Positions 1 to 64,000 of a DNA stretch of 64,000 bases are shown here, one piece after another; positions within the stretch are counted from its first letter, which is position 1, and each line of letters opens with the position of its first letter. Source of the DNA: Candidatus Borrarchaeum weybense (GTDB taxonomy: Archaea > Asgardarchaeota > Sifarchaeia > Borrarchaeales > Borrarchaeaceae); the NCBI GenBank assembly GCA_019057385.1, contig JAHQJS010000004.1, positions 32,001 through 96,000 of the forward strand, given 5' to 3'. The translations under genes were made by a program, and so were the position numbers. The notes beneath the pieces were generated by a model, which had not been told where the DNA came from, did not search any database, and saw only the letters and a list, made by a program, of their open reading frames with translations.

Positions 1-763
1 ATACCATATCCTGGATGCCCAGCAGGTCCTCTACCCAATACGTTGTAGGTTAAAGACTGAAAATAATCAAATGGTGTAAGTAGAAAGGGTAGGCTTAGAA
101 TTAAAAATAAGCCAATGATAATTAAAAGATTCCGAACGCGATTGCGCGATTTATAAAGGAAAATAGGTAAGATCAGAATAGGCACAGGTTTAATCATCGT
201 ACTTATAGTAAAGAGAATAGTAGCCTCTATTTCGTTTCCTTTTTCTAGCCAGAAAAATGCAAGCAACAAAATAGTAACATAACTACCTCATATTTTGCAT
301 TAGTGCTACTATTGAGAACAAATGGATTAAAAACCCAAATTGCTAAGCCAAGAAAAGAATTCCAAAACTGTCCATTGTCTAAAATTTTGTAAATAACTAG
401 TCCGGTCAATATATCCATGCAAAATAGAAAATAATGTGTTATTGTTAAATGAGGCACACCAACCAGTGTACTGATGATATACAATGCTGCTGATAAATAA
501 AGATGTAATGAAGGTTTTGATGTGTAAGCTGTTGTTCCAAAAACAGCATAGACATTGTTTCCTGCAATGAATTCTTTTGCTGCAGCATGAAGTGCTGGAA
601 AATCATCTGGGGTTGGAGGTTTGTAACGAATCACGAGTAATCTAAAGATGAAAGCTGTAACACAACAAATACTAATTGCAAAAAGTCGGAAGAGTTTATT
701 CGAGATAATATAATCCAGAAATAATTCTACTTTTAATACAATTTCCGAAAGAGCAGTCTTCAT
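1..763 (-). pseudogene. GT87/PIG-M-like (GT-C) membrane glycosyltransferase; one -1 frameshift at about 268-271; runs off the window start
   Basis: ORF 245-763 is hydrophobic with DFPALH and WVFNP. Adding one T to the T4 run continues the frame as LFLLLAFFWLEKG...STMIKPVPILILP...GHPGYG to base 1 without a stop. May be a sequencing error. Confidence 0.6.
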
Positions 764-883
764 TTGTTGAACGATTCTGTCAGCTCACATTGATTGTCGG
801 AAGTGTAACAACTGTATATAAGAATAGTGGCTGCTTCTTCTACTATCACTTATTTTGAACAATTAACCTGTAAAGAGAATATT

Positions 884-1678
884 CTACGTTTTTCCTTTAA
901 AGCACGGAAAGAACCAGATATTACCACCTGAATAACTAGAGTCATATCTAGCAATATCAGCAGCAGTCAGTTCTTTAAGGGCACGTTCAGCACGTTCTTT
1001 TGACCAACCTGCTTGCATGACGTCTGCCAGTGTCAACCAACCTTTTTCTGCTGCAAGATTAAGAATCTCTCGGAGATCATCACTTAGAGCAACATCAACA
1101 AATTCCACAAGCTTAACACCAGATTTCAGCTTTTTTATCCCGGGAATTACTTTTTGTTTCTCAAGTTTCTTTACCGTTTTTTCAACATCTTGAAGCGAAC
1201 TCTTCACACCCATTGTTTTTAATTCCGCCAAGAGTTCTGCAATAGAGACAAAACCTCCTGTCTCGTCTAACTTGTTCTCCCCAATCAACAAGATTTTTTC
1301 AGAGAGTTTATCAAAGTATTTTCCTTTGAAAAGTAAAGGTTTGGCTAGTTTTTCACCAGGAAGCATTGGAGACAATCCTGCTTCGCTTCTCATTTTTCTA
1401 TATTTTTCAAGAACTGCAGTTGGCATGTTGCATACATCAGCTCCAAACTCTTTTTCAATTCTTTCTAAGCCGTTCTTCAACTCTGCAATTCTTTCCAAGT
1501 CTCCTTCTAGTTCTTGGAACTCAAGTTTTTTTTCAAATCCTCTGTATGCATCTTCCATTGGTGAAGATTTATCGATTTTATTACCACATTTAGAACAAAA
1601 TTTTGCATCCTCTGGAAGTGGTGTACCACATTTAGGACAGAATTGGCTCAATAAAACATCCCTTCTTTGTATAAACAA
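884..1678 (-). CDS. ESCRT-II Vps22/Vps36-like (EAP30) protein with N-terminal zinc ribbon; likely TTG start near 1651
   Basis: CPKC..CSKC ribbon. The C-terminal part (YFDKLSEKIL, GGFVSIAEL, SLQDVEKTVKKL, KGWLT, WSKERAERALKEL, WFFP) matches the tandem winged helices of Vps22/SNF8. Confidence 0.85.
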   Translation of the reverse strand: MFIQRRDVLLSQFCPKCGTPLPEDAKFCSKCGNKIDKSSPMEDAYRGFEKKLEFQELEGDLERIAELKNGLERIEKEFGADVCNMPTAVLEKYRKMRSEAGLSPMLPGEKLAKPLLFKGKYFDKLSEKILLIGENKLDETGGFVSIAELLAELKTMGVKSSLQDVEKTVKKLEKQKVIPGIKKLKSGVKLVEFVDVALSDDLREILNLAAEKGWLTLADVMQAGWSKERAERALKELTAADIARYDSSYSGGNIWFFPCFKGKT

Positions 1679-1706
1679 TCAATAAGGAATTCTTTTCGGA
1701 GAGTAA

Positions 1707-2330
1707 CTATAATTCAGTTTCTTTTTCTTTTTTAGCGGTATCCCGATTTTCTTTGTTTAAATCTTTCATTTCTTCTGATTGGACAGAGTTGGATTCTATT
1801 TCCTGAGAAGGTTCCTCAAGAACGTCAGATTCTATAATTTCTTCCATAAGAGGCGAGGGCAATCCTTGAGTGTCAATCCCTGCTGGAAGGGTGCCAAGTT
1901 TTTCATCAGCCTCTTTTGTTTGTGCAATATGTTGTTCAAGGTTGCTCACAATACCTAATACCTTGGCTGGATCGATGTCTTCAGAAGAAGCTGTTGTTCT
2001 TAAGAGCGCTGAAATCTCAGGTGCCACGATTAAGTAATCTACAAGACTTTCAGCACGGTTGAGTTTGAAAATCTCCTTTTTTATCTCACTTTGTTCGTCT
2101 GTTATTAGTTGACATTCTTCAAGGAGTCTAATAGCTACCTCTTTGTCACCTGCCATTTTAGCTTCTTGTGCGGCTGTGTATTTTGTTCGAAACTGTTTTT
2201 CCAATTGTGCTCTTCGTTTTTCTAACTGGGCAATAGCCTTTTTTAAGGCTACTTGCAGTCGAAATTGTCTTGTCGCGCCGCCTTGTTTTTTCCAAATTCC
2301 CATCGAGATTCCCTTACTCAGTTTTCTCAA
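1707..2330 (-). CDS. Divergent Snf7/ESCRT-III-like coiled-coil protein; likely start 2303
   Basis: MGIWKK N-terminus, basic helical hairpin with AKMAGDKEVAIRLL, acidic C-terminal tail, adjacent to the ESCRT-II-like gene. Confidence 0.65.
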   Translation of the reverse strand: MRKLSKGISMGIWKKQGGATRQFRLQVALKKAIAQLEKRRAQLEKQFRTKYTAAQEAKMAGDKEVAIRLLEECQLITDEQSEIKKEIFKLNRAESLVDYLIVAPEISALLRTTASSEDIDPAKVLGIVSNLEQHIAQTKEADEKLGTLPAGIDTQGLPSPLMEEIIESDVLEEPSQEIESNSVQSEEMKDLNKENRDTAKKEKETEL

Positions 2331-2472
2331 TAAAAATCAGCACACGGACATTAATAAAAGTTTGTTAGATTTAATTGAGAAATTAGCTTCTACGTTAGAA
2401 TAAATACTCTACAGAATCATTTAAACCGCAATAATTCAATATTCAGAGCGCTTATGCGAAATTAGCTAGATA

Positions 2473-3507
2473 TCATTTTTTAAACACCTGCTCTAATGCA
2501 CGCCATAGATGATCAGATGTTGGTCTCGGTAGATCTCGGTATTTTTTATCCTTTGTAAGAATTTTACGTATTTGTGGGTCTCCTACGAATTCGCCAATTA
2601 TATGCGCAGCTATATTTTCACTCTCTAGTTGTTCTACAATCATTGGGGTCTTTTCTGGGCTCGCCGAAATGATCAAGCAACCAGAACTAATCAGTTGAAA
2701 AGGATCAATTTCGAAAAATTCACAAATAGCTTCTGTTTCACTGGTTATAGGAATTAGCGCTTCTTCTATTTGCAAGCCAATATGAGAGGCATCTGCGATC
2801 TCATGGAGTCCTAAAAATACCCCTCCTTCTGTAGGATCATGCATCGCATTGACACCTCCTACGCTCATTGCGATATGAGCATCTTTCACTACGCTGATTT
2901 GTTCGATGAATTTTTTTGCCTGCAATATAACCGAGTCTTCCAGATGTCCCTTAAGAATGATTTCCATTTCTTCAGCAAGGATTGAGGTGCCTTCCAACCC
3001 AACACTCTTAGTAATAATAATCTGGTCACCAGGTTTTGCACCCTTAGAAGTTACATAATTATCTATTTCAGTTTCACCAACCATGAAACCGACAACAATG
3101 GGTCTACTAATTCCTGGCGTAATTTCCGTATGTCCTCCTGCTACGGTTATATTAAGTTCTTTTGATGCTGCGTCAATTTGAGAAGTAATTTGATCTAAGA
3201 TCTTCCTGTGATCTATTTTCGTTTTCTCGGGTAATAAAATAGTTGTTAAGTACCATAGGGGAATGGCTCCACAGGTTGCAATATCATTTGCATTAATGTG
3301 AACAGAAAGCCATCCAATGCTCTCTAAGCTACCTGTTATGGGATCCGTTGTCACAACAATCACCTTTCCATTCATTTTGATAATTGCTGCGTCTTCACCT
3401 ATGCCAGGCGCAAGTAGAAGACGTGGATTTTGCACCCCCAAGTGTTCGAAAACAATAGTTCGTAAGATATCCATAGGTATTTTTCCGGGAGGGAATGCCA
3501 TTAACAA
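2473..3507 (-). CDS. AIR synthase-related (PurM/HypE-like) protein
   Basis: GEDAA, TTDPI, NDIA, GGHTE, AMHDPTEGG motifs. Confidence 0.9.
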   Translation of the reverse strand: MLMAFPPGKIPMDILRTIVFEHLGVQNPRLLLAPGIGEDAAIIKMNGKVIVVTTDPITGSLESIGWLSVHINANDIATCGAIPLWYLTTILLPEKTKIDHRKILDQITSQIDAASKELNITVAGGHTEITPGISRPIVVGFMVGETEIDNYVTSKGAKPGDQIIITKSVGLEGTSILAEEMEIILKGHLEDSVILQAKKFIEQISVVKDAHIAMSVGGVNAMHDPTEGGVFLGLHEIADASHIGLQIEEALIPITSETEAICEFFEIDPFQLISSGCLIISASPEKTPMIVEQLESENIAAHIIGEFVGDPQIRKILTKDKKYRDLPRPTSDHLWRALEQVFKK

Positions 3508-3621
3508 ACTCCTCCATTATAATCTCTTTTTTGAGAAAGACATATGATTGAAGAAATCTTTTGAAGTACAATCGACTATCTCAAAGAGATTTAAAAATTG
3601 TTATGGGCGTGATGAAACCAA

Positions 3622-4581
3622 TTGAATCAGGAAAATATTCATAGAGTTCGTCTTCCTGTTCCTTTCTTTGTTAGGCATGTTTACGTCCATTTAATTGAAA
3701 ATCATGATAATTCAAGTTTGGTTTTAATCGATTGTGGCCCCGCGACTGAAGAGGCGTTTAACACACTTACCACTTATGTCCAATCTATCGGATACTCCAT
3801 GGATGATATCGAGGCATGCATAGTTACACACTCTCATTATGAACATTATGGCCTGTTTAAAAAAATAAAAGATGAGTGTAATGCACAAATCTTTGCGCAT
3901 CAGAATATGATCACCTCTACGTCTGACTTAAAGGACGATCTTTCGTTGAGATCCGAGTTACTTGTTACAAATGGGATGCCAATAGTAACGGTAAACCAGT
4001 TTCTGAAAACTTATCAAGGCATTATAAAGAATACGCCCATGACTGATATTGATAGAATGTTAACTCACGAAGAATCTATTTTCACAAATTCTCTGAAATT
4101 GCGAATTATTTGGACTCCAGGGCATAGCGCAGATCATATTTGCTTATATAATGAAGAGAAAAGGATAATGTTTACAGGAGATCATATTATCTCAAAGATC
4201 ACGCCACAAATTGGTCATAGATGCGTAGAACAATCAGAAAATCCCCTAAAAACGTATCAACAATCTCTTCAAGAGTTGTTAAACTATGATATTGAAATTG
4301 CTTTCCCAGGCCATAATGAGGCGATTGAAAATCCGCATAAGCGAGTACTAGAGATTTTAAAACATCATAATTCTCGGGAAAGGTGGATTTTAGAAACTCT
4401 AGAGAACAAAAAACTAACAGCATTCGAAATTTCAAAAAGAGTTTTCGGAGAGAATCAACCACTTATTGGAAATATAATTTCTTGTACTGAAACAATTGCG
4501 CATCTTAAATCTCTTAAAGTTAACGAACAAGTTAATGAAATACTCAAAGATGGCATTTATTATTATGAAAAAGTTTCTTAG
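3622..4581 (+). CDS. MBL-fold metallo-hydrolase with C-terminal winged helix
   Basis: LIDCG, THSHYEH, TPGHS, FTGDH, PGH motifs. Confidence 0.9.
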   Translation: MNQENIHRVRLPVPFFVRHVYVHLIENHDNSSLVLIDCGPATEEAFNTLTTYVQSIGYSMDDIEACIVTHSHYEHYGLFKKIKDECNAQIFAHQNMITSTSDLKDDLSLRSELLVTNGMPIVTVNQFLKTYQGIIKNTPMTDIDRMLTHEESIFTNSLKLRIIWTPGHSADHICLYNEEKRIMFTGDHIISKITPQIGHRCVEQSENPLKTYQQSLQELLNYDIEIAFPGHNEAIENPHKRVLEILKHHNSRERWILETLENKKLTAFEISKRVFGENQPLIGNIISCTETIAHLKSLKVNEQVNEILKDGIYYYEKVS

Positions 4582-4597
4582 CGTGAAAAAGAAGAGC

Positions 4598-5104
4598 CTA
4601 TATTTTATCCATAATCTTCTTTAGGTTTTTCTGGTTTTTACGCTTCAGTACAACAAGTTTTCTTGTAGAAGGATTGAATATAGCAAGATTAATCTGACTA
4701 TTAAGAAATCGCTTAAGTGAATCAGGTATTATTTTCCATGTCTCATCAAGAAGACCTAAATGAATAGTACTGCCCATAAAAGAAGAATAAAATAAAACCA
4801 TGCCCACAGATTCAAAGATTTCAGATAAGGATGCCATATGTACTCTTAAAATGATGCATAAGGCGATGTCATCGCGTCTATCTCTCGCAACAAATATGGA
4901 TCTATCCTCAAGGTACTCTTCTTCAACATTCCGAAAATTATGCAATAACGTGGCTTTTAAATCCGCATGTAGTTTATATCTACGATTTTGTTCTTTCAAT
5001 CTTGATCCGGAAGCCACATTTAATTCCTCTACGACTTTAAAATTGAGAATATTACTGCAAATATTGAATGGGAAATCACCTATATGTCTCTTTTGATGAT
5101 TCAA
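4598..5104 (-). CDS. Hypothetical protein
   Basis: 168-aa ORF filling the gap; start uncertain. Confidence 0.55.
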   Translation of the reverse strand: MNHQKRHIGDFPFNICSNILNFKVVEELNVASGSRLKEQNRRYKLHADLKATLLHNFRNVEEEYLEDRSIFVARDRRDDIALCIILRVHMASLSEIFESVGMVLFYSSFMGSTIHLGLLDETWKIIPDSLKRFLNSQINLAIFNPSTRKLVVLKRKNQKNLKKIMDKI

Positions 5105-5337
5105 TAAGAGACGAGAAAAACCAGTTAATATCTCAATGCGCCTTTTAACAAAATCTCTGAGTAAAAATGCAAACCTAGTGAGTTAACAATCCTAAAAAGA
5201 AAACATCCATTAATATCGAATTCTTGATATTTGTATAAAACAATCAAAAATTTGTTTCTAAAATTCTTCATTATTTAAGAACCATTTAGAGCCTGAACGG
5301 AAATAATATCATATAAAATTTAATTTCTAGAAAAATG

Positions 5338-5562
5338 CTATAACGCATCATTATTAGGTTCGAAATATTGAGAACTTTTTTTTATACGAACCAATGATGT
5401 TAAATAACCCGCTATCCTATTTCTTAGTTTTTTGGACTGCAAGTCTAATATTTGATCTAACAGTTCCTTATTTTTTTCAAAATCATCTTCAATCAAATGG
5501 TCGTAAGTTTCCAAGATTTTTTTAGAGATATTTTTGATATGTGATGGTCTAATCTTTCCCAA
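5338..5562 (-). CDS. rps17e: 30S ribosomal protein S17e
   Basis: MGKIRP..IK, DFEKNK, SKKLRNRIAGYLT. Confidence 0.97.
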   Translation of the reverse strand: MGKIRPSHIKNISKKILETYDHLIEDDFEKNKELLDQILDLQSKKLRNRIAGYLTSLVRIKKSSQYFEPNNDAL

Positions 5563-5724
5563 GAAGCAACAACTCCATTTATTCCTTAGGTGTTTCAGTC
5601 ACTCGTCTAAGTACACAATTCTTTTAATAATATTTTCTTTAAAGGAATGATTGAAAAGTTGCATCTACTTTTTTAAGCAAAAAAATTGACTGCATTCTTA
5701 AAAAAATTTGTAGTGTGAGAATCT

Positions 5725-6891
5725 ATGAACGTTATTTCAGAGAGAATGAAGGATATTCCTCCATCTGGAACATTGAAAATGCTTGCAAAGTCAAAAGAAT
5801 TAGAACAAAAAGGAAGAAAAATAATACATCTAGAAGTAGGACAGCCTGATTTTGATACCCCCCTACATATCAAAGAAGCTGCAATCAGTGCGCTAAAAGA
5901 TGGATTTACGAAATACACTTCAAGCCAAGGTATCCCCCAATTATTAACAGCAATTGCGGAAGACACTAACAAGGATGATGTCTCAATCACACCTAAGAAT
6001 GTAATTGTAACGCCTGGTGCAAAGCATGCAATTCTTCTTGCAATGCTAGCAACGTTAAATCCAGGAGATGAGGTTTTAATTACAACACCAGCTTGGCCTA
6101 CTTATTTTACTTCAATAAAAATTGCAGGTGGAGTTGATGTTCAAATTCCAGTTGATGCTTATAATAAGAGCATTGTAGAGAAATTGAATAATGGAATTAC
6201 TCAAAAATCAAAGATGATTCTTATTAATTCGCCAAGTAACCCATTAGGAGATGTCATGGATAAGGAAGTATTAAACGAAATCTATCAACTTGCAGTTGAA
6301 CATGAATTAATGATTCTCTCTGATGAAATCTATCAAAAACTTGTATATAATAGTGATGAAAGAGCAGCTACTATTTTGGCTATAGATAAAGAATGTGAAA
6401 GGACGATAGTCATAAACGGGTTTTCGAAGGCTTATTCGATGACTGGCTGGCGTTTGGGTTATGCTGTAGCATCTTCTGAACTAGTTAAAAACATGATTCG
6501 AATTCAACAAAATTCTACTACATGTCCAACTAGTTTTGTACAGATAGCAGGTGTTGCTGCTTTGCAAGGCTCTCAAATGCCAGTAAAGCGCATGGTAGAG
6601 CGATTTAATGAGCGAAGAATGGAAATAACGCGTTTATTAAATGATATTAATGGCGTAAGATGCAATCTACCTCAAGGTGCATTTTACGTATTTCCTGACT
6701 TCTCCGAACTAAAAATTACATCAGAAGCACTCGCATTAGAATTACTTGAAGAAAAGGGTGTAGCAACAGCACCGGGTACAGTATTTGGAAAAGGTGGCGA
6801 ATATCATCTAAGATTATCTTATGCCAATTCTCTAGAAGAAATACGTCATGGAGCAACCCTAATTAAAGAATTCGTGGAAGATGAAATTTAG
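5725..6891 (+). CDS. PLP-dependent class I aminotransferase (aspartate aminotransferase family)
   Basis: GQPDF, NSPSNPLG, SDEIY, FSKAYSMTGWRLGY. Confidence 0.95.
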   Translation: MNVISERMKDIPPSGTLKMLAKSKELEQKGRKIIHLEVGQPDFDTPLHIKEAAISALKDGFTKYTSSQGIPQLLTAIAEDTNKDDVSITPKNVIVTPGAKHAILLAMLATLNPGDEVLITTPAWPTYFTSIKIAGGVDVQIPVDAYNKSIVEKLNNGITQKSKMILINSPSNPLGDVMDKEVLNEIYQLAVEHELMILSDEIYQKLVYNSDERAATILAIDKECERTIVINGFSKAYSMTGWRLGYAVASSELVKNMIRIQQNSTTCPTSFVQIAGVAALQGSQMPVKRMVERFNERRMEITRLLNDINGVRCNLPQGAFYVFPDFSELKITSEALALELLEEKGVATAPGTVFGKGGEYHLRLSYANSLEEIRHGATLIKEFVEDEI

Positions 6892-7007
6892 AAATATGAT
6901 ATTCTAGAGTTTCTGTTAAGTTAACTATATATCGCTATAACTTGATGTTTAAGCAGATCTAATAAATAATTGGTGCCTTTGTCAGACTAACTTTTGAGGC
7001 AATTTCT

Positions 7008-7214
7008 TTGAACTCCATAAATGAAAACAATAATTCCTTCAACGATGAAGATGGAATTTTAGTAGAGGAACAAGAAATTACTGGTTTCAAATGTGGAGTT
7101 TGCGGAGCTAATTTAAAAGTAAGAGTTTATTTTAAAGATGACAATTTCTCTAGAAGAATCAGCTGCCCAAATTGCAAGTATAGTATAACTCCTTCCGAAA
7201 GAAAGCCTCTTTAA
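7008..7214 (+). CDS. Small zinc-finger protein
   Basis: CGVC...CPNC, acidic N-terminus, GAGG before the TTG start. Confidence 0.6.
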   Translation: MNSINENNNSFNDEDGILVEEQEITGFKCGVCGANLKVRVYFKDDNFSRRISCPNCKYSITPSERKPL

Positions 7215-7250
7215 CAATCCTTAAGCGTGCTTTCTGTTCTCTAAATTCTC

Positions 7251-7760
7251 TCAAGATGAATTTTCTGTCCAATCCTTTCTAAGTCTTAAAATTTGGCGAA
7301 CTATTTTAGATGAACTATTTAATTCTTCATTACCGAATTTTGATAACCTTACAATTTCACATTCAATATTTCTCTCTTTTAATTCTTCTTCTAACCACGT
7401 TATTGCAGGCCATTGATCATATCCAATTGCAACTATATCTGGACGTAGTTCTTCTAAAATCTTTAACTTATCACCGCCTTCTGTCCCTAAAAGTGCTTTA
7501 TCAACTGATTTTATCGAAGCTACAAGAGCCCTTCTGTGTTCTTCAGAAAAAATAGGCTTTTTTCCTTTCATTGATTCCACAGAAGAATCACGTGAAATAA
7601 CGACAATTAATTCTGAAGAATCACCGCCTAATTTTTTCGCTTCTTCTAGATATTTTACATGTCCATAATGGAGGATATCAAAGGTACCAAAACATAAAAC
7701 ACGCTTCCTTCGAGCAGATTCTGAATGAAATATTGGTTTTGACAATACAGAGCACCACAT
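7251..7760 (-). CDS. ribL: Archaeal FAD synthase (cytidylyltransferase-like)
   Basis: GTFDILHYGH, RD, KPIF, PDIVAIGYDQ, SSSKI. Confidence 0.9.
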   Translation of the reverse strand: MWCSVLSKPIFHSESARRKRVLCFGTFDILHYGHVKYLEEAKKLGGDSSELIVVISRDSSVESMKGKKPIFSEEHRRALVASIKSVDKALLGTEGGDKLKILEELRPDIVAIGYDQWPAITWLEEELKERNIECEIVRLSKFGNEELNSSSKIVRQILRLRKDWTENSS

Positions 7761-8015
7761 TATTCTATTAAAACTGATTTGACTCCCTATATAGTTTGAA
7801 TGAAATCGTATTTATTCTATTGAAGTTTGATTCTTGATGAAGAGACAGGTTATGAGTTTAAAGTGATATTGTTGACGTTTGGTTGGACTTACAAGAATAA
7901 TGATGATAACGAAATTTAAAAAAGCGTCTGTGGTTATCATAAGTGTAGATGCATAAACATATTAGAATTTGCATTAAGAATAATTCATTCTAATTATAAG
8001 TGGAGGTATCCTTAA

Positions 8016-10199
8016 TTGGCCGATAAAATAATAACCGTGAAAACTGCGGAGGCACGACAGAGAGATGTAGGTCGTGGGAAGGTTCGTATTGATGGAGCGG
8101 CAATGCGTTCCATAAGTGTCACTACAGGTGATGTTATAGAAATACAAGGAAAGAAAACAACAGCTGCCATTGCTTGGCCTGCTTACCCCGAGGATCAAGG
8201 AAGTGGGATCATCCGGATGGATGGAATCATCCGTAGAAATTGTGGTGTTACTCTAGGTGAAAGGGTAAAGATAAAAAAAGCAGATGTTAAAGCTGCGCGT
8301 TCTATCACAATAGCACCTACTTCTATGCCACTTTCGATCGATTATGGATTTGAAAATTTTGTTAAGAGAAAACTATTAGGATATCCTGTATGTCGGGGTG
8401 ATACCGTACTTATCCCAATTTTAGGAAGAGCGATGCCTTTCAGCATTGTATCGACTACACCAAAAGGAATTTGTCTTGTAACAGATGCTACCTCCTTAAA
8501 TGTAAGTGAAAAGCCATTAACTGACACTGACACTGGTTTTCCAAGAGTAAGTTATGAAGATATAGGAGGACTTTCTGAAGAGATTATTAGAATTCGAGAA
8601 ATGGTTGAATTACCATTAAAACATCCCGAATTGTTTAAAAGATTAGGTATTGATCCACCAAAAGGAGTTTTGTTACATGGTCCTCCTGGTTGTGGTAAAA
8701 CACTTATTGCAAAAGCAGTGGCCAGTGAATCGGATGCTCATTTCATTCCAATAAATGGACCCGAAATTATGAGTAAATTCTACGGGGAGTCAGAACAAAG
8801 ACTACGACAACTTTTCAAGGAAGCTGAAGAGAATTCACCAAGTATTGTTTTTATTGATGAAATAGATGCTATCGCTCCAAAACGAGAAGAAGTGACAGGA
8901 GAGGTAGAAAGAAGAGTTGTTGCACAACTTTTAGCTTTAATGGACGGATTAGTGGCTCGTGGACAAGTTGTAGTCGTTGGCGCCACTAATCGGGTGAATG
9001 CCATAGATCCCGCCTTAAGGAGACCAGGCAGATTCGATAGAGAAATAGAAATTGGAGTTCCAGATAAAATTGGACGCCAAGAGATTCTACTTATTCATAC
9101 GCGTGGTATGCCTTTAGCTGAAGATGTTCAACTGACTCGAATTTCTGAAATAACTCACGGATTTGTAGGTGCAGATCTCACTGCTTTATGTCGCGAAGCT
9201 GCTATGAAGTCATTAAGAAGATATCTTCCTAAAATTAACTTAGAAGAAGATGTAATCCCTCCAGAAATCTTAAATACTCTTGAAGTTAATATGGAGGATT
9301 GTTTAAACGCATTAAAAGAGGTACAGCCATCAGCAATAAGAGAAGTCCATATAGAGATGCCAAACATTAATTGGGAAGATATAGGTGGCTTGGAAATTGT
9401 AAAGCAAGAACTAATTGAAGCTGTCGAATGGCCCTTAAAAAAGCCTGAAGCGTTTAAGAGATTGGGTATTGCACCTCCAAAAGGTATTTTGTTATATGGT
9501 CCCCCTGGCTGCGGTAAAACTTTGCTTGCAAAAGCCGTTGCCACAGAAAGCGAAGCCAATTTCATAAGCATCAAAGGTCCAGAGGTTTTATCAAAATGGG
9601 TTGGCGAATCTGAAAAAGCTATTAGAGAAGTCTTCCGAAAGGCTAGGATGGCATCTCCAGCGATTATTTTCTTTGATGAAATTGACGCAATAGTGCCAAG
9701 ACGCGGTACAGGCTTTGGCGACTCTCATGTAACTGAACGAGTTATTAGCCAAATTTTGACGGAAGTTGATGGTCTTGAATCTTTACAGAATGTTGTAGTG
9801 ATCGCTGCTACCAATCGCCCTGACATAGTAGATCCAGCAGTGCTTAGACCAGGTAGGACTGATCGGCTTATTTTAGTACCCCCGCCTGACAAAAATGAAC
9901 GTCTTGAAATCTTTAAGATTTATACGCATGAAATGCCAATTAGTGAAGACGTTGATCTAGAAAAACTAGCTAATGCCGCAGAAGGCTACGCGGGGTCTGA
10001 TATTGAAGCCTTATGCCGAGAGGCGGCAATGCTCGCATTACGGGACAATGAGGATGCAGAAGAAGTTGAAGCACAATATTTCACCGATGCTATGAAGAAA
10101 ATTCATCCTACAGTTACTGCAGATGTAATTCGCTGGTATGAAAGACAATCAGAACACTTTAGAAGAACTAAAGTCAAAGCACAACCTCAGTTCGTTTAA
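8016..10199 (+). CDS. cdc48: CDC48/VCP-family AAA+ ATPase
   Basis: N-domain plus two AAA modules (GPPGCGKT twice, DEID, RPGR). GGAGG SD before the TTG start. Confidence 0.97.
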
Positions 10200-10463
10200 C
10201 AAATATTTTCTTATTTTCCCATATCAAGATTTTTTCCCCTACTCAATATTGAAGACTCGCAATTATTTTTTTTGAGTTATAAGACTGGTAGATCAGAAGA
10301 GATCATTTAAAAAAGAAAAAGTTTAAATTTTGAGGAAAACTAAAGCCGTTATCACAATCAAGTCAGCTAATCTTAAGAAAGAATAAATCGGGCTCGCAAT
10401 ATTTAGATGGCTTAAATCCTATCTACAATTCTGAAATTATCCGTGAAAGAAGAGGTTTAGAGC

Positions 10464-11639
10464 GTGACTGGTGTATCCATGAAAATTTTAATGACAATGC
10501 CTTCATTTTTGCCGCATAGAGGCGGCAGCGAAATAATGGCATATGAACTTGCAAAAAGACTCGTTGAACTAGGTCACGAAGTGGTTGTCCATACTATTCA
10601 AAAAAAGGGCACACAGAAATACGAAAAAATAGACTGTATCGAAATTTATCGTTTCAAAGATATCAGACTCTTCCCAAAGCTATCAAAGATCACACTCGGA
10701 AAAATACCAGCAATTTTTTCATTTTCTGCAATCCCATCTTTATTTAAATTAGTAAAAAAAATACGTCCTCATATAATTCATAGTCATTTTATAGCAGATA
10801 CAGGGCTTGCTGCAATAATCGTTGGAAATTTACTAAAGATTCCAGTAATAACTTCTCTGCTTGGAAAAGACATCTTTGATCCTATCGATCCAGTTTCTAC
10901 CAAATGGCATGACACTCTGGTAAGGGTTATGGAGAATTCTTCCAGAGTAATAGCATGTAGTAAGGATCAAAAACTGCGAGCACAAGCTATGGGCGTTTCT
11001 TCGAACATCAAAATAATACCCCATGGGGTAAATATCCATCGATTTACACCAAAGATAAAAGAGGATCTCAAAAAAGAATTAGATATTGAAGGCCCATTGG
11101 TTCTATCTGTTCAGCGTCTTCATCCAAGAAAAGGATTGAAATATTTAATTGATGCAATTCCTACAGTTCTAGACAAAATACCTTCAGTAAAGTTTGTTAT
11201 TGTAGGAAAAGGACCCGAAAAAGCAAAGATAGAAAGACAGATCAAAATGCAAAAAATTGAAAATAATGTAAAATTAGTTGGCTTTGTGCCTGATGATGAA
11301 CTTGCACAGTATTATGCAAGCTGTAATTTATTCGTACTTCACTCTCTTTATGAAGCCTTTGGAATTGTTTTACTTGAGGCAATGGCTTCAGGCAAACCTG
11401 TTGTTGCAACTTCAGTAGGAGGAATCCCAGAAGTAGTGGCAGATAAAAAAAGTGGTCTATTAGTGTCATCTAAAAGTCCAAAGGCACTTGCGGATGCTAT
11501 CACTCAAATCTTACTTGATCCAGAGATGGCTCAAAAAATGGGAGACTATGGACGTACGTTAGCAGAGAGTCGATTTGATTGGGAAAAAATAGTAAATGAA
11601 TACCTTAAAACCTATCTTAACTATGATTTGTGTGCCTAA
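10464..11639 (+). CDS. GT4 glycosyltransferase
   Basis: GGSE, EAFGIVLLEAMASG. Confidence 0.95.
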   Translation: MTGVSMKILMTMPSFLPHRGGSEIMAYELAKRLVELGHEVVVHTIQKKGTQKYEKIDCIEIYRFKDIRLFPKLSKITLGKIPAIFSFSAIPSLFKLVKKIRPHIIHSHFIADTGLAAIIVGNLLKIPVITSLLGKDIFDPIDPVSTKWHDTLVRVMENSSRVIACSKDQKLRAQAMGVSSNIKIIPHGVNIHRFTPKIKEDLKKELDIEGPLVLSVQRLHPRKGLKYLIDAIPTVLDKIPSVKFVIVGKGPEKAKIERQIKMQKIENNVKLVGFVPDDELAQYYASCNLFVLHSLYEAFGIVLLEAMASGKPVVATSVGGIPEVVADKKSGLLVSSKSPKALADAITQILLDPEMAQKMGDYGRTLAESRFDWEKIVNEYLKTYLNYDLCA

Positions 11640-11712
11640 TCAAAAACTAATATAAAATAAAGCACATAGAGACTCACGAAAGGAGGCACAAAAAAAACAA
11701 TGGGGAAGGCTA

Positions 11713-12666
11713 TTGGTTCTGTTGCTTAGGGCATTAATCGATGAAACAAGAAACAGGTTAAATCTCGAATATATGGCTTTAATTATGCTTTTAGTCTCTC
11801 CCATACTCATTCAAGTTATTTCATCCTTTTGGCTTTATATATGGCTGATTATTTTTAGTATAATACTCGTAAATCGTATGCTAACAACTTATTTAAAAAC
11901 TAAGAGAACATTCTACTTTTTCTTAACATTTATAACAGTTTTTTTAATAGGAGTATTAGTAATTCAATTTTCCGAATCATTATTTTCTTTTTTTTTAAAT
12001 CTAGCTGATGTGGTTGTAAGTCAAATAATTGCTTTGACAATAGGAGTTATAGAGCTTATATTTCTTTCATTTTCTGCAGATTTTTATTCAAGGAAAACAG
12101 CAGAAAATCAAAAATACTTTATGTTAATTTTAATTATTTTTCTAATAGTGTTGATTTCAGAACAAGTGAATGAAATTATGTTAACTTTGGGAGTATTGAA
12201 GATAGGAACTTTTCAATTACCCTTTATGATAAATCCTACATTAGGGATGACGATAAATCTTTGGACTTTACTCACTTTTATTCTTATTATCATTTTAACA
12301 CTGTTTTTGCTACAATTTTTCGAAATAGAGAGGAATACATTCATTTTTTGGCTATTTATTGTAAGCTCAATAATACTAATTACCGGAATTGTTTTACTAG
12401 TTAATTTACATAGGTTTAATCTTCAATTATCTCATTTAACTAAGGAATTACTATTACGGATTTTTATCCTAACAATAATCTTCCCAATTTTCTATGTATT
12501 TTATCTTGGGGTGTCTAGCAATACTAAAGATTATAAACTAAGGAATGGAATCTGTTATATGACTTTAGGGTTTCTTTATTTGCTTTATTTTCCACTTGAA
12601 GCAACATTGTTAGTTGAAATTCTATTTATAGGAGGTTTAGAAGAATTATATATTAGAACGCAGTGA
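11713..12666 (+). CDS. Multi-pass membrane protein, unknown function
   Basis: 317 aa, very hydrophobic, 4-nt overlap with the next gene. Confidence 0.65.
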   Translation: MVLLLRALIDETRNRLNLEYMALIMLLVSPILIQVISSFWLYIWLIIFSIILVNRMLTTYLKTKRTFYFFLTFITVFLIGVLVIQFSESLFSFFLNLADVVVSQIIALTIGVIELIFLSFSADFYSRKTAENQKYFMLILIIFLIVLISEQVNEIMLTLGVLKIGTFQLPFMINPTLGMTINLWTLLTFILIIILTLFLLQFFEIERNTFIFWLFIVSSIILITGIVLLVNLHRFNLQLSHLTKELLLRIFILTIIFPIFYVFYLGVSSNTKDYKLRNGICYMTLGFLYLLYFPLEATLLVEILFIGGLEELYIRTQ

Positions 12667-13616
12667 AAACAACACCTTTCAAAACAAAAGAGTCCACTAA
12701 AGGAGTTAAATTGATGAAAATAAAATACGTTCCCTTGGTTCTAATCATAATCTGTATATTTGGTACTTTCAATCTACATAACACACTGCTTTTTTTTCCA
12801 TCACCTCCTGTTGAAAGTGCACCTGTGAATCAATGGTTTGCTGAAGATGCCAATGTTGTAGTTTCATTGACTTTTGATGCGGAGGGTGATGAAATTCAAC
12901 TTAACAGACTCATATCCTTTCTTGACTCTGAAAACATCAATGCAACATTTATGCTTAAAGGTGAGACGTGCGAAAAATATCCCGCTCTTGTTAAAAGGAT
13001 TGCCCATAAATTTGATTTGGGCAGTCATACATACACTCATCCACTGCTCACAGAGATATCTAAAGAGGCCCAATTAGATGAAATTCAAAGATCTAAAGAT
13101 ATTATTTACCGCACAACAGGAAAATACCCCTCAAGTTTTAGAGCACCATATTGTGATGGTCACAAATCGTATAACAAATATACGTTTGAGAATTTGTTAT
13201 TATCTGAAATCTATATTGATTCATCAATTGGCACTGTGACAACCGCACCGATTTCCCCCCCAAAAGACCTTAAACAATTCTTTCCAGAATATCCGTATCC
13301 ATATGTTATTCAAATGGATGGTAGAATGATAATAGAAATCCCCTGGATATATCCTTCTGATTCAATAGCATATGATAACTCAAATACTTTGGATCAAATC
13401 CTTTACATTTGGAAACTTGCTTTTGAGTATTGTTATGAACAGAAAGGTGTTTATGTCCTACTTTTACATCCAGGACGCACGGGAAAGTACATAGAGAGAA
13501 TAACACTCTTAAAAACCTTAATTGAGTTTATGAGACAATATGACGGAGTGTACTTTTCCTCAATTTCTACAATAGCATCTAGGTTTTCCGATTGGAAAAA
13601 TATTAATAAGGAATGA
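12663..13616 (+). CDS. Polysaccharide deacetylase (CE4/NodB), membrane anchored
   Basis: LTFDAE, GSHTYTH, FRAPY, LLHP; N-terminal TM segment. Confidence 0.9.
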   Translation: MKTTPFKTKESTKGVKLMKIKYVPLVLIIICIFGTFNLHNTLLFFPSPPVESAPVNQWFAEDANVVVSLTFDAEGDEIQLNRLISFLDSENINATFMLKGETCEKYPALVKRIAHKFDLGSHTYTHPLLTEISKEAQLDEIQRSKDIIYRTTGKYPSSFRAPYCDGHKSYNKYTFENLLLSEIYIDSSIGTVTTAPISPPKDLKQFFPEYPYPYVIQMDGRMIIEIPWIYPSDSIAYDNSNTLDQILYIWKLAFEYCYEQKGVYVLLLHPGRTGKYIERITLLKTLIEFMRQYDGVYFSSISTIASRFSDWKNINKE

Positions 13617-13778
13617 CTAGCCGTTAATGTGGAACGATTTGTCCAACTTTAGGGATATTTGGCAATTCAATTAATCACTGTTGGACACCCTTTTCTACTT
13701 GAAAATGATATACAACCTTATTTGGATATAATACCACAATTTAGCCACACTATAAAGTGAAGACCTATAGTGATCTAG

Positions 13779-15299
13779 ATGAACAAATCCCATACTACAC
13801 TCTCAAGAGCTCTTACGGGTACATCCATACTCTTCGAGAAAAGATCTACTTTAATAGTATCAATTATTTCAGTTCTTTTTTTTGTCTCAAGACTCCTTAT
13901 ATTGCAAAATCATCAGGCGACTTGGGCAGATGAGTCCCATTTTCTTCTTGCTGCCGAAGACATATTAAACGGAGGCGTTGGAGTCTCTTTTTTTCACGGT
14001 GAACTTTATCAGTGCATTATTGCAGCATTTAGTCTTTTTATTGGTTTTAGTTTCTTCACAGGAAAACTAACTTCCACTATTGTCGCAACATTATTGATTC
14101 CATTGTTTTACATGTTTAATAAACAACTTTTTGGAAGAAAGTGGGGTGTGGTAGCGGCTTTTTTACTATCTCTTAATCCCGGGGTCTTTTGGCTAAGCTA
14201 TATGGTTCTAACAGAAGGATTATTTACATTAGTTGTACTTTTAGTATTTGTGATTATCAATAGAACGGAAAATAGCAAAGTATTGTGGGGTTTTGCTGGT
14301 TTTTTTATGGGTCTTGTTTATTTAACGAGGTATGTTGGCGCATTACTCATACTTTGTTTTCTTATCTTTATCTTCTTAAAAATCGGAAATCTAAGGCACG
14401 AAAAAGGACTTTTAATTGCTATACTTATGATTTTCATAGTTCTTCTCCCCGATTTTTATATTAAGACCGTTCTATTTGGGAATCCTTTTCATCAAGGATA
14501 TACACAGTATTACGTTAGACCAACCGAATTTCATCTAGCTATTACTTTTCGGGAGCTAGCAGGCGGAATAACGGCATCGCTGAAAGTCTTAGTACTCCTT
14601 GTAACATCAATTGGTGTTTTATTTTCTATAAGTTATATTATATTGAAAAAAGATCACAAAAAGAACAGAGAATTCTTTATTTTTCTTCTACTATGGATAT
14701 GTATTCACTTTACGCTTCACGCATTATATACAGGTGTGTCATTGCACAGCAGAATTCGATATATATTCCCGATTACACCATTCTTAATCTCATTTAGTAT
14801 CGGTTTTTTAAAGAGCAGTTATGAAAATATGAATAAGTTATTTTCAAAAAAAGACGTTGCTCACAATTCTTTCACGGTATTTGCCCTTCTTTTTATAATA
14901 ATCTTTTCAATTGCATCATCATTTGGCACATTTTCGCTCATTGGAGGAAATCAAATCTCTGAAGGAGGAGCGAGAGCGTATAAAGACGCTTGCCTTTGGA
15001 TAAATGAAAATTCTAATGAAGATGCAATAGTTGCGGCTCCTATCCAGGGTTCAACACGTTTTCATTCTAAAAGAACTGTTGTTGTTCTCCCTTTAAAAGA
15101 GCAAGAACAAACAAATCTATTACAATTTTTTGACGAGAACAGTGTTAATTATTTTATTATAGATACTAGATATGGGCAGAAATCTCCCCTCTATAGAAAA
15201 TTTCTCTATCAAACGGAAGTACCTAATAACTTTCACCTAGTATTTGAGAAGGCTGAAGATACCATAGGTTATGTTGTTGTAGTATACAAGATCTGCTGA
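13779..15299 (+). CDS. GT-C (PMT_2/ArnT-like) membrane glycosyltransferase
   Basis: WADE after TM1, LNP, LTEG, LTRY, RY. Confidence 0.85.
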   Translation: MNKSHTTLSRALTGTSILFEKRSTLIVSIISVLFFVSRLLILQNHQATWADESHFLLAAEDILNGGVGVSFFHGELYQCIIAAFSLFIGFSFFTGKLTSTIVATLLIPLFYMFNKQLFGRKWGVVAAFLLSLNPGVFWLSYMVLTEGLFTLVVLLVFVIINRTENSKVLWGFAGFFMGLVYLTRYVGALLILCFLIFIFLKIGNLRHEKGLLIAILMIFIVLLPDFYIKTVLFGNPFHQGYTQYYVRPTEFHLAITFRELAGGITASLKVLVLLVTSIGVLFSISYIILKKDHKKNREFFIFLLLWICIHFTLHALYTGVSLHSRIRYIFPITPFLISFSIGFLKSSYENMNKLFSKKDVAHNSFTVFALLFIIIFSIASSFGTFSLIGGNQISEGGARAYKDACLWINENSNEDAIVAAPIQGSTRFHSKRTVVVLPLKEQEQTNLLQFFDENSVNYFIIDTRYGQKSPLYRKFLYQTEVPNNFHLVFEKAEDTIGYVVVVYKIC

Positions 15300-15334
15300 G
15301 ACTCTTTAAAAAATGAAATTTGGAGTGCAAATAA

Positions 15335-15712
15335 ATGCCTTACATGTCACAAAAGTCGAGATTTATTAGAGAAAAAGTAGACTGGATACTTATCATTGGG
15401 CTAACTGCAACAATGGTGCCCGCAATTCTGATTTCCGAATTGAGTTTATACTATAAATACTATATTGGCGTGCTAACGTTCATATTGCCGGGATACACAG
15501 TAACTAAGGTTTTGCTCTTCGGTCAATTAGAACTTGAAGTAGTTGAGATTACAACAATCAGCATTATAATAAGTTTACTAACTACTGGATTATTTGTTTT
15601 TGTCCTAAGTATTGTCAGCTTAGTTCAGATATGGGCACTTACATTGTTGCACACTTTACTAATTGCAATTTCTATTGTAGTGTCTTTCATTAAAACTTCC
15701 GCTTTTAAGTAA
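15335..15712 (+). CDS. Small membrane protein (DUF1616-like N-terminal region)
   Basis: Four TM segments with FILPGY and SIIIS. Confidence 0.6.
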   Translation: MPYMSQKSRFIREKVDWILIIGLTATMVPAILISELSLYYKYYIGVLTFILPGYTVTKVLLFGQLELEVVEITTISIIISLLTTGLFVFVLSIVSLVQIWALTLLHTLLIAISIVVSFIKTSAFK

Positions 15713-15867
15713 AATTCTTAAGAACTATCATTAAGAAGCTGCTCACATTAGTTTTTAAAACAATCTCGGGAGTTGGAATATCATTTAAAATCCTGAAAAA
15801 TTACAATTTTTCTGTTTCTCGGTAAAAATAACAAAAAAAGACTCTACTTTTGGGCTACAATTCGCCG

Positions 15868-16560
15868 TTACCATAAATTTTTGAATATAGGTCTTAACAT
15901 ATTTAACCAATCAACAAGAGGCCTCATTTTAGAATATCCAATTTTAGGAAAATGCTTTTTTGCCGGGATTTCCTTCACTTTATATCCTTTCTTAATGGTC
16001 TGTATTAGGAAATGTTGTTCAATACCATACTTAGCGTTCAGCCACTCTGCCGAAAAATCTATTTTATCTAGTAAAGCGACTTTAAACGCTTTATAACCCG
16101 TTGAAGCATCTCTTATCCATTTTTTTGCAACAATCGAAAAAACTATTGAATATAATCGCGTGGTTACTAGCCTAAATAAAGGTATATTTTTTACTGTAAC
16201 TAAATATCTACACCCTTGTATCATATCAAAATCATCATCTACAATGCCTTGTAGGAAAGTTTCTATCCTCCTCGGGTCATCTTGGCCATCACTTCCCATA
16301 ATTACGCCTATATCAAATCCCTTTTTTTTAATATAAGCAAAAGCAATTTTGAATGCGATTCCTAGGCCCTTGTTTTGTTTGAGGCTTATAATGGTGACAT
16401 TATATCTTTTTGCTTCATCAACTGTGTTGTCTGTGCTGCCATCATTGATTACCAATATTTCATCTACAAGCTCTCTTGGTACTTTACTCAGCACCTTACC
16501 GATTTTGCCTTCTTCATTATAAGCCGGCATCATTAATAGAACTTTATTTTCTTTGTACAT
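15868..16560 (-). CDS. GT2 polyprenol-phosphate glycosyltransferase (DPM1-like)
   Basis: PAYNEE, NDGSTD, SDGQDDP. Confidence 0.9.
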   Translation of the reverse strand: MYKENKVLLMMPAYNEEGKIGKVLSKVPRELVDEILVINDGSTDNTVDEAKRYNVTIISLKQNKGLGIAFKIAFAYIKKKGFDIGVIMGSDGQDDPRRIETFLQGIVDDDFDMIQGCRYLVTVKNIPLFRLVTTRLYSIVFSIVAKKWIRDASTGYKAFKVALLDKIDFSAEWLNAKYGIEQHFLIQTIKKGYKVKEIPAKKHFPKIGYSKMRPLVDWLNMLRPIFKNLW

Positions 16561-16807
16561 CTTTTCCTCATTCGTTTATTTTTTACAAAATCTCTGATAC
16601 TTTTAATTAACTTTATTTCTTTAACTAGCAGGATTACTGGAATAACATCATTCTTTTAAACATTCTAATTTACCAAAGCGTCATGTTTCAACATTATATA
16701 ATCTTTGTTCTACATCTATATAATCATTGACAAAGGTTGTTAATTGCTAACATTTTTAAATGCAATAGGCGACCTATGGCACGTATTCAGTGGACTGACA
16801 GTAACAG

Positions 16808-18064
16808 TTGGATTGTCCTAAATATCCACTAGAAAGAAACGATATCATATGTTCGCAACACAATAAGGTAAAGACGACTCATGTGAATGATCTATGGAGT
16901 GTTCGTAATTTGTGTGCAAAATATTCAAAAATCCTGGTCACAGGTGGTGCTGGCTTCATTGGAAGTCATATTGTAGAGGCATTGGCAGATAAAGGTCATA
17001 TGGTTTTTGTTTTAGATAATTTAGAGTCTACGACACATGGAAATAATGCTACTCGTCCTAAAAACATAGAAAGCTTACAAGGAGATATAGAATTCGTGCA
17101 TAACGATGTTAGAAACGAAAAGGTGCTCTTTGAATGTATTCAGGAAGTTGACGCCATATTCCATGAGGCGGCAGTTGGCGGATTAGGTTTAAGTATGTAT
17201 CAAATACATTCTTGCATTGATCCAAATTGCGGTGGAACTGCAAAATTACTGGATATCCTCGTAAATAAGGAGCATAATGTAAAAAAAGTAGTTCTAGCAT
17301 CATCGATGGCTGTTTATGGTGAAGGGACATATGACTGTGAAGAGTGCGGTGTGATTTACCCCAATATAAGAGCGGAACAACAATTAACACAGAAAATCTG
17401 GGAAATTCAATGTCCAAATTGTGGAAAAACAGCCCTACCATTGCCTACTAATGAAAGCAAACCACTTAAACCGGCAAGTGTTTATTCAATTTCTAAGAGG
17501 ACACAAGAAGAGACGTGCCTCCTGATAGGCAAATTATATGGAATTCCAACAATAGCATTACGCTACTTCGTGACCTATGGACCACGTCAATCTATGCGAA
17601 ACCCTTATTCTGGAGTATGTTCCATATGGAGTACGCGATTGTTAAGCAATAAACTTCCTATTATTTACGAAGATGGATTACAATCAAGGGATTTCATTTA
17701 TGTAAAAGACATTGTCCAAGCAAACCTTTTAGCACTAGAGAAAAACAATGGAAATTATCTTGCAATGAATGTGGGTACTGGAAGGCAAATTAAAATAACT
17801 GAACTGGCAAGTGAATTAATTCAGGCGTATGATGTAAATATTTCTCCAGAGATTAACTATCTCTATAGAAAAGGTGATGTTCGTCACTTATTTGCAGATA
17901 TTTCATTAATTAAAAGGAAGTTAGGGTTTACGCCGAAATATACCCTTCAAGAGGGTTTACAACAGTTTGAAGCGTGGTCAAGAGAGATGTTCAAGGCTGG
18001 AGAATTTACAGATAAATTTGAAGAGGCGCACAAAGAGTTGGAAAATAAAAAACTCTTGTCTTAG
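16808..18064 (+). CDS. NAD-dependent epimerase/dehydratase with CxxC-CxxC insertion; true start probably near 16909
   Basis: TGGAGFIG, ASSMAVYG, CEEC/CPNC, YSISK. Confidence 0.9.
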   Translation: MDCPKYPLERNDIICSQHNKVKTTHVNDLWSVRNLCAKYSKILVTGGAGFIGSHIVEALADKGHMVFVLDNLESTTHGNNATRPKNIESLQGDIEFVHNDVRNEKVLFECIQEVDAIFHEAAVGGLGLSMYQIHSCIDPNCGGTAKLLDILVNKEHNVKKVVLASSMAVYGEGTYDCEECGVIYPNIRAEQQLTQKIWEIQCPNCGKTALPLPTNESKPLKPASVYSISKRTQEETCLLIGKLYGIPTIALRYFVTYGPRQSMRNPYSGVCSIWSTRLLSNKLPIIYEDGLQSRDFIYVKDIVQANLLALEKNNGNYLAMNVGTGRQIKITELASELIQAYDVNISPEINYLYRKGDVRHLFADISLIKRKLGFTPKYTLQEGLQQFEAWSREMFKAGEFTDKFEEAHKELENKKLLS

Positions 18065-18201
18065 GGCTACTTATAAGAAAATCACAGCTATAGTCTCAGA
18101 TGCATGTTCTTCTAATACTAATCTGACCTGATAGGTCAGCACATATAAGTTGAAACTGCAAATTTTGTCTTTGAGAATCATTGGGCCTCTCATAAAAGAA
18201 T

Positions 18202-19686
18202 TTGAGGAATTATATGAAACGGTTTAGACGCTATTTGCTCAGAAAAATACTGAGAAATAAACGAGTGTATGAATTTTATTTGTTTGCCATTATAAAAGCG
18301 CGGTCAATAAAGCATAAAATAGAGAGAATAAAGGCGAAAATATTCCCTCCTAAATATCTCTCAATTCATCCAAATATACTCTTACTCTCAATAGACTCTT
18401 TGAGACCTGATCATTTAGGTTGCTATGGATATCATAGAAATACTTCACCAAACATCGATAAATTGGCTAAAAACTCAGCAATCTTTACTAATGCCATTTG
18501 CCAAGCCCCATGGACTAAACCATCTATTGGGAGTCTGTTTACTGCTGTAAATCCAGGTGTCCACGGCGCAGATAAAGGAGGAAAATTTGGCCAAGATATC
18601 GCTAGAATTTCAAGCAGAACTGATGCAATAGGCTTAAGGGACATGATACCTACGCTGACAGAAAAATTGAAAGAGGGAGATTATATAACAGCTGGATTCA
18701 CGGGAGGTGGATACACACATTCTATTTTTGGACTTGACAGGGGCTTTGATATCTATAAAGCTAATCTCAGTCTAATGGATTTAATTAATTTTGAAGTATT
18801 TTCGTTCCTCAATAGAGATTTTAAAAAACCAATATTCTTGTTTATCCATACGTTCGATGTGCATTTTCCCTATCATAACAAGAAACCCTATAATCGATTA
18901 TTTGGAAAGTTTGATTCTCGAATAAATATGAGCAAACAACTTTCATTGGATATAAATTATGGCAGATTTACTCCCTCAGACGAAGATATTCAACATATGA
19001 TCACACTATATGATGGAAGCATTTTTTATATTGACCAACGAATTGGCTTCTTGCTTGAGATGCTGCAAACATTAGGATTTATGCAAAATGTGATGATAAT
19101 TCTCACCGCAGATCATGGGGAAGGGTTTATGGAACATGATTTAGTAGGACATAGTGAAATCATCTACAATGAAGTTTTACGAATACCTTTAATCATTTAT
19201 CACAGCAATATGACCTCAAAAAGAGTCGTATCAAATCTAGTTAGATCGATTGATCTGATGCCAACACTCTTAGAATTTGCAAATATTCCTTGTGATAACT
19301 TTATTCAGGGTAAAGGTTTACTACCTTTGTTAGAAAAAGAAGCGTCATACGACGAAGCGGCCTTTAGTGAGACTGAAAGGCTCGGTGGTATACAGGCAAT
19401 TCAGACACAGGAAGGCTATAAATTCGTTTATTGGAAGAAAACAGAGAAAAAAGAACTTTATGACCTGAACAACGATCCCTTAGAAAGAAAAAATATAATA
19501 CAACTAATGCCTGAAAAGGCAGAAGAATTGGAACATAAGTTATTTGAAATAATAAGAGAGTCAGAAGATCTCAGTAAACGAATAGAAGCGATGAAAAAAG
19601 ATAAAACAAGCGAGAGAAAAGAAATTTCTGAGGAAGATATTGAAGCAGTCACGGCAAGGTTGCGAGCATTGGGCTACATAGACTAG
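18202..19686 (+). CDS. Sulfatase-like hydrolase
   Basis: IDSLRPDHLGCYGY, WTKPS, TADHGE, RLRALGYID. Confidence 0.9.
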   Translation: MRNYMKRFRRYLLRKILRNKRVYEFYLFAIIKARSIKHKIERIKAKIFPPKYLSIHPNILLLSIDSLRPDHLGCYGYHRNTSPNIDKLAKNSAIFTNAICQAPWTKPSIGSLFTAVNPGVHGADKGGKFGQDIARISSRTDAIGLRDMIPTLTEKLKEGDYITAGFTGGGYTHSIFGLDRGFDIYKANLSLMDLINFEVFSFLNRDFKKPIFLFIHTFDVHFPYHNKKPYNRLFGKFDSRINMSKQLSLDINYGRFTPSDEDIQHMITLYDGSIFYIDQRIGFLLEMLQTLGFMQNVMIILTADHGEGFMEHDLVGHSEIIYNEVLRIPLIIYHSNMTSKRVVSNLVRSIDLMPTLLEFANIPCDNFIQGKGLLPLLEKEASYDEAAFSETERLGGIQAIQTQEGYKFVYWKKTEKKELYDLNNDPLERKNIIQLMPEKAEELEHKLFEIIRESEDLSKRIEAMKKDKTSERKEISEEDIEAVTARLRALGYID

Positions 19687-19840
19687 CATACCATTGTGAA
19701 TTAATTGACAATAATACTAAAGAAGGATCAAACTACAAAAAAAAATTAGGTGTGAAAGTCATTGAGCGACGATCAATACTACTAAAAAACAGAATTCTCT
19801 TTTTATAGAAAAATGAGATCTCGATCTATACTATAAAACT

Positions 19841-21433
19841 TTGAAAATATCTTTTCGAAGAGGAAACCCTATGACAACTTCGAGAAAATCAAAAGTGGCA
19901 CGGGATATTGCACGAGGATCCTCAGCATTAATGATTCAGAAAATATCACTCACAATTATGGGTGTAGTATATGGAGCAGTTCTTGCACGTCTATTAGGGC
20001 CATTAAACATTGGATTAATTGCGTTAGCAAATTCTATTGCCTTTTTAATAGGCATTATGTCAGGAGTTGTCCTTTCAGGCCTAAAACCAGCAATGATTCG
20101 CCACCTTGCATATTATATTGCTAGCAAAGAATACGGAATTGCAAAAGACATCTATAAAAAAGGTCTAATAATGCATTTAATAGTCGGCAGTATTTCAACA
20201 GTTCTTATTATCATTACAGCCGATATGATCGCAAATCTTGTATTTAATAGTCCTGAGCTAACGTTATTGATCACACTTACAGCCTTTTCGATTTCTGTGG
20301 AAGTAGCAAATCGATTTGTAGGTTCACTCTTTGAGAGTTTGAAGTTTTTTGGGAGTTATTCAACTTTGATCATAATTAACACTGGGGGTAGGATGGCACT
20401 TAGTTTATTATTGTTTTTTATTGGTTATGGAGTCCCAGGAGTAATTGCAGGAGGAATCATCGCAGGTGGATTCACAAGCATAATTGGCTATTTATTCATT
20501 CGCAAAAAACTTCCTTTTATTCATGCAAAACCAGAAAGTAATGATGATAATGGACTTAAAAAACTTTTCTCATTCAGTATAATTTATAGTATTAGCTACG
20601 TCTTTTATACAATATATCAACAGGCACCCTATCTTATTTTAGGCTACTATCTCACGCCAGATGTTGTTGGATATTATTCATATGCATATAACATTGCAAA
20701 TCGCCCCTCAATGCTGGGCTATACTTTTTATACAACATTGCTCCCGTCGATGTCAGAAATATACGCGGAAGACGATATCGCTTTGATGAGGAAAACATAT
20801 AGTTCTATGATAAAGTATCTAATGGTATTTTCTACGTTTTTCTCAATGCTCATAATCGTTTTTGCAAGAGAACTTATTATCATCCTTGCTGGACCAGAAT
20901 TTTTACCTGCAGTTCCACTCCTCCAAATATTATCGCTAGTGAGTATACTTAGGATCATAGGCGCACCAATGCAAGCAGTTTTGTTAACCTTCGAAAGACT
21001 TGACTTTGTATTATATCCAACAGCACTAAGATCTGTCATGATTGTTGTATTGCTTTTTCTATTGGTTCCTCCTTATGGTTACATAATAGTCCCCATCGTT
21101 GTCGTTATAAGCTGGTTTGTGTCAATTGTAATGGCTATATCTCTTACCAATCGGGAAATTTCTGTTCATATTCCAATCTCTAATTTCATTAAACCTGTAA
21201 TGTGCCTGCTTATTTCGTCAAGCGTTCTGCTGTTACCTCTACTTTCAAACTATATCTTATATACTATAATAAAGTTGTTTGGCGCACTTACATTGTTTTT
21301 AATAAGTGTAGTGCTGACGTCAACACTTATAAAAGAAGATATAAAGACAATTGAATTAGTTAAAATAAGACATGAATTAATTGCGCACATACTTCGAAAG
21401 GGCATAAAAGTCTTAAGAAAAATATTGCGCTGA
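19841..21433 (+). CDS. Oligosaccharide flippase (Wzx/MATE-like)
   Basis: ARLLGP, VGYYSYA, many TM segments; start probably 19871. Confidence 0.9.
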   Translation: MKISFRRGNPMTTSRKSKVARDIARGSSALMIQKISLTIMGVVYGAVLARLLGPLNIGLIALANSIAFLIGIMSGVVLSGLKPAMIRHLAYYIASKEYGIAKDIYKKGLIMHLIVGSISTVLIIITADMIANLVFNSPELTLLITLTAFSISVEVANRFVGSLFESLKFFGSYSTLIIINTGGRMALSLLLFFIGYGVPGVIAGGIIAGGFTSIIGYLFIRKKLPFIHAKPESNDDNGLKKLFSFSIIYSISYVFYTIYQQAPYLILGYYLTPDVVGYYSYAYNIANRPSMLGYTFYTTLLPSMSEIYAEDDIALMRKTYSSMIKYLMVFSTFFSMLIIVFARELIIILAGPEFLPAVPLLQILSLVSILRIIGAPMQAVLLTFERLDFVLYPTALRSVMIVVLLFLLVPPYGYIIVPIVVVISWFVSIVMAISLTNREISVHIPISNFIKPVMCLLISSSVLLLPLLSNYILYTIIKLFGALTLFLISVVLTSTLIKEDIKTIELVKIRHELIAHILRKGIKVLRKILR

Positions 21434-21462
21434 AGTTAATTATTACCAGAAGGTGCTGTTCT

Positions 21463-22698
21463 TTGTTCAAGAGTACTTTAGTAATAATGATAGATAGTTT
21501 TCGTTATGACTACCTCTCTGAAGAAGAAACCCCATTTCTCTTAAACTTCAGTAAGGCATTAAGAATGAAACCTACATTAGGATATAGTAGCGGATTACAT
21601 CCAATTATAGTTTCGGGTACCTATCCAAGAACGAATGGTGTGTGGGCATCGTACTATTTTACAACAAACTCACCTTATAAGTGGACGAAAGCAGTAGCAC
21701 CGTTTACATATATCTCATATAGGCTCAACAGGAAATTATATGATAAAGTAAGGGTTGCTATAAAACGACTGACGAAGCGAATTAGTGGATCAACACATAT
21801 GCGCCCCAGAAATATTCCGCTATGGCTTTTAGGTTTTTTTAATCATCTAAAAAGAAATGCTTTTGAAGCAAATGCATTAGGAAACATCCCTACGCTTTTT
21901 GATATTTTAAGAGAATATAACATACAATTTCGTTATATTGGATATCCAAAAGAGAAAACAGACCTTGACGTCTTTAAAAAGTCGATAGCCTCATTAAAGA
22001 AGGAGTTTCTTTTTGTATATTTTTTTCAACTTGACTCAATAACACATAAATATGGTGTAAGTTCTCCACAAAGAAAAAATCATACAAAATGGCTCAATAA
22101 TGCAGTAGAAAAACTAGTAAAACGATTCATTGAAACGCATGACGAGTGGAATATCTTTATTTTATCAGACCATGGTATGTGTGACATTACGGGCGTCCTT
22201 AGTATCAAGAAAGTGTTCTGTTCAATTGATGTAAGAGAGTTTTTTGATTATATCCCATTTTATGATTCCACTATAGCACGATTTTGGTTTTTAAATAAAA
22301 GGGCTAGGCTAAAAATTGAATCGAGATTAAATCGACTTCAAAAAGGACGTGTATTATACCAAGAAGAATTAGTTAAATACGGACTTAACTTCATAAAGAA
22401 AGACTATGGTGAATTGATTTTTATTACAAATCCAGGAATCTTACTTATTCCAAATTATTACACTGGATTTCATGTAGATAAAGCAATGCATGGATATATT
22501 CCAGAGGATCAAACGCAGCATGGATTTTTTCTCTTCAAAAATTCAGATTCAGGAATAGAGATTTTAAAAGACGAAATTAAAATAATAGATATATTTCCAA
22601 CAATCATTGATTGCTTCAATGTAGATACTATCAAAGAGAAGGTAGCACAATTTATAGAGGGAAAATCGATCCTCTCTCTTAATGAAACAGATTTTTGA
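21463..22698 (+). CDS. Alkaline phosphatase superfamily (nucleotide pyrophosphatase/phosphodiesterase-like)
   Basis: IDSFRYDY, LDSITH, SDHGM, MHGY. Confidence 0.85.
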   Translation: MFKSTLVIMIDSFRYDYLSEEETPFLLNFSKALRMKPTLGYSSGLHPIIVSGTYPRTNGVWASYYFTTNSPYKWTKAVAPFTYISYRLNRKLYDKVRVAIKRLTKRISGSTHMRPRNIPLWLLGFFNHLKRNAFEANALGNIPTLFDILREYNIQFRYIGYPKEKTDLDVFKKSIASLKKEFLFVYFFQLDSITHKYGVSSPQRKNHTKWLNNAVEKLVKRFIETHDEWNIFILSDHGMCDITGVLSIKKVFCSIDVREFFDYIPFYDSTIARFWFLNKRARLKIESRLNRLQKGRVLYQEELVKYGLNFIKKDYGELIFITNPGILLIPNYYTGFHVDKAMHGYIPEDQTQHGFFLFKNSDSGIEILKDEIKIIDIFPTIIDCFNVDTIKEKVAQFIEGKSILSLNETDF

Positions 22699-22812
22699 CG
22701 ATGCTTTTTGAATTTTTTATAGTGGCTTTAAATAGTTTATAAACAATTAGATAATATACTCAGAAACTGTGCAGTGTATAAGTTTCGCAGAGAAATGAAG
22801 CGCTGTTTATAT

Positions 22813-24279
22813 TTAAGAGGGCCTAAGAAAATTAGAACAATTCTCACTATTCTCGAAGAATGATTCATCAAAGAGTTCAGACCGAAGTTTTAGTCCTTCA
22901 ATCCTTAACGTGTTCCAAGAACTTAGAGCATTCTCGAAGAAAGGAAATTTCATATGAGGCAATAAGAGTAAATATTTCCTTGAATAGTCTAACAAATATT
23001 TTCCGCGTATATCACCACGAACTATGAATTTTGTAGAAAAGTAGACCAATAAAAGAGCCAAATACATAAGAGATCTCGGAAAAATCTGTGAAATAAGCAT
23101 GTTTACAGTTTTTATAGGATGCTTAAGACAAAAACTCTTATGTGTATTAATATAACTTAGAAGCTCGCGTTTATACGAATGAAAAACCAGTTTTTCATTT
23201 TGAAATATGGTATTCGTCAATCTTATAATATTATTAATCTCAAAAGATAGACCAGTTATTTTTCTTCTAAGAAGCGAAGAAATTTCATAGGATAATACGG
23301 AGAAAATTAGTTCGGTGGCATCTAGCCAAGCCTTCAAACATTGTTCTCTTGGAGTTTTACCTGAATCTGTAGAGATACGTGAAAGAGTATTTAAACACGG
23401 ATATTTTTTGAACTCTAACCATTTTTGAAATAAAGTAGATGAAGGGATTATCTCCTTAAGAGAAGGTGAAATATCAAGTAATCTTTCTAATTCGTTAACA
23501 CGTCCTACATAACTCGGTATAAATCTCCCATGAAAGGCAAGGAGAGATGTACAAACATCTAAAAACATTTTTGTAGTCTGATATGCATTCATTTCGAGTA
23601 TATTGTCTGGAATCTTATCATTGTAGAAAATATCTGGGGGAGTAGACAATAATTGTCCGCAAATACGGTTAAAAAGAATTTTTAATGCATCCCATTTCGG
23701 TATTTCCTTCGGACTAAAATTAGGAATTAAATTTAATACATCTTCTCCATACAGTATCATTCCACTACTTTTTAGATCAAAATTTCCAATTGTTGGAATA
23801 AGTGACTTCAAATATGCTTTTGTGATAGGATGTACTTCTACAGAACTCAAGAAACCGAGTTTCAATTCTTTTGTTAAATCGATTGAAAGTTGTCTTAATT
23901 TTTCTTGGAGGGCCGTAAGATCGCCGTTTTTTACAACTACTAGAAAATCGTAATCACTTATGATCTTTACTCTGTTTTCGGATATTATTGCACTCCCCTC
24001 ACCCCGCGACATTGCGCCACATAATATTAAAGAACAGATATCTTTAGGTATATTCTCTAAAACACGTGTGCAAATTATTTGAAGTTGATTTTTAACTAAT
24101 TCATTGATTCTGGCATTTTCGAAGAAAATTATGTCTAGATTTATTCGTGCAGACAATGTGTACCCTCGCAAAAAATATACTTTTTCGATAGTGTGCATAA
24201 AATAAGAACGATTAGTAACCTCTACATCTAATAGATTTGTCCTTTTTCTTTTAGGTATTTTTTTAGAGCTTCTTTCCAA
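22813..24279 (-). CDS. Pol-beta-superfamily nucleotidyltransferase-domain protein; true start downstream of the called start
   Basis: LCGAMSRGEG...SDYDFLVV. Confidence 0.75.
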   Translation of the reverse strand: MERSSKKIPKRKRTNLLDVEVTNRSYFMHTIEKVYFLRGYTLSARINLDIIFFENARINELVKNQLQIICTRVLENIPKDICSLILCGAMSRGEGSAIISENRVKIISDYDFLVVVKNGDLTALQEKLRQLSIDLTKELKLGFLSSVEVHPITKAYLKSLIPTIGNFDLKSSGMILYGEDVLNLIPNFSPKEIPKWDALKILFNRICGQLLSTPPDIFYNDKIPDNILEMNAYQTTKMFLDVCTSLLAFHGRFIPSYVGRVNELERLLDISPSLKEIIPSSTLFQKWLEFKKYPCLNTLSRISTDSGKTPREQCLKAWLDATELIFSVLSYEISSLLRRKITGLSFEINNIIRLTNTIFQNEKLVFHSYKRELLSYINTHKSFCLKHPIKTVNMLISQIFPRSLMYLALLLVYFSTKFIVRGDIRGKYLLDYSRKYLLLLPHMKFPFFENALSSWNTLRIEGLKLRSELFDESFFENSENCSNFLRPS

Positions 24280-25082
24280 GTGTCCATTTCGAGGGCATGT
24301 TTTCTAAGTTTGACAGTTTCTAAGGCTGAAAATGCGGGCCTTTTCGCTTTTAAGTTTAGGCTGCGAGCTTTTATAGGTTGTAGAACTACGTCCGTCCCTA
24401 AGAGTTCAAATATTGTTTTAGCAAACTCATACCACGAACAGTACCCATCATTCGTTACATGATATTCCCCAAAAGGAAGCGCGTTTTTCACAATATTCTT
24501 CACCATAATAGCAGCCTCTTTCGTATAGGTAGGACTCATTACTATGTCATCCACAACCTTAATTTCCTGACCGCTTCTAGCCTTGCTTATCATTGTTTCA
24601 ACAAAGTTGCCGCCTTTACCACTTGCACCAGCTACACCAAACAGGCTTGCTACTCTAACCACATAGTATTTTTCAGCAAGTTTCGTGTAAAACTCCCCGG
24701 CAAGCTTAGATATCCCGTAAGTGTTGATCGGGTTTGGTGTGTCATATTCGTTGTAGGGAACGCCTTTATTTCCATCAAAAACGTAGTCTGTGCTTATATA
24801 AATCAAGATGGCATCGAGTTCAGAGCAGGTCTCAGCAACATTTTTTGCTCCTATAGTGTTCACCAAAAAGGTTTTTTCGGGATTATCCTCACACGCATCC
24901 GTTTTATGAAAAGCTGCAGTGTTAACAATTACATCAGGGGTGCTTTTTTTGAAAATTTTACAACTATCTAAATGTTCAACCTCTATTTCTTCATGTGTCA
25001 AACTTATAACTTCATCTGCATCAAAAACTTTAACGAGATCGGAGCCCAGTTGCCCTTTCGCTCCTATTACTGCCACTTTCAT
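24228..25082 (-). CDS. rmlD: dTDP-4-dehydrorhamnose reductase
   Basis: GAKGQLG, STDYVFDG, YGISK, RPAFSAL. Confidence 0.93.
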   Translation of the reverse strand: MKVAVIGAKGQLGSDLVKVFDADEVISLTHEEIEVEHLDSCKIFKKSTPDVIVNTAAFHKTDACEDNPEKTFLVNTIGAKNVAETCSELDAILIYISTDYVFDGNKGVPYNEYDTPNPINTYGISKLAGEFYTKLAEKYYVVRVASLFGVAGASGKGGNFVETMISKARSGQEIKVVDDIVMSPTYTKEAAIMVKNIVKNALPFGEYHVTNDGYCSWYEFAKTIFELLGTDVVLQPIKARSLNLKAKRPAFSALETVKLRKHALEMDTWKEALKKYLKEKGQIY

Positions 25083-26098
25083 AGAATCATCCCGTTCATT
25101 TCAACTTCTTTAATATACGTGTGCATTTCAAGCAAATGTTTATACCATTTCACAGTAATGGTCTTTAAATCGTCCTTAACTAGGCCTTCCTTTAGTGCTT
25201 CATAAACCTCTTTTCCTCCTTCTCTTGGAGAGTAATCCGGTTTAAACTTCAATATATTAGCAATCTTATCAAAACTTACCCTATAACTTCGGTTATCAGG
25301 AAAGCCGTACCATTCATACTGAAAAGGTAACCCTACAGCGTCTGCGACAAGATTTGCAAGATTAAATATCTGATAGTTCTGCTCGTTAGAACCGACATTA
25401 AATATCTCCCCACCAACATCTTCTTTTTCCGATTCCATCGCTAGAATGAAAGCTTTGCTTGTGTCTTTAACATGGACGAAAGGTCGCCATTGGGTACCAT
25501 CTTTCAATATCGGTATTTTACCGTTTTTGAAGAACCCTAAAGTCATACCGTTTATGGCTAAGTCGAACCGCATCCTCGGAGATAGTCCATAAACTGTTGC
25601 CTGTCTTAAGACTGTCACTGTAAACTTCTCAGCCGCTAAGGGAAGGATATCCTCTTCAGCCTGTAAATTTGCTTTAGCGTAAGTTGTCAGAGGGTTTGTT
25701 GAAGAGTTTTCATTTAAAATCCCCTCATGAAACCCATAAATGCTACAAGAAGAGGCTAGAATATATCTTTCAACATTGTATTTTTTTGAAAGGGTTGCTA
25801 CTCTCACTCTTCCATTATAGTTTATCGCCATAGTTTTCTCTGGGTCTAACTCTCCTGTAGGGTCGTTGGAGAGGGCTGCTAGATCCATCACAGCGTCAAC
25901 GTCCCCTAAAATAGCGGGATCGAACCATCGAATATCATCCTTAATAAGTTTGAAGTTCTTATCATCAATCACGTCTTTTAACGTCTCTCTCCCGAAAAAA
26001 AACCTGTCCAGGCACGTTACCTTATAGCCTTTTTCGAGTAAGAGTTTTACCAAAACTGACCCAATGTATCCTGCACCACCCGTTACAAGTACACTCAT
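25079..26098 (-). CDS. Extended SDR nucleotide-sugar epimerase/dehydratase (atypical)
   Basis: TGGAGYIG, ASSCSIYG, YAKAN. Confidence 0.85.
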   Translation of the reverse strand: MSVLVTGGAGYIGSVLVKLLLEKGYKVTCLDRFFFGRETLKDVIDDKNFKLIKDDIRWFDPAILGDVDAVMDLAALSNDPTGELDPEKTMAINYNGRVRVATLSKKYNVERYILASSCSIYGFHEGILNENSSTNPLTTYAKANLQAEEDILPLAAEKFTVTVLRQATVYGLSPRMRFDLAINGMTLGFFKNGKIPILKDGTQWRPFVHVKDTSKAFILAMESEKEDVGGEIFNVGSNEQNYQIFNLANLVADAVGLPFQYEWYGFPDNRSYRVSFDKIANILKFKPDYSPREGGKEVYEALKEGLVKDDLKTITVKWYKHLLEMHTYIKEVEMNGMIL

Positions 26099-26107
26099 CT
26101 TTACACC

Positions 26108-26620
26108 TCACTTATGAGGAGGTTTATTCCAGTCATAGGATTCATTAGTTCTAGGATCTATTATGGTGTGATCGTTCCACGGTCGCCTTTCCTCATCAGG
26201 ATCTTTATAGTCGTAAAGTCTGGTCGCAAAATAAACAGTTAAGGACGGTTCACTGCTCACTGTTTTGGTTCCATGCCAATAATGACCTGGTATCCTAACT
26301 ATTTGCGGCTTTTTTTCGCTTGCTATCACTTCAATCAGTTTCCCTTTAGTAGGGGAATCTGCTCTATCATCATAAGCGCATATCTTCATGGCACCCTTTA
26401 AAACTAAAAAATAGTCCACTTGCCCACGGTGATGCCTGTGCCATGCTCTAATTACTCTAGAGTAACTGTAAGACACGTTTGCTTGAACTATCCATTTCTC
26501 CCCTAATAACTTTTCCCAATCTTTTCTGAGGGCTTCTGAAAAAAAACCTCGCTCATCTGGAATAATCCTCAAGTCATACGTTCTTACGCCTGGCAACTCA
26601 CACTCTTTCACTTCAACCAT
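26108..26620 (-). CDS. rmlC: dTDP-4-dehydrorhamnose 3,5-epimerase family
   Basis: DERGFF, RAWHRH, YWHG. Confidence 0.88.
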   Translation of the reverse strand: MVEVKECELPGVRTYDLRIIPDERGFFSEALRKDWEKLLGEKWIVQANVSYSYSRVIRAWHRHHRGQVDYFLVLKGAMKICAYDDRADSPTKGKLIEVIASEKKPQIVRIPGHYWHGTKTVSSEPSLTVYFATRLYDYKDPDEERRPWNDHTIIDPRTNESYDWNKPPHK

Positions 26621-26666
26621 TATTAACTCCTCTCAATATAAGTCCTACATGAAATAACTTACAGGG

Positions 26667-27731
26667 TTAGATTTCTATTTCGGAGTAGTCACCTATATGA
26701 AGTTTGAGAGTTTTATGTTTTTGGTTTTTAAAAACTTTCGCGTTTCTTCCGATTAGGCTTTCTTCCAATCTATCTATGCTGTCGACAACAGCGTTTTCTA
26801 GTATGACGCAGTATTCCACAGCGGAATTTATTATTCTTGAGTTGTTGCCTATGCTTGTATAGGGCCCTACAAAAGAGTTTTTGATGACGCAGTTTTTCCC
26901 TATTACGCAGGGACCCCGTATGGTGCTATTCGTTATTCTTGCGTCTTCTTCTAGTTTTACTCTACCGCTCACTTTGCTTTTTTGGTCTATAATCCCTTTA
27001 ACCTCGGTTTTTGAGTACTCATCTAAAATTAATGTGTTTGCTGAAAGAATATCATCTTTCTTACCCGTGTCAAGCCACCATGAACTCAGGATCTCCGCTT
27101 TTACCCTGCACCCAATGTGTATCATCTCCTGTATTGTGTCCGTAATTTCAAGTTCTCCTCTCCAAGAAGGCTCTATACGTTCCACAGCTTCATGAACTCT
27201 AGAAGAAAAGATGTAGACACCAACCAAAGCTAAGTTGCTTATGAAGGTCTTAGGTTTTTCTACGAGTTTTAAAATCTCTCCCTTCCCATTTAATAGCGCG
27301 ACCCCGAACTGTTTCGGATTCTCTACCTCTTTCAACAAGAGTAAAGCATCGAGTTCTTCTTCATTAAACTTCTTTATGAACTTCTCTAACCTTTCAGACA
27401 GCAAGTTGTCTCCAAGGTACATGACAAAATTGTCATCACCGAGAAACTCTTGAGCTGTCTTCACAGCGTGAGCTAAGCCTAGCGGTTCCTGTAATATATA
27501 AGTGATGTTAACATCCCATTTCGAGCCGTCTCCTACATAACTTCTAATATCTTCCCCTGTTTCCAGAGCTATAATTACCCCCATATCTTTTATTCCAGCC
27601 CTAGAAATATGATCTAAAACATAGCCTAATATCGGCTTATTGGCCACCGGTATCAACTGCTTAGCCGTCGTAAACGTTAAAGGCCTTAACCGCGTACCCT
27701 TACCTCCACTCAAAACAAGGCCCTTCATCAT
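26667..27731 (-). CDS. rmlA: Glucose-1-phosphate thymidylyltransferase, long form
   Basis: GGKGTRLRP, KQLIP, EPLGLAHA, RGELEITD, C-terminal hexapeptide region. Confidence 0.93.
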   Translation of the reverse strand: MMKGLVLSGGKGTRLRPLTFTTAKQLIPVANKPILGYVLDHISRAGIKDMGVIIALETGEDIRSYVGDGSKWDVNITYILQEPLGLAHAVKTAQEFLGDDNFVMYLGDNLLSERLEKFIKKFNEEELDALLLLKEVENPKQFGVALLNGKGEILKLVEKPKTFISNLALVGVYIFSSRVHEAVERIEPSWRGELEITDTIQEMIHIGCRVKAEILSSWWLDTGKKDDILSANTLILDEYSKTEVKGIIDQKSKVSGRVKLEEDARITNSTIRGPCVIGKNCVIKNSFVGPYTSIGNNSRIINSAVEYCVILENAVVDSIDRLEESLIGRNAKVFKNQKHKTLKLHIGDYSEIEI

Positions 27732-28320
27732 ATTTTCTTCCTTTACGATTGTTACGGATTTGAAACTTTACTTGATAATATGTTTGTATCGGGGATGCAT
27801 CTAAAAACTCATTCATATAATCCACTATTCGTCCTTTTAAGACTTCCTACGGATAAATAACAAAGAGTTCGTTTCAATTAGAATCTTTGAGATTTTAATT
27901 GCGTGGACAACCAATTGCTTCTCCTGATAACTAAATTCTATATATTGGCATTCTATTGTTTACTTTTCGAACAATCTATTACTTGCTCTTTATTTGCTCA
28001 TTTTTTGCTAGAGTTGTTCAAGTATATACGAGGAGAATATTCAAGCATATCATCCTGATGTTGAAGAGAAAGTCGAAATAAGCGAAATACTTCGATTTCT
28101 CGCGGATATATATGTGCTTATACGAACTAATAATCATAAATCTTTTATCTGAGGGCGATTTTATACTCTACTAAAATATACTTTTTTATCTTTTAATATT
28201 AAAATGGTCTCTAAAGGTCTTTTTGGGAATCTTCCAAGATAATTTGCTAGATTATTTTAAAATATCAAATATTTAACTTCAGAACATAAAAATTGACATA
28301 TAAGCACATAAGGGAGACTA

Positions 28321-29220
28321 TTGATGGATAAAGACATGGCTTCTATCATAATTCTAACCAAAAATGGAGAGAAAACTATTGGAAAATGCCTTAAAGGAAT
28401 TTTTTCTCAAAAGACTACAAGAAGTTTCGAGGTCATCGTTATCGATTCTGGTTCAACAGATAGGACACAACAAATTGTCAAAAATTATCCGGTCAAAGTT
28501 ATAACAATCCCTCCTGAAAGGTTCTCGCATAGTAGAACGAGAAATTTTGGTGCATATTTAGCAAAAGGTAACTTTTTAGTATATATTACACAAGATGCGC
28601 AGCCCTCCAGTAGAAAATGGCTGGAAACACTCATAAAACATTTCCAAGATCCAGAGGTTATTGCTGTTTTTGGAAGGCAGATCCCCAGAAAAAATTGCCA
28701 TCCATCCGAAAAACGGGCTCTTTTGAGGAGGTATCCAAAGAAATTTGCAGTATATAGAGAGAAAGATATCTGTCCTTTTTCAGATGTTAATTCCACGATC
28801 AGGAAGGACATCTGGGAAAAATATCCGTATAACGTCGAAGTTTCTATTGCAGAAGACTTAGAATGGGCGAATGCTACGCTAAGACATCTAACTGGAAAAA
28901 TAATAATTTATGACCCAAAGGCGGCGGTATATCATTCTCATAACTATGAATTCAGAGAATTATTAGTCAAAATGTTAAGAGTAGGAGGGCATCAAAGACT
29001 AATTTTTCAAGTAAAACTTACTCCTAAGAAGTTTATCACATCTCTTTTAAGCGCCATAAAATTCTGGATGGTAGACGTTTTTGAGGATATTCTTTTTACA
29101 GTAGAGGAAAGGAACACCAAATGGCTTTTTGTAATACCTCTGTATTCCTTTATAAAGACATTTGGAAAACTACTTGGAATCTATTTAACGTCATTTACAT
29201 CCCCAAAGTCATGGAGGTAG
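28321..29220 (+). CDS. GT2 glycosyltransferase, probable rhamnosyltransferase
   Basis: IDSGSTD, FSHSRTRN, TQDA, AED, VYHSH. Confidence 0.85.
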   Translation: MMDKDMASIIILTKNGEKTIGKCLKGIFSQKTTRSFEVIVIDSGSTDRTQQIVKNYPVKVITIPPERFSHSRTRNFGAYLAKGNFLVYITQDAQPSSRKWLETLIKHFQDPEVIAVFGRQIPRKNCHPSEKRALLRRYPKKFAVYREKDICPFSDVNSTIRKDIWEKYPYNVEVSIAEDLEWANATLRHLTGKIIIYDPKAAVYHSHNYEFRELLVKMLRVGGHQRLIFQVKLTPKKFITSLLSAIKFWMVDVFEDILFTVEERNTKWLFVIPLYSFIKTFGKLLGIYLTSFTSPKSWR

Positions 29221-29224
29221 CATC

Positions 29225-30481
29225 TTGAAAGTCTTATTGCTGTGTGACAAATTTCCACCATACCAATCTGGAGGAGCGGAAATATATGTATACCGCATTG
29301 CACAAAAGTTAAAGGAATACGGAAACGATGTAAGTATTATCAGTGGAGGCGTTGTGAAAAAGCCTTGTTTTAGGACGATGGAGGAAAAGTTTGATGGCTT
29401 ACAAGTTTTTAGATACAATTCCTGCTATCCAAATCTCCCACTTATTAATATGGTAAAGGAAATTGTAGATCCCGTTGCTATAAGGCATCTTAGAGCAATT
29501 CTAAAGAAAATTAACCCAGACATAGTTCATGCACACATTCTTCAAAAGGGATTATCTCTTTTTTCGTTAATAGCGGCTAAAAAATTAAATTTCCCCACAC
29601 TTCTTACTGTTCACGACTACTGGTTAATTTGTCCAAAGTATTTCTTATTAGATCAAAAAAATCAGATTTGCACGAAGAAGATGTGTTTTAAGTGTCTTAG
29701 AGGAAAGTACATTCCTTTCCGAAACGAATTAATGAAATATATTTCAAAATATGTAGATGTATTCATAACACCAAGTCAAATAATGAAAGTATATCTTGTT
29801 CAGAATGGATTCCCAAAAAACAGAATACTGGCAATTCATAATGGCATAGAGTTTGACTTAGAGACTTCTGACAAGAATGCTCAGAAAAACTTTAGGAGAA
29901 AATATGGAATACAAGATGATGATAAGGTAATCTTATTTTTGGGACGCCATAAACCATATAAGGGACTAGACCGACTTATCCGTGCTGCCCCTTATTTAAA
30001 AATCGATAAATTTAAAATTTTAATCGTTGGGCACGAAGTCAAGGGTTACGATGATTTTATTCGTAATCTCGCTGAAATGTTAAATATTAAATCAAAGGTA
30101 ATATTTACAGGGAATATTTCTCAAGAAGATGTATGGACTGCATATCAAATTTCTGATGTATGTGCAGCCCCATCACTTCACCCAGATAATTCTCCAGGAG
30201 TCGTTTACGAAGCCATGTGGGCAGGCGTGCCTGTCCTTGGAACGATTTTCGGAGGCACACCTGAATTAGTTCAAGATGGGAAAACGGGATTCTTGATTGA
30301 TCCAAGAAATGTAAGAGAGATTAGAAATAAATTAGAAATACTATTGACAGATGAAGAACTGCATAAAAAGATGAGTATAAAGGCTAAAAAGGTAGTTAGA
30401 CAGAAATTCAGCATGGAATTGCATATCCAAAAACTGCAGAACATATATCATCATCTAATAAGCGCTGCCAAAAATAGATAA
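29225..30481 (+). CDS. GT4 glycosyltransferase
   Basis: GGAE, HDYWLICP, DNSPGVVYEAM. Confidence 0.92.
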   Translation: MKVLLLCDKFPPYQSGGAEIYVYRIAQKLKEYGNDVSIISGGVVKKPCFRTMEEKFDGLQVFRYNSCYPNLPLINMVKEIVDPVAIRHLRAILKKINPDIVHAHILQKGLSLFSLIAAKKLNFPTLLTVHDYWLICPKYFLLDQKNQICTKKMCFKCLRGKYIPFRNELMKYISKYVDVFITPSQIMKVYLVQNGFPKNRILAIHNGIEFDLETSDKNAQKNFRRKYGIQDDDKVILFLGRHKPYKGLDRLIRAAPYLKIDKFKILIVGHEVKGYDDFIRNLAEMLNIKSKVIFTGNISQEDVWTAYQISDVCAAPSLHPDNSPGVVYEAMWAGVPVLGTIFGGTPELVQDGKTGFLIDPRNVREIRNKLEILLTDEELHKKMSIKAKKVVRQKFSMELHIQKLQNIYHHLISAAKNR

Positions 30482-30484
30482 AGG

Positions 30485-31549
30485 TTATACCCAATCGAAA
30501 AGAGTTTTCTGTTTTTTTTGAGCAGAAGATTTTTCAAGGCGTTCCAGACCCTTTTTCACTCTGTCTTGAGAGAAATCATGCTCTTCACAAAGAAATTCAA
30601 GTATTTTATCGTGGTTAGGGGACTCCCATTTAATAGAATATGTGTCCGTCACCTCTGGATCTAAGAAAATTGATCTTATCTGATCAATAGGCACTTCGAC
30701 TAATACGTCTTTTACTTTCATTATGGATTCTAAATCTTCGTGTTCTTTTATTAACTTTAATGCCGTCTTAGGTCCAATCCCTTTTACTCCTTCGTTGAAA
30801 TCAGTTCCTACAAGAATACCAATGTCAATTAGTTGCTCTCTCGTTATTTCAAGGTCTTTAAGCATTTCTTCAAGGTTAATGAGTTCTGGCTTTACTTCGA
30901 TATATGTTGATTTTCTGGGCAATTTTCGACGTCCGGTGATTGTAAGATTGCGTATCAGCCTATCTGCACCGAACAATAGACAATCGTGATCCTGAGACCC
31001 TGCGCCCCAGCAATCGCCTTTTCTGACCATGTAAGATGCCTGGGCTTCTCCCTCACTAGGAGCTTGTATGTATGGCAGTCCTATATATGATAAGAGCATT
31101 TTACTATCGGAAATCATTTCTTCAGTAAATCGTGAAGATGCTTGGGCAAATTTTTTGGCTTCTACTAAATCTCCCCTATCAAGAGCATCGAGCCATTTTT
31201 CTGTGGCAGTTTCTCGAATTTGTTTTCTTTCTATAATTGTTTCATGTTTCAGTTCAGGAGGTTTACCATCAAATACATAGATTGGTCGGATGTTTTCTTC
31301 AAGTAAATTTATATTGCGATAAAAAAGCCCACTTAAGTGGGATGTAATTCGCTGTTGTCTGTCTAATAGAGGCTTACCGTCTGGCTGACGAATTATTGAA
31401 AGAAATTGATACAGTACATTCATTGCATCAATAGCAATGTCTTTTTTACTAAGATCATTTAAATTAAGAGTATGCGTGGTGCGCTCCAAAAGATCTTTTA
31501 TTTTAACTCCCATTGATTTTAAACCCCCTCTGATTATTATGCTGAACAA
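30485..31549 (-). CDS. fen: Flap endonuclease 1; true start MGV at about 31513
   Basis: MGV, YQFL, FDG, EGEAQA, GTDF, C-terminal PIP box QKTLFDW. Confidence 0.97.
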   Translation of the reverse strand: MFSIIIRGGLKSMGVKIKDLLERTTHTLNLNDLSKKDIAIDAMNVLYQFLSIIRQPDGKPLLDRQQRITSHLSGLFYRNINLLEENIRPIYVFDGKPPELKHETIIERKQIRETATEKWLDALDRGDLVEAKKFAQASSRFTEEMISDSKMLLSYIGLPYIQAPSEGEAQASYMVRKGDCWGAGSQDHDCLLFGADRLIRNLTITGRRKLPRKSTYIEVKPELINLEEMLKDLEITREQLIDIGILVGTDFNEGVKGIGPKTALKLIKEHEDLESIMKVKDVLVEVPIDQIRSIFLDPEVTDTYSIKWESPNHDKILEFLCEEHDFSQDRVKKGLERLEKSSAQKKQKTLFDWV

Positions 31550-31576
31550 TCTTTAAAAACTTAAGCAGAACGTGAT

Positions 31577-31700
31577 GTGAACTACCACCCTACAAGTAGG
31601 GTGGCTTCCTGAATCATCCATTCCCTAACGGGATATGTTAACCAGGCTCTACGGGCAGTTCCTGCCCTGATGATGATCGTGCTTCTAAATAGTGAGTGGA
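31577..31700 (-). ncRNA. Putative TnpB omega/re-RNA scaffold overlapping the tnpB 3' end
   Basis: Hairpin-rich stretch (GGGCAGGAACTGCCC; TCCCGTTAGGGA; terminal hairpin) ending at TTCAC. 5' boundary is approximate. Confidence 0.55.
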
Positions 31701-32819
31701 TCGGTGTAAAACAGTGATGGCAGAATTATAGTCTCTCGCTAACACCAGCCCACAGTACGGACATCTGTGGATTCGTGTTGCTAGTGTTTTCGGTACCAGT
31801 TTTCCACACCTACTACACAGTTGTGTGGTGTTATAGGCACTCACATATTCTACCAGCGTACCAGCTTCCTCCGCTTTGTACTCGGTAAAACGCATGAGTT
31901 GCCCCCATCCTGCATCACTGATCGACTTGGCGAGATGATGGTTCTTCACCATGTTGGTGATCGTAAGTTTCTCATACACAATGAGGTCATAACTATTGAC
32001 CAGTTTTCGACTGAGCTTGTGATGAAAGTCCTTGCGCTGATTACGTATTTTTCGGTGTACCCGTGCCACCTTCATGTTCTGTTTGTGACGGTTACATGAG
32101 CCCTTAACTTTCCTGTCTTTCTTTCGCTGTTCAATGGCTAGTTTCTTCTCCGAGTGTCTCAACCAACGGGGGTTGTCTATTGTGTCTCCATTATTTAACG
32201 TTAACAAACTCTTCAGGCCAACATCCACACCTACTGCCTTCTGTATGTCTCTTTGAGACTCAGGATCAGGATTAGGGAGTGCTACTGAAAAACAGGCATA
32301 CCAGTGGTCGACATCGCGGTTAATGGTACAGGTCTTGATCTCACCTTCAGCAGGTATAGGTCGGTGGAGTATGATGGTAATACATCCGATTTTCGAGAGT
32401 CGGAGTTTCTTCTTTTGGTAATCGAGGACGAACCCACTTTGCGGGTAAGTGAAGGAATCATACCGATATTTCCCTTTAAAGCGTGGATATCCTGCCTTTT
32501 CACCCTTTTTAATGCGCCGAAAAAAGTTCTTGAAGATCTTATCCAGTCGTCTCAGCACATCTTGAAGTACTTGTGAGTGAACCGTTTTTAACAATGGATT
32601 GGCCTTTTTAGCGTCTTTTAGCTGGCTTGTTTGCTCACCATACGTAACTGATCGTTTCTGAGTTTCCCAGGCCTCTTTTCGCTCGGCAAGCGCGGTATTA
32701 TACAATAGACGACAGCTAATCAGCCATTGGGTGAAGGTCGCCTGTTGTGATGCAGTGGGATACAGGCGAAATTTGTAGGTGCGTTTCATCACAGGTCTTC
32801 CTCTGTTCCCTTGAGCCAT
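31638..32819 (-). CDS. tnpB: RNA-guided endonuclease TnpB
   Basis: YKFRLYP, GYPRFK, RuvC D (GVDVG), E (VYEKL), D (RDYNSA), CSRC/CPYC. Confidence 0.97.
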   Translation of the reverse strand: MAQGNRGRPVMKRTYKFRLYPTASQQATFTQWLISCRLLYNTALAERKEAWETQKRSVTYGEQTSQLKDAKKANPLLKTVHSQVLQDVLRRLDKIFKNFFRRIKKGEKAGYPRFKGKYRYDSFTYPQSGFVLDYQKKKLRLSKIGCITIILHRPIPAEGEIKTCTINRDVDHWYACFSVALPNPDPESQRDIQKAVGVDVGLKSLLTLNNGDTIDNPRWLRHSEKKLAIEQRKKDRKVKGSCNRHKQNMKVARVHRKIRNQRKDFHHKLSRKLVNSYDLIVYEKLTITNMVKNHHLAKSISDAGWGQLMRFTEYKAEEAGTLVEYVSAYNTTQLCSRCGKLVPKTLATRIHRCPYCGLVLARDYNSAITVLHRSTHYLEARSSSGQELPVEPG

Positions 32820-32847
32820 ATCACTAACTGTAGTATCCGCAAACCGC

Positions 32848-32855
32848 TATTTAAA
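32848..32855 (-). promoter_or_regulatory. Probable TATA box of tnpB (leaderless transcript)
   Basis: TTTAAATA ending about 29 nt upstream of the ATG at 32819. Confidence 0.45.
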
Positions 32856-33104
32856 CTGGGGGACACTGCCGTGAAAGTTAAACTGTAAAACAGCGTAATT
32901 CATCCCCCCAACAAGTTGGAGGGTCTTTTTGCGGAGACATTATAAAATTTTGAGAAGTTAGTAAATGGAAATATACATGATTGTCAATCATTTGACCGCA
33001 AGTATGATGCAAGAGTTAATGCTTTTAGGCAAATGAAGGCACATAGACAAAGATTTTTATTTCTTTAATTGAACTTTCAATGGCACCTAATTAGGTAGAA
33101 GAAA

Positions 33105-34652
33105 ATGCGGACAACGATGCGAATCTATTCTAGGTCATATCGCCAATCAAGTCGAGATGCTTTAATCCTTGTTACCCTATTCATTCTTGCTTTCATTCTC
33201 AGGCAACTTACAATCATCCGTCCATACGCGGATGTATGGGATATTTACTACTACCTAACTTTAGCCAGAAATATGACTACAGGCAATGGCTATACGATTA
33301 TGGGTGAAGATCTTGGGTATTATTTACCTGGCTATCCTGTAATAGTTGCTGTAATCTCATTATTTGTTGGAGACATTGAATTTTCAGCATTATTAATTTC
33401 TACAATAGTAGGAAGTTTGGCAATTCCTCTTACATTCCTGATGATAAAAACAGTAAGTAATGAAAAATTGGCACTAATTTCAAGTTCGCTAGTATTAATT
33501 AATCCCCAACATATAACCCATACGTCTAGAGCAATATCGGAAGCAACAGCGACTCTTTTAGCTGTCGTTTCAATATACTTACTTATCTTAGCAATAAGAG
33601 AAAAGTCAAACATAATGATGTGGCTTTGTGCATTTATTACAGGAGCTTTATTCTTAACGCGATACCCTAGTTTGCTTTTCTTCCCAATTATACTTGTGGT
33701 ATTGCTTCTTATGAGAAAATGGATATCATGGCCAAGTAAGACAATGTTTTTGGCTGTAATGATCGTTTTATTTTGTTTATCCAGCATTTGGTTTTTGCGA
33801 AATTATCTTATCTTTGGTAATCCGTTCCAAAGTGTATATGTTACCCAACAAGAATCTGGTGTTGCGCTTTTAGGAGGATACTTAGGAGTACTTAGGCGGA
33901 ATCTAATCTATTACTCAACTAAAGGCATTCCGTTCTATACACTCACACCTCTCGTGACAATTTTTTTCGTATATGGATTGCTAACATCAATTAGAAACTT
34001 GAAAATCAATGCGGTCTTTTATATTTGGCTAACTTTGGGATCCCTACATTTTATACTATGGGCGGGCAATCCTCAACCGCGATATCTGTGCACACTTGTT
34101 CCTGCGCTTTCTTTATTTACTGGATATGGTGTTTTCAATTTTTATCATTATATTGAAAATAAAACTCGGAATTTTAGATTTACTACTCTTAAAGAGGTTT
34201 TTATTCTAGCATTTATCCTTGGTACTTTCGTCAGTTCATATTACATCACGATTAATCATAATTATTTCTTAGAATTACAATACGATCGAATTGCATTTAG
34301 AAGAGCCGCGATATGGATAAACTCAAACACGCCAAGCGATTCCTTGATAGTTACGACAAAGCCAATGCTTTTTCACTACTATACCAACCGAACATGTGTT
34401 TATACAAGTACGTACTTTGAGCAACCTACTCTTTTTCCAGAAAAGCACATATACTATATTTTTGATAATTTAGATGGCAAAAAATTTGAGAACGAAATCA
34501 ATTGGGAACAATTCGTACGTAAATCTCTAGTAACTTTTGAACGGGTAACAAGAGACAATGTACTATATATTGGAGATTCCTTTCCATTTCTATATTCCAA
34601 ATCTCAAGAATACATACGCGTTGTTATCGTATATGAAATAAGTCTCAGGTGA
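33105..34652 (+). CDS. GT-C (PMT_2-like) membrane glycosyltransferase
   Basis: WDIYYY, LPGYP, INP, SE, TRY, WFLRN..FGNP, PRY. Confidence 0.85.
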   Translation: MRTTMRIYSRSYRQSSRDALILVTLFILAFILRQLTIIRPYADVWDIYYYLTLARNMTTGNGYTIMGEDLGYYLPGYPVIVAVISLFVGDIEFSALLISTIVGSLAIPLTFLMIKTVSNEKLALISSSLVLINPQHITHTSRAISEATATLLAVVSIYLLILAIREKSNIMMWLCAFITGALFLTRYPSLLFFPIILVVLLLMRKWISWPSKTMFLAVMIVLFCLSSIWFLRNYLIFGNPFQSVYVTQQESGVALLGGYLGVLRRNLIYYSTKGIPFYTLTPLVTIFFVYGLLTSIRNLKINAVFYIWLTLGSLHFILWAGNPQPRYLCTLVPALSLFTGYGVFNFYHYIENKTRNFRFTTLKEVFILAFILGTFVSSYYITINHNYFLELQYDRIAFRRAAIWINSNTPSDSLIVTTKPMLFHYYTNRTCVYTSTYFEQPTLFPEKHIYYIFDNLDGKKFENEINWEQFVRKSLVTFERVTRDNVLYIGDSFPFLYSKSQEYIRVVIVYEISLR

Positions 34653-34660
34653 AAAGAAAC

Positions 34661-35362
34661 TTAATGACCATGTTCCCCTATTAGAGGCACAAAAGAAACT
34701 CCGCCTCTTTTTTCTTTCGTTATTTTCCCCTCTAAATCTTTAGTCAGAAGTATCAATGTTTGAAAGAAATAAACTCCACCTATAGGTATGACTAGTTTGC
34801 CACCATTCTTCAATTGATCTATTAATGGCTCTGGTATCTTCGGACCTGCAGCCGTGACAAGAATTCTATCATAGGGGGCTTGCTCAGGGTATCCGAGTGT
34901 TCCATCTCCATGAATAACAGTAACTCTATCAGAAAATTTTGCCTGTTCGATATTTTTACGAGCGAATTCACTTAACTTCTTAACTCTCTCTATTGAAAAA
35001 ACATGCCCAGAGGTTTTTTCATCACTTGGAGCAACAATTTCTGCAATTAATGCTGCGTGATATCCTGAACCTGTACCTATTTCTAGTACCTTCATCCCGA
35101 TCTCTAGATCTAAGATTTCAGCCATAATCACACACATGTGAGGCGCTGAAATTGTTTGTCCATTACCAATCGGTAGCGGTGTATCATTATAGGCGTTATC
35201 TCTCAGTGAGTTTGGCAAAAATAATTCTCGAGGAACTTCTTTGAATGCACGAATCACCTTTTCTGTTTTGAGGGTTTTAGACGAAATAAAATGTCGTATA
35301 AGGCGCTCCTTTTTTTCTTCTAAAGTGCGAGTTCTTTTGTCAGTCATTATGCGATCACTCAA
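34661..35362 (-). CDS. pcm: Protein-L-isoaspartate O-methyltransferase
   Basis: GQTISAPHM, LEIGTGSGY, APYDRI, FVPL. Confidence 0.96.
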   Translation of the reverse strand: MSDRIMTDKRTRTLEEKKERLIRHFISSKTLKTEKVIRAFKEVPRELFLPNSLRDNAYNDTPLPIGNGQTISAPHMCVIMAEILDLEIGMKVLEIGTGSGYHAALIAEIVAPSDEKTSGHVFSIERVKKLSEFARKNIEQAKFSDRVTVIHGDGTLGYPEQAPYDRILVTAAGPKIPEPLIDQLKNGGKLVIPIGGVYFFQTLILLTKDLEGKITKEKRGGVSFVPLIGEHGH

Positions 35363-35481
35363 AAACCAAATATCTACGTTGGACTATTATACAACCTTAT
35401 ATTTAGACTTTAATATTTAAGAAAAGAACCAAAGAGAGCTCTAATTTTCTACGCAATTAAATAAAATGGGGTTAAATCAGA

Positions 35482-35907
35482 TTGCCACAAGTGATTGAGA
35501 AGATTGTAGCACGAGGTCATAAAAACATTCTTGCAACGCATAAAACCACATTTGAAATAACTCAAGAACAGGAAATCAGTACACGAGCCGATTGTATTAT
35601 TGCGGTTAATGCAAACATAGCCGCAATGGATTTAAAAGAAGATTTTAAGAGGCAAGCTAAAAAAACAGATGCAATTATAGAAGTTCTTATTGAAGTAGGT
35701 GGGTTGGTCGAACATATTACGGGCAAAGGGTCACCACAATTGACTCTTAGTCATTCAACAGATCTCGTAGGAAGAAAAAGTGCTTTTATTTCTGATAGAA
35801 CCTTTTTAATCAATTCTGACAAGGCTGCAATAGATTTAGATCGACGTCTGGTAGAGCAACTCAAAAAACCAGATACGGAAATTATAATCACGTTAAAGGT
35901 GAAATAA
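35482..35907 (+). CDS. DUF371 family protein
   Basis: ARGH.NI.ATH.TTFE, DCII, RKS.FI..RT. Confidence 0.88.
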   Translation: MPQVIEKIVARGHKNILATHKTTFEITQEQEISTRADCIIAVNANIAAMDLKEDFKRQAKKTDAIIEVLIEVGGLVEHITGKGSPQLTLSHSTDLVGRKSAFISDRTFLINSDKAAIDLDRRLVEQLKKPDTEIIITLKVK

Positions 35908-35915
35908 AGTAAAGA

Positions 35916-36983
35916 TCAATTGATTTTTAGATCAATAACCACTTGATAAGTATGGGGCGCAATTGGTCGAACGATTTTTTTTGTAAGTATCTTTTCAACT
36001 TGTCGTGAGAAACCCATTACTTGAGAAATTACGTTTTCTTCCATTGACTGTTCCAGTTCCTCTGATTTAAGAAAATCATAGAAATGAAGAATTCCTCCCT
36101 CTTTTTTGATGGCAGTACAAGCAACATCTACAAATTCATCAGCAGCTACTGGATGATTCATTATTACTCTATCAGCAATTCCGATAAGATTGTTTTTACT
36201 AACAACCTCTCTGGCGTCACCTACATAAGGGACCACTGTTCCCCGAAGTTTATTGAGGTTAATGTTTTTTACGAGATATTCTATAGCATTAGGATTAACA
36301 TCAATTGCATGTACATTTGAAACAACTTTACGAGCAATTAAAATAGAAAATGGCCCAATTCCACAAAACATATCGATTACAGTTTCGTGTGGCTTAACTA
36401 AAGAAGCAACTCTGTTATGTTCTGTGCTTAGGCGTGGACTAAAAAATGCTTTTGTAACATCTATTGCAAACCGACATCCATATTCTCGATGAATCGTTTC
36501 AGTTTGATTTTCTCCAGCAATAACCTCATATTTTCCTACTCGATATAGATCTTGTATAACGTCCTTTTTATCTAAAACGGTTTTAATATGTTTATGAGAC
36601 CTTAGTAATGCTTCTCCTATAGTACGTGAATGTTGTGATAACTCTGGAGGGATATCTAGGATCGCAATATCCCCTATCACATCATAACTATGAGGTACAA
36701 AAATAAGTTCATTTGGTTCCAGGACTCCCTCAAGAGTTTCAAGAAGATTCTTAGGCCCTTGATTTTTAACTTGGAAAACCTTTTCTCCGATAGAGAAATC
36801 TTTCACCAAAGAGGCAATTAATTCCTTCTCGCTATCTGACGGAAGTTTAGCCAAAGGAAAATAGATGTAATTTTCATCTTTTTCGATTTGTAGTTTCGCA
36901 TTGATAAGCGATTGACGTACCAATAGTTTTCTTACAGGTTCGCCCTCGGTTTTATGTATACAGAGATAATATGCTGTAGACAT
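35916..36983 (-). CDS. trm5: Trm5/Taw2-family tRNA methyltransferase
   Basis: YDVIGDIA, HREYG, FFSPRL, DMFCGIGPF, RVIMN. Confidence 0.88.
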   Translation of the reverse strand: MSTAYYLCIHKTEGEPVRKLLVRQSLINAKLQIEKDENYIYFPLAKLPSDSEKELIASLVKDFSIGEKVFQVKNQGPKNLLETLEGVLEPNELIFVPHSYDVIGDIAILDIPPELSQHSRTIGEALLRSHKHIKTVLDKKDVIQDLYRVGKYEVIAGENQTETIHREYGCRFAIDVTKAFFSPRLSTEHNRVASLVKPHETVIDMFCGIGPFSILIARKVVSNVHAIDVNPNAIEYLVKNINLNKLRGTVVPYVGDAREVVSKNNLIGIADRVIMNHPVAADEFVDVACTAIKKEGGILHFYDFLKSEELEQSMEENVISQVMGFSRQVEKILTKKIVRPIAPHTYQVVIDLKIN

Positions 36984-37025
36984 CAGATAACTCTCATTAA
37001 TTTGTAGTTATTGTGAAATAGAACA

Positions 37026-37895
37026 CTATTTCTTCTTCGCCTGGATGAAACAATTTGGACCAAATTTATTGAGGATTGGCAAAGAGTCAATTACGGAGGC
37101 AATTGCTTTGGCTAACGGATGCGCTTTTCGTATCACGTAACTCGAAGAGAAAAGGATAATCAAACCTAGTCTTTTAATGAAATGTTCAATCTCAATTATA
37201 TTTGACAAGTATACTAAATCATCCTTGTCGCCACAAGCGAAAGCAGGGTCTTTCGAAAGGCGTGGTTTTAAAACTAATGAAAAAGTGTGGTTTTTCAAAA
37301 GATTAAGTTGAAGATACATAATAAGAAACATAATTAGGCGTTTTAATTGATTCTTACTAACTATTGCACTAACAAATGCAATAAAAGCTGTTTTAAGATC
37401 GTTCCTTCCTTTCTCAACTCCCTTTTCTGATACCACAACAAATGGACTTGCAAAATTTGGAGTCTGAATTAGGACAGAACCTTCTCGTTCAGTTACCCTT
37501 GAGAGTTCTGAGATGCACGAACCAGGATTCGGAAGGTGTTCAAGTAATTCTTGACATTCTACGATTGTAAATGCATTATCCTTGAAAGGTAATCGTGTTG
37601 CATCTCCTATAAGAAATTCTACCTTGTGGTCAATTTGTTCAGAGATGGCCATTTTCTTTCCGAGGTAAATACCCGCTCGTGAAATATCTAAGCCAACTGA
37701 AAATATGCCTTCTGTTGCGACTTTTCTTACAATTACGCCACTGCCTGTACCTACGTCAAGAAACATACCATTTTTTGATTTTCTTATTAGAGATTTGAGC
37801 CCCGGGAAAAAGAGTTTACCTACCGTATCTTCTTCCTTTCGATGACGTTCTGCATTTTCAAAATACTTTTCATAGGTGGAATAATAGGTAAACAA
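37026..37895 (-). CDS. Class I SAM-dependent methyltransferase; possible CTG start at 37919
   Basis: LDVGTGSG, GDATRLPF, LEHL. GGAGGT lies 7 nt before an in-frame CTG. Confidence 0.85.
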   Translation of the reverse strand: MFTYYSTYEKYFENAERHRKEEDTVGKLFFPGLKSLIRKSKNGMFLDVGTGSGVIVRKVATEGIFSVGLDISRAGIYLGKKMAISEQIDHKVEFLIGDATRLPFKDNAFTIVECQELLEHLPNPGSCISELSRVTEREGSVLIQTPNFASPFVVVSEKGVEKGRNDLKTAFIAFVSAIVSKNQLKRLIMFLIMYLQLNLLKNHTFSLVLKPRLSKDPAFACGDKDDLVYLSNIIEIEHFIKRLGLIILFSSSYVIRKAHPLAKAIASVIDSLPILNKFGPNCFIQAKKK

Positions 37896-38018
37896 ACGCC
37901 TTCTCAGAGCTTTAGACAGCTAATTAACCTCCATTGCATCAAATAACAGAAAGTTACATACAAAACGTTTTTATAATTTTCAGCGATAATCTCCTTTTAT
38001 CTTATTAATTTGATTTAT

Positions 38019-38168
38019 GGGCCCGTAGCTCAGCTAGGTAGATCAACCAGATAGTTGAGGCCGACAGCGTCGGGCTCTTATACCTATTTCAGGTAGAGAC
38101 ACCCGATGGCCACGGGTTCAAATGATCCAACCGCAATGATGGATCTGAAAGTCCCGTCGGGCCCGCCA
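38019..38168 (+). tRNA. tRNA-Lys(CUU) with three introns (38042-38065, 38081-38100, 38123-38151); CCA encoded
   Basis: Removing the three inserts gives a 77-nt cloverleaf: GGGCCCG/CGGGCCC acceptor, GCTC/GAGC D stem, TCGGG-CTCTTAA-CCCGA anticodon arm, TTCAAAT T loop. Confidence 0.92.
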
Positions 38169-38181
38169 TTCTTTCAACAAA

Positions 38182-39366
38182 TTATTTGCGTTTTGGGTTT
38201 TTAGCCAAAACCTTTTCATAAATCTTAATATGCTTTTCAGATATTTTGTCAAGAGCATAAACTTCTTCGATTCTTTTCCTTGAATTCTTTCCAAATTGTT
38301 GAATTATTTCAGGTGATTTGACAAATTTTCTAAGCAGTAAAGACAGTTCTTTATTGTTGTTGGGATTGAATAAATAACCTGTCTCTCTATCAACAAGAAC
38401 CTCTTCGATTCCACCTACTTTAGACCCGATGATTGGTTTTCCACAAGCCATTGCTTCCAAAATTACAGAAGGTGAGGGATCAATTAAACTAGGTAATATA
38501 AGGGCATCACAAGCATTGTAAAACTCGGGCAAGCTTTCATATGGTATGTTTCCTAAAAATATTATAGAATCAGTCAAATTTAATGAGGAAATTAGTGTTT
38601 TCAAACTCCTTTCTTCGCTACCTTTTCCAATAATGAACAACTTAGCATTTAACCCACTTTGTAAAACGTATTTCATGGCATGAACGAGGCAGTGAATGCC
38701 TTTTGATTTTTCTAATCGCCCTACAAAAAGAAATTTGATTTCATCGTCTGAGAGGTATTTATTAAGTGCGTTACTTCTTCGTGGTGTAAAAAGACGAGTA
38801 TCAACCGAATGATAAAGAATATCGATAAACTTAGGTTCTGCACCTTGGTTGATTAAATATTCGCGTGATTTCGTTGTTTGTGCAATATATCTATCACATC
38901 CACGAACCACATTTTTTCCAATGAAGGTATTGGTTAGAGATCGAAGAAGTCTCCAACCAATATTCTCAATTGTATAGCCGTCGTAATGTTCAGTAAGAAT
39001 CATTGGGATACTGGTCCTAGTCCTTGAAAGAAACGAACAATAGAAAGTATTCAACTGATAATCTTCATGGAGATGTAAAATGTCAAAATCCTCAAATGAC
39101 AGCACTTTCGGGATCGATATTGGAAAATATGGTCTTAATTTGAATAGATAAGGCGTATGAATGATTTCTACACCCTCTAAATTCTTTTCATTTTTATGAG
39201 GGCAACAAAAAATTGTAAGTTTACAACCTCTTTCTACAAGCCCTTTACAAAGGGTGTGCGAACTTGGATGATCAAAGTACGGATAGACCATTAGAATCTT
39301 CAAATTTTTTTCACTTCTATTGAGTTTGTAATATTTTCTGAGTTCAGAAGTGAACCTAAAGAACAA
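38182..39366 (-). CDS. GT4 glycosyltransferase
   Basis: VGRL..KG, DPSPSVILEAMACG. Confidence 0.92.
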   Translation of the reverse strand: MFFRFTSELRKYYKLNRSEKNLKILMVYPYFDHPSSHTLCKGLVERGCKLTIFCCPHKNEKNLEGVEIIHTPYLFKLRPYFPISIPKVLSFEDFDILHLHEDYQLNTFYCSFLSRTRTSIPMILTEHYDGYTIENIGWRLLRSLTNTFIGKNVVRGCDRYIAQTTKSREYLINQGAEPKFIDILYHSVDTRLFTPRRSNALNKYLSDDEIKFLFVGRLEKSKGIHCLVHAMKYVLQSGLNAKLFIIGKGSEERSLKTLISSLNLTDSIIFLGNIPYESLPEFYNACDALILPSLIDPSPSVILEAMACGKPIIGSKVGGIEEVLVDRETGYLFNPNNNKELSLLLRKFVKSPEIIQQFGKNSRKRIEEVYALDKISEKHIKIYEKVLAKNPKRK

Positions 39367-39383
39367 AGTCTACTTACCTTTAT

Positions 39384-40871
39384 TCATTTCATACAATAAA
39401 TATGAATGGAAAAATCACTTTCATAGACTTTATTGAACTGTGTTGATGTATCAATTAATTCTATAGTGCCTTCCTCTAAACCGAAGGATTCCTGAAGCAG
39501 GAGATATGTAGCATTGTGTATTTGAGCACTATTTAGAATGCGAGAAAAATTCGCATCTGTACCTGAAAAAATGGTGTATCTTTTGGAAAGATATTCTACA
39601 TCATCTCTCCAGCCATCATTAAGTAATTTTATTGAATCTAGAGTGTATTGATCAATCCAAATGCAAGCATTTCCAACAATTTCGATATCAGATGACACCG
39701 TGTATGTTTTTTCATATATCGCATAAGTAGATGATGCGCAAATAAGAGAAAATAGAAAAGTAAGTAAATAAATTCTCCAAGAGTAGAGGATATGTGTTTT
39801 TTCACTGAAGAACAGTTTTAAAACGCCAAAAGCAAGGATTCCAGATAAGGCAGGGAGCATTGGCAAACTTAGTCTAATTCCTTGAATTTCCATATGATCG
39901 AGAAGATATACAATTACTATAGCCGTAAAAACAAATACAATTGTCATAAGAACAATATCAGAATCTTGGCGTCTTCGTAAGAGTTCAAAAAGCCCATATA
40001 AAAAAGTCAGGGACATTAAAATAGGCGTAATATACGAAATGATAGAACTATTTCTGCTAAGAACCCAAAAGTATGCTAGCAATCTTTCAGGCTGATTGAA
40101 AAAAATCAGGTATGATCTTTCAATGATAATGACTTCTAAAATATTTCTTTGTGAAGTAGATCCAAATAAGAATGCAGCAGGACCAAACGGGTTTCCATAT
40201 GCAATATATGGTCTTAAATACCAAAGGTTACCGACTAATAAGCCAATGACCATTGTTAAAAGCAAATTAAATACCTTAACATTCTTCTTCCTATAATAAA
40301 GGAAAAAAATAATCAACAGAATGAATGCTATGGTAAAACCAGTAGCTTTCGTGAGGATCGAAAGACCAAAACTCAATCCTGAAAGAATTAACATTTTATG
40401 ATTCTCATCAGATATACCTCTAAGAAAAAGAAAAACACAAAAAATTGTAAGGAACGTGATTGCAGTACTAACGTAACTTATTACACTAAAATACAAATGA
40501 AGGGGGATAATTGCAAGGAAAAACGTAGTGAGTAAAGCTATATCTGTCCTAAATAAATATCTAATAAATACAAATGCAATGAAAAGAGTCATGACCCCAA
40601 AAATGGGTGATAAGAACTTCATGATTAAAGCATTTGATGTAGTCTCATAGAGTTGTGCTGCAATTAAGTGAAAAAGCGGTGGATGCCAAAGGAATGGGTA
40701 GTGACGAAAGGTATCAGCTTGAGGAATATGTCCTAATATAACTATATTTTCTGCAATTGCTAAATGCCATGTAGCATCAGAACTCACTGGATGAATAATT
40801 GCAAAGTAGAATCGTAAAAGAGCGCCAAAAAAAATTATTAACATAAATGTCAGTTTTTCAGTGATTTTCAT
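39384..40871 (-). CDS. GT-C (PMT_2-like) membrane glycosyltransferase
   Basis: LRF..SSDA, HPPLFH, LTK, YGNP. Confidence 0.85.
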   Translation of the reverse strand: MKITEKLTFMLIIFFGALLRFYFAIIHPVSSDATWHLAIAENIVILGHIPQADTFRHYPFLWHPPLFHLIAAQLYETTSNALIMKFLSPIFGVMTLFIAFVFIRYLFRTDIALLTTFFLAIIPLHLYFSVISYVSTAITFLTIFCVFLFLRGISDENHKMLILSGLSFGLSILTKATGFTIAFILLIIFFLYYRKKNVKVFNLLLTMVIGLLVGNLWYLRPYIAYGNPFGPAAFLFGSTSQRNILEVIIIERSYLIFFNQPERLLAYFWVLSRNSSIISYITPILMSLTFLYGLFELLRRRQDSDIVLMTIVFVFTAIVIVYLLDHMEIQGIRLSLPMLPALSGILAFGVLKLFFSEKTHILYSWRIYLLTFLFSLICASSTYAIYEKTYTVSSDIEIVGNACIWIDQYTLDSIKLLNDGWRDDVEYLSKRYTIFSGTDANFSRILNSAQIHNATYLLLQESFGLEEGTIELIDTSTQFNKVYESDFSIHIYCMK

Positions 40872-40973
40872 TTGGATACGCCCTTTTAAGGATTAGATGT
40901 ATATTGCCATAAAATCTAGTTTCTCGATATACAATCTAGCTGATTTTTTTCAATACTTGTAGTAGTTGATGAA

Positions 40974-42743
40974 TCAAGATTTAACGAAAATATAGACTTC
41001 AGGAATCTCATAAACCTCTATAATTTTTGCTAATGTAATCTCTGGAAATATTTCTACCAGTGAAGCAAAATCTTTGTATTTTTCAGGTGTGTATCTACGA
41101 ATTAAAAAGACGCAAGTATTGTCTTCAATAAGATATCTACTTAATTCAGCGCCATTAAAGTAATCTGCTATATATCCACTACCATAAATACGTGGGTATA
41201 GGTCTTTAGCAATAAATTCAAATCCCCACTTTGGCATGGGGAAAATCACAGTATCGGCAGAATAGTTTTCCTGTTGTAAATACTCTATTGACTCCTGCCA
41301 GCCGTATCCAGACCATCGTGAATCAGTGATCTTCTTGAAATCCGAATGAATTTGAACTTCCCTGGGAGTGAGTATCAAAGCGCAACTAAAGAAAAGAGTA
41401 TATGAAACACAAATTGAAATGATGGCAAGGGAAATTATATTACTTGGAATACTAATCTTTATCCCTTTATCGTTAATTATCTCAGGCACTTTTTCTGAAA
41501 GTAGGGTTAGGCTAACACCCGCAGTTATACAGGCAGGAGGCACTATCGAAAGAATATATCCGGTAGCATGGTTATGAGGCCCCCAACTTGTAAATAATTC
41601 TACCAGAATCCATATGACTGGCAGCAGTTCGATTGTTTTTTTTCTTGAGAGAAGCAGACCTATACCTAAAATGAATAAGACAAAAATCAAAACGGTAAAC
41701 ATGTTTAGGAACCATGCTAATTGGTCTGCTAAGATTGTTGGAATTGTTAACACTCTTGAAATAAGACCAGAACTTGTTTGTGAAGTTGTTACTAAATTGG
41801 TTGCCCTAGTAGCAGCCGTCGTAGATGTGATGGAGATAATTCCAGAAGAAGCTCTATCTTTCATTAAATAAGCGGTATAAAGGCTAAAGTCACGTAGTGC
41901 AGCGAAATAGAGAAATGGATAATGAAAGATGATTGCCAAGATCGATGAGATCCAGAATGGAGCCTTCTTTAGATGTGATCGAATATCTTTTGATAGAAGG
42001 AGGTACAGAATGATTACTATGCCCACCTTTAAGCCTAATTGTTTTGCATCGACAGCTAATCCAAATAACACACCTCCTAGAAGTATTGAGATGATGTTAT
42101 CTTCCTTAAAGCCATAACTATAACAGAGAATCGCACCAGTAATGAAACAACTGACAACTGGATCTTGTAAGGCTAACCGTGAATAATAGATGTCATAAGG
42201 AATAATAGCAAAGATCAATCCAGAAACAAGACCGACTTTGCTTCCAAATAGAAGTTGTCCTAATTTATAGACAAAATAGACTGTAAGAATACCTGATATG
42301 GCGGAAACTACTCTTATTGCAAATAAATTAATACCAAAAAGATTGAATGATAGCGCATAGAGTATTGCAACTAATGCTGGCTTTCCAGCGAATCTGTATG
42401 TAATAAAGAGCCATCGAAAATCATCAAACGCAAATTCATTATATACAGCTTTGCCCCAGATTCCCCATGCGCCTTCATCTACAAAAATTGGAACCCAATT
42501 AGCCAAATTCCAAAGACGAAGAACAGCACCGAGTACTAGTATTAATATTAAACTCCATCTTTCGATTTTTAGAGATTTTAAATCGCTATAAAATTCAATT
42601 ACTGAAGATTTTGAAAGAATTGATTTGAAATCAGAAAAAATGACTCGTCTTTTATAGAATACATATAGACTGCTGACAAAAACAAGTAATGCAAAAATTG
42701 TATAGAGCATCGGCTTAAGAATTTCGCTTGGAATCTGACTCAA
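40974..42743 (-). CDS. GT-C (PMT_2/ArnT-like) membrane glycosyltransferase
   Basis: LRLWNL..FVDE, KP, SRLALQD. Confidence 0.85.
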   Translation of the reverse strand: MSQIPSEILKPMLYTIFALLVFVSSLYVFYKRRVIFSDFKSILSKSSVIEFYSDLKSLKIERWSLILILVLGAVLRLWNLANWVPIFVDEGAWGIWGKAVYNEFAFDDFRWLFITYRFAGKPALVAILYALSFNLFGINLFAIRVVSAISGILTVYFVYKLGQLLFGSKVGLVSGLIFAIIPYDIYYSRLALQDPVVSCFITGAILCYSYGFKEDNIISILLGGVLFGLAVDAKQLGLKVGIVIILYLLLSKDIRSHLKKAPFWISSILAIIFHYPFLYFAALRDFSLYTAYLMKDRASSGIISITSTTAATRATNLVTTSQTSSGLISRVLTIPTILADQLAWFLNMFTVLIFVLFILGIGLLLSRKKTIELLPVIWILVELFTSWGPHNHATGYILSIVPPACITAGVSLTLLSEKVPEIINDKGIKISIPSNIISLAIISICVSYTLFFSCALILTPREVQIHSDFKKITDSRWSGYGWQESIEYLQQENYSADTVIFPMPKWGFEFIAKDLYPRIYGSGYIADYFNGAELSRYLIEDNTCVFLIRRYTPEKYKDFASLVEIFPEITLAKIIEVYEIPEVYIFVKS

Positions 42744-42850
42744 ATTTAATCTCCTTTTTTGTAGAATTATATAACCTTCGTTAGTCTTGGCGGATTAAGT
42801 GCTATGATAATGAAGTACGAGTTTTTTAAATTTTTTCAGTTTGTCTCTTT

Positions 42851-44503
42851 TCACTCAACAAAGTAAATTAGAGTTCTTGGATTTTCAACTTTGTAAACTA
42901 ACTTAAAGTTTTCAGGGATGTCCATTTCAAAGTATAACTCTGGAAGGTATTCTCTTGAATCTGATTCCATTGAGTCTAATACAATGTAACTGACATTTGA
43001 TTTCAAAATCGCATTTTCCAAAGTTTGATTTAAATGAAATTTTGGAAATCCTAAAACCTCCAATCTAGAGAAATGATAAAACACTAATGGCTTTCGCGCT
43101 ATTACAACCGCTTCAGAGAGCGCATTATCTTTTAGCCACTCTGCAGCTTTTACATATTCTTCTGTTGCAGGAGAGGGTATAACTCCAAATTCGATTAACT
43201 GAGTTTCAATATTCGAATTGATATTTGTCAAAGGTTCTGATATGTTTAGGGAAAAAGTAGGATTAACAGCAATTAATGAAGAGAGCAAAAGAATACTGTA
43301 AATATTTATGGTAACAATAATGGTTAAAGAAAGTCCCCCTAGAATTCTTGAAAACTTAATTCTCTTTAAAACTAGGAAATCCCAATTTCTTTGTGAATTA
43401 TAAATTCTCGCTATTGATATAGCTGCAAATACTGAAATCAGCGGAATAAGTGGGATAAGATATCTCGGCAATCGCGAAGGAAACCATGCATAAAAGAAAA
43501 GATGCAAGATGAAATACAAGTAAATAAGAGAACTTTTTTCCTTTATACCTAAGAAATAGACACCAGGAATTGCAAAAATCAAGATCGTAATGGGTACTGC
43601 AAAGACAGCTACAACAGAGTAAAAAATCAAGCCCTCAAAAGGTCTTGAAAGAATTTCAAGAGCAGAATGTGTTTGAAAATACTCAAGCATATTAACGTCT
43701 GAATATTGATTTGATACACCACTTGACACTGGATCTCTCCATAATTCAAGAAAACCAAAACCCATAGGTGTACCAAACACAATGGTATTTCGCAAGAACC
43801 ATGGAAAGGTAATAATTAAAAAACCTATAATAACCCAAATAAAAGCGATAAGTAAGTCTCTGGTATATTTTCTTTTTATTATATTGAAAATTAGTATGAG
43901 ACTGTAGGCAAACAGTATTAAGATGCCTGCGTATCGACTTAGGTAAGCCAAACCTATAAACATCCCTCCTAAAAATTGATTTTGGATTTCCTTTTTGAAT
44001 AACAAGAAGTAAAACGCACATAATGTAAAAAATACGAAAATGGTTTCAGTCATTGGAATTCCAGAAAACAACCAAAGTACAGGATTTACTGCAACAAATA
44101 ATGCTGCGATGAGTCCTGAACGGTCATTGGACAATTTCTTGCCAATAAGGTAAACTGGAATCACTGTAAGACTACTTATTATTATCGAAGGAACAATTGC
44201 ACTTTGATAAGTGACTCCTCCAAGTAAATAAGCCCCGCCGATAATTAATGGGTAAATTGGCGGGACTTTTTCTTCTGGATGATCGAATAATGTATAGCCT
44301 AATCCATGGGAAAGATTTTCACCTAGTATCAGAATACGAATTACATCAGGGATAACTAACCCTACTAAAGGGTTCATTCCTAAACACAATATTCGTAAAA
44401 CCAATGCTAAGACAAAAATAATAAGTAAAATCTGAGTATTTCGTTCAAGGAATACTCTCTGAAGTATATCTTTGGTTTTCCTTATAACGGGAGCATACAC
44501 CAT
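42851..44503 (-). CDS. GT-C (PMT_2-like) membrane glycosyltransferase
   Basis: PPIYP, VNP, MTE, SRY, PWFLRN..FG, PRYLIP. Confidence 0.85.
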   Translation of the reverse strand: MVYAPVIRKTKDILQRVFLERNTQILLIIFVLALVLRILCLGMNPLVGLVIPDVIRILILGENLSHGLGYTLFDHPEEKVPPIYPLIIGGAYLLGGVTYQSAIVPSIIISSLTVIPVYLIGKKLSNDRSGLIAALFVAVNPVLWLFSGIPMTETIFVFFTLCAFYFLLFKKEIQNQFLGGMFIGLAYLSRYAGILILFAYSLILIFNIIKRKYTRDLLIAFIWVIIGFLIITFPWFLRNTIVFGTPMGFGFLELWRDPVSSGVSNQYSDVNMLEYFQTHSALEILSRPFEGLIFYSVVAVFAVPITILIFAIPGVYFLGIKEKSSLIYLYFILHLFFYAWFPSRLPRYLIPLIPLISVFAAISIARIYNSQRNWDFLVLKRIKFSRILGGLSLTIIVTINIYSILLLSSLIAVNPTFSLNISEPLTNINSNIETQLIEFGVIPSPATEEYVKAAEWLKDNALSEAVVIARKPLVFYHFSRLEVLGFPKFHLNQTLENAILKSNVSYIVLDSMESDSREYLPELYFEMDIPENFKLVYKVENPRTLIYFVE

Positions 44504-44631
44504 ATCATCACTATCTGTTGCCCATGAGATTTGACAAATAGCTTTAAGTGATTTTCGTATAAAACGTATCTAAATACTAACTGAAGTGAAATAATAGATC
44601 TCCTATTGGAAAATACGCTAACTTCCTACGG

Positions 44632-45915
44632 TTGTATATATCACAATATACAGAGGTTAAGAAAGTGAACATCTGTTTCATCACGTATCGTTTTCCACCA
44701 GATGTCACAGGAGGAGGAGAAATTTCAAATTATATTCTTATAAAAAATCTGGCAAATTTGAACCATAAAATAGTTGTAATCACAAGAAAACTCGATAATT
44801 TGAAGCCTCTAAAACAAGAAGATGGTATAGAAGTACAGCGTATAATCCCCGCGCCTTTTCCAGCTACAGGGTATCCTCTTGAGCCGTACTCTTTACTACT
44901 GGCGAAGAGGATAATATCATGTATAAAGAATAAGGATGTAGAACTAATTCATGCTTTAGATTTTAGAACTACACCTGGAGCAATAATTGCGAGCAAAATA
45001 TTAAGAAAACCCATTTTAGTTACAATAAGAAATTATTGGCCGATCTGCCCACGCCTAACTATGTTTATACCAGATCAAGGAGAATGTGATGAATGTGCTC
45101 CCTCATCTATAATAAAATGCCTACATAAATGGAAAACTGGGCTTCATCATTACATCTTTATGGTTTTGAGACGAATATTTCTCAAAAAGGCTAACAAAAT
45201 AATCTGTGTGAGTAAATATGTGAGAAATATTCTTTTTAAGACATTAAAAATCAACAAGAGTAAATTAGTAACGCTTTATAACATACCTAAATATCATAAA
45301 TTTGAATCATCCAGTAAATCTCAAACAAACCTCAGACAAGAATATGGATTTTCGGAAGAAGATTTCATTGTAGGATATGTAGGTCGAATTACTTTCGAAA
45401 AAGGAATCGAGTATCTCATCAAAGCATTCGCTGATATTGTAAAGATAACGGATCAAATAAAACTTGTGATCGCTGGAGATGGGAATAAAAAAACCGAACT
45501 ACAAGAACTTATGCAAGAATTAAAACTGAATAAATATGTTACTTTCACTGGATTTATCGCGCATGAAGATATCCCTTCATTTTATGAACTTTGTGATGTT
45601 ATTGTACTTCCTTCCATATGGGCTGAACCATTAAGTCGCGTTTTATTAGAGACATTTCATTTTGGTAAACCAGTGATAGCAACAAAAACTGGTGGAACCC
45701 CCGAAATCATAAGAGATGGCGAAAATGGGCTATTAGTAGAGCCAAAAAACTCTGAACAACTAGTAGATAAGATTTTATTTCTCTATAAAAACCCTGACGT
45801 ACTTAAACGGATTCAGGAAAAAGCCAAAAATCATTCAATCAAAAATTTGAATTCAAAAATTATGACAAAGAAATTCGTTAACATGTATGAAACAGTTCTC
45901 AGTAAGCATAGTTGA
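44632..45915 (+). CDS. GT4 glycosyltransferase; likely GTG start near 44665
   Basis: GGGE, NYWPICP, EPLSRVLLE. Confidence 0.92.
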   Translation: MYISQYTEVKKVNICFITYRFPPDVTGGGEISNYILIKNLANLNHKIVVITRKLDNLKPLKQEDGIEVQRIIPAPFPATGYPLEPYSLLLAKRIISCIKNKDVELIHALDFRTTPGAIIASKILRKPILVTIRNYWPICPRLTMFIPDQGECDECAPSSIIKCLHKWKTGLHHYIFMVLRRIFLKKANKIICVSKYVRNILFKTLKINKSKLVTLYNIPKYHKFESSSKSQTNLRQEYGFSEEDFIVGYVGRITFEKGIEYLIKAFADIVKITDQIKLVIAGDGNKKTELQELMQELKLNKYVTFTGFIAHEDIPSFYELCDVIVLPSIWAEPLSRVLLETFHFGKPVIATKTGGTPEIIRDGENGLLVEPKNSEQLVDKILFLYKNPDVLKRIQEKAKNHSIKNLNSKIMTKKFVNMYETVLSKHS

Positions 45916-45953
45916 TTATTTTCTATGCTTCTGCAGAATATACCATAAAATTG

Positions 45954-46151
45954 TCAGACTTCGACAATTTCACAACGCACACGCTTGAGAATCTCTTCCG
46001 CTACTTCTGGCGCTGCTTTCATAACATAAAGATACTTTGGTGTACGAATTTTTATCTTGACAATGTCTTTTAGTCTCTTAATACGTGCTTCAATGGCATT
46101 TTCGGAAAGTTTTAAGATTTCATCTGGGTCGGTAATTTGTTTTGGCAACAT
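45954..46151 (-). CDS. rpl38e: 50S ribosomal protein L38e
   Basis: PKQI, RIKR, VKIKIRT.KYLY; SD GAGGAG. Confidence 0.9.
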   Translation of the reverse strand: MLPKQITDPDEILKLSENAIEARIKRLKDIVKIKIRTPKYLYVMKAAPEVAEEILKRVRCEIVEV

Positions 46152-46182
46152 TATCTCCTCTTGATTTCTTTATGTCCTTATT

Positions 46183-46320
46183 TGGTGGGCGGGATGAGAT
46201 TTTCAGAAAGAGCAATAATCTCTCTTTTCCTTTGAACTCACGACTTCCAGATCCATACATCAAGTGTATGAATACTCCGCCGCGTGAGGGCGGCGTCATA
46301 GCCAGCTAGACCACCCGCCC
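46183..46320 (-). tRNA. tRNA-Val(CAC) with two introns (46245-46274 at 45/46; 46200-46230 at 59/60); CCA encoded
   Basis: GGGCGGG/CCCGCCC acceptor, CCGCC-CTCACGC-GGCGG anticodon arm. Splicing restores the AGGTC variable loop and TTCAAAT T loop (77 nt). Confidence 0.92.
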
Positions 46321-46336
46321 AAAGAATTATTGAATC

Positions 46337-46498
46337 TTATCCGGTTAATTCACGTTTTTTCCATCTAAGGTCCTTTGAACGACATCGCCGACATTTCTTT
46401 GCGCCAATAGGGTTTCTTGCATAGCATTTTCTACAAATCATGTGGTAAAGTAAGTGCTTCCTTGCGATTTCTCTCAGTTCTGGATCAGCTACCGGCAT
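46337..46498 (-). CDS. rpl40e: 50S ribosomal protein L40e (53 aa; absent from the ORF track)
   Basis: Manual translation MPVADPELREIARKHLLYHMICRKCYARNPIGAKKCRRCRSKDLRWKKRELTG; GGAG upstream. Confidence 0.95.
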   Translation of the reverse strand: MPVADPELREIARKHLLYHMICRKCYARNPIGAKKCRRCRSKDLRWKKRELTG

Positions 46499-46633
46499 TC
46501 ATTTGTCTCCTTTTCAATAAATTTCAAGTTTATAATTTTTTATGACACAATGCTGTCAAGTTTAGACTTTCATAGCTTTATAATCCTTTCGTTGAAGAAG
46601 TAAAGTCAAAATTTGAACCACAAAGAAGTTGTA

Positions 46634-47026
46634 TTATTCTTTAGGTTCTTTAAATTTAATGGATTCAGCGATTGAATCTATTTTCTCTTCCATAATTGCT
46701 AAATGGCGTACGATTTCGGTGATGTCCCTATCTGTGTTTACTCTTGAGAGATATAGTTCATATGAAGTGAAAAACAAAATTATAACACCTAAAATAAGAG
46801 CTGCATTTAAAGGCAACTCGGTCATAAATATAACACTTAAAAACTCAAACATAAGTGGTTCAAATGAAATGAGGATCATGGAAGCTAAAAGCAAAATCCA
46901 TATAAAGATCCAAAACAGCATTCCTCCAAGTCCAATTCTCTTACGATAAAACTGCCGCAATGTATGTATCACTAAAATGATCGCTGTTATTGCTGCAATT
47001 ATTTGAATACTACGAAAAACAACCAT
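46634..47026 (-). CDS. DUF2304-like membrane protein (GT2 accessory)
   Basis: Three TM segments, W..W, ITEIVRHLAI tail; divergent from a DPM-like GT2. Confidence 0.75.
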   Translation of the reverse strand: MVVFRSIQIIAAITAIILVIHTLRQFYRKRIGLGGMLFWIFIWILLLASMILISFEPLMFEFLSVIFMTELPLNAALILGVIILFFTSYELYLSRVNTDRDITEIVRHLAIMEEKIDSIAESIKFKEPKE

Positions 47027-47105
47027 TTAGCAACACCTAAGTTTTATCATGTTCGTTGATGGTTTTCTTAAAAATCTTTTATTAAAAATTCGGTTTAAAA
47101 TTTAG

Positions 47106-47813
47106 TTGGTATTTATGATCCCAAATCCCAATTCTAAATCTTCTCTTTCAATTGTTATTCCAGCGTTCAATGAAGAACAATCCCTTAGAGAAGTACTTGA
47201 TGCGATTTCAGTCGATATTCAACATGAGGTCATAGTTGTAGATGATGGATCCACTGATAATACATTTTCAGTAGCAAAAGAGTATCCTTATGTTAGGTCT
47301 GTACATCATATCCTTAACCGAGGCTATGGCGCTGCTGTTATCACCGGTTTTAGAATTGCGAAAGGTGATATCATCGTTACTATTGATGCTGACGCACAAA
47401 ATGATCCTAAAGAAATCCCTGAAATTATAAAACCAATTATATTGGGTGAAACTGATGTAGTTATAGGTTCTAGATATCTTAATGAATCTAATGATCTTAA
47501 TATCTCTCTAATTAAACGAATTGGAGAAAAATTCATTACTTTTGTACTGAGAAAAAAGTATGGACATAAGATTACTAATTCTCAAAGTGGATTTAGAGCG
47601 TTACGGAAAAATGTGTTAAAAGAAATTTTACCATTAACAGAGGATCGTTTTGGCTTTAATACAGAGTTTTTAACTCGGGTTCTCGGTTCAGGGTTTAAGG
47701 TTTTAGAAGTTCCAAAAAAAGAAGTTGAACGAAAACATGGTAAATCTAAAATAAAAGTATTTAGAGACGGTCTTAGAATTGTATATGCCCTTATTAAGTC
47801 AATTCTTGAATAA
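47106..47813 (+). CDS. GT2 polyprenol-phosphate glycosyltransferase (DPM1-like)
   Basis: PAFNEE, DDGSTD, DADAQNDP, GSRY, R.HGKSK. Confidence 0.92.
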   Translation: MVFMIPNPNSKSSLSIVIPAFNEEQSLREVLDAISVDIQHEVIVVDDGSTDNTFSVAKEYPYVRSVHHILNRGYGAAVITGFRIAKGDIIVTIDADAQNDPKEIPEIIKPIILGETDVVIGSRYLNESNDLNISLIKRIGEKFITFVLRKKYGHKITNSQSGFRALRKNVLKEILPLTEDRFGFNTEFLTRVLGSGFKVLEVPKKEVERKHGKSKIKVFRDGLRIVYALIKSILE

Positions 47814-47828
47814 AAGAGCTGAATACGC

Positions 47829-49127
47829 GTGAACTTTTTCAAATTTCGTTTTCAAATGAAATACACACTTCTAATTCTGATTCTAATTATTCTACTTGGT
47901 TTAATAATTCGTATGATAAATTTAACCGGTCCGCCTGTCTGGGATGAAGCATATTATATTGTACATTCAGAAGAAATAAAACTAAATCCTTTCAAACATC
48001 CCACTTGGGGAGGACATCCACCATTATACGCTTATCTGCTTTTTTGTGTTCATCTTATCTTTGGCTCGTCAATCATAGCTTATAGAATGTTATCAGTGAT
48101 TCTTGGGACCTTAACCATAATTTTAGTCTTTTATTTTGGAAAAATGCTTTATAATGAAACAATTGGCATATTTGCAGCCTTTATATTGAGTTTATTCCCG
48201 CCACATGTCATAATGAGTCGTCTCATAATGATGGATGTTGTCCTTGCTTTTTTTGGCACTTTAGCGCTATATGGCTATTATGCTGGCGAAATGAATAACT
48301 CTCGTAAATTAATGATTTTGGGGGCATTTTCAAGCATTTGTGCAATCTTGTCAAAGGAGCCAGGGATTTTAATCCCAATGATCTTTGTCATTTGGTGCCT
48401 CATTCAAAGAAGGTTTTCGTTCTACAATGCTCTAACGATTATCCCTCCCTATTTTGTATACGCCATTTGGAAGATTTGGGCGTTGTTAGCCGACTATCGC
48501 TATTCTGCTCACGGCGTGGATTATACAATATTAGATTTGATTACCCAACAGGCTCAATTCGAATCATTACCAATTAGCTATGTTAAAATATTCGGAGAAG
48601 ATTACCTTCTCTTATTTTTTATTATATTATTAATTGCAACATACGCGTTCCGTATCAGAATTCAAAACAGAACTACTTTCAATATTCTGCTTCCCATAAT
48701 CCTCATAGTACTTCTAGGGCTCCCACTTGGATTCTATTTGATACAAGAATTTGTTTCCATTCCTCCCACTACAAGTATTGTAGATCTCATTGCATTATCC
48801 TTGTGCATCTGTTTTTGGGGACTTTTTACTCTTTATAGTTTGCAAGAGAATGGCAACGAAAAATTTTTACTCATTTGGAGTCTTTTCTGGCCAATTGTGT
48901 TTATGCTAAATCCAAAAGTCAGTTGGCAATATCTACTTCCTATCTCTCCTGTCTTAGCTATTCTTATTGGTAAAGAATTGTTATTTTCTTTTACAAAAAA
49001 TTGGAGTTGGAAGTTATTTGGCGTTACAACTCTCTCTGGGAGCATCTATCTATATATTATGTATGCATTTACATCGTATCTTATATTTTCACAAAATGAT
49101 CTTTTGACGTTCCTTTTTGCATTCTAA
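47829..49127 (+). CDS. GT-C (PMT-like) membrane glycosyltransferase
   Basis: WDEAYY, HPPL, SRLIMMD, SK. Confidence 0.88.
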   Translation: MNFFKFRFQMKYTLLILILIILLGLIIRMINLTGPPVWDEAYYIVHSEEIKLNPFKHPTWGGHPPLYAYLLFCVHLIFGSSIIAYRMLSVILGTLTIILVFYFGKMLYNETIGIFAAFILSLFPPHVIMSRLIMMDVVLAFFGTLALYGYYAGEMNNSRKLMILGAFSSICAILSKEPGILIPMIFVIWCLIQRRFSFYNALTIIPPYFVYAIWKIWALLADYRYSAHGVDYTILDLITQQAQFESLPISYVKIFGEDYLLLFFIILLIATYAFRIRIQNRTTFNILLPIILIVLLGLPLGFYLIQEFVSIPPTTSIVDLIALSLCICFWGLFTLYSLQENGNEKFLLIWSLFWPIVFMLNPKVSWQYLLPISPVLAILIGKELLFSFTKNWSWKLFGVTTLSGSIYLYIMYAFTSYLIFSQNDLLTFLFAF

Positions 49128-49176
49128 ATTTGACATCCTCTTTACTCTATAGGATCGGAGATCCACGGCTTTGCAA

Positions 49177-50952
49177 TCAGGTTAAATAGTCTTGTTTAAT
49201 TCTCTTTACGAAATTGTATATCAAATAACACATTGGAAGGCTGAAAATAATATAATAAAATACGGGAACCTGTAAAAAAGAATTATAGTAAAAGAAACCA
49301 GGGATATGAATGCCAATATATCTTAGTGCATCTAGAAAAGGCAAAATTCTCCCTCCCTTGTAAGCATAGTTGAATATATTAGCATATATGTTTGTTAAGA
49401 TAGCTCCTAATCCAGAAACAACTCCAAAGGCTAAACATAAGCCTCTTATTATTTCTAATACTTTTAGATTAACGGAATAATACCTTAGTACTATATAGGT
49501 CATTACTAAAAGAAGTGTAGTTATTGCCAAGTTGTGATTTATTTGATTAAGTTGTGTCCGGTTCATACTTGCTATTAGATCTATACTATCGTATGAGTGA
49601 AAGAGTACTTGTACTAACGTCTTCTCAACATATATCGCATATAAATTTCCACCTACAAGGCCTGCTATAATACCAAGATTTACTTTACGTGTCAATCCTT
49701 CTTTTAAGAGATTTTCAATAAATGCACCACTTGATAAACAAAGAAATGGTATCAATCCCATAAAATATCTAACATTAAAACAATATCCTAGTGGTGAGGA
49801 TGTTACAAGCGATCCCCATCTGTAAGATGATCCATAAAATAAAACAATAATTAAAAATGTGAGTATGAGCATTTTTGATTCTTGTGGTTTCTTTCTATAA
49901 AGATAAACAACACCTGGTAAAGAAAAAACCAAAAAAGGTGACGATTCAATTAAAGAAGAATGAAAAACATGACCCCACGGTGTATCTTTGTAAATATACA
50001 CGATTAACATATTCCATAGAGCGTATGGGAGGTTCTCTACTTCAAATAATGCTAAACTAGATTCATTAACTGGACGCGCAATTCCACTAAAACTATAGGG
50101 GGTTGTAAATGGATTGCCAAATGCCACATAATGATAAACAAAAACAGGAATGCTTGTAATACACGCTGTACTTAAAAATATCATAAGATTTCTAAAATTC
50201 CTTTTTTTTAAATTTTCAGGCATCAATGATATGTACACAGCTATGGGAATACCATAAAGCACTTCATCATACCGTACCATGAAAACAATTCCCAAACTCA
50301 TTGCAGAGATAAACAAATACCGTAATTTTTTGTTTTCTCTGAAGAGGAAGACGGAATATATCGAAAGGGTCACAAAGAATAAGGAAGTTGTGTGATTCCA
50401 TATCTTTACTGCATATTCGATCACAAAAGTTCCAAAAATAAATAATATTGACCCCACACTCGCGGTAAGTTCACTAAACATCTTTCCCAACTTAAAAACC
50501 AAAAAAGCAGTAAGTGCGAAGAAAAGTATGCTTGTAAATTTTATTCCTACTTTTCCTGACCCACCTAATGCTTTAAACAATAGATAAAATGGAACTGCAA
50601 TGAATTGATAGCCTGGTGCGCGTCCGCTGTAACATTGTTGATTATAACATACTGAGCCGAGAAAATATTCATGGGAACTAATCTTTCCTGATTCTGCGAC
50701 TAACATAATAAAAATATAATAGTCCGTATTATCCCAACTGAATTCATACGCCCCATCTGTAACAAATAGCAACCCTAAAATAAGTGAAATCGCAAAAAAA
50801 CTGATTGCCTTTTCATTAGAACTAGTTCTTTCCCAAATGATCTTCAAAATGGTATATATCTTATCTAGGTAATTTAATCTCTGTTTAAAAAACAGAGTAA
50901 GTGGTACCATCAATATTAGCAAAGCAAGGGTAATGTACAGAGGGATTAACAA
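49177..50952 (-). CDS. GT-C-type membrane glycosyltransferase
   Basis: APGY, WNH, VRY, FGNPF, RYF. Confidence 0.75.
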   Translation of the reverse strand: MLIPLYITLALLILMVPLTLFFKQRLNYLDKIYTILKIIWERTSSNEKAISFFAISLILGLLFVTDGAYEFSWDNTDYYIFIMLVAESGKISSHEYFLGSVCYNQQCYSGRAPGYQFIAVPFYLLFKALGGSGKVGIKFTSILFFALTAFLVFKLGKMFSELTASVGSILFIFGTFVIEYAVKIWNHTTSLFFVTLSIYSVFLFRENKKLRYLFISAMSLGIVFMVRYDEVLYGIPIAVYISLMPENLKKRNFRNLMIFLSTACITSIPVFVYHYVAFGNPFTTPYSFSGIARPVNESSLALFEVENLPYALWNMLIVYIYKDTPWGHVFHSSLIESSPFLVFSLPGVVYLYRKKPQESKMLILTFLIIVLFYGSSYRWGSLVTSSPLGYCFNVRYFMGLIPFLCLSSGAFIENLLKEGLTRKVNLGIIAGLVGGNLYAIYVEKTLVQVLFHSYDSIDLIASMNRTQLNQINHNLAITTLLLVMTYIVLRYYSVNLKVLEIIRGLCLAFGVVSGLGAILTNIYANIFNYAYKGGRILPFLDALRYIGIHIPGFFYYNSFLQVPVFYYIIFSLPMCYLIYNFVKRIKQDYLT

Positions 50953-51060
50953 ATCAATAAAGCCTCCATTAGGGCATCAAAATTCACTGTTTCCATTATA
51001 AATATTTGTGATAGTTGTTACAATTCATTTCTGCAACAAATCTGTTTATAATGATACTCA

Positions 51061-51238
51061 ATCTCTTAGGAGAAAATACGCTAGCACTCTACCAAACAGA
51101 GATTTAAAAATTAAACATCTGTTTTATTAATATCGCTTTCCTCTAGATGTTACGGCAGGAGGAGTACTTTCAGACTATGTCTTTATAAAAAGACCTGCAA
51201 ATTTGAACCACGAAGTAATTGTACTTAAAAAATTGTAA
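51061..51238 (+). pseudogene. Degenerate copy of the 5' end and upstream region of the GT4 gene at 44632
   Basis: NICFI/YRFPLDVTAGGVLSDYVFIKRPANLNHEVIV versus NICFITYRFPPDVTGGGEISNYILIKNLANLNHKIVV; shared upstream GAAAATACGCTA. Confidence 0.8.
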
Positions 51239-51289
51239 GTAGTAAATAACTGATTTTCAGTCCCAGGCGCATATCGACGATTTTATGTT

Positions 51290-51806
51290 TCATTCCATAA
51301 TAGTTTCAAGGATAACATGGGCAGAAGTCTTTTTAACTCCTGAAATTGCTGCAAGGTCTTTTAGAAAAGAGTCTAACTTAGCACGTCCAACCTGTGCAAT
51401 CAAATCTAGTTCTGATCCAGTCACCCGAAATAACCGTTGTGCTCTTAACGCCTTAATTTGGTCGTATGCTTCTTTTCGTCGTTCAGGATCGATCTGTATA
51501 AACACGAATGCTTCAGTTACAGATTCGCCAAGGGCTTCCATGGCTTTGTTTGTGAGGTCTATAAAGCCTCTACCAGTGCGGATAAAATCTATGTCTCTTA
51601 GCTTTCTTAGGTGGTTGGATAGGGCCTGACGGGTTATACTTAATTCATCACTCAGTTCATTTTGAGTTAAGACAATGGTGTGAACCTTTACGCTTTTTCA
51701 GGCACCTTAGAGCGGGAAGATCAACTCAAGTGGTGATTCCTGCAGCGTAAAGTTTTTTCAAGATCTGTAATTGTCTATCTGTAATTTTAACAACATTGCT
51801 GGCCAT
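51290..51806 (-). CDS. HTH/Lrp-AsnC-family transcription regulator, 158 aa, in two exons (51806-51737 and 51696-51290)
   Basis: GGAGG SD plus ATG at 51806. Spliced product MASNVVKITDRQLQILKKLYAAG|KSVKVHTIVLTQNELSDELSITRQALSNHLRKLRDIDFIRTGRGFIDLT..., then an AsnC/RAM domain (AFVFI, RVTG..DLI). Confidence 0.85.
51697..51736 (-). other. 40-nt bulge-helix-bulge mRNA intron
   Basis: Exon stem CUUUACGCU/AGCGUAAAG, central helix CAGG/CCUG, bulges AAU and AAA, intron stem CACC/GGUG; excision restores the frame. Confidence 0.85.
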
Positions 51807-52101
51807 GTTATATCCTCCGTTATTCTTGTTTACATGGCATTAAAATGGAATTTACATATTTACACATTTAATTATTTATTTGTAAAAAAAAGCTTACATA
51901 TTAAAAAAGTTGTGCAAGTTTTCAAATCAAAAACTGATTCTGATGTCAATATTATGATTATTTATAAAACCGTGAAATTATTTACGAAATTCCAAGTTTT
52001 ATGATAATCATATATCAATTATAATAAGCATGTAAAAAAAGAAAAAAAGAGAGGTTTGATGTCAATACCAAAGATGCAATGGACACTTTTTTTGAGATTT
52101 G

Positions 52102-52400
52102 GTGACCTACCTCGTGCGAAAGCCTCGAGGCTTCCTGCTTCAACGACAGACTCGATCCCCTTGCGGGTTACGGAGGTCTTATCTCCACAGGCTTAACATC
52201 CCTACGCCCCGTAGGTACTGCTAACGGTCGTGATGCAATCGGAGTATGCACCTTATCTTCAAGTGTGCGCATGATCCCTCCAATTGTTATTGATACCTTT
52301 CTCATACTACAGACCCCTCGATGCACGTGATGAAAGTTAACGCAAATTACCGCAACTCATCACCACGCTGAAGCTGTGGTGATTTCTTGCTTAACTACTC
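52102..52400 (-). mobile_element. Non-autonomous IS200/IS605 derivative (about 299 bp)
   Basis: Right end GAAGCAGGAAGCCTCGAGGCTTTCGCACGAGGTAGGTCAC. Left-end hairpin ATCACCACAGCTTCAGCGTGGTGAT, preceded by TTTAC. Confidence 0.75.
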
Positions 52401-52639
52401 GTAAATAATGCGTTTTTTCGTCTTCCTAAACCGCGGTGTATCCTAACGAAATGATAAAAAGGGCGTCATATTCAAAAAGGTAGTAGGATTACGGAAGTGT
52501 TAAAATAACTCCTTCTGGAAAGCTATAGAACTGCGCAACGAGATTCGCATGAGAACCCCCCTTAACAAAAGATTGATAAATAGATTGAACTATACGGGGA
52601 GCAAAGCAAATACAACGAACATGAAATCGAGGTTCGTCA

Positions 52640-52921
52640 ATGCCAGAAAGTAACATCATATACGTCGGTTCCAAACCAGTCATGAACTATGTACTCGCAG
52701 CTATCACTATATTTCACGGCAATATTAAGGAAGTCTTGATTAAAGCAAGAGGACGTGCAATCAGCCGCTCCGTAGATGTTGCAGAGATAATAAAAAACAA
52801 ATTCTTAACGGATATTAAGGTGAAAAGTATAACAACAGGAACAGAAATGTTAAGAACAGAAGATGGGAATGAATTTAATACCTCAACGATCGAGATTATC
52901 TTGGAAAGAGGAGGCGACTAA
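52640..52921 (+). CDS. albA: DNA/RNA-binding protein Alba
   Basis: [29 protein letters not shown]. Confidence 0.97.
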
Positions 52922-52982
52922 TGGATATCTTCGAAATATCCACAAAGAGATATGGACGATTCAGTAGCGGGAGAGAGTTAAC

Positions 52983-53486
52983 ATGAAAGGACCCTTTTGC
53001 AATTTCTGTTTACAGACAGGTATTCTCTGTGGTAAGTGCCAATCTCTTATTGATTCAGGAGAACTTACTAACGTTGATATCAGTGTCGCAATGGCGCTTA
53101 ATAAACTGGAGCAAAGACATAATGAACTAAAAGATATTACATTCTTTCGTGCAGTCGAGGTTGGTTCATTAATCATTGTATTAGTTGGAGAAAATGATTT
53201 GTCAGCAATTCTTGGACATCGTGGGAAAGTCATTAAAGAACTTGAACAAAATCTTAAGAAAAAGATTCGTGTTCTCGAAACTTCATCCTCTACAGGAAAG
53301 TTGGTTGAAGATTTGCTAGCTCCCGCTGAAATAGCAGGTATTAATACTATCTGGCTTCCAGACGGCACAAAAGTAAAAAAAGTTAGAGTGCGTGGACAAC
53401 GTGGAAAACTGCCTGCATCTGTGGATACCCTTGAAGATGTGGTCCAAAAACTAACGAATGAACCTATTCGCATTGTCTTTGAGTGA
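52983..53486 (+). CDS. Archaeal NusA-like KH-domain protein with N-terminal Cys cluster
   Basis: CNFC..GILCGKC, LGHRGKV KH motif, GINTIWLPDG. Confidence 0.8.
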   Translation: MKGPFCNFCLQTGILCGKCQSLIDSGELTNVDISVAMALNKLEQRHNELKDITFFRAVEVGSLIIVLVGENDLSAILGHRGKVIKELEQNLKKKIRVLETSSSTGKLVEDLLAPAEIAGINTIWLPDGTKVKKVRVRGQRGKLPASVDTLEDVVQKLTNEPIRIVFE

Positions 53487-53812
53487 ACTACCACCTAACA
53501 AGTTAGGTAGCTTCTGCCCTCATAGACTGTTCTGCTTTGCCAACACGGTTGGTAACATTCAGCCTACTCATCGACAGTTCTGGGCTGGTCTACAACAGCC
53601 CCCGTCCCTCAAGGGACACTTGAGGAAACGACAATACCTTCATTGGTACTGTGTCTTGTTTACGCGGTCACGCCAAGCCAGACACCTCAGTGTACTGCAT
53701 ACCAATATTGCATCTACTGCTTTTTAGTTTTTAGGGAGACCTGCGTAAAAGTGAAAACACTATAAATAATTAACTCCCTCATCAAGTTGAGGGATCTTCT
53801 TGCGAGGTTGCA
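53483..53812 (-). mobile_element. Non-autonomous IS200/IS605 derivative (330 bp)
   Basis: Right end GCTACCTAACTTGTTAGGTGGTAGTTCAC and left end TTTAT|N8-CGCAAGAAGATCCCTCAACTTGATGAGGGA, both similar to the ends of the tnpB element. Confidence 0.85.
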
Positions 53813-53987
53813 ATAAACGTTACTTTTCTGTTTCATCAAAAGGATTATAAGAAAATTCTATTTTCCATTTTTGTGACTAAGATTTCTTAGAATTTTGAAA
53901 AAATAGATTAGTTGTGCATTTTATTAATGCTGATTTAAATTGGCTAAGAGTTAGTTGGTATCATAAATAGCGATGTGAGGGACTTTC

Positions 53988-55310
53988 ATGGAGATAGACA
54001 AGCTTGAGAATTGGCGACGAACCCATTATAGTGATCAAATCGATCTTGAAACACTTGAAGGAAAAGAAATTATAGTATGCGGGTGGATAAAACAAACTCG
54101 TGATCTTGGAGGCTTAAAATTCGCTATTTTACGTGATAATTTTGGAGAAGTGCAAATCACATTTCCTAAAGCCAAACTTGATGAAAAATTGTTTGATAAG
54201 GCAAATTCTCTTAGAAATGAAATGCCGGTAGCTATTAAAGGTATCGTCAAAATTGATAAACGATCTCCAACTGGTTTCGAACTGATTCCAACTGACCTTA
54301 AACTATTAAATAATGTAACTGCAAATTTACCTTTAGATCCTACCTATAAAGTGAAAGCAGATCTTGATACACGTTTAGATAATCGTATTTTAGACTTACG
54401 TTCTACTCAAGCGCATGCTACCTTTATTATCCGCCATAAAGTTACGACAGCTATACGCCAATTTTTTGTAAACCGACGCTTTATCGAAATCAACACACCT
54501 CGAATAATTGCTACTGCGACTGAAGGCGGAACAGAGCTTTTTCCAATAGCTTATTTCGAGAAAGAGGCGTTTTTAGCCCAGAGCCCCCAGCTGTATAAAG
54601 AACAACTTACTACCGTATTTGATAAGGTTTACGAAATTGCGCCCATATTTAGGGCTGAAGAACACTCAACTACTCGTCATCTCAACGAACTAATGATGGT
54701 CGATATTGAGATGGCGTTCTGCAATTATAATGATGTAATGAATGTACTTGAGAACCTAATTCACTATGTCATTTCTGATGTAAAAAATAACTGTGATAAG
54801 GAATTAAACATCCTGAAAAGTGATTTACAAATTCCAAAACTGCCATTCAAAAGGTATACGTACACGGAAACCTTAGAATTATTGGCAAAAAATGGCTATG
54901 AACTCTCCTGGGGAGATGATATTGGAACTGACGCCAGTCGAAAACTAGGATCAATTATAAGTGGTCCCTATTTTATTACGGAATGGCCTTCTGAAGGAAA
55001 ACCCTTTTACATACAGTCAAGGGCCGATAAACCCGAAATCAGCGAATCTTTTGATCTTATGTATGGTTGGATTGAGTTAGCCTCAGGAGGAACACGTGTT
55101 CACGAAAAAGAAATCTTGATTCAAAGGCTAATTAATCAAGGACTAACTCCAAGTTCATTTGATTTCCATCTCAAGGTTTTCGATTGGGGAATGCCTCCTC
55201 ATGCTGGATGGGGACTTGGTTTAGCTCGTCTCGTCATGGTTTTAACAGGAAAACAAAATATCCGTGAAGTAGTGGTCTTTCCGCGCGATAGAACAAGACT
55301 AACTCCCTAA
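53988..55310 (+). CDS. aspS: Aspartyl-tRNA synthetase, archaeal type
   Basis: RDLGG, TRLDNR.LDLR, LAQSPQLYK, FRAE, GMPPHAG, FPRD. Confidence 0.97.
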   Translation: MEIDKLENWRRTHYSDQIDLETLEGKEIIVCGWIKQTRDLGGLKFAILRDNFGEVQITFPKAKLDEKLFDKANSLRNEMPVAIKGIVKIDKRSPTGFELIPTDLKLLNNVTANLPLDPTYKVKADLDTRLDNRILDLRSTQAHATFIIRHKVTTAIRQFFVNRRFIEINTPRIIATATEGGTELFPIAYFEKEAFLAQSPQLYKEQLTTVFDKVYEIAPIFRAEEHSTTRHLNELMMVDIEMAFCNYNDVMNVLENLIHYVISDVKNNCDKELNILKSDLQIPKLPFKRYTYTETLELLAKNGYELSWGDDIGTDASRKLGSIISGPYFITEWPSEGKPFYIQSRADKPEISESFDLMYGWIELASGGTRVHEKEILIQRLINQGLTPSSFDFHLKVFDWGMPPHAGWGLGLARLVMVLTGKQNIREVVVFPRDRTRLTP

Positions 55311-56656
55311 TTTTCGTAAATGGGAGTCACCAAATCTGTTTTCATCAACTCACGTAGAAGTACAGTAGCATATGATCCTTTTCCTAATGAAAAAGTTATT
55401 TTTACCATATTTCTATCGTCATTTAAATGATCTTTATTGATTTCTAACACTTGAAAGTCTTTTATTGGCATAACGACGGGGCGATATCCTCCTTTTGAAC
55501 TTGCTTCTGGGTAAGATTTTATGCGAAACATTGATGGTTGAATTTCTTCCTCTTCAAGAATTTCGTTAAATAAATCACCAACAATTCCTGCAGGAAATAA
55601 AGAAAGTTCATAGCCTATTAATGGGGCAACAAAAGTGGTGTTCATGTTATCTTGATTTTCTTTGAAAAGGTCTACGCTCCCATTTAAAGTTTGAACTATA
55701 TCCCCAGTTATAGGTTTTAAGGAAAGCCCTTTTTCTATACGTAGACTAAGAAATTTGTTAAAAATGTAAGATTGAAAAGCATGAATAAACATTAGACGGA
55801 GTCCCTTTGATATCTTTCTAAAAGCATTGATAAAATCATTGGGGTGCCTCACTAAATGATTCATCATTGCTAACTCTGGCTTATACCCTTTTGGAAAATT
55901 CTTTAGAGCGTTTCTGTAGTTTTTTGTTTCATTAAGTTCCATTCTAGCAAGGATAGCTTCCTTTGATTCTAAAGGAGACGTTGTTGTTAGATAAATCTCC
56001 GCTGCTTTTTTGAAATTTCCTTGAATGAATGCTTTACCTACAAGATGTGTAATTGGGCGGAGAGTTCCAAAACGTTGATGTCCAAAAAAATTAGGTAACC
56101 CACCCATCATTTTAACAACTTCTTGAAATTGCGCAATGGATTGCTCAATTTTCATTTTTGACTCTCTTATATCTCGTATGATGATTGTGAAGTTATTTCC
56201 CCATAAATCACCGAGTTTAACAGGTTTGTTGGCATAGACTGGATTCAAGATTTTCACGTCCTTGATGCGAAGCTTCAGCAATTGTTCTGGAGGAATTTTC
56301 CATGCACTCATTCGTTGAATTGTCACAGCCCGTCTATCCTTGGTTCCTGCTAAAGAAAATCGTTTCCTGCTGGTTTTGAGACGCCGAGAAAGAATTCGAA
56401 TTAGGCGATGATTATCCCAATCATATTTTTGAAGGGAAAATATAGTATAATCACCATTTTGATCATCGTTCTCTATCCCTTGTTGAGCATCGATCGGAAG
56501 TAAAATACCCTCAGGTGTAATTTCTCGTACGACAAAATCTTCCACTAATTGTTTAATTCTTCCTCCAATTCCAGGTTGAGGTGTCACATAGTACTTCAAT
56601 CCAGTGGCTCTTTCAGAATTGAATTCTACCAGTTCGGCCAATTTCTTTCCCTTCAA
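55307..56656 (-). CDS. truD: tRNA pseudouridine(13) synthase
   Basis: EDFVVRE, AGTKDRRAVT, GNNF, PNFFGHQRFG, GSYAT. Confidence 0.96.
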   Translation of the reverse strand: MKGKKLAELVEFNSERATGLKYYVTPQPGIGGRIKQLVEDFVVREITPEGILLPIDAQQGIENDDQNGDYTIFSLQKYDWDNHRLIRILSRRLKTSRKRFSLAGTKDRRAVTIQRMSAWKIPPEQLLKLRIKDVKILNPVYANKPVKLGDLWGNNFTIIIRDIRESKMKIEQSIAQFQEVVKMMGGLPNFFGHQRFGTLRPITHLVGKAFIQGNFKKAAEIYLTTTSPLESKEAILARMELNETKNYRNALKNFPKGYKPELAMMNHLVRHPNDFINAFRKISKGLRLMFIHAFQSYIFNKFLSLRIEKGLSLKPITGDIVQTLNGSVDLFKENQDNMNTTFVAPLIGYELSLFPAGIVGDLFNEILEEEEIQPSMFRIKSYPEASSKGGYRPVVMPIKDFQVLEINKDHLNDDRNMVKITFSLGKGSYATVLLRELMKTDLVTPIYEN

Positions 56657-56747
56657 AAAAATAGGTGTTTCTTTCCCTCAAACTGATTTTCTGTAACTCA
56701 TTCACTAAAAGAATAGTTTAAATCGGTTAGATTAGTATCGTCTTATT

Positions 56748-57125
56748 CTAAATAAGCTGAAGTTGACCTGTTATTTTGTCAATAATTTCTGATTTGTCAG
56801 GGCCAATACCTAACGCAGTAGTAGTCCCTGGCGGTAACTCTGTGAGCCCAGCATCTTTAATGAGTGCACAAGAAACCTTAAGTTGAAGTGTGTTATTGTA
56901 AAGTTCTAAGAGTTCTTCAAGTGATTCAACGCGAAGTGCTACTTTTTTCGAGCTACCATTTTTCCATTTCTTCCATATTTCTCTATTTTCTCTTTTTGCA
57001 ACTTCAGAGGACTCTACAGCTGCATGACACGCTTGAACAATCATTTTTCCTTTACTCATTTTGAGATCAGTCCTTATAACCATGACCATTTTGTATTCGT
57101 ATGCTTTTGAAGTCGCTGATGTCAT
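56748..57125 (-). CDS. pth2: Peptidyl-tRNA hydrolase Pth2
   Basis: R.DLKMSKGK..QACHA, DAGLTE, GIGP. Confidence 0.96.
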   Translation of the reverse strand: MTSATSKAYEYKMVMVIRTDLKMSKGKMIVQACHAAVESSEVAKRENREIWKKWKNGSSKKVALRVESLEELLELYNNTLQLKVSCALIKDAGLTELPPGTTTALGIGPDKSEIIDKITGQLQLI

Positions 57126-57449
57126 TTCATTCCACTTCTCAATTTTGTTAATATGAATTCTTCTTATACTATGAGAGTTTTTCCTGAAAAGCGCATCGAT
57201 TTTAGGATTCTTAATCTGTCAAGTACCTTTACTTCTAAGTAGCTTAAAGTCGAATATTTTAGTTATAGGTTTTATTCAGGAAATTTGTTAGTACGAAAAG
57301 AATTTAAAAGAAAGGACTTGTAGGATTTCCTATTACAATTACCTTTACTTATCTTATGCATTATCTAATTGAGGTATATCTTTTACATGCTTAAAATCTT
57401 GAGATATACATGGAAATAGCATATCCTCAAATTTTATGCGTTTTAGGAG

Positions 57450-57638
57450 GTGATGGCTATCAGCCAAATCGAAATGCCGAAGTGTTCATGCTGTGGGCAT
57501 CTTATATCGCCCGAAGATATTGGTAGCGTACGTTTCTCATGCCCAAATTGTGGGGACATAACAATTTTCAGATGCATGCGTTGCCGTAGTTTTGGTAGAA
57601 ACTATCGATGTCCTAAATGCGGCTTTGAAGGACCATAA
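57450..57638 (+). CDS. Zn-ribbon protein, DUF1610/HVO_2753-like
   Basis: Four CxxC pairs ending CPKCGFEGP; conserved position upstream of EF-1beta. Confidence 0.92.
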   Translation: MMAISQIEMPKCSCCGHLISPEDIGSVRFSCPNCGDITIFRCMRCRSFGRNYRCPKCGFEGP

Positions 57639-57707
57639 AGTACTATAAGTGAACGTAATGAAGGACCATAAGCAATTTCAAGCAGCTGTCCTGTTTGATG
57701 TAAACTA

Positions 57708-57989
57708 ATGGAGGTAAATTTCATGGGTAAAGTTCTAGCATTGCTGAAAGTAATGCCTGCGAGTGTGGATATAAATTTAGAAAATCTTAAAAATGAATTA
57801 GGAAATGTAATGCCCCCTGAAGCAACCCTTCGTGGAGTTAAGGAGGAACCAATAGCTTTCGGCCTTGTTGCACTAAAAGTATCTATCGTGATGGACGATG
57901 TTGCTGGGGGCACCGATGCAATTGAGAACGCCTTTTTAGCCTTAGAAGATGTTTCAGAGGTACAAGTGGAAGCGGTTTCTTTATTATAA
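57708..57989 (+). CDS. ef1b: Elongation factor 1-beta; likely start 57723
   Basis: KVMP, EEPIAFGL.AL, DDVAGGTD. Confidence 0.95.
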   Translation: MEVNFMGKVLALLKVMPASVDINLENLKNELGNVMPPEATLRGVKEEPIAFGLVALKVSIVMDDVAGGTDAIENAFLALEDVSEVQVEAVSLL

Positions 57990-58120
57990 GCAAGAATATC
58001 CACTTCTCCTTTCCTATATTTTTGATTTTTATTGTAATGACTTACTATAAATGAGGCAAAACTGTTTTATATTGTCATCTACTTTCCCAAGAATATAAAA
58101 CTTATGTTGAGGCAAAGTAC

Positions 58121-58828
58121 ATGAAGGCAGTGGTTTTAGCTGGAGGGTTAGGGACACGACTACGTCCGTTAACTTACGTCATGCCAAAAGCTATGCTTCC
58201 AGTTGGTGATAAACCAATTATTGAACATATAATCGTCTATCTCGCCTCTTTCCAAATGATCGACGAGATCATTATAGCAACGGCATATCTAGGACGATAC
58301 ATCGAGGATTATCTGAATGAAGGTGAAGATTGGGATATTTCAATTAAGTATGCGCGAGGTAAACGTCCGCTTGGAACTGCGGGACAACTTAAAACGGCTG
58401 AATCTTTTATTGATGACACCTTTGTGCTGATTAATGGAGATATTTTAATCGAAGTCGTCATTTCAGACATGATTAAGTTTCATAAGAGCAAGGGAGGAAC
58501 AGGTACGATTGCATTGAAGCCCTATTTCCTCCCCGTTAAATATGGTGTGATTGATACTGATGCTGACAATTTAATATTAAACTGGCGAGAGAAACCAAAT
58601 ATCCCGCTTACAATGAACATTGGACTTTATGTGCTCGAACCAAAAATCTTTGACTATATTCCACCTGACAGGGCTATGAGTCTTGAGAGAGAAGTTTTTC
58701 CAAAGATCATTGCCTCAGGAGAAAAACTCTATGGCTTTAAGACAGAAACCAATTACCTCGATATTGGAGACTTAGAGAGCTTAGATAAAGCACATCAGGA
58801 ATTTCTATCCAAATTCACACTATTGTGA
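58121..58828 (+). CDS. Sugar-phosphate nucleotidyltransferase (mannose-1-phosphate guanylyltransferase-like)
   Basis: LAGGLGTRLRPLT..PK, PLGTAG, NGD, DIG. Confidence 0.9.
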   Translation: MKAVVLAGGLGTRLRPLTYVMPKAMLPVGDKPIIEHIIVYLASFQMIDEIIIATAYLGRYIEDYLNEGEDWDISIKYARGKRPLGTAGQLKTAESFIDDTFVLINGDILIEVVISDMIKFHKSKGGTGTIALKPYFLPVKYGVIDTDADNLILNWREKPNIPLTMNIGLYVLEPKIFDYIPPDRAMSLEREVFPKIIASGEKLYGFKTETNYLDIGDLESLDKAHQEFLSKFTLL

Positions 58829-59058
58829 TAGATTTTCAATTGTCTCTCGAAATGAGATTTTTCGCTGATTTGATTGGAAATATATGTCTTTTTCAAATTA
58901 TCGTTCAATTTTAGTCTAGCAGTTACGTGTATATTCCAGACTTTAAAACTTTATAATGTAGAAAAAACATATGTCAGGTAGTTCAAAAAATAGTTCTGCA
59001 CAATCCTTTAGTACTAAGTTCTTCTTATAGTATATTTTATGTTGTACAATGCACAAAA

Positions 59059-59631
59059 TTGTGCTCTCTTTGGGTGAACAGATTGAAATTATTTGAACTT
59101 GCAAAGCATGCAATTGAAATTATAAAGTCCGCAGGAGAAGAAGGCATCATCAATCTTGCATTAGCTAAAGAATTAGACATGGCTAGACGTCGAATTTATG
59201 ATATTATCGCGATCTTGAAAGCCGCAAAATTAGTTAAAACAACACGTGAGAAAAAAGGCACCATGGTTACTTGGATTGGTTCTTCTTCAGATTTACCTAA
59301 AATTGCACCATTATCTCAGACATCTTTTATTTCTGAAGAACCAAATGAATTGATTAATGATCCTTATTCCTTCAAACAAACTTCAGAGTTTCATAATGCG
59401 AATGCAGTTCTATCAAAATCCTTAAATTATCCCTTAAATAGAGTCATGATCGATTCTCCTTGCCTTAAAATACGTACGACTTCAAAGATCACACGAATTA
59501 AGCCAATAGGCATTATGGAATTACTTGTTGAATGCGAAGAAGATGATAGTCCAGGATTTATTATCGAAGCGCCCCAAGATGAGAATCGCAAAGTAAAAGA
59601 AGCAGAACGTGCACTTGTAGATGTGCGCTAG
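59059..59631 (+). CDS. E2F/DP-like winged-helix DNA-binding protein
   Basis: LAKELDMARRRIYDIIAILKAAKLV...VTWIG matches the RRxYD...W.G signature of E2F/DP. Confidence 0.75.
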   Translation: MCSLWVNRLKLFELAKHAIEIIKSAGEEGIINLALAKELDMARRRIYDIIAILKAAKLVKTTREKKGTMVTWIGSSSDLPKIAPLSQTSFISEEPNELINDPYSFKQTSEFHNANAVLSKSLNYPLNRVMIDSPCLKIRTTSKITRIKPIGIMELLVECEEDDSPGFIIEAPQDENRKVKEAERALVDVR

Positions 59632-59698
59632 TTAGCAATTCAAAACTGAAAATAAATCTTTTTGATTGTCTGTATTAAAGACTTGGTTTTTTGTTTAT

Positions 59699-59745
59699 CA
59701 CTCCTCCGCAAGAACCCCCCTCAAATTTGTAGGGTGGTAGTTCAC
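59699..59745 (+). mobile_element. 47-bp minimal IS200/IS605 derivative (fused left and right ends)
   Basis: TTTAT|N8-CGCAAGAACCCCCCTC joined to TTGTAGGGTGGTAGTTCAC, which is identical to the right end of the tnpB element. Confidence 0.8.
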
Positions 59746-59822
59746 TCAATACAAAAGTATAATGAAATCGTGATTTAGTTTTCTAAACGTAGAACGTAAG
59801 AAAGCTAATTTCAAAAATTCCA

Positions 59823-60200
59823 TTACTCTTTTTTCCTGATTGTAATATCCGTCCTACCAGTTTTGACATCCTTAAAATAGTCTAATCCCTCTAATATCTT
59901 GCCTACAATGTTTACCGGACTATATGGCTCAATCTTATCATAATAGACACATATACTTTTTCCTAAGGGCCAATAAGCAATGTCGCCCTTATCAATTTCT
60001 TTTGTTGATTTCTCTAATCCTATTGTGCCAGGTATTCGAATAGCTGTCTGTGCATTTTTGTATACAGATGCTTTTTCTGTGTGAGGAAGAATGTCTAATA
60101 TCGCTGCGTAAGTAAGAGGTGCCTTAATACGATGTAATTCACCGATAGCAGAGTTCTCTCCAATTTCAAAAACTATTTGCACCTTTGAAATCTCGCTCAT
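59823..60200 (-). CDS. Cyclophilin-like fold protein (DUF369/TM1367-like)
   Basis: AP.T, GDIAYWP.G..ICVYY, SPVN.VG. Confidence 0.85.
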   Translation of the reverse strand: MSEISKVQIVFEIGENSAIGELHRIKAPLTYAAILDILPHTEKASVYKNAQTAIRIPGTIGLEKSTKEIDKGDIAYWPLGKSICVYYDKIEPYSPVNIVGKILEGLDYFKDVKTGRTDITIRKKE

Positions 60201-60327
60201 CTAAACACCGCACTTCACTTATCATAAAAATGCTATTTTGTAATTTAAATAATAAGATCAAATTTTTCTGAGTAGAAATTCAAAAAGAAAAAACAAATGT
60301 TAGAATTGAGGGAGTCAATGGATAGAT

Positions 60328-61005
60328 CTAATCAACAAATAATTCACGAACTCTGTCTGTTAGACCGGTTGTATGGGCTTCTCTCTCTATCTTTCTAATG
60401 GCGCGGATAACTTGAATCTCATCCCCAGCCTTCTGACCTAAAATCCATATCCTGCCATTCTGACCAACAGCAATTCTTGCTTGAGTTTGCTCTTTAATCA
60501 TGTTGATCATAGATCCTTTACGTCCAATCAGTCGAGGTATCTTTGATGGAGGTATTTCAATTATTGTGCCACCTCTCAATTTTCCAAGGTCTCGACCTTT
60601 TACTGTTAGGGCAGGATCTTGGAGGCGATCAAATGCGATTATTTTTGCGACAATGATATCTCCTATGTCAAATATCTCCCTAAGGTCAGATTTTGATGCA
60701 TTGAATGGTCGTCTTATGACATTTGAAATATGAAGAATGCCAGCGTAAGGTGAACAGATGTCCACATGCCACGAAGTGAGAGAAATATTATACACTTTCC
60801 CAATTACGATGTCATCTATATAGGGTATATACGATCCTGCCAAAGCAGTAACATAAATCGTTTTTCCTTTGAGTGCTGCTAATCCGATTAGGGATGCAAT
60901 AATCTTACCATTTTCTCGATATGCCCCCTCGCCAGCATTAAAATCGCCTTCAGCGAGTAATTCACCTGGTACTACTAATTGCCGATTTTCAAAAAGTACT
61001 GACAT
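60328..61005 (-). CDS. rrp4: Exosome RNA-binding subunit Rrp4
   Basis: VVPGE, YIP...D.VIG, S1 domain, PRLIGRKGSM, GQNGRIW, H..GLT. Confidence 0.96.
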   Translation of the reverse strand: MSVLFENRQLVVPGELLAEGDFNAGEGAYRENGKIIASLIGLAALKGKTIYVTALAGSYIPYIDDIVIGKVYNISLTSWHVDICSPYAGILHISNVIRRPFNASKSDLREIFDIGDIIVAKIIAFDRLQDPALTVKGRDLGKLRGGTIIEIPPSKIPRLIGRKGSMINMIKEQTQARIAVGQNGRIWILGQKAGDEIQVIRAIRKIEREAHTTGLTDRVRELFVD

Positions 61006-61022
61006 AATTTAAAGACCTTCTC

Positions 61023-61751
61023 TTATTTTTTATCCTCTACTATTTTTATTTGAGCCCGACCTTTCGTAAGATGGTTGATTTCATCTTTAAGTGCGCTCTG
61101 AAGTCCCGCTGGGATATCAATAATCGCAACCCAACTCCCGTCATTTTGCCATTCATCTTTTTTGATAGTTCCAAATCGAGATACAATACCGTAACCCTTT
61201 CCTGTGAACTCAGCAGGAATTTTAACTGCAACTTGAAGTTTTTCCATACGAATCGGGATCTGTGCCGAGATTTCTTTAACGATTCTTTTTGCTTGAGCTT
61301 CAACTTCCTGAAATGGATCTATTGATACTTTTGCCTCATCTATAGCACGTTCGATTCGTGAAGGAGGATGTGGAAGTTTAGTTTGCGGATTTATACTGTT
61401 TCTGACGATATAATCTATAACTTGGATCCTTTTCTCTTCTAGCATCCGTTTTCGTTGCTCTGAAGTTAGATGGATTTCACCGTCAGCTAAAACAGTTCTT
61501 GCAATTTCGAAAGGATCATTAGTTTCAAATATTTCCTGCAATTTTTCTTCAGATGCCTTTAGCCCTTTATGAACGTCTTCGAAAATAATATCTCCCTCAA
61601 GGATTTCACGAATGTCTATGTCCTTTCCTGATCTATAATCCTGAGCTAAATCAGGATCTACTAATATTTCAAATCGTTCTCCATGAGTTATTAGTCGTGC
61701 TACAACTAAGTCTCCCCATTCAGGAATACGTGTATCTCCGCGAAGTCCCAT
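61023..61751 (-). CDS. sdo1: Ribosome maturation factor SBDS/Sdo1
   Basis: [22 protein letters not shown]. Confidence 0.96.
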
Positions 61752-61760
61752 AAAAACAGC

Positions 61761-62480
61761 CTACATACGCTCTATATATTTGGTAATCTCCTCGTCAGAA
61801 ACCTTCTGTAGTTTCTTATCAACTTCATTAATTATAGAAATTTCAACCTTGGTTGAATCTAGTTCAGCTTCAATAACCTGTTTTAACGCATTTAATGCTA
61901 ATAATATCATACCATCCATATCTAAAGTAGATTCATATCCTTGTTCCAAAACTTCTGTAACTGTTTGTGCGCCTGCTCCAATCACTGCAGCTCGATGTCC
62001 CCAATAAGTCCCTGACGGATCAGTCATAAATAGATGCGATCCTGTATCATCACAACCAGCAATAAGCAATTTTACACCAAATGGTCTCACACCTGCGTGT
62101 TGTGTGTAAAGTTGTTTTAAATCACCGATTTTCCTTGTTAACACTTCAACAGTAATTGGTTCGTCATAAGTAAGCTTATTAATTTGAGAGTTAATTCGCG
62201 CTTGATTGATTAAGATCCGTGCATCCGCTGTCAGGCCAGCTATAGCAGCACCAATATGCTCATCGATTTTAAAAATTTTTTCTATGCTATTTGCTTCTAC
62301 AAGTTTACTGAGAATGCGTTTTTCAACGGCTAAAACAACACCTACTCCATCCACCTTAATTCCAATTGCAGTCGTTCCTCTTCTTACTGCCTCTATTGCA
62401 TATTCAACTTGGAATAATCTTCCATCTGGAGAAAATATTGTGATTGCACGGTCATATCCCAATCCTGGTGCGGCAAACAT
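61761..62480 (-). CDS. psmA: Proteasome alpha subunit
   Basis: YDRAITIFSPDGRLFQVEYA, RPFG, DPSG. Confidence 0.98.
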   Translation of the reverse strand: MFAAPGLGYDRAITIFSPDGRLFQVEYAIEAVRRGTTAIGIKVDGVGVVLAVEKRILSKLVEANSIEKIFKIDEHIGAAIAGLTADARILINQARINSQINKLTYDEPITVEVLTRKIGDLKQLYTQHAGVRPFGVKLLIAGCDDTGSHLFMTDPSGTYWGHRAAVIGAGAQTVTEVLEQGYESTLDMDGMILLALNALKQVIEAELDSTKVEISIINEVDKKLQKVSDEEITKYIERM

Positions 62481-62747
62481 GTTTAAACCTCCATAAGTCA
62501 GAGTGAATCTTTGTTATATATAAAAATGTGTGAAATCAAAACTACAAAGCGTCTTTTATATCTTTCATAAAGCTCCATTAAAAGGCTTTTCATATATCCA
62601 TTAAGATATACTAGATAAAGTAACATAAGTCACTATAAACTAAAACTATATCAACAGATACCTATTCCTTTTGTCTCCTATATGTTTAATGTATCTATCT
62701 TCTAGGAGTTTAATAGTTAATTAGAAAAGTTTAAGAAGCCAGATTGT

Positions 62748-63092
62748 TTGAACTCCATATATCCCCTGATATTTAGAGGAGGTTATCCAATGGGTAAAGG
62801 ACAAAAGAAAAAACCAATTGCAAAAGCTGATAAGAAGAAATGGGGCGAAAAAACCGCGAAGACAGTAGAAAAAACTAAGCGGAGCATCCACTTTGAAGCT
62901 GATTTAATGAAATCAATAAAGGATGATTTGCCAAAAACAAAATATATTAGCCCAACTCTAGTTGCCGAAAAGTATGGCGTACGAGTAAGTACGGCAAAGC
63001 TTATGCTCGAAGATTTAAGGAACGAACAGTTGATCGAAGAAGTAGCCCATACACCAAGAATTAAAGTTTATAAACCAGTAAGTGCCAGTTAA
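62748..63092 (+). CDS. rps25e: 30S ribosomal protein S25e; true start 62790
   Basis: KKKW, YISP..VAEKY.V.VS.AK..L..L; GGAGG before the ATG at 62790. Confidence 0.9.
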   Translation: MNSIYPLIFRGGYPMGKGQKKKPIAKADKKKWGEKTAKTVEKTKRSIHFEADLMKSIKDDLPKTKYISPTLVAEKYGVRVSTAKLMLEDLRNEQLIEEVAHTPRIKVYKPVSAS

Positions 63093-63439
63093 ATCCAGCA
63101 ATAACTTATCCCCTAATTTATTCTTGACTGCTTTTTTGAAGCCTAAAAACAGTTGTAAAAAAGACTTCAAGTTATTAACATCGAGCTGAAACAATAAAAA
63201 CTGAGAATTCGGAAGTTGAACTCACTATCCCCAAAGACAGTTCTGGTGTTCTTAACCTAGAAGGCTACATTTTTTGAGATTTTACCTTTTTTTTGGGCAC
63301 AGTTAGCTTCATTCATTGCTAAGATTGACGTATAATAGATGAAATTGGTTTTATTGGGGCTTTTTCTAACCATTTACTAATATCCTAGAACCAAAAAAAA
63401 CATAAAACAGGGATGAGCCATAAAAAAGGAGGGACTCAA

Positions 63440-64000
63440 TTGCCTAGGGCGAAGAAAAAGAAAAAAAAGACGACCCGAAAAAAGGTGGCTGAAATCTCAG
63501 TAAATGCCAAAGTACTAGAGAAATTAATTGAAGGCGTACAATTAGGCGATTTGCAGCAATTAGTTGAATCATGGGGCTATAACATAAAAGAAAATGAAAA
63601 AATAAAGCAAAATATCGATCTTTTAAATGCATTAAACATAAATGCTTTTTCAAGAAGTCAGTTTGCTGATCTTTGGGCGTTAAAATCCCTTAAAGGCAAA
63701 GTTTGGAAAAAATACAAGGTGATTGATCCTCTTCCTGCCAGATTAGGCATAACAACCTTAAAAAAAGGATTAAAAACTGCGCTTAAGTCAGAAGACGCAG
63801 ATAAAAAATATACACCACAGGTTTTCAAAATAAGTCGTGATCTATTTCATATCGTTTTGGAATTTATTGATAAGCCCTTTCTAGTAGAAAATGGAAGCGC
63901 ATTCTCATATCAACTAATTGAACCTATTAAGCGAATTTCTAGCATTTTAGATCGTAATGAAGAGATAGTTTATATTGAAACCAATGACGGAAAAAATCTA
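63440..64000 (+). CDS. Hypothetical protein, 5' part (at least 187 aa, runs off the window)
   Basis: GGAGG SD, TTG start, open frame MPRAKKKKKKTTRKKVAEISV... to base 64000. Confidence 0.8.
   Translation, partial: MPRAKKKKKKTTRKKVAEISVNAKVLEKLIEGVQLGDLQQLVESWGYNIKENEKIKQNIDLLNALNINAFSRSQFADLWALKSLKGKVWKKYKVIDPLPARLGITTLKKGLKTALKSEDADKKYTPQVFKISRDLFHIVLEFIDKPFLVENGSAFSYQLIEPIKRISSILDRNEEIVYIETNDGKNL

What the first reader, a model, noticed from the sequence alone, without database searches (positions are those of the whole stretch)
51290..51806. tRNA-type (BHB) intron inside the mRNA of a transcription factor
Seen: the minus-strand RNA reads CUUUACGCU-G-CAGG-AA|U-CACC...GGUG-CCUG-AA|A-A-AGCGUAAAG. 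This gives a 9-bp exon-exon stem, one G-A mismatch, a 4-bp central helix (CAGG/CCUG), a 3-nt bulge 3' of the helix on each strand, and a 4-bp intron stem. Cutting after the second nucleotide of each bulge removes 40 nt (51697-51736). That joins exon 1 (SD, ATG, 23 codons + 1 nt) in frame to the HTH and AsnC domain, giving 158 aa. Unspliced, exon 1 stops at UGA after 26 aa. The exon-2 frame is closed by another UGA at the intron end and has no ATG/GTG/TTG before the HTH. Established: this geometry and cut rule is the substrate of archaeal splicing endonuclease EndA; the well-known archaeal mRNA example is cbf5 in some crenarchaeotes. Inference: a spliced protein-coding gene in a probable Asgard archaeon, which gene callers would truncate to an 83-aa fragment.
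Basis: partly seen in the sequence, partly recalled or inferred. Interest (0 to 1): 0.95.

Follow-up and report, generated by a model that had tools for sequence, protein, structure and literature searches.

The report
tRNA-type intron splitting an Asgard regulator gene
A 40-base insert shaped like an archaeal tRNA intron interrupts a small DNA-binding regulator gene in one clade of Asgard archaea (Borrarchaeum/Sifarchaeia); cutting it out at the predicted sites restores the protein that intron-free relatives encode, so the mRNA is very probably spliced, which the papers I could search report for only one archaeal coding sequence (cbf5).

Summary
Observation confirmed and interpretation supported. 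Direct RNA evidence is still missing.

- **Structure:** on the minus strand, exon 1 (51806-51737) and exon 2 (51696-51290) are separated by 40 nt (51736-51697). The minimum-energy fold is a canonical hBHBh' motif.
- **Splice product:** cutting by the EndA rule gives a 158-aa Lrp/AsnC-type protein. It is colinear, without a gap, with 157-158-aa intron-less orthologs.
- **Distribution:** five diverged alleles from independent assemblies and studies carry the 40-nt insert at the same site. They form one clade. Its sister (90-92% nt identity) has the empty site.
- **Selection:** within the intron clade both exons are under strong purifying selection (pN/pS 0.02-0.09). This includes exon 1 and the HTH codons that have no start codon of their own. 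The BHB core is invariant while the intron loop varies.
- **Machinery:** the genome encodes a catalytic EndA subunit with the broad-specificity loop lysine, a second EndA paralog lacking the catalytic His, and RtcB.
- **Same genome:** its TBP gene carries three BHB inserts, which I verified.
- **RNA data:** public RNA contigs did not cover the junction.
- **Chance:** the motif alone is not rare in this genome. Significance comes from its coincidence with the indel.
- **Prior finds:** this scan has already reported BHB introns in protein genes of other Asgard genomes and elsewhere in this genome. The papers I could search report only cbf5, plus one 5'-UTR case.

The parts
51814..51818 (-). Shine-Dalgarno-like GGAGG, 7 nt upstream of the ATG
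   Evidence: Read directly. The upstream region and the start position are conserved in intron-bearing and intron-less orthologs.
51737..51806 (-). Exon 1: ATG + 23 codons + 1 nt (MASNVVKITDRQLQILKKLYAAG + A), encoding helix 1 of the winged HTH
   Evidence: Among intron-bearing alleles exon 1 shows up to 5 synonymous and 0 non-synonymous differences. In the intron-less ortholog P0002 the MarR/MarR_2/HTH_11 profiles start at residues 8-11 and run across residue 23/24.
51697..51736 (-). 40-nt BHB intron (UCACC...GGUGCCUGAA), closed by stop codons in all three frames
   Evidence: Absent from orthologs L003, L004, L010/L028, L024, L029 and L033. Present, with loop variation, in L001, L002/L008/L020/L021/L025/L026, L009/L027 and L022/L023.
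51686..51752 (-). Complete hBHBh' motif: outer exon-exon helix 9 bp (51752-51744 with 51694-51686), G.A mismatch, central 4-bp helix (51742-51739 with 51702-51699), 3-nt bulges (51738-51736; 51698-51696), inner helix (51735-51732 with 51706-51703)
   Evidence: The MFE fold equals this structure. The central helix and both bulges are invariant in 5 alleles. The inner helix has one C>U change that keeps pairing as U.G.
51710..51729 (-). 20-nt core in the intron loop (TTGAGTTGATCTTCCCGCTC), shared with a small genus-restricted family of hairpin elements
   Evidence: 7 hits in the own genome against 1 in the control. nhmmer finds 6 strong copies. 1-6 copies in 4 of the 5 genomes of the genus (own included), 0 in 26 other Asgard genomes.
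51290..51696 (-). Exon 2: 2 nt + 134 codons + stop (K)SVKVH...ETIME*, covering the rest of the wHTH and the Lrp/AsnC (RAM-like) C-terminal domain
   Evidence: MarR_2 31.6 bits, HTH_24 22.6, AsnC_trans_reg 20.1 bits, below its cut-off of 25. 148 homologs found.

Best explanation
The gene is an Lrp/AsnC-type winged-helix regulator interrupted by a 40-nt archaeal bulge-helix-bulge intron. Proposed mechanism: the pre-mRNA folds so that exon 1 and exon 2 pair (9 bp) and present a 4-bp helix flanked by two 3-nt bulges. The host splicing endonuclease, a catalytic alpha subunit plus a non-catalytic paralog (alpha-beta type), cuts after the second nucleotide of each bulge. RtcB joins the exons and probably circularises the intron. 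The mature mRNA then encodes the 158-aa regulator. Unspliced mRNA gives only a 26-aa peptide. The intron was gained once, recently, in the Borrarchaeum-like clade, probably from a genus-specific family of small hairpin elements. Shown: the anatomy, the exact restoration of the ortholog sequence, one gain on the tree, selection on both exons and on the BHB core, and the presence of the enzymes. Inferred: cleavage and ligation in vivo, the circular intron, and the source of the intron.
For: (1) Canonical hBHBh' as the MFE structure. (2) The EndA cut rule gives a product colinear with contiguous 157-158-aa orthologs, with no gap or extra residue at AG|KSVKVH. The empty sites read GCTGCAGGAAAAAGCG in L004, identical to the predicted spliced junction, and GCTGCAGGAAAGAGCG in L033. 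(3) Five distinct intron-bearing alleles from independent assemblies and studies, always 40 nt at the same site, so this is not an assembly artefact. (4) Synteny is the same with and without the intron: S7e-like, Alba, regulator, PMT_2. (5) The intron alleles form one clade (90/95), sister to intron-less L033 (95/95), so one change suffices. (6) Since the gain, pN/pS is 0.02-0.09 over the spliced CDS. Exon 1 has up to 5 synonymous and 0 non-synonymous differences. HTH codons 24-75, which have no start codon of their own, have 9 synonymous and 1 non-synonymous. 36 of 50 variable CDS columns are third positions. (7) The 8 variable intron positions are all in the loop, except one C>U that keeps the inner-helix pair. 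The central helix and bulges are invariant. (8) The EndA catalytic subunit is closest to the A. pernix alpha subunit 3p1z_B (E 6e-42) and keeps the Lys44-equivalent of the broad-specificity loop. A second paralog lacks the catalytic His. Full-length RtcB is present. (9) In the same genome, removing three BHB-defined inserts (30, 37, 31 nt) gives one continuous two-repeat TBP. [quoted passage not shown]
Against: There is no RNA-level observation of the spliced junction or of a circular intron. A BHB motif of this quality is not rare by chance in this AT-rich genome (35 real against 48 control), so the structure alone proves little. With only five closely related alleles there is no true double-sided compensatory change. 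There is one wobble-preserving change, and a synonymous AAG>AAA change that shortens the outer helix to 8 bp in three alleles. The 3' bulge is followed by a G.A mismatch, so the loop is formally 1x4 nt. A cut one nucleotide further on would break the frame.
Confidence: 0.85

Rival explanations
1. The insert is a small mobile-element insertion that disrupted the gene. No splicing occurs. The lineage makes at most a truncated 83-aa C-terminal fragment, or the gene is a young pseudogene.
For: The intron loop carries a 20-nt core shared with other short elements in the genus, and one of these is present in one genome and absent at the orthologous site of another. This looks like a mobile DNA family. 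A 3-nt direct repeat (GAA) flanks the insert. Gene callers see only 83 aa.
Against: Both exons stay under strong purifying selection in the frames predicted for the spliced mRNA, across alleles that diverged to pS about 0.25 after the insertion. This includes exon 1 (0 non-synonymous) and codons 24-75, which cannot be translated without exon 1. No further frameshifts or stops occur in five alleles. The BHB core is invariant while the loop varies.
Confidence: 0.07
2. Translational bypassing (ribosome hopping of the phage T4 gene 60 type): the ribosome takes off at Gly23 GGA, skips about 40 nt held in a hairpin, and lands just before AAA AGC. The same 158-aa protein is made without RNA splicing.
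For: The skipped segment is a stable hairpin of similar size to the gene 60 gap (50 nt, from my own knowledge). The triplet before the resumption codon is UGA, which shares 2 of 3 bases with the take-off codon GGA. The product would be identical to the spliced product, so comparative data cannot separate the two.
Against: The take-off and landing codons do not match (GGA against UGA). No stop codon directly follows the take-off codon; the stop is 3 codons later. The geometry is exactly that of the EndA substrate. The genome is full of BHB inserts in tRNA genes and in TBP, including sites with other flanking codons, which hopping would not explain.
Confidence: 0.03
3. The RNA is processed at the BHB but the exons are not religated. 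Cleavage acts as a switch that destroys or down-regulates the mRNA, or releases a small RNA from the 40-nt segment, rather than as productive splicing.
For: EndA also cuts non-intron substrates such as rRNA precursors and a 5'-UTR element in Haloferax (PMC7714728). The loop core is conserved in non-coding sites as well, so the excised RNA might have a role of its own.
Against: Purifying selection on exon 1 and on the start-less HTH codons requires that a full-length protein is made. RtcB is present.
Confidence: 0.05

Closest known systems
BHB intron in the cbf5 pre-mRNA of Crenarchaeota (Aeropyrum, Sulfolobales, Desulfurococcales; Watanabe 2002, Yokobori 2009, PMC2738675)
   Same: A short BHB intron lies inside a protein-coding sequence. 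It is predicted or shown to be cut by a hetero-oligomeric splicing endonuclease. Presence and absence are lineage-specific, and gene prediction is broken by the insert.
   Different: The host gene differs (an Lrp/AsnC-type regulator, not a pseudouridine synthase). The phylum differs (Asgard, class Sifarchaeia / Borrarchaeaceae). The gain is much younger: the sister lineage at 90-92% nt identity lacks the intron. Splicing is not yet shown at the RNA level here, whereas cbf5 splicing was shown experimentally.
BHB element in the 5' UTR of HVO_1309 mRNA, Haloferax volvanii (PMC7714728)
   Same: It is an mRNA substrate of the archaeal splicing endonuclease outside tRNA and rRNA.
   Different: That element lies in the untranslated leader and does not interrupt the reading frame. 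Here the intron sits inside the DNA-binding domain, and the protein cannot be made without its exact removal.
Non-canonical and multiple tRNA introns, and their proposed transposition, in Thermoproteales and Asgard archaea (tRNA census preprint 10.64898/2026.10.13.758758; Fujishima 2010 from my own knowledge)
   Same: They have the same motif and the same enzymes. Families of related intron sequences occur at different sites, and gain is lineage-specific. The host family is reported to carry about 2 intervening sequences per tRNA gene.
   Different: The host is an mRNA. Frame restoration adds a constraint that tRNA introns do not have.
Earlier follow-ups of this scan on other Asgard genomes (fbp, radA, EF-1alpha, cbf5, MoxR-like, EF-2/MvhD, thioredoxin, lsrF)
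   Same: They describe the same kind of short BHB insert in protein genes, with the same comparative signature.
   Different: These are AI notes that I did not check. The genes and lineages differ. One of them (Jordarchaeum EF-2/MvhD) claims RNA-derived contigs that lack the intron, which is not available here.

Membership tests
Archaeal BHB (splicing-endonuclease) intron | Two 3-nt bulges on opposite strands separated by a 4-bp helix, flanked by helices (hBHBh') | tested here: met
   the MFE structure has a 9-bp outer helix, a 4-bp central helix, bulges AAU and AAA (the latter next to a G.A mismatch), and a 4-bp inner helix.
Archaeal BHB (splicing-endonuclease) intron | Cutting after the 2nd bulge nucleotide on each strand yields the functional mature sequence | tested here: met
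   The spliced product has 158 aa and is colinear with intron-less orthologs. The predicted junction GCTGCAGGAAAAAGCG is identical to the empty site of L004.
Archaeal BHB (splicing-endonuclease) intron | The motif is conserved among carriers while the rest of the intron is free to vary | tested here: met
   In 5 alleles there are 8 variable positions. 7 are in the loop and 1 is a C>U that keeps a U.G pair. The central helix and bulges are invariant. No double-sided compensatory change is available at this depth.
Archaeal BHB (splicing-endonuclease) intron | The host encodes EndA and an RtcB-type ligase | tested here: met
   Two PF01974 matches. The alpha-like copy keeps the Lys44 equivalent. 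The second copy lacks the catalytic His. RtcB scores 582 bits.
Archaeal BHB (splicing-endonuclease) intron | Spliced RNA and an excised (circular) intron are observed, or cleavage is shown in vitro | not testable with these tools
None reached the junction.
Lrp/AsnC family transcriptional regulator | N-terminal winged HTH | tested here: met
   Exon 2 alone: MarR_2 31.6 bits (cut-off 27), HTH_24 22.6 (21.9), matching profile positions 18-21 onward. In the intron-less ortholog P0002 the match starts at residue 8 and spans the intron site.
Lrp/AsnC family transcriptional regulator | C-terminal AsnC/RAM ligand-binding domain (PF01037) | tested here: inconclusive
   The window's product scores 20.1 bits, below the cut-off of 25. 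The ortholog P0010 scores 30.3 bits. Many homologs are named Lrp/AsnC by their sources.
T4 gene 60-type translational bypass | Matching take-off and landing codons, with a stop codon directly after the take-off codon | tested here: not met
   The take-off codon would be GGA and the triplet before the resumption is UGA. The first in-frame stop is 3 codons after GGA.
Group I / group II self-splicing intron | Ribozyme core of hundreds of nucleotides | tested here: not met
   The insert is 40 nt. There is no Rfam match at the gathering threshold or at E<=1.

The most novel reading that the evidence does not exclude
The intron is a recent copy of a genus-specific family of mobile mini-hairpins, with the shared 20-nt core TTGAGTTGATCNNCCCGCTC. 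These can land in coding sequence and are tolerated because, with a few complementary bases, they build an EndA substrate. On this reading, this Asgard lineage is undergoing an ongoing invasion of protein genes (this regulator, TBP and others) by endonuclease-spliced introns, and splicing efficiency may gate production of transcription factors.
Probability: 0.25. Interest if true: 0.88.

Novelty: new member of a known kind. Interest (0 to 1): 0.74.

Why it matters
In the papers I could search, archaeal mRNA splicing by the tRNA-splicing endonuclease is documented for one coding sequence (cbf5, Crenarchaeota) and one 5' UTR. This locus is a well-supported case in a different gene and in Asgard archaea, the closest prokaryotic relatives of eukaryotes.

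The gain can be dated between two lineages that are 90-92% identical, with the empty site preserved. That makes intron gain in a protein gene directly studiable.

There is also a practical consequence. Public annotations of this gene in NCBI, JGI, ENA and Logan records are wrong: they give an 83-aa fragment, or a TGA=W read-through artefact. The same is likely for other genes of these genomes, since the TBP of this genome needs three such excisions.

If many genes are affected, EndA/RtcB splicing becomes a general step of gene expression in these archaea.

Tried and rejected
**1. Structure-only genome scans.** None showed enrichment.
- A strict hBHBh' pattern gave 11,247 hits against 10,952 in the reversed genome.
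- The highest-quality class gave 35 against 48.
- ORF-merging hits equalled the number expected from random placement.
- A relaxed motif gave 219,967 hits. The canonical cut rule merged ORFs no more often than cuts shifted by 1-2 nt (2,563 against 2,544-2,805).

Such scans therefore cannot count the mRNA introns of this genome. The TBP introns escaped the strict scan because their outer helices are only 1-2 bp.

**2. RNA evidence.** One RNA-library contig (X20) covers only 51268-51443. One 'probably DNA' contig (X19) covers 51404-51672. There were no joints and no coverage of the junction, so nothing can be said either way.

**3. Spliced products in the protein collection.** No 158-aa product with the intron clade's own sequence appears there. 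The only 158-aa member of the 83-aa cluster (P0138) comes from an intron-less genome.

**4. P0142 (177 aa).** It looked like a read-through allele, but it is a table-4 (TGA=W) gene call. It also reads through the real stop codon.

**5. Stop-codon recoding.** Sec and Pyl recoding is reported for Borrarchaeaceae (PMC9723677). I rejected it here because 40 nt is not a multiple of 3, all three frames are closed, and allele L001 has TAA where the window has TGA.

**6. Rfam.** There is no family match for the insert or for the L015 element.

**7. Other copies of the 20-nt core.** They lie in regions without long ORFs, and most do not form a convincing BHB.

The only PF01592 match in the genome is intact, so I could not reproduce it with that family. 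The secY Pfam match is unbroken over profile positions 1-306, so that lead was not confirmed either; the break may lie outside the matched part.

**9. Bacterial promoter/terminator scan.** It is not informative for an archaeon.

Full report
**1. The observation**

Read on the minus strand, the locus has the following parts.
- A GGAGG box at 51818-51814.
- An ATG at 51806.
- 23 codons plus one base (MASNVVKITDRQLQILKKLYAAG + A), ending at 51737.
- A 40-nt segment, 51736-51697.
- An open frame that runs to the stop at 51292-51290.

Unspliced, the first frame stops at TGA after 26 residues. The second frame is closed by TGA at 51700-51698. It has no ATG, GTG or TTG before Met76, which is why the ORF list gives only an 83-aa ORF. 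All three frames are closed inside the 40 nt.

- a 9-bp exon-exon helix;
- one G.A mismatch;
- a 4-bp helix CAGG/CCUG;
- 3-nt bulges AAU and AAA, each 3' of that helix on its own strand;
- a 4-bp inner helix CACC/GGUG.

This is the geometry of pre-tRNA introns at position 37/38, cut after the second bulge nucleotide (established knowledge of EndA substrates). Applying that rule removes 40 nt and gives a 158-aa product.

**2. Is it more than chance?**

The motif alone is not. I scanned the whole 4.18-Mb genome for the pattern. There were 11,247 hits against 10,952 in the reversed sequence. For motifs as good as this one, there were 35 against 48.

The significance lies in the coincidence with independent evidence for an insertion. 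I searched with the exon-2 translation (P0001). The search returned contiguous proteins of 157-158 aa at 82-92% identity. One is annotated from a Sifarchaeia MAG. Their N-termini read MASNVVKITERQLQILKELYNAGKSVKVHTIVL... The predicted spliced product is colinear with them, with no gap or extra residue at AG|KSVKVH.

At the DNA level the empty sites read GCTGCAGGAAAAAGCG (L004) and GCTGCAGGAAAGAGCG (L033). The L004 site is identical to the predicted junction. Because of the flanking GAA repeat, four cut offsets would give the same product, and the BHB rule picks one of them. A motif of this quality falling on one of four offsets at a given site has a chance of about 2e-5 (my estimate).

**3. 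Not an artefact**

The same 40-nt insert, at the same site, occurs in five distinct alleles from independent sources:
- the window;
- a Logan assembly (L001);
- GCA_029856345 and Ca. Borrarchaeum yapensis JAEOSF01, plus four JGI contigs (L002, L008, L020, L021, L025, L026);
- Promethearchaeota DZ3M.366 (L009/L027);
- two further JGI contigs (L022/L023).

A DNA contig from yet another study also spans it (X5). No DNA contig shows a joint. Synteny (S7e-like, Alba, regulator, PMT_2) is the same in carriers and non-carriers.

**4. Evolution**

On a maximum-likelihood tree of the (spliced) coding sequences, the five carriers form one clade (90/95). Its sister is the intron-less L033 (95/95), which is 90-92% identical in nucleotides. 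More distant intron-less orthologs lie outside: Ca. Sifarchaeum marinoarchaea, S. subterraneum and others. One gain suffices.

The carriers have since diverged to pS of about 0.25, while pN/pS is 0.02-0.09. The pattern by region is as follows.
- Exon 1: up to 5 synonymous and 0 non-synonymous differences.
- Codons 24-75 (the HTH, which cannot be translated from any start of its own): 9 synonymous to 1 non-synonymous.
- 36 of 50 variable columns are third positions.

Both exons are therefore translated, in the frames that only precise removal of the 40 nt connects.

Within the intron, the eight variable positions are 4, 7, 10, 17, 18, 21, 22 and 30. Seven lie in the loop. Position 4 is a C>U that turns a C-G pair of the inner helix into U.G. 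The central helix and both bulges never vary. A synonymous AAG>AAA change removes the ninth outer pair in three alleles. All carriers use TAC for Tyr20, which makes a C-G pair. Five of six non-carriers use TAT. This is weak but in the expected direction.

**5. The machinery**

The genome has two PF01974 genes.
- One is closest to the catalytic subunit of the A. pernix alpha-beta enzyme (3p1z_B, E 6e-42). It aligns through the Crenarchaea-specific loop and keeps a lysine at the Lys44 position (IRKPKH against VEKPRG). Lys44 is the residue shown to be needed for broad substrate specificity (PMC3241643).
- The other aligns with Ala in place of the catalytic His. It is probably the structural subunit.

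A full-length RtcB is present.

**6. Context in the same genome**

An earlier first-stage note said that the TBP gene has three such inserts. I checked this. The second TBP repeat is split over three frames. Three segments are bounded by 4-bp helices with 3-nt bulges and long inner stems (C6:542850-542879, 543062-543098, 543190-543220). Removing them gives one continuous two-repeat TBP. Their outer helices are only 1-2 bp, which explains why my strict scan missed them.

[quoted passage not shown] ARAGORN finds few tRNAs here, and half of them carry introns. Two other leads (secY, nifU) were not reproduced with the Pfam families I tried.

**7. The intron's loop**

The 20-nt core TTGAGTTGATCNNCCCGCTC recurs at five to seven other places in this genome, against one in the control. 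It occurs in 4 of the 5 genomes of the genus (own included), and in none of 26 other Asgard genomes searched. A copy in G002 (L015) is missing from the orthologous site of this genome. The gap in the pairwise alignment is about 42-43 nt, and 36 nt on my hand realignment. Another copy is orthologous across three genomes.

The other copies lie in regions without long ORFs, and most are not convincing BHBs. I read this as a small lineage-specific element family from which the intron derives. Its function is unexplained.

**8. Rivals**

- A pseudogenising insertion is contradicted by the selection data.
- Stop-codon recoding cannot bridge a 40-nt shift, and allele L001 has TAA at the first stop.
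- Gene 60-type bypassing would give the same protein. However, it lacks matched take-off and landing codons (GGA against UGA), and it would leave the BHB geometry and its conservation unexplained.
- Cleavage without religation is contradicted by selection on exon 1.
- Group I and II introns are excluded by size and by Rfam.

**9. What is missing**

Direct RNA evidence is missing. The single read-laying run found RNA-library contigs that stop short of the junction.

**10. Comparison with what is known**

The held literature names cbf5 of Crenarchaeota as the only BHB intron inside an archaeal coding sequence, plus a 5'-UTR element in Haloferax (PMC2738675, PMC7714728). Searches combining Asgard, BHB and protein-coding terms found no report.

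This scan has already noted the same phenomenon in other Asgard genomes and elsewhere in this genome. I checked only the TBP note. The present case is therefore a new member of a known kind: the same mechanism as cbf5, in a new gene and a new phylum, with an unusually well-resolved recent gain.

**Verdict**

My confidence that this is a genuine spliced BHB intron is 0.85, and I score interest at 0.74.

Noticed in passing
G000 C6:542850-542879, 543062-543098, 543190-543220 (outside the window): The TBP gene of the same genome is split by three BHB-bounded inserts (30, 37, 31 nt). Removing them gives one continuous two-repeat TBP. Inserts 1 and 3 sit at the equivalent VCT|G position of the two repeats and have similar ends (CTGYACATTTAG...TAAAGCAGAATGGAG).
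   Followed up: yes
window 51710-51729 (-); G000 C4:508958, C5:200652, C5:407750, C7:30811, C7:67265; L015:1501-1532: A 20-nt core TTGAGTTGATCNNCCCGCTC is shared by the intron loop and by a few intergenic hairpins. It is restricted to this genus among 31 genomes searched. One copy is present or absent between congeneric genomes, and another is orthologous across three genomes. Its function is unknown.
   Followed up: partly
G000 C4:663774-664019 and C5:195898-196158: There are two EndA paralogs. One is catalytic with the Lys44-type loop of the A. pernix alpha subunit. The other has Ala at the catalytic His position. This suggests an alpha-beta heteromeric, broad-specificity enzyme in an Asgard archaeon.
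   Followed up: partly
G000 contig C1 (179 kb, GC 0.39): The contig carries clusters of uninterrupted tRNA genes (for example seven in 19435-19896) and a second RtcB match that comes in two pieces (query positions 1-88 and 132-426, with 89-131 unmatched) within one 409-aa open frame. This is unlike the intron-rich tRNAs elsewhere. It may be contamination (CheckM-type contamination 7%) or a mobile or viral replicon.
   Followed up: no
G000 C7:143743-143811 (-): ARAGORN calls a tRNA-Pyl (CTA). This agrees with the published report of pyrrolysine recoding in Borrarchaeaceae (PMC9723677).
   Followed up: no
P0142 (ENA contig, 177 aa) and P0141 (117 aa): Public gene calls of this locus include a TGA=W (table 4) read-through of the intron and of the true stop codon, and a call that starts at a non-standard codon. 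These are further annotation artefacts caused by the intron.
   Followed up: yes
window 1-64000: There is no tRNA (ARAGORN) and no Rfam family at the gathering threshold in the whole 64-kb window. Given the intron load of this lineage, split RNA genes could be hidden from both tools.
   Followed up: no

What the first reader, a model, noticed from the sequence alone, without database searches (positions are those of the whole stretch)
51697..51736. Possible splice-gated regulatory switch, analogous to HAC1/XBP1
Seen: the intron length is not a multiple of 3, it carries stops, and it lies before the DNA-binding helix, so regulator synthesis would depend fully on splicing. The 3' site is slightly imperfect (G-A next to the bulge), which could make cleavage tunable. 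Established: eukaryotic HAC1/XBP1 transcription-factor mRNAs are activated by non-spliceosomal excision and tRNA-ligase joining, but they are cut by Ire1, not EndA. Inference: tRNA-splicing capacity (EndA/RtcB) could set the level of this regulator. This is an analogy, not a claim of homology.
Basis: inference. Interest (0 to 1): 0.75.

Follow-up and report, generated by a model that had tools for sequence, protein, structure and literature searches.

The report
tRNA-type intron splitting an Asgard regulator gene
A 40-base intron of the kind archaea normally cut out of tRNAs really does interrupt a small transcription-regulator gene of an Asgard archaeon, but it looks like a young, lineage-restricted and probably routinely spliced insertion, and nothing found here shows it working as a regulatory switch.

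Summary
Observation confirmed. On the minus strand (ATG 51806, stop 51290) an Lrp/AsnC-type regulator gene is interrupted after codon 23 by exactly 40 nt (51736-51697). [quoted passage not shown] Removing it gives a 158-aa protein whose junction (AAG|KSVKVH) matches intronless orthologues (SGKSVKVH), which lack exactly these 40 nt. Both exons are under purifying selection, so the intron must be removed from the RNA. The genome (Borrarchaeum-like, Sifarchaeia) has two EndA paralogues and RtcB.

The "switch" reading is not supported:
- The intron occurs only in one shallow clade (10 assemblies or contigs, 5 variants). It is absent from the sister group (about 91% identical), from Ca. Sifarchaeum and from about 77 other orthologues.
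- Only the BHB core is conserved; the loop drifts.
- The structure is strong rather than marginal.
- No Ire1-like RNase was found.
- The same genome carries BHB introns in housekeeping genes. I verified cbf5 and saw that TBP is interrupted. Earlier notes of this scan list TBP, rfcS, rrp41, SecY and uL6, and similar mRNA introns in other archaea.

Splicing itself could not be observed. Most likely this is a constitutively spliced, recently gained intron: a new member of the cbf5-type mRNA intron class.

The parts
51814..51818 (-). Shine-Dalgarno-like GGAGG, 7 nt upstream of the start codon
   Evidence: Read directly. Conserved in intron-bearing and intronless alleles.
51737..51806 (-). Exon 1: ATG plus 23 codons plus the first base of codon 24. 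Encodes helix 1 of the winged HTH.
   Evidence: Among intron-bearing alleles only synonymous changes occur here. Matches the N-termini of intronless orthologues.
51697..51736 (-). 40-nt BHB intron. Carries an in-frame TGA for the exon-1 frame (51728-51726) and a TGA closing the exon-2 frame (51700-51698).
   Evidence: An exact 40-nt gap in intronless orthologues. Same length and site in 10 assemblies or contigs. A GAA repeat at both ends allows four equivalent DNA placements that give the same product.
51686..51752 (-). Whole BHB motif. Outer helix 51752-51744 with 51694-51686; G51743.A51695 mismatch; central helix 51742-51739 with 51702-51699; 5' bulge 51738-51736; inner helix 51735-51732 with 51706-51703; loop 51731-51707; 3' bulge 51698-51696.
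   Evidence: MFE and centroid fold. Pair probabilities 0.94-1.0 in contexts of 81-431 nt, apart from one outer pair at 0.74. 96.5% of cells paired in 5 variants, against 24-47% when the partners are slid.
51290..51696 (-). Exon 2: last two bases of codon 24 through the stop codon (51292-51290). Encodes HTH helices 2-3, the wing and the RAM (AsnC_trans_reg) domain.
   Evidence: Pfam hits. PDB relative PH1519/FL11, E 5e-13. 25-27 synonymous nt changes against 2 nonsynonymous codons between intron-bearing species.
51539..51541 (-). Met76 codon (ATG). It is the first start codon in the exon-2 frame, and gene callers start an 83-aa RAM-only ORF here.
   Evidence: ATG in all intron-bearing alleles; Leu (CTC/CTA/TTA) in every intronless orthologue checked. 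No SD upstream. Database entries P0015 and P0018 are this 83-aa ORF.
52640..52921 (+). Context: divergently transcribed Alba gene, a conserved neighbour of this regulator family
   Evidence: Pfam Alba, E 4e-22. Alba lies upstream and divergent in 39 of 80 orthologous loci.

Best explanation
This is a genuine archaeal bulge-helix-bulge intron inside the coding sequence of a single-copy Lrp/AsnC (feast/famine) type regulator of a Borrarchaeum-like Asgard archaeon. The pre-mRNA folds so that the last 16 nt of exon 1 pair with the 3' end of the intron and the start of exon 2. The two-subunit splicing endonuclease EndA cuts after the second base of each 3-nt bulge, and RtcB joins the exons and probably circularises the 40-nt intron. 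The mature mRNA encodes a 158-aa wHTH-RAM protein. The intron was gained once, recently, on the branch leading to one shallow clade, in a lineage whose tRNA genes are unusually intron-rich according to a 2026 preprint and in which at least cbf5 and TBP are also interrupted. It is most likely spliced constitutively and is a neutral or selfish passenger rather than a dedicated control device. Shown: the anatomy, the exact indel, a junction matching orthologues, purifying selection, clade restriction, and presence of the enzymes. Inferred: RNA-level excision, the enzymes responsible, and constitutive splicing.
For: - The exact 40-nt indel coincides with the BHB cut sites.
- The spliced junction AAG|KSVKVH equals SGKSVKVH of intronless orthologues.
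- The gene is single-copy in the genome.
- Selection: own allele against G002, 28 synonymous nt and 2 nonsynonymous codons; exon 1 has 1-3 synonymous and 0 nonsynonymous changes.
- Ten independent intron-bearing assemblies or contigs exist, with 5 sequence variants. Seven of the 8 variable intron positions lie in the loop, and the one helix change keeps a G.U pair.
- The intron clade is monophyletic (98/91), nested among intronless sequences and sister to an intronless group, so a single gain suffices.
- The intron is absent from G003, G005 and about 77 other orthologous loci.
- Two EndA-domain genes and RtcB are present.
- BHB pair probabilities are 0.94-1.0, apart from one outer pair at 0.74.
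- cbf5 of the same genome carries a 35-nt BHB intron whose removal restores GHGGTLDPGVTG, and TBP is split over three reading frames.
Against: - No RNA read or contig was seen across either the spliced or the unspliced junction, so excision is inferred, not observed.
- There are no compensatory (two-sided) base changes, because the clade is too shallow.
- 'Constitutive' rests on analogy with introns in essential genes and on the stability of the structure, not on measurement.
- The G.A mismatch and the clade-specific Leu76-to-Met change are not explained by this reading.
Confidence: 0.7

Rival explanations
1. Splice-gated switch. The amount of functional regulator is set by condition-dependent EndA/RtcB splicing, as HAC1/XBP1 is set by Ire1 and the tRNA ligase.
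For: Synthesis of a DNA-binding protein is strictly dependent on splicing. The intron is not a multiple of 3 and causes early termination, as for XBP1. A ribosome terminating at UGA, three codons into the intron, would sit on the BHB, so translation and splicing could compete (inference). There is a G.A mismatch beside the 3' bulge.
Against: The intron is confined to a shallow clade and absent from the closest sister group and all other orthologues. The loop sequence drifts and holds no conserved regulatory element. The BHB is strong in every context and no competing fold is predicted. No Ire1/KEN-type sensor nuclease is present. Similar introns lie in essential housekeeping genes of the same genome, where inefficient splicing would be costly.
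Confidence: 0.12
2. Two-product gene. Unspliced mRNA yields an 83-aa RAM-domain-only 'demi' protein from Met76, and spliced mRNA yields the full regulator. The ratio of the two would modulate oligomer composition.
For: Met76 (ATG 51541) is the first start codon in the exon-2 frame. It is present in all intron-bearing alleles, while an otherwise invariant Leu (CTC/CTA/TTA) occupies this column in intronless orthologues. Stand-alone RAM proteins of 75-92 aa are natural and have solved structures (2cvi, 2zbc, 2e1a, 2djw).
Against: No Shine-Dalgarno motif precedes this ATG, whereas the true start has GGAGG. Leu to Met is a conservative, single evolutionary event on the same branch, so the association has n=1. 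There is no expression evidence.
Confidence: 0.05
3. The gene is not spliced. It would be a decaying pseudogene or a split gene, or the insert would be an assembly artefact.
For: Gene callers find only the 83-aa ORF. No spliced transcript was seen.
Against: The same 40 nt, with point differences, occur in 10 independent assemblies or contigs. There is strong purifying selection on both exons, including the 23-codon exon 1. The SD and start codon are intact. BHB geometry this precise at an indel is expected by chance at about 1e-4.
Confidence: 0.04
4. Translational bypass (ribosome hopping over 40 nt) rather than RNA splicing.
For: A stop codon lies shortly after a GGA codon, followed by a hairpin, which superficially recalls phage T4 gene 60.
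Against: There is no matching landing codon before AAA-AGC (the preceding triplet is UGA). Such bypass is not known in archaea. The BHB geometry and the presence of EndA and RtcB explain the gap fully.
Confidence: 0.01

Closest known systems
cbf5 pre-mRNA BHB intron of Crenarchaeota (Watanabe 2002; Yokobori 2009, PMC2738675)
   Same: A short BHB intron inside a protein-coding sequence. It is removed by the tRNA-splicing endonuclease and ligase, shows lineage-specific gain and loss, and has no known function of its own.
   Different: Here the host gene is a transcription regulator and the phylum is Asgard. The clade carrying it is much shallower, a genus-level subclade rather than two orders. 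Splicing has not been shown experimentally here.
BHB intron in the 5' UTR of Haloferax volcanii HVO_1309 (Schwarz 2020, PMC7714728)
   Same: An mRNA substrate of EndA. A possible effect on expression was proposed because the mRNA level falls when endA is repressed.
   Different: That intron lies in an untranslated region and does not interrupt the reading frame. Here splicing is needed to make the protein at all.
HAC1 / XBP1 / bZIP60 unconventional splicing
   Same: A non-spliceosomal, endonuclease-plus-RNA-ligase (RtcB in metazoa) excision of a short intron, not a multiple of 3, from a transcription-factor mRNA. The unspliced mRNA does not give the active factor.
   Different: Those are cut by the stress sensor Ire1 at twin 7-nt stem-loops and are conserved across large eukaryotic groups. 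Here the motif is a BHB for EndA, no Ire1/KEN nuclease is encoded, the intron is young, and no condition dependence is known. This is a functional analogy only.
BHB introns of Asgard tRNA genes (preprint 10.64898/2026.10.13.758758) and the other interrupted genes of this genome
   Same: [quoted passage not shown]
   Different: The host is an mRNA rather than a tRNA. The 40-nt sequence has no second copy in the genome, so no donor intron is identified.
Lrp/AsnC (FFRP) regulators such as Pyrococcus PH1519/FL11
   Same: An N-terminal winged HTH plus a C-terminal RAM domain.
   Different: The family has an extra loop of about 8 residues between helix 1 and helix 2 and a conserved RTGRGFIDLT linker. 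Its ligand and target genes are unknown.

Membership tests
Archaeal BHB (EndA-type) intron | [quoted passage not shown] | tested here: met
   CAGG/CCUG helix between bulges AAU and AAA. Invariant in 5 variants.
Archaeal BHB (EndA-type) intron | Flanking helices on both sides (hBHBh') | tested here: met
   Inner helix of 4 bp. Outer helix of 9 bp (8 bp in some alleles) after one G.A mismatch. The mismatch makes the motif slightly relaxed.
Archaeal BHB (EndA-type) intron | Cutting in the bulges restores the functional sequence | tested here: met
   The product matches intronless orthologues residue for residue at the junction, and the indel is exactly 40 nt.
Archaeal BHB (EndA-type) intron | Splicing endonuclease and RtcB ligase encoded by the host | tested here: met
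   Two EndA paralogues, each with N- and C-terminal domains. RtcB at 582 bits.
Archaeal BHB (EndA-type) intron | Excision seen in RNA (spliced junction or circular intron) | not testable with these tools
   The RNA-library contigs available did not reach the site. See Tried and rejected.
HAC1/XBP1-type regulated unconventional splicing | Ire1-type sensor kinase/RNase (KEN domain) | tested here: not met
   PF06479 gives only a sub-threshold hit (21.5 bits), which lies in a Pelota/eRF1-family protein.
HAC1/XBP1-type regulated unconventional splicing | Twin stem-loops with 7-nt loops at the cut sites | tested here: not met
   The cut sites lie in 3-nt bulges of a BHB.
HAC1/XBP1-type regulated unconventional splicing | Condition-dependent splicing that controls the factor's output | not testable with these tools
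   No RNA data across the junction.
HAC1/XBP1-type regulated unconventional splicing | Conservation of the intron across the lineage that uses the switch | tested here: not met
   Present only in one shallow clade. Absent from the sister group, from Ca. Sifarchaeum and from about 77 other orthologues.
Lrp/AsnC (FFRP) transcription regulators | N-terminal wHTH plus C-terminal RAM/AsnC_trans_reg domain | tested here: met
   Pfam HTH_24/MarR_2 and AsnC_trans_reg. PH1519, E 5e-13. AlphaFold model with three helices, a wing and a beta-alpha-beta-beta-alpha-beta fold (pLDDT 74).

The most novel reading that the evidence does not exclude
The intron turns one gene into a splicing-dependent two-output device. 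Spliced mRNA gives the full wHTH-RAM regulator. Unspliced mRNA gives, from the clade-specific Met76, a RAM-only 'demi' subunit that co-assembles with the full-length form and modulates it. Regulator activity would then track EndA/RtcB capacity, or the race between ribosomes and splicing. This would be an archaeal counterpart, built on the tRNA-splicing machinery, of XBP1u/XBP1s-type isoform control.
Probability: 0.06. Interest if true: 0.85.

Novelty: new member of a known kind. Interest (0 to 1): 0.5.

Why it matters
In the published literature read here, the only BHB intron inside an archaeal coding sequence is that of cbf5 (PMC7714728). A second host-gene family, in an Asgard archaeon and in a transcription factor, adds to the evidence that tRNA-type splicing acts on messenger RNAs in the closest prokaryotic relatives of eukaryotes. 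It also shows that standard gene callers mis-annotate such genes: here they call only an 83-aa fragment. The comparative series, with a shallow intron-bearing clade next to an intronless sister group, gives a clean, datable example of intron gain in a protein gene. The regulatory-switch idea would be important if true, but it currently rests only on analogy.

Tried and rejected
1. RNA evidence. It gave no contig over 51474-51875 and no joint. Only one RNA-library contig lay on the 3' end of the gene (51268-51443). Splicing could therefore be neither seen nor excluded.

2. Assembled spliced transcript as a protein. The 5.8-billion-protein search returned no full-length protein at 98% identity or more. 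The intron-bearing alleles appear only as 83-aa ORFs (P0015, P0018).

3. Spliced junction as DNA or cDNA in JGI metagenome contigs. There were 0 hits. The unspliced exon 1-intron junction has 9 hits, of which 5 are this gene. This says nothing about RNA.

4. Genome-wide search for further mRNA introns. I combined a BHB scan, an ORF-repair filter and paralogue support. The scan recovered the regulator and cbf5 introns, but the filter was far too noisy (1344 candidates, mostly adjacent-gene fusions or repeats), so I dropped it.

5. Donor of the intron. blastn-short against the own genome found no second copy, only a 20-nt 95% match (E 0.02) that I did not pursue.

6. Covariation. There are no two-sided changes, because the clade is too shallow.

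7. Rfam found nothing at gathering thresholds in the window. ARAGORN found no tRNA in the window, probably because the tRNA genes here carry several introns.

8. Ire1/KEN domain. The only weak hit is in a Pelota-family protein.

9. The idea that exon 1 changed (Asn-Ser to Ala-Ala) to create the helix is weakened. An intronless relative (P0010, L109) already has nearly the same exon sequence.

10. Ribosomal hopping was considered and rejected because there is no landing codon.

Full report
**What is there.** The window is AT-rich (35.5% GC) and belongs to contig C4 of a 4.18-Mb, 8-contig genome. Titles of related records place it among Asgard archaea of the Sifarchaeia. The nearest named relatives are Ca. 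Borrarchaeum yapensis and Ca. Sifarchaeum marinoarchaea. The finding lies on the minus strand. A gene starts at ATG 51806, 7 nt behind a GGAGG, and runs 23 codons. It then reads Ile-Thr-Thr-stop, with TGA at 51728-51726. A second frame opens right after TGA 51700-51698 and runs to the stop at 51290. That frame has no ATG, GTG or TTG before ATG 51541. Exon 2 matches positions 18-48 of HTH_24 and the AsnC_trans_reg (RAM) domain. The first helix of the winged HTH is missing from it.

**The intron.** Removing 51736-51697 (40 nt) joins the two frames into a 158-aa protein. The RNA around the insert folds, as MFE and centroid, into the following elements (dG -24.1 kcal/mol, z -3.3 against shuffles):
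- a 9-bp exon-exon helix
- a G.A mismatch
- a 4-bp helix CAGG/CCUG
- a 3-nt bulge on each strand (AAU and AAA)
- a 4-bp inner helix CACC/GGUG

This is the hBHBh' geometry that the archaeal splicing endonuclease cuts. Cutting after the second base of each bulge gives exactly the 40-nt excision. Pair probabilities of the helices stay at 0.94-1.0, with one outer pair at 0.74, when 81 to 431 nt of transcript are folded. The site is therefore predicted to be a strong substrate, not a marginal one. In my own scan of the genome, motifs of this relaxed quality occur at 2.7e-5 per position-and-length combination (42,178 hits).

**Comparative proof.** The regulator is single-copy in the genome, and orthologues occur in 17 of 41 related genomes. 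The gene is continuous in G003 (Ca. Sifarchaeum marinoarchaea, 90% identical), G005 (Ca. S. subterraneum) and all more distant Asgard orthologues. The DNA alignment shows a gap of exactly 40 columns at the predicted site. The predicted junction ...LYAAG|KSVKVH... matches ...LYNSGKSVKVH... of the intronless genes.

A scan of one genome per prokaryotic species found 506 relatives across Asgard archaea, Thermococci, Bathyarchaeia and Methanomethylicia. Of the 80 best, only two carry the extra 40 nt: Ca. Borrarchaeum yapensis and Promethearchaeota DZ3M.366. Further intron-bearing copies came from GCA_029856345.1, a Logan assembly and five JGI metagenome contigs. That makes ten copies with five sequence variants, all 40 nt long at the same site.

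A maximum-likelihood tree puts all intron-bearing sequences in one clade (98/91). That clade is sister to an intronless group about 91% identical (P0002-P0007) and is nested in intronless Sifarchaeia sequences. One gain on a short branch suffices.

**The gene is alive.**
- Between intron-bearing species there are 28 synonymous nucleotide changes against 2 nonsynonymous codons.
- In the 23-codon exon 1 there are 1-3 synonymous and no nonsynonymous changes.
- Eight intron positions vary. Seven of them are in the loop, and the one in a helix (C to U) keeps a G.U pair. The bulges and the central helix never vary.
- The clade is too shallow for compensatory changes, so covariation adds nothing.

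A pseudogene or an assembly artefact is therefore very unlikely, and the 40 nt must be removed from the RNA.

**Machinery and genomic setting.** The genome encodes two EndA paralogues of 208 and 223 aa, each with both EndA domains. It also encodes RtcB. From the sequences, one paralogue keeps the Tyr/His/Lys catalytic pattern and the other lacks the His. I read this as an (alpha-beta)2 enzyme. That is my inference from memory of the catalytic triad, but it is in line with a 2026 preprint. [quoted passage not shown]

Earlier notes of this scan list BHB introns in TBP, rfcS, rrp41, SecY, cbf5 and uL6 of this same genome. I checked two of them:
- cbf5 has a 35-nt BHB insert whose removal restores the catalytic motif GHGGTLDPGVTG.
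- The TBP gene is spread over three reading frames, with KLVCT/GAKSEE and LENS/EPEQFPG separated by short inserts.

So the regulator intron is one of several mRNA introns in an intron-rich lineage.

**What the protein is.**
- The closest solved relative is the feast/famine regulator PH1519/FL11 of Pyrococcus (E 5e-13).
- An AlphaFold model of the intronless orthologue (pLDDT 74) shows helix 1 at residues 10-22 and a family-specific loop at 23-34.
- The same model shows helix 2 at 35-42 and the recognition helix at 46-58, followed by a wing and a RAM fold.
- The intron sits in codon 24, so it does lie before the DNA-binding helices.
- The family is usually divergently adjacent to Alba (39 of 80 loci) and to a family of about 172 aa that gave no Pfam hit (41 of 80). 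I take that family to be the counterpart of the window's NusA-like KH protein, which occupies the same position; this is inference. In Thermococci a Clp1-type P-loop kinase is also adjacent (27 of 80).
- This synteny is the only hint about targets.

Everything that would single this intron out as a control device is missing.
- Its loop drifts.
- The BHB is stable and has no predicted competitor.
- There is no Ire1-like nuclease; the only weak KEN hit is a Pelota-family protein.
- Comparable introns sit in essential single-copy genes, where splicing has to be efficient.

I therefore rate a constitutively spliced, recently gained intron at about 0.7 and a regulated switch at about 0.12.

Two observations remain unexplained and keep a more interesting reading open. 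First, the invariant Leu at position 76 is Met (ATG) only in the intron-bearing clade. This creates the start of an 83-aa RAM-only ORF on unspliced RNA, though without a Shine-Dalgarno motif. Second, a ribosome that starts at the strong SD would terminate three codons into the intron, on top of the BHB, so translation and splicing must compete in time.

**Relation to what is known.** Published cases of BHB introns in archaeal mRNAs are cbf5 of Crenarchaeota (PMC2738675) and a 5' UTR intron in Haloferax (PMC7714728). The latter paper states that cbf5 was the only other example. This is a new member of that kind: a new host gene and a new phylum. It meets all sequence-level criteria of a BHB intron and lacks only RNA-level proof. 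It works somewhat like HAC1/XBP1 in outcome, since it is a transcription-factor mRNA that needs non-spliceosomal splicing. It fails the defining features of that system that could be tested.

**Limits.** Splicing was not observed. The available RNA-library contigs did not cover the site, and no assembled spliced form was found. The decisive experiments are RT-PCR or RNA-seq across the junction under different conditions, and in vitro cleavage with the genome's own EndA.

Noticed in passing
L106:1797-1831 (minus strand; G000 contig C5, about 277852-277886): The cbf5 gene of the same genome carries a 35-nt strict BHB insert (CUCU/AGAG central helix). Its removal restores the catalytic TruB motif GHGGTLDPGVTG. 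This is an Asgard counterpart of the crenarchaeal cbf5 intron, at a site I did not compare with the crenarchaeal one.
   Followed up: partly
L103:1480-2130 (G000 contig C6, about 542650-543300): The only TBP gene is spread over three reading frames. Short inserts separate LENS / EPEQFPGLIYRM and KLVCT / GAKSEE in repeat 2, and an in-frame extra segment follows KLVCT in repeat 1. This is consistent with three small introns. I did not delineate the exact BHBs.
   Followed up: partly
window 52100-52310 (and 52132-52191, minus strand): A GC-rich stretch lies in the unusually long regulator-Alba intergenic region. Contigs from all four laid runs, two of them RNA libraries, cover it at 88-100% identity with differing flanks. 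A weak, sub-threshold RAGATH-18-like match is present (25 bits against a cut-off of 44.9, E 0.03). It may be a small structured RNA or part of a mobile element.
   Followed up: partly
window 51539-51541 (minus strand): Residue 76 is Met (ATG) in all ten intron-bearing copies, but an invariant Leu (CTC/CTA/TTA) in every intronless orthologue examined. It starts the 83-aa RAM-only ORF that gene callers annotate.
   Followed up: partly
window 52640-53486; loci L023-L102: There is conserved synteny across archaeal phyla. The regulator is divergent from Alba (39 of 80 loci) and from a family of about 172 aa with no Pfam hit (41 of 80), which I take to be the counterpart of the window's NusA-like KH protein. 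In Thermococci a Clp1-type P-loop polynucleotide-kinase homologue is also adjacent (27 of 80).
   Followed up: partly
L018:1156-1782 (+) and L019:1420-2091 (-): Two EndA paralogues are present. One has the Tyr/His/Lys catalytic pattern and the other lacks the His. This suggests an (alpha-beta)2 broad-specificity splicing endonuclease.
   Followed up: partly
L021/L022 (G000 contig C1, 13917-15008): A second, shorter RtcB-like gene lies in a 409-aa open frame. It matches profile positions 1-88 and 132-426 only, so it lacks about 40 profile positions.
   Followed up: no
L109:104-577: An intronless relative (P0010, 82% identical) already has almost the same exon-1 sequence (CTTTATGCTGCAGG) that forms the BHB helices in the intron-bearing clade. 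The exon context may therefore have pre-dated the insertion, or this lineage may have lost the intron precisely.
   Followed up: no

Follow-up and report, generated by a model that had tools for sequence, protein, structure and literature searches.

A single-copy E2F/DP-type winged-helix gene with a conserved beta-domain tail in the Asgard archaeon Candidatus Borrarchaeum weybense

Candidatus Borrarchaeum weybense, an Asgard archaeon, has a single gene whose product, judged by its sequence, truly belongs to the E2F/DP winged-helix family. This gene lies in the window analysed here, a stretch of 64,000 nucleotides of the forward strand (contig JAHQJS010000004.1, positions 32,001 to 96,000; assembly GCA_019057385.1). 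Taken as a whole, the probable explanation is that the product is one of the already catalogued Asgard E2F/DP-type winged-helix 'eukaryotic signature proteins', a DNA-binding regulator that would act as a homodimer or monomer and that carries a tail resembling the eukaryotic coiled-coil/marked-box (CC-MB) module. Both the Asgard E2F/DP family and a near-identical ortholog have been published before; the window adds the copy of another species. Three points go beyond the portions consulted of the papers examined: a three-part plan with a weak but convergent likeness to CC-MB, a zipper that this lineage has lost, and the single copy.

The mechanical open reading frame spans 59059..59631 on the plus strand and gives 190 aa from a TTG start. 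The earlier note had described this frame, which exists and whose translation holds the quoted peptide GIINLALAKELDMARRRIYDIIAILKAAKLVKTTREKKGTMVTWIG letter for letter. By comparison of sequences, the most likely start is nevertheless the GTG at 59074, giving 185 aa; it is preferred because 12 close homologues (67-90% identical) start M/V-NRLKLFEL. The published gene call of an ortholog, as tabulated, reads 'start_type GTG, no RBS' (Eme et al. 2023, PMC10307638). Residue numbering throughout refers to the 185-aa form. The same note had let the protein end at FIIEAP, which proved wrong, about 20 more residues (QDENRKVKEAERALVDVR) following with a predicted helix at residues 170-184. The copy number is one: the genome, scored 100% complete with 7% contamination, yields one PF02319 match and one self match at E<=10, and one PF02319 match is the usual state in Asgard genomes that have the E2F/DP-type family. 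The gene and its N-terminal features are as follows.

59074..59631, including the stop codon, plus strand: E2F/DP-type gene, 185 aa, GTG start at 59074 (PF02319; starts of homologues).
59074..59283, plus strand: winged-helix DNA-binding domain, residues 1-70, three helices and a two-strand wing (predicted structure, PF02319).
59188..59202, plus strand: RRIYD motif (R39 R40 I41 Y42 D43) at the start of the recognition helix, read from the sequence.

The AF2 model of the first part is a canonical winged helix, with helices at residues 6-20, 27-34 and 38-50, strands at 54-59 and 62-67, and a pLDDT of about 90. An RRxYD motif in the recognition helix and a closing tryptophan had been taken in the earlier note as marks of an Asgard homolog of E2F/DP, and all three claims stand. 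The motif is present as RRIYD at residues 39-43, the tryptophan as W67 in the last strand, and the positions invariant in an alignment of 43 members (G24, R39, R40, Y42, D43 and W67) include RRxYD and the wing tryptophan. HMMER aligns the motif with the RRIYD of E2F4 and E2F8 and with the RRVYD of DP2. The Pfam profile E2F_TDP (PF02319), against which a search had been suggested, matches the protein over profile positions 8-65 of 65 with 33.2 bits (E 4.3e-8), above its curated cut-off of 25.7, and reaches 35.3 bits in a six-frame search of the genome. Since the match exceeds the curated cut-off and none of 14 control genomes gave one, it is beyond chance. A HMMER pass over 1.84 billion representatives returned 34 proteins at E<=0.001, the window protein among them; 32 of the 33 others pass the PF02319 cut-off, the exception (P0045) being a repeat protein with a low-complexity match. 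When a family profile built from the 43-member alignment was run against all PDB sequences, the best match was E2F8 (4yo2; E 3.5e-13, 53.3 bits, in two stretches), followed by E2F4 (1cf7_A; 6.5e-8) and DP2 (1cf7_B; 6.5e-3).

An alternative that has to be weighed here is that the protein is one of the common archaeal winged-helix regulators of the TrmB/MarR type, in which case RRxYD and the E2F_TDP score would result from convergence or from a shared helix-turn-helix clan. One close homologue (P0006) is named 'sugar-specific transcriptional regulator TrmB' in one source, and 19 of the 33 representatives have a TrmB match at E<=0.01, albeit below the cut-off in all except P0042 (26.7 vs 25.6 bits). 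The top structural matches are likewise MarR, ArsR and similar domains: Foldseek and VIA, applied to the full model, gave generic winged helices only, with no E2F chain among the matches listed. By structure alone the winged helix is as near to hundreds of other winged helices as to E2F, and this comparison is uninformative because the fold is so common. The profiles tell a different story. TrmB (PF01978) is absent from the Pfam matches of the window protein at E<=10, whereas E2F_TDP stands above its curated cut-off, and no NCBIfam profile comes near its cut-off with this protein. In every representative that matches both profiles E2F_TDP outscores TrmB, including P0042 (40.4 bits for E2F_TDP), and the family profile found nothing in the PDB besides E2F8, E2F4 and DP2 at E<0.1, despite the hundreds of MarR, TrmB and ArsR chains present there. 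Known TrmB/MarR regulators share the overall fold, and relatives of the window protein match the TrmB profile weakly, but these regulators lack RRxYD and have other effector or dimerisation domains. The earlier note had held that best matches to generic archaeal winged helices would count against the homology; the profile matches turned out to be E2F/DP and the structural ones generic. We therefore regard a TrmB/MarR-type regulator as distinctly improbable.

The distribution of the family also argues against a TrmB/MarR-type regulator. A collection of genomes at species level contains 100 stretches that code for a relative, and among the best 80 of these an Asgard-lineage name is carried by 68: 43 Thorarchaeota, 10 Promethearchaeota, 4 Heimdallarchaeota, 3 Helarchaeota, 2 Baldrarchaeota, and one each of Odin-, Hod- and Hermodarchaeota, Asgardarchaeum, Borrarchaeum and Sifarchaeum. 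The other 12 are 11 entries named 'uncultured archaeon' or 'archaeon' and one bacterial-labelled MAG (Deferrimicrobium). The top named relatives among those 80 are Ca. Borrarchaeum yapensis (94%), a Promethearchaeota MAG (89%) and Ca. Sifarchaeum marinoarchaea (76%). Close homologues are named 'Promethearchaeota archaeon' in the sources, and one of them (P0002) is 90% identical to the window protein. Within the phylum of the window, PF02319 matches 139 of 400 genomes (136 above the cut-off) and 33 of 90 high-quality genomes. The pattern is patchy by family: 0/31, 0/22, 0/14 and 3 weak matches of 135 in some, and nearly all members in others.

This family has been tabulated before. Table S3 of Eme et al. 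(2023; Nature 618:992, PMC10307638) lists 151 candidate Asgard homologues under 'E2F/DP, PF02319'. Among its entries are Sifarchaeia and Sifarchaeum proteins with about 11 differences from the window protein in 185 positions, counted by eye, and a Borrarchaeota protein that reads identical to P0002 (PMC10307638). The ancestral-gene table of the same paper has two clusters labelled 'E2F/DP homolog', the larger of which points to arCOG02749 (PMC10307638). As far as these tables go, the window protein belongs to the same family and ortholog group, with no substantive difference (Eme et al. 2023, PMC10307638). A 2024 review on the cell cycle of archaea, in the part consulted, also states that E2F homologues are present in Asgard genomes. 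In the portions consulted of the literature on E2F in Asgard and other archaea, no analysis was found of the second half or the function of the archaeal proteins.

The surroundings of the gene bear on a second alternative, in which the winged helix would serve protein-protein contacts or belong to a general factor (Rpc34, TFIIIC, TFE-like or replication-linked) instead of a gene-specific regulator. Upstream lie genes for PTH2, a small zinc-finger protein, EF-1beta and a nucleotidyl transferase, and beyond the downstream neighbour, on the other strand, are Rrp4, SBDS and proteasome alpha. These housekeeping surroundings (EF-1beta, PTH2, the exosome/SBDS/proteasome cluster) would suit a general factor, as would the sub-threshold Pfam matches to B-block_TFIIIC (E 0.053) and RNA_pol_Rpc34 (E 0.063) and the fact that the tied structural matches include winged helices of Rpc34 and TFIIIC. 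The Pfam scores are, however, far under the cut-offs (14 vs 22 and 13.1 vs 28.4 bits), the invariant residues coincide exactly with the motif by which E2F/DP reads DNA, and the neighbourhood is not kept across the family. Among 27 loci of relatives, a count that omits three near-duplicate loci, 12 have a VWA-domain gene downstream, 7 an adjacent CxxCxxCC (PF03692) gene, and 5 (L005, L017, L026, L028 and L031) a convergent cyclophilin-like gene downstream. The last of these is also the arrangement in the window:

59823..60200, minus strand: cyclophilin-like protein (PF04126), convergent downstream neighbour; the pairing recurs in other Asgard lineages.

Neighbours are kept within clades, not across the family, and none suggests a function. 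A general factor appears unlikely on these grounds, and the account continues with a gene-specific E2F/DP-type regulator.

Behind the winged helix, three further parts can be told apart.

59287..59424, plus strand: Ser/Asn/Pro-rich linker, residues 72-117, pLDDT <50, no secondary structure; predicted disordered.
59425..59568, plus strand: small conserved beta domain, four strands within residues 132-165, pLDDT 80-89.
59581..59625, plus strand: C-terminal helix, residues 170-184, AF2 model, pLDDT 80-89.

The low-complexity linker and the beta-rich C-terminal part described in the earlier note are thus both borne out, the strands by prediction. The beta domain of the window protein holds the family motifs ..LKIRT..KITR.. 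and ..ELLVE..PGFIIE, and single-stretch phmmer alignments of relatives extend to query residue 170. Distant relatives (23-36% identical) consist of three parts, namely the winged helix, a heptad-rich segment of about 40 residues that gives generic coiled-coil Pfam matches, and a conserved beta segment (..F....L.IR......I.RV..SG.EV.IE...PG..V.P) that is often followed by a short helix. In the tail model of one distant relative (L013), a 42-residue helix (residues 7-48 of the C-terminal part, pLDDT >90) precedes four strands and a terminal helix, and a helix at residues 105-115 of the tail model of a distant relative lies at the position matching the C-terminal helix of the window protein. There are also short forms of 117-126 aa, among them Heimdall- and Kari-type entries as they stand in the published table and the loci L002 and L022, in which the beta segment directly follows the winged helix. 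The window protein is without a coiled coil after the winged helix and has its predicted disordered linker at the alignment position of the relatives' coil. The C-terminal 70 residues are accordingly a conserved four-strand beta domain plus helix, common to the whole archaeal family, and the Sif/Borrarchaeum type has, according to the models, a disordered linker where most relatives have a coiled coil of about 40 residues. This zipper-less lineage is a natural variant for asking if the beta domain alone suffices for pairing.

Whether the C-terminal strands correspond to the eukaryotic dimerisation/marked-box region was a question that the earlier note had left undecided. The tail model of L013, which includes both the coiled coil and the beta part, was compared by Foldseek with 350,542 PDB chains, and the first-ranked chain was 2aze_B (E2F1; E 0.56). 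The three E2F-DP CC-MB entries have six chains, and each of these was found in this search, at ranks 1 (2aze_B), 4 (5tuv_A), 6 (5tuu_B), 9 (2aze_A), 10 (5tuv_B) and 30 (5tuu_A), in alignments 98-117 columns long that cover the helix as well as the strands; these six matches are non-significant (E 0.56-4.5, TM 0.24-0.41). No match of the L013 tail reached E<=0.001 in Foldseek, and VIA-align of the tail against CC-MB aligned the long helix alone. In a language-model atlas queried with tails only, E2F_CC-MB clusters came first for the window protein, with a score of 0.76, and two such clusters came first for the L013 tail, with 0.75 and 8 of the 10 best named matches in one family or clan; scores below 0.9 in this atlas are no more than leads, shuffled proteins reaching 0.8 in a third of cases. 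The two query tails are only 12% identical to each other. The Pfam profiles PF16421 and PF08781 matched none of 17 C-terminal parts (that of the window protein and of 16 relatives) at E<=10, and over the genome the best PF16421 match (E 0.32) lies elsewhere, with none at this locus. HMMER filters drop most weak matches, so the PF16421/PF08781 blanks leave room for distant homology. Because two kinds of method supply three weak pointers to one target, which was named beforehand, the balance tips modestly towards the tail being the counterpart of the eukaryotic coiled-coil/marked-box pairing module. The tail has CC-MB as its best look-alike in Foldseek (L013 model) and in the atlas, below significance, and lacks a Pfam match to it. 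Searches for longer or fused forms or eukaryotic sequences found none at E<=0.001 among 835 candidates with a single-protein query, and none of the longer or fused forms at E<=10 among 7999 candidates scored with an alignment query (A2); both blanks are weak evidence.

A comparison with the typical eukaryotic proteins E2F1-6 and DP1-2 brings out these likenesses: a winged helix with RRxYD and wing tryptophan that scores above the Pfam cut-off, the order of winged helix, coiled coil and small beta domain in the archaeal family, and CC-MB as the best, non-significant look-alike of the tail both in fold and in the language model. The differences are that the archaeal protein has 185 aa without a transactivation or pocket-protein-binding tail, that its gene is single-copy and hence forms no E2F+DP pair, that the archaeal tails are without PF16421/PF08781 signal, and that the window lineage has a linker instead of the coiled coil. 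The atypical E2F7 and E2F8 act without DP, a trait matching the single-copy archaeal protein, and E2F8 is also the best PDB match of the archaeal family profile; they differ in having two winged helices per chain, whereas the archaeal protein has one and a beta domain of its own. By analogy with E2F4-DP2, the archaeal protein would be a sequence-specific DNA-binding regulator that reads DNA through its RRxYD helix; in the 1999 structure of E2F4-DP2 bound to DNA, that helix reportedly contacts DNA at a CG-rich core. Action as a homodimer or monomer, held together by the beta domain and the helix, is proposed because the single copy leaves no paralogue to pair with. A homodimer would bind a symmetric site, for which a CGCG core would be the natural guess. 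In eukaryotes, E2F/DP drives the G1/S programme, and ribonucleotide reductase is a classic E2F target. An archaeal forerunner of E2F/DP bears on the origin of cell-cycle transcription, a point raised in a 2024 review in the part consulted.

Candidate target sites were sought in the genome, which has 37% G+C; ORFs were called crudely (longest, >=80 aa), and 'intergenic' sequence includes RNA genes and small genes. Of the 36 G/C-only hexamers, GCGCGC has the largest share outside ORFs (0.45 vs 0.07-0.36 for the others), and, given its pentamers, it also occurs there more often than expected (z 5.1, fifth of 2080 hexamers). Of the 20 alternating CG runs of at least 8 bases, 16 fall outside ORFs, in a part of the genome with 15.6% of its bases; codon usage may also explain the depletion of CG runs in coding regions. 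A third alternative, which we consider very remote, is a Zalpha-like domain that would recognise left-handed or unusual alternating-CG DNA by its shape, not by its base sequence. Returning to a sequence-specific E2F/DP-type regulator, 32 genes face runs of at least 7 bases, among them those for NrdD, CDC48, an AAA+ protein with a winged helix, a Ras-like GTPase, two DHDPS and argininosuccinate synthase; the set is functionally mixed, and 12 of the 32 are without a Pfam match. CG runs are no closer to TATA-like words (6/63 vs a mean of 6.2) or to gene starts than random intergenic positions are, and neither CGCG nor GCGC occurs in the 350 nt upstream of any of four orc1/cdc6 genes, of the one main (intein-bearing) mcm gene or of the E2F-like gene itself. 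The orc1/cdc6 and mcm genes are replication genes, which an E2F-like regulon would be expected to include. The run 38 nt before cdc48 is absent in four other genomes of the genus. In view of the gene mix, the lack of proximity to TATA-like words or starts, the replication genes without runs and the cdc48 run that is not conserved, the runs were not accepted as a mark of a regulon, and nrdD alone was kept as a lead.

Upstream of nrdD, which encodes the anaerobic ribonucleotide reductase, a CGCGCGC/GCGCGCG run lies at most about 35 nt before a conserved TATA box, and it is found in all four same-genus genomes that have the region, with a shifted position in one. This run is no more than a lead to a candidate site of the E2F-like protein. 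A retinoblastoma-type RB_A domain (PF01858) gave no match in the genome and none in the control genomes either, so that this result is little informative. A wider scenario, tentative and on present evidence rather doubtful, is that the E2F/DP body plan of winged helix, zipper and marked box predates eukaryotes. The Asgard form would be a single-gene homodimer on symmetric CGCG sites including the nrdD run, and E2F plus DP would have arisen by later duplication; the Sif/Borrarchaeum type would be derived, having kept the pairing beta domain and exchanged the zipper for a flexible linker.

Finally, the region before the gene contains hints of how it may be transcribed. Two contigs from a wetland metatranscriptome cover 59056-59261 and 59233-59383 without mismatch at a depth of about 2, and are a weak hint of a short-leader transcript; such contigs cannot give a true 5' end, and DNA may contaminate an RNA library. 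In this one metatranscriptome the contig cover is limited to 59056-59383, with none on neighbouring genes, and the lack of cover elsewhere is uninformative. A TATA-like box, which is a putative promoter, lies about 25-30 nt before 59056, the first base under an RNA-library contig, and a second conserved block lies further upstream:

59023..59033, plus strand: TATA-like box TCTTATAGTAT, conserved in two same-genus genomes (upstream alignment).
58941..58977, plus strand: second conserved upstream block (..TAAAACTTTATAATGTAGAAAAAACATATGTCAG), from the alignment of upstream regions.

The surroundings of the E2F/DP-type gene, which encodes a winged-helix protein of the PF02319 family, contain two features that recur in other genomes:

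58941-58977, (+): conserved upstream block (..TAAAACTTTATAATGTAGAAAAAACATATGTCAG), common to three same-genus genomes
59823-60200, (-): cyclophilin-like gene (PF04126), convergent, directly downstream of the E2F/DP-type gene

The upstream block sits about 100-130 nt 5' of the gene, apart from the proximal TATA-like box, and could be either a second promoter or a regulator's site. On the other side, the cyclophilin-like gene is convergent and immediately 3' of the E2F/DP-type gene, in the window as well as at 5 of 27 loci that belong to other Asgard families (L005, L017, L026, L028, and L031). A CxxCxxCC (PF03692) gene is frequent on the upstream side in this same group of loci.

Some Asgard genomes harbor a second, short E2F/DP paralogue, as indicated by rows of Supplementary Table S3 (Eme et al. 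2023, PMC10307638) and by a PF02319 search of Asgard genomes, which returned two matches per genome in G308, G006, G298-G300, and others. One short paralogue among the Sifarchaeia entries of that table lacks the linker and carries RRRISD in place of RRRIYD (Eme et al. 2023, PMC10307638). A search of the window's own genome (G000) found no such second paralogue. Among the best 80 of 100 relatives, one (locus L089) comes from a 15-kb contig in a MAG with a bacterial label, Candidatus Deferrimicrobium; the explanation is either mis-binning of an Asgard contig or transfer.

Alternating CG runs were examined across the whole of G000 as possible regulator sites. Of the 20 runs that reach 8 bases or more, 16 are not within a called ORF, and among hexamers over-represented in non-ORF sequence GCGCGC ranks fifth (z 5.1). 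Both DHDPS-family paralogues are among the flanking genes, which form a mixed set. Possible causes of this bias toward non-ORF sequence are binding by a regulator, the structure of the DNA, and avoidance of certain codons. An alternating CG run lies upstream of nrdD, the anaerobic ribonucleotide reductase gene:

G000:C4:25050-25366 (= L068:1-317), outside the window: nrdD upstream region

Here, a block of about 70 nt is near-identical across four same-genus genomes and contains a perfect inverted repeat, GTGTGCTA...TAGCACAC. The alternating CG run comes next and is present in all four genomes, with its position shifted in one. The block may act as an operator or as a leader RNA.

Replication genes and their flanks elsewhere in G000, all outside the window, gave three further regions:

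G000:C8:18033-18380: G+C-rich stretch upstream of the PCNA gene
G000:C8:99415-105015: main MCM gene, a single open frame of 1867 aa
G000:C6:634340-638851: a second pair of replication genes, one MCM-like and divergent (581 aa), the other PCNA-like (327 aa)

The PCNA-gene upstream spacer (603 nt) is A+T-rich apart from the G+C-rich stretch, which looks like a putative unannotated structured RNA gene. The MCM domain of the main MCM gene was matched as three separated pieces, as would be expected if inteins interrupt it. Finally, the second MCM-like and PCNA-like genes, less than 5 kb apart, may belong to an integrated element carrying its own replication genes; repeated words ('ctacttaggta..') precede both.
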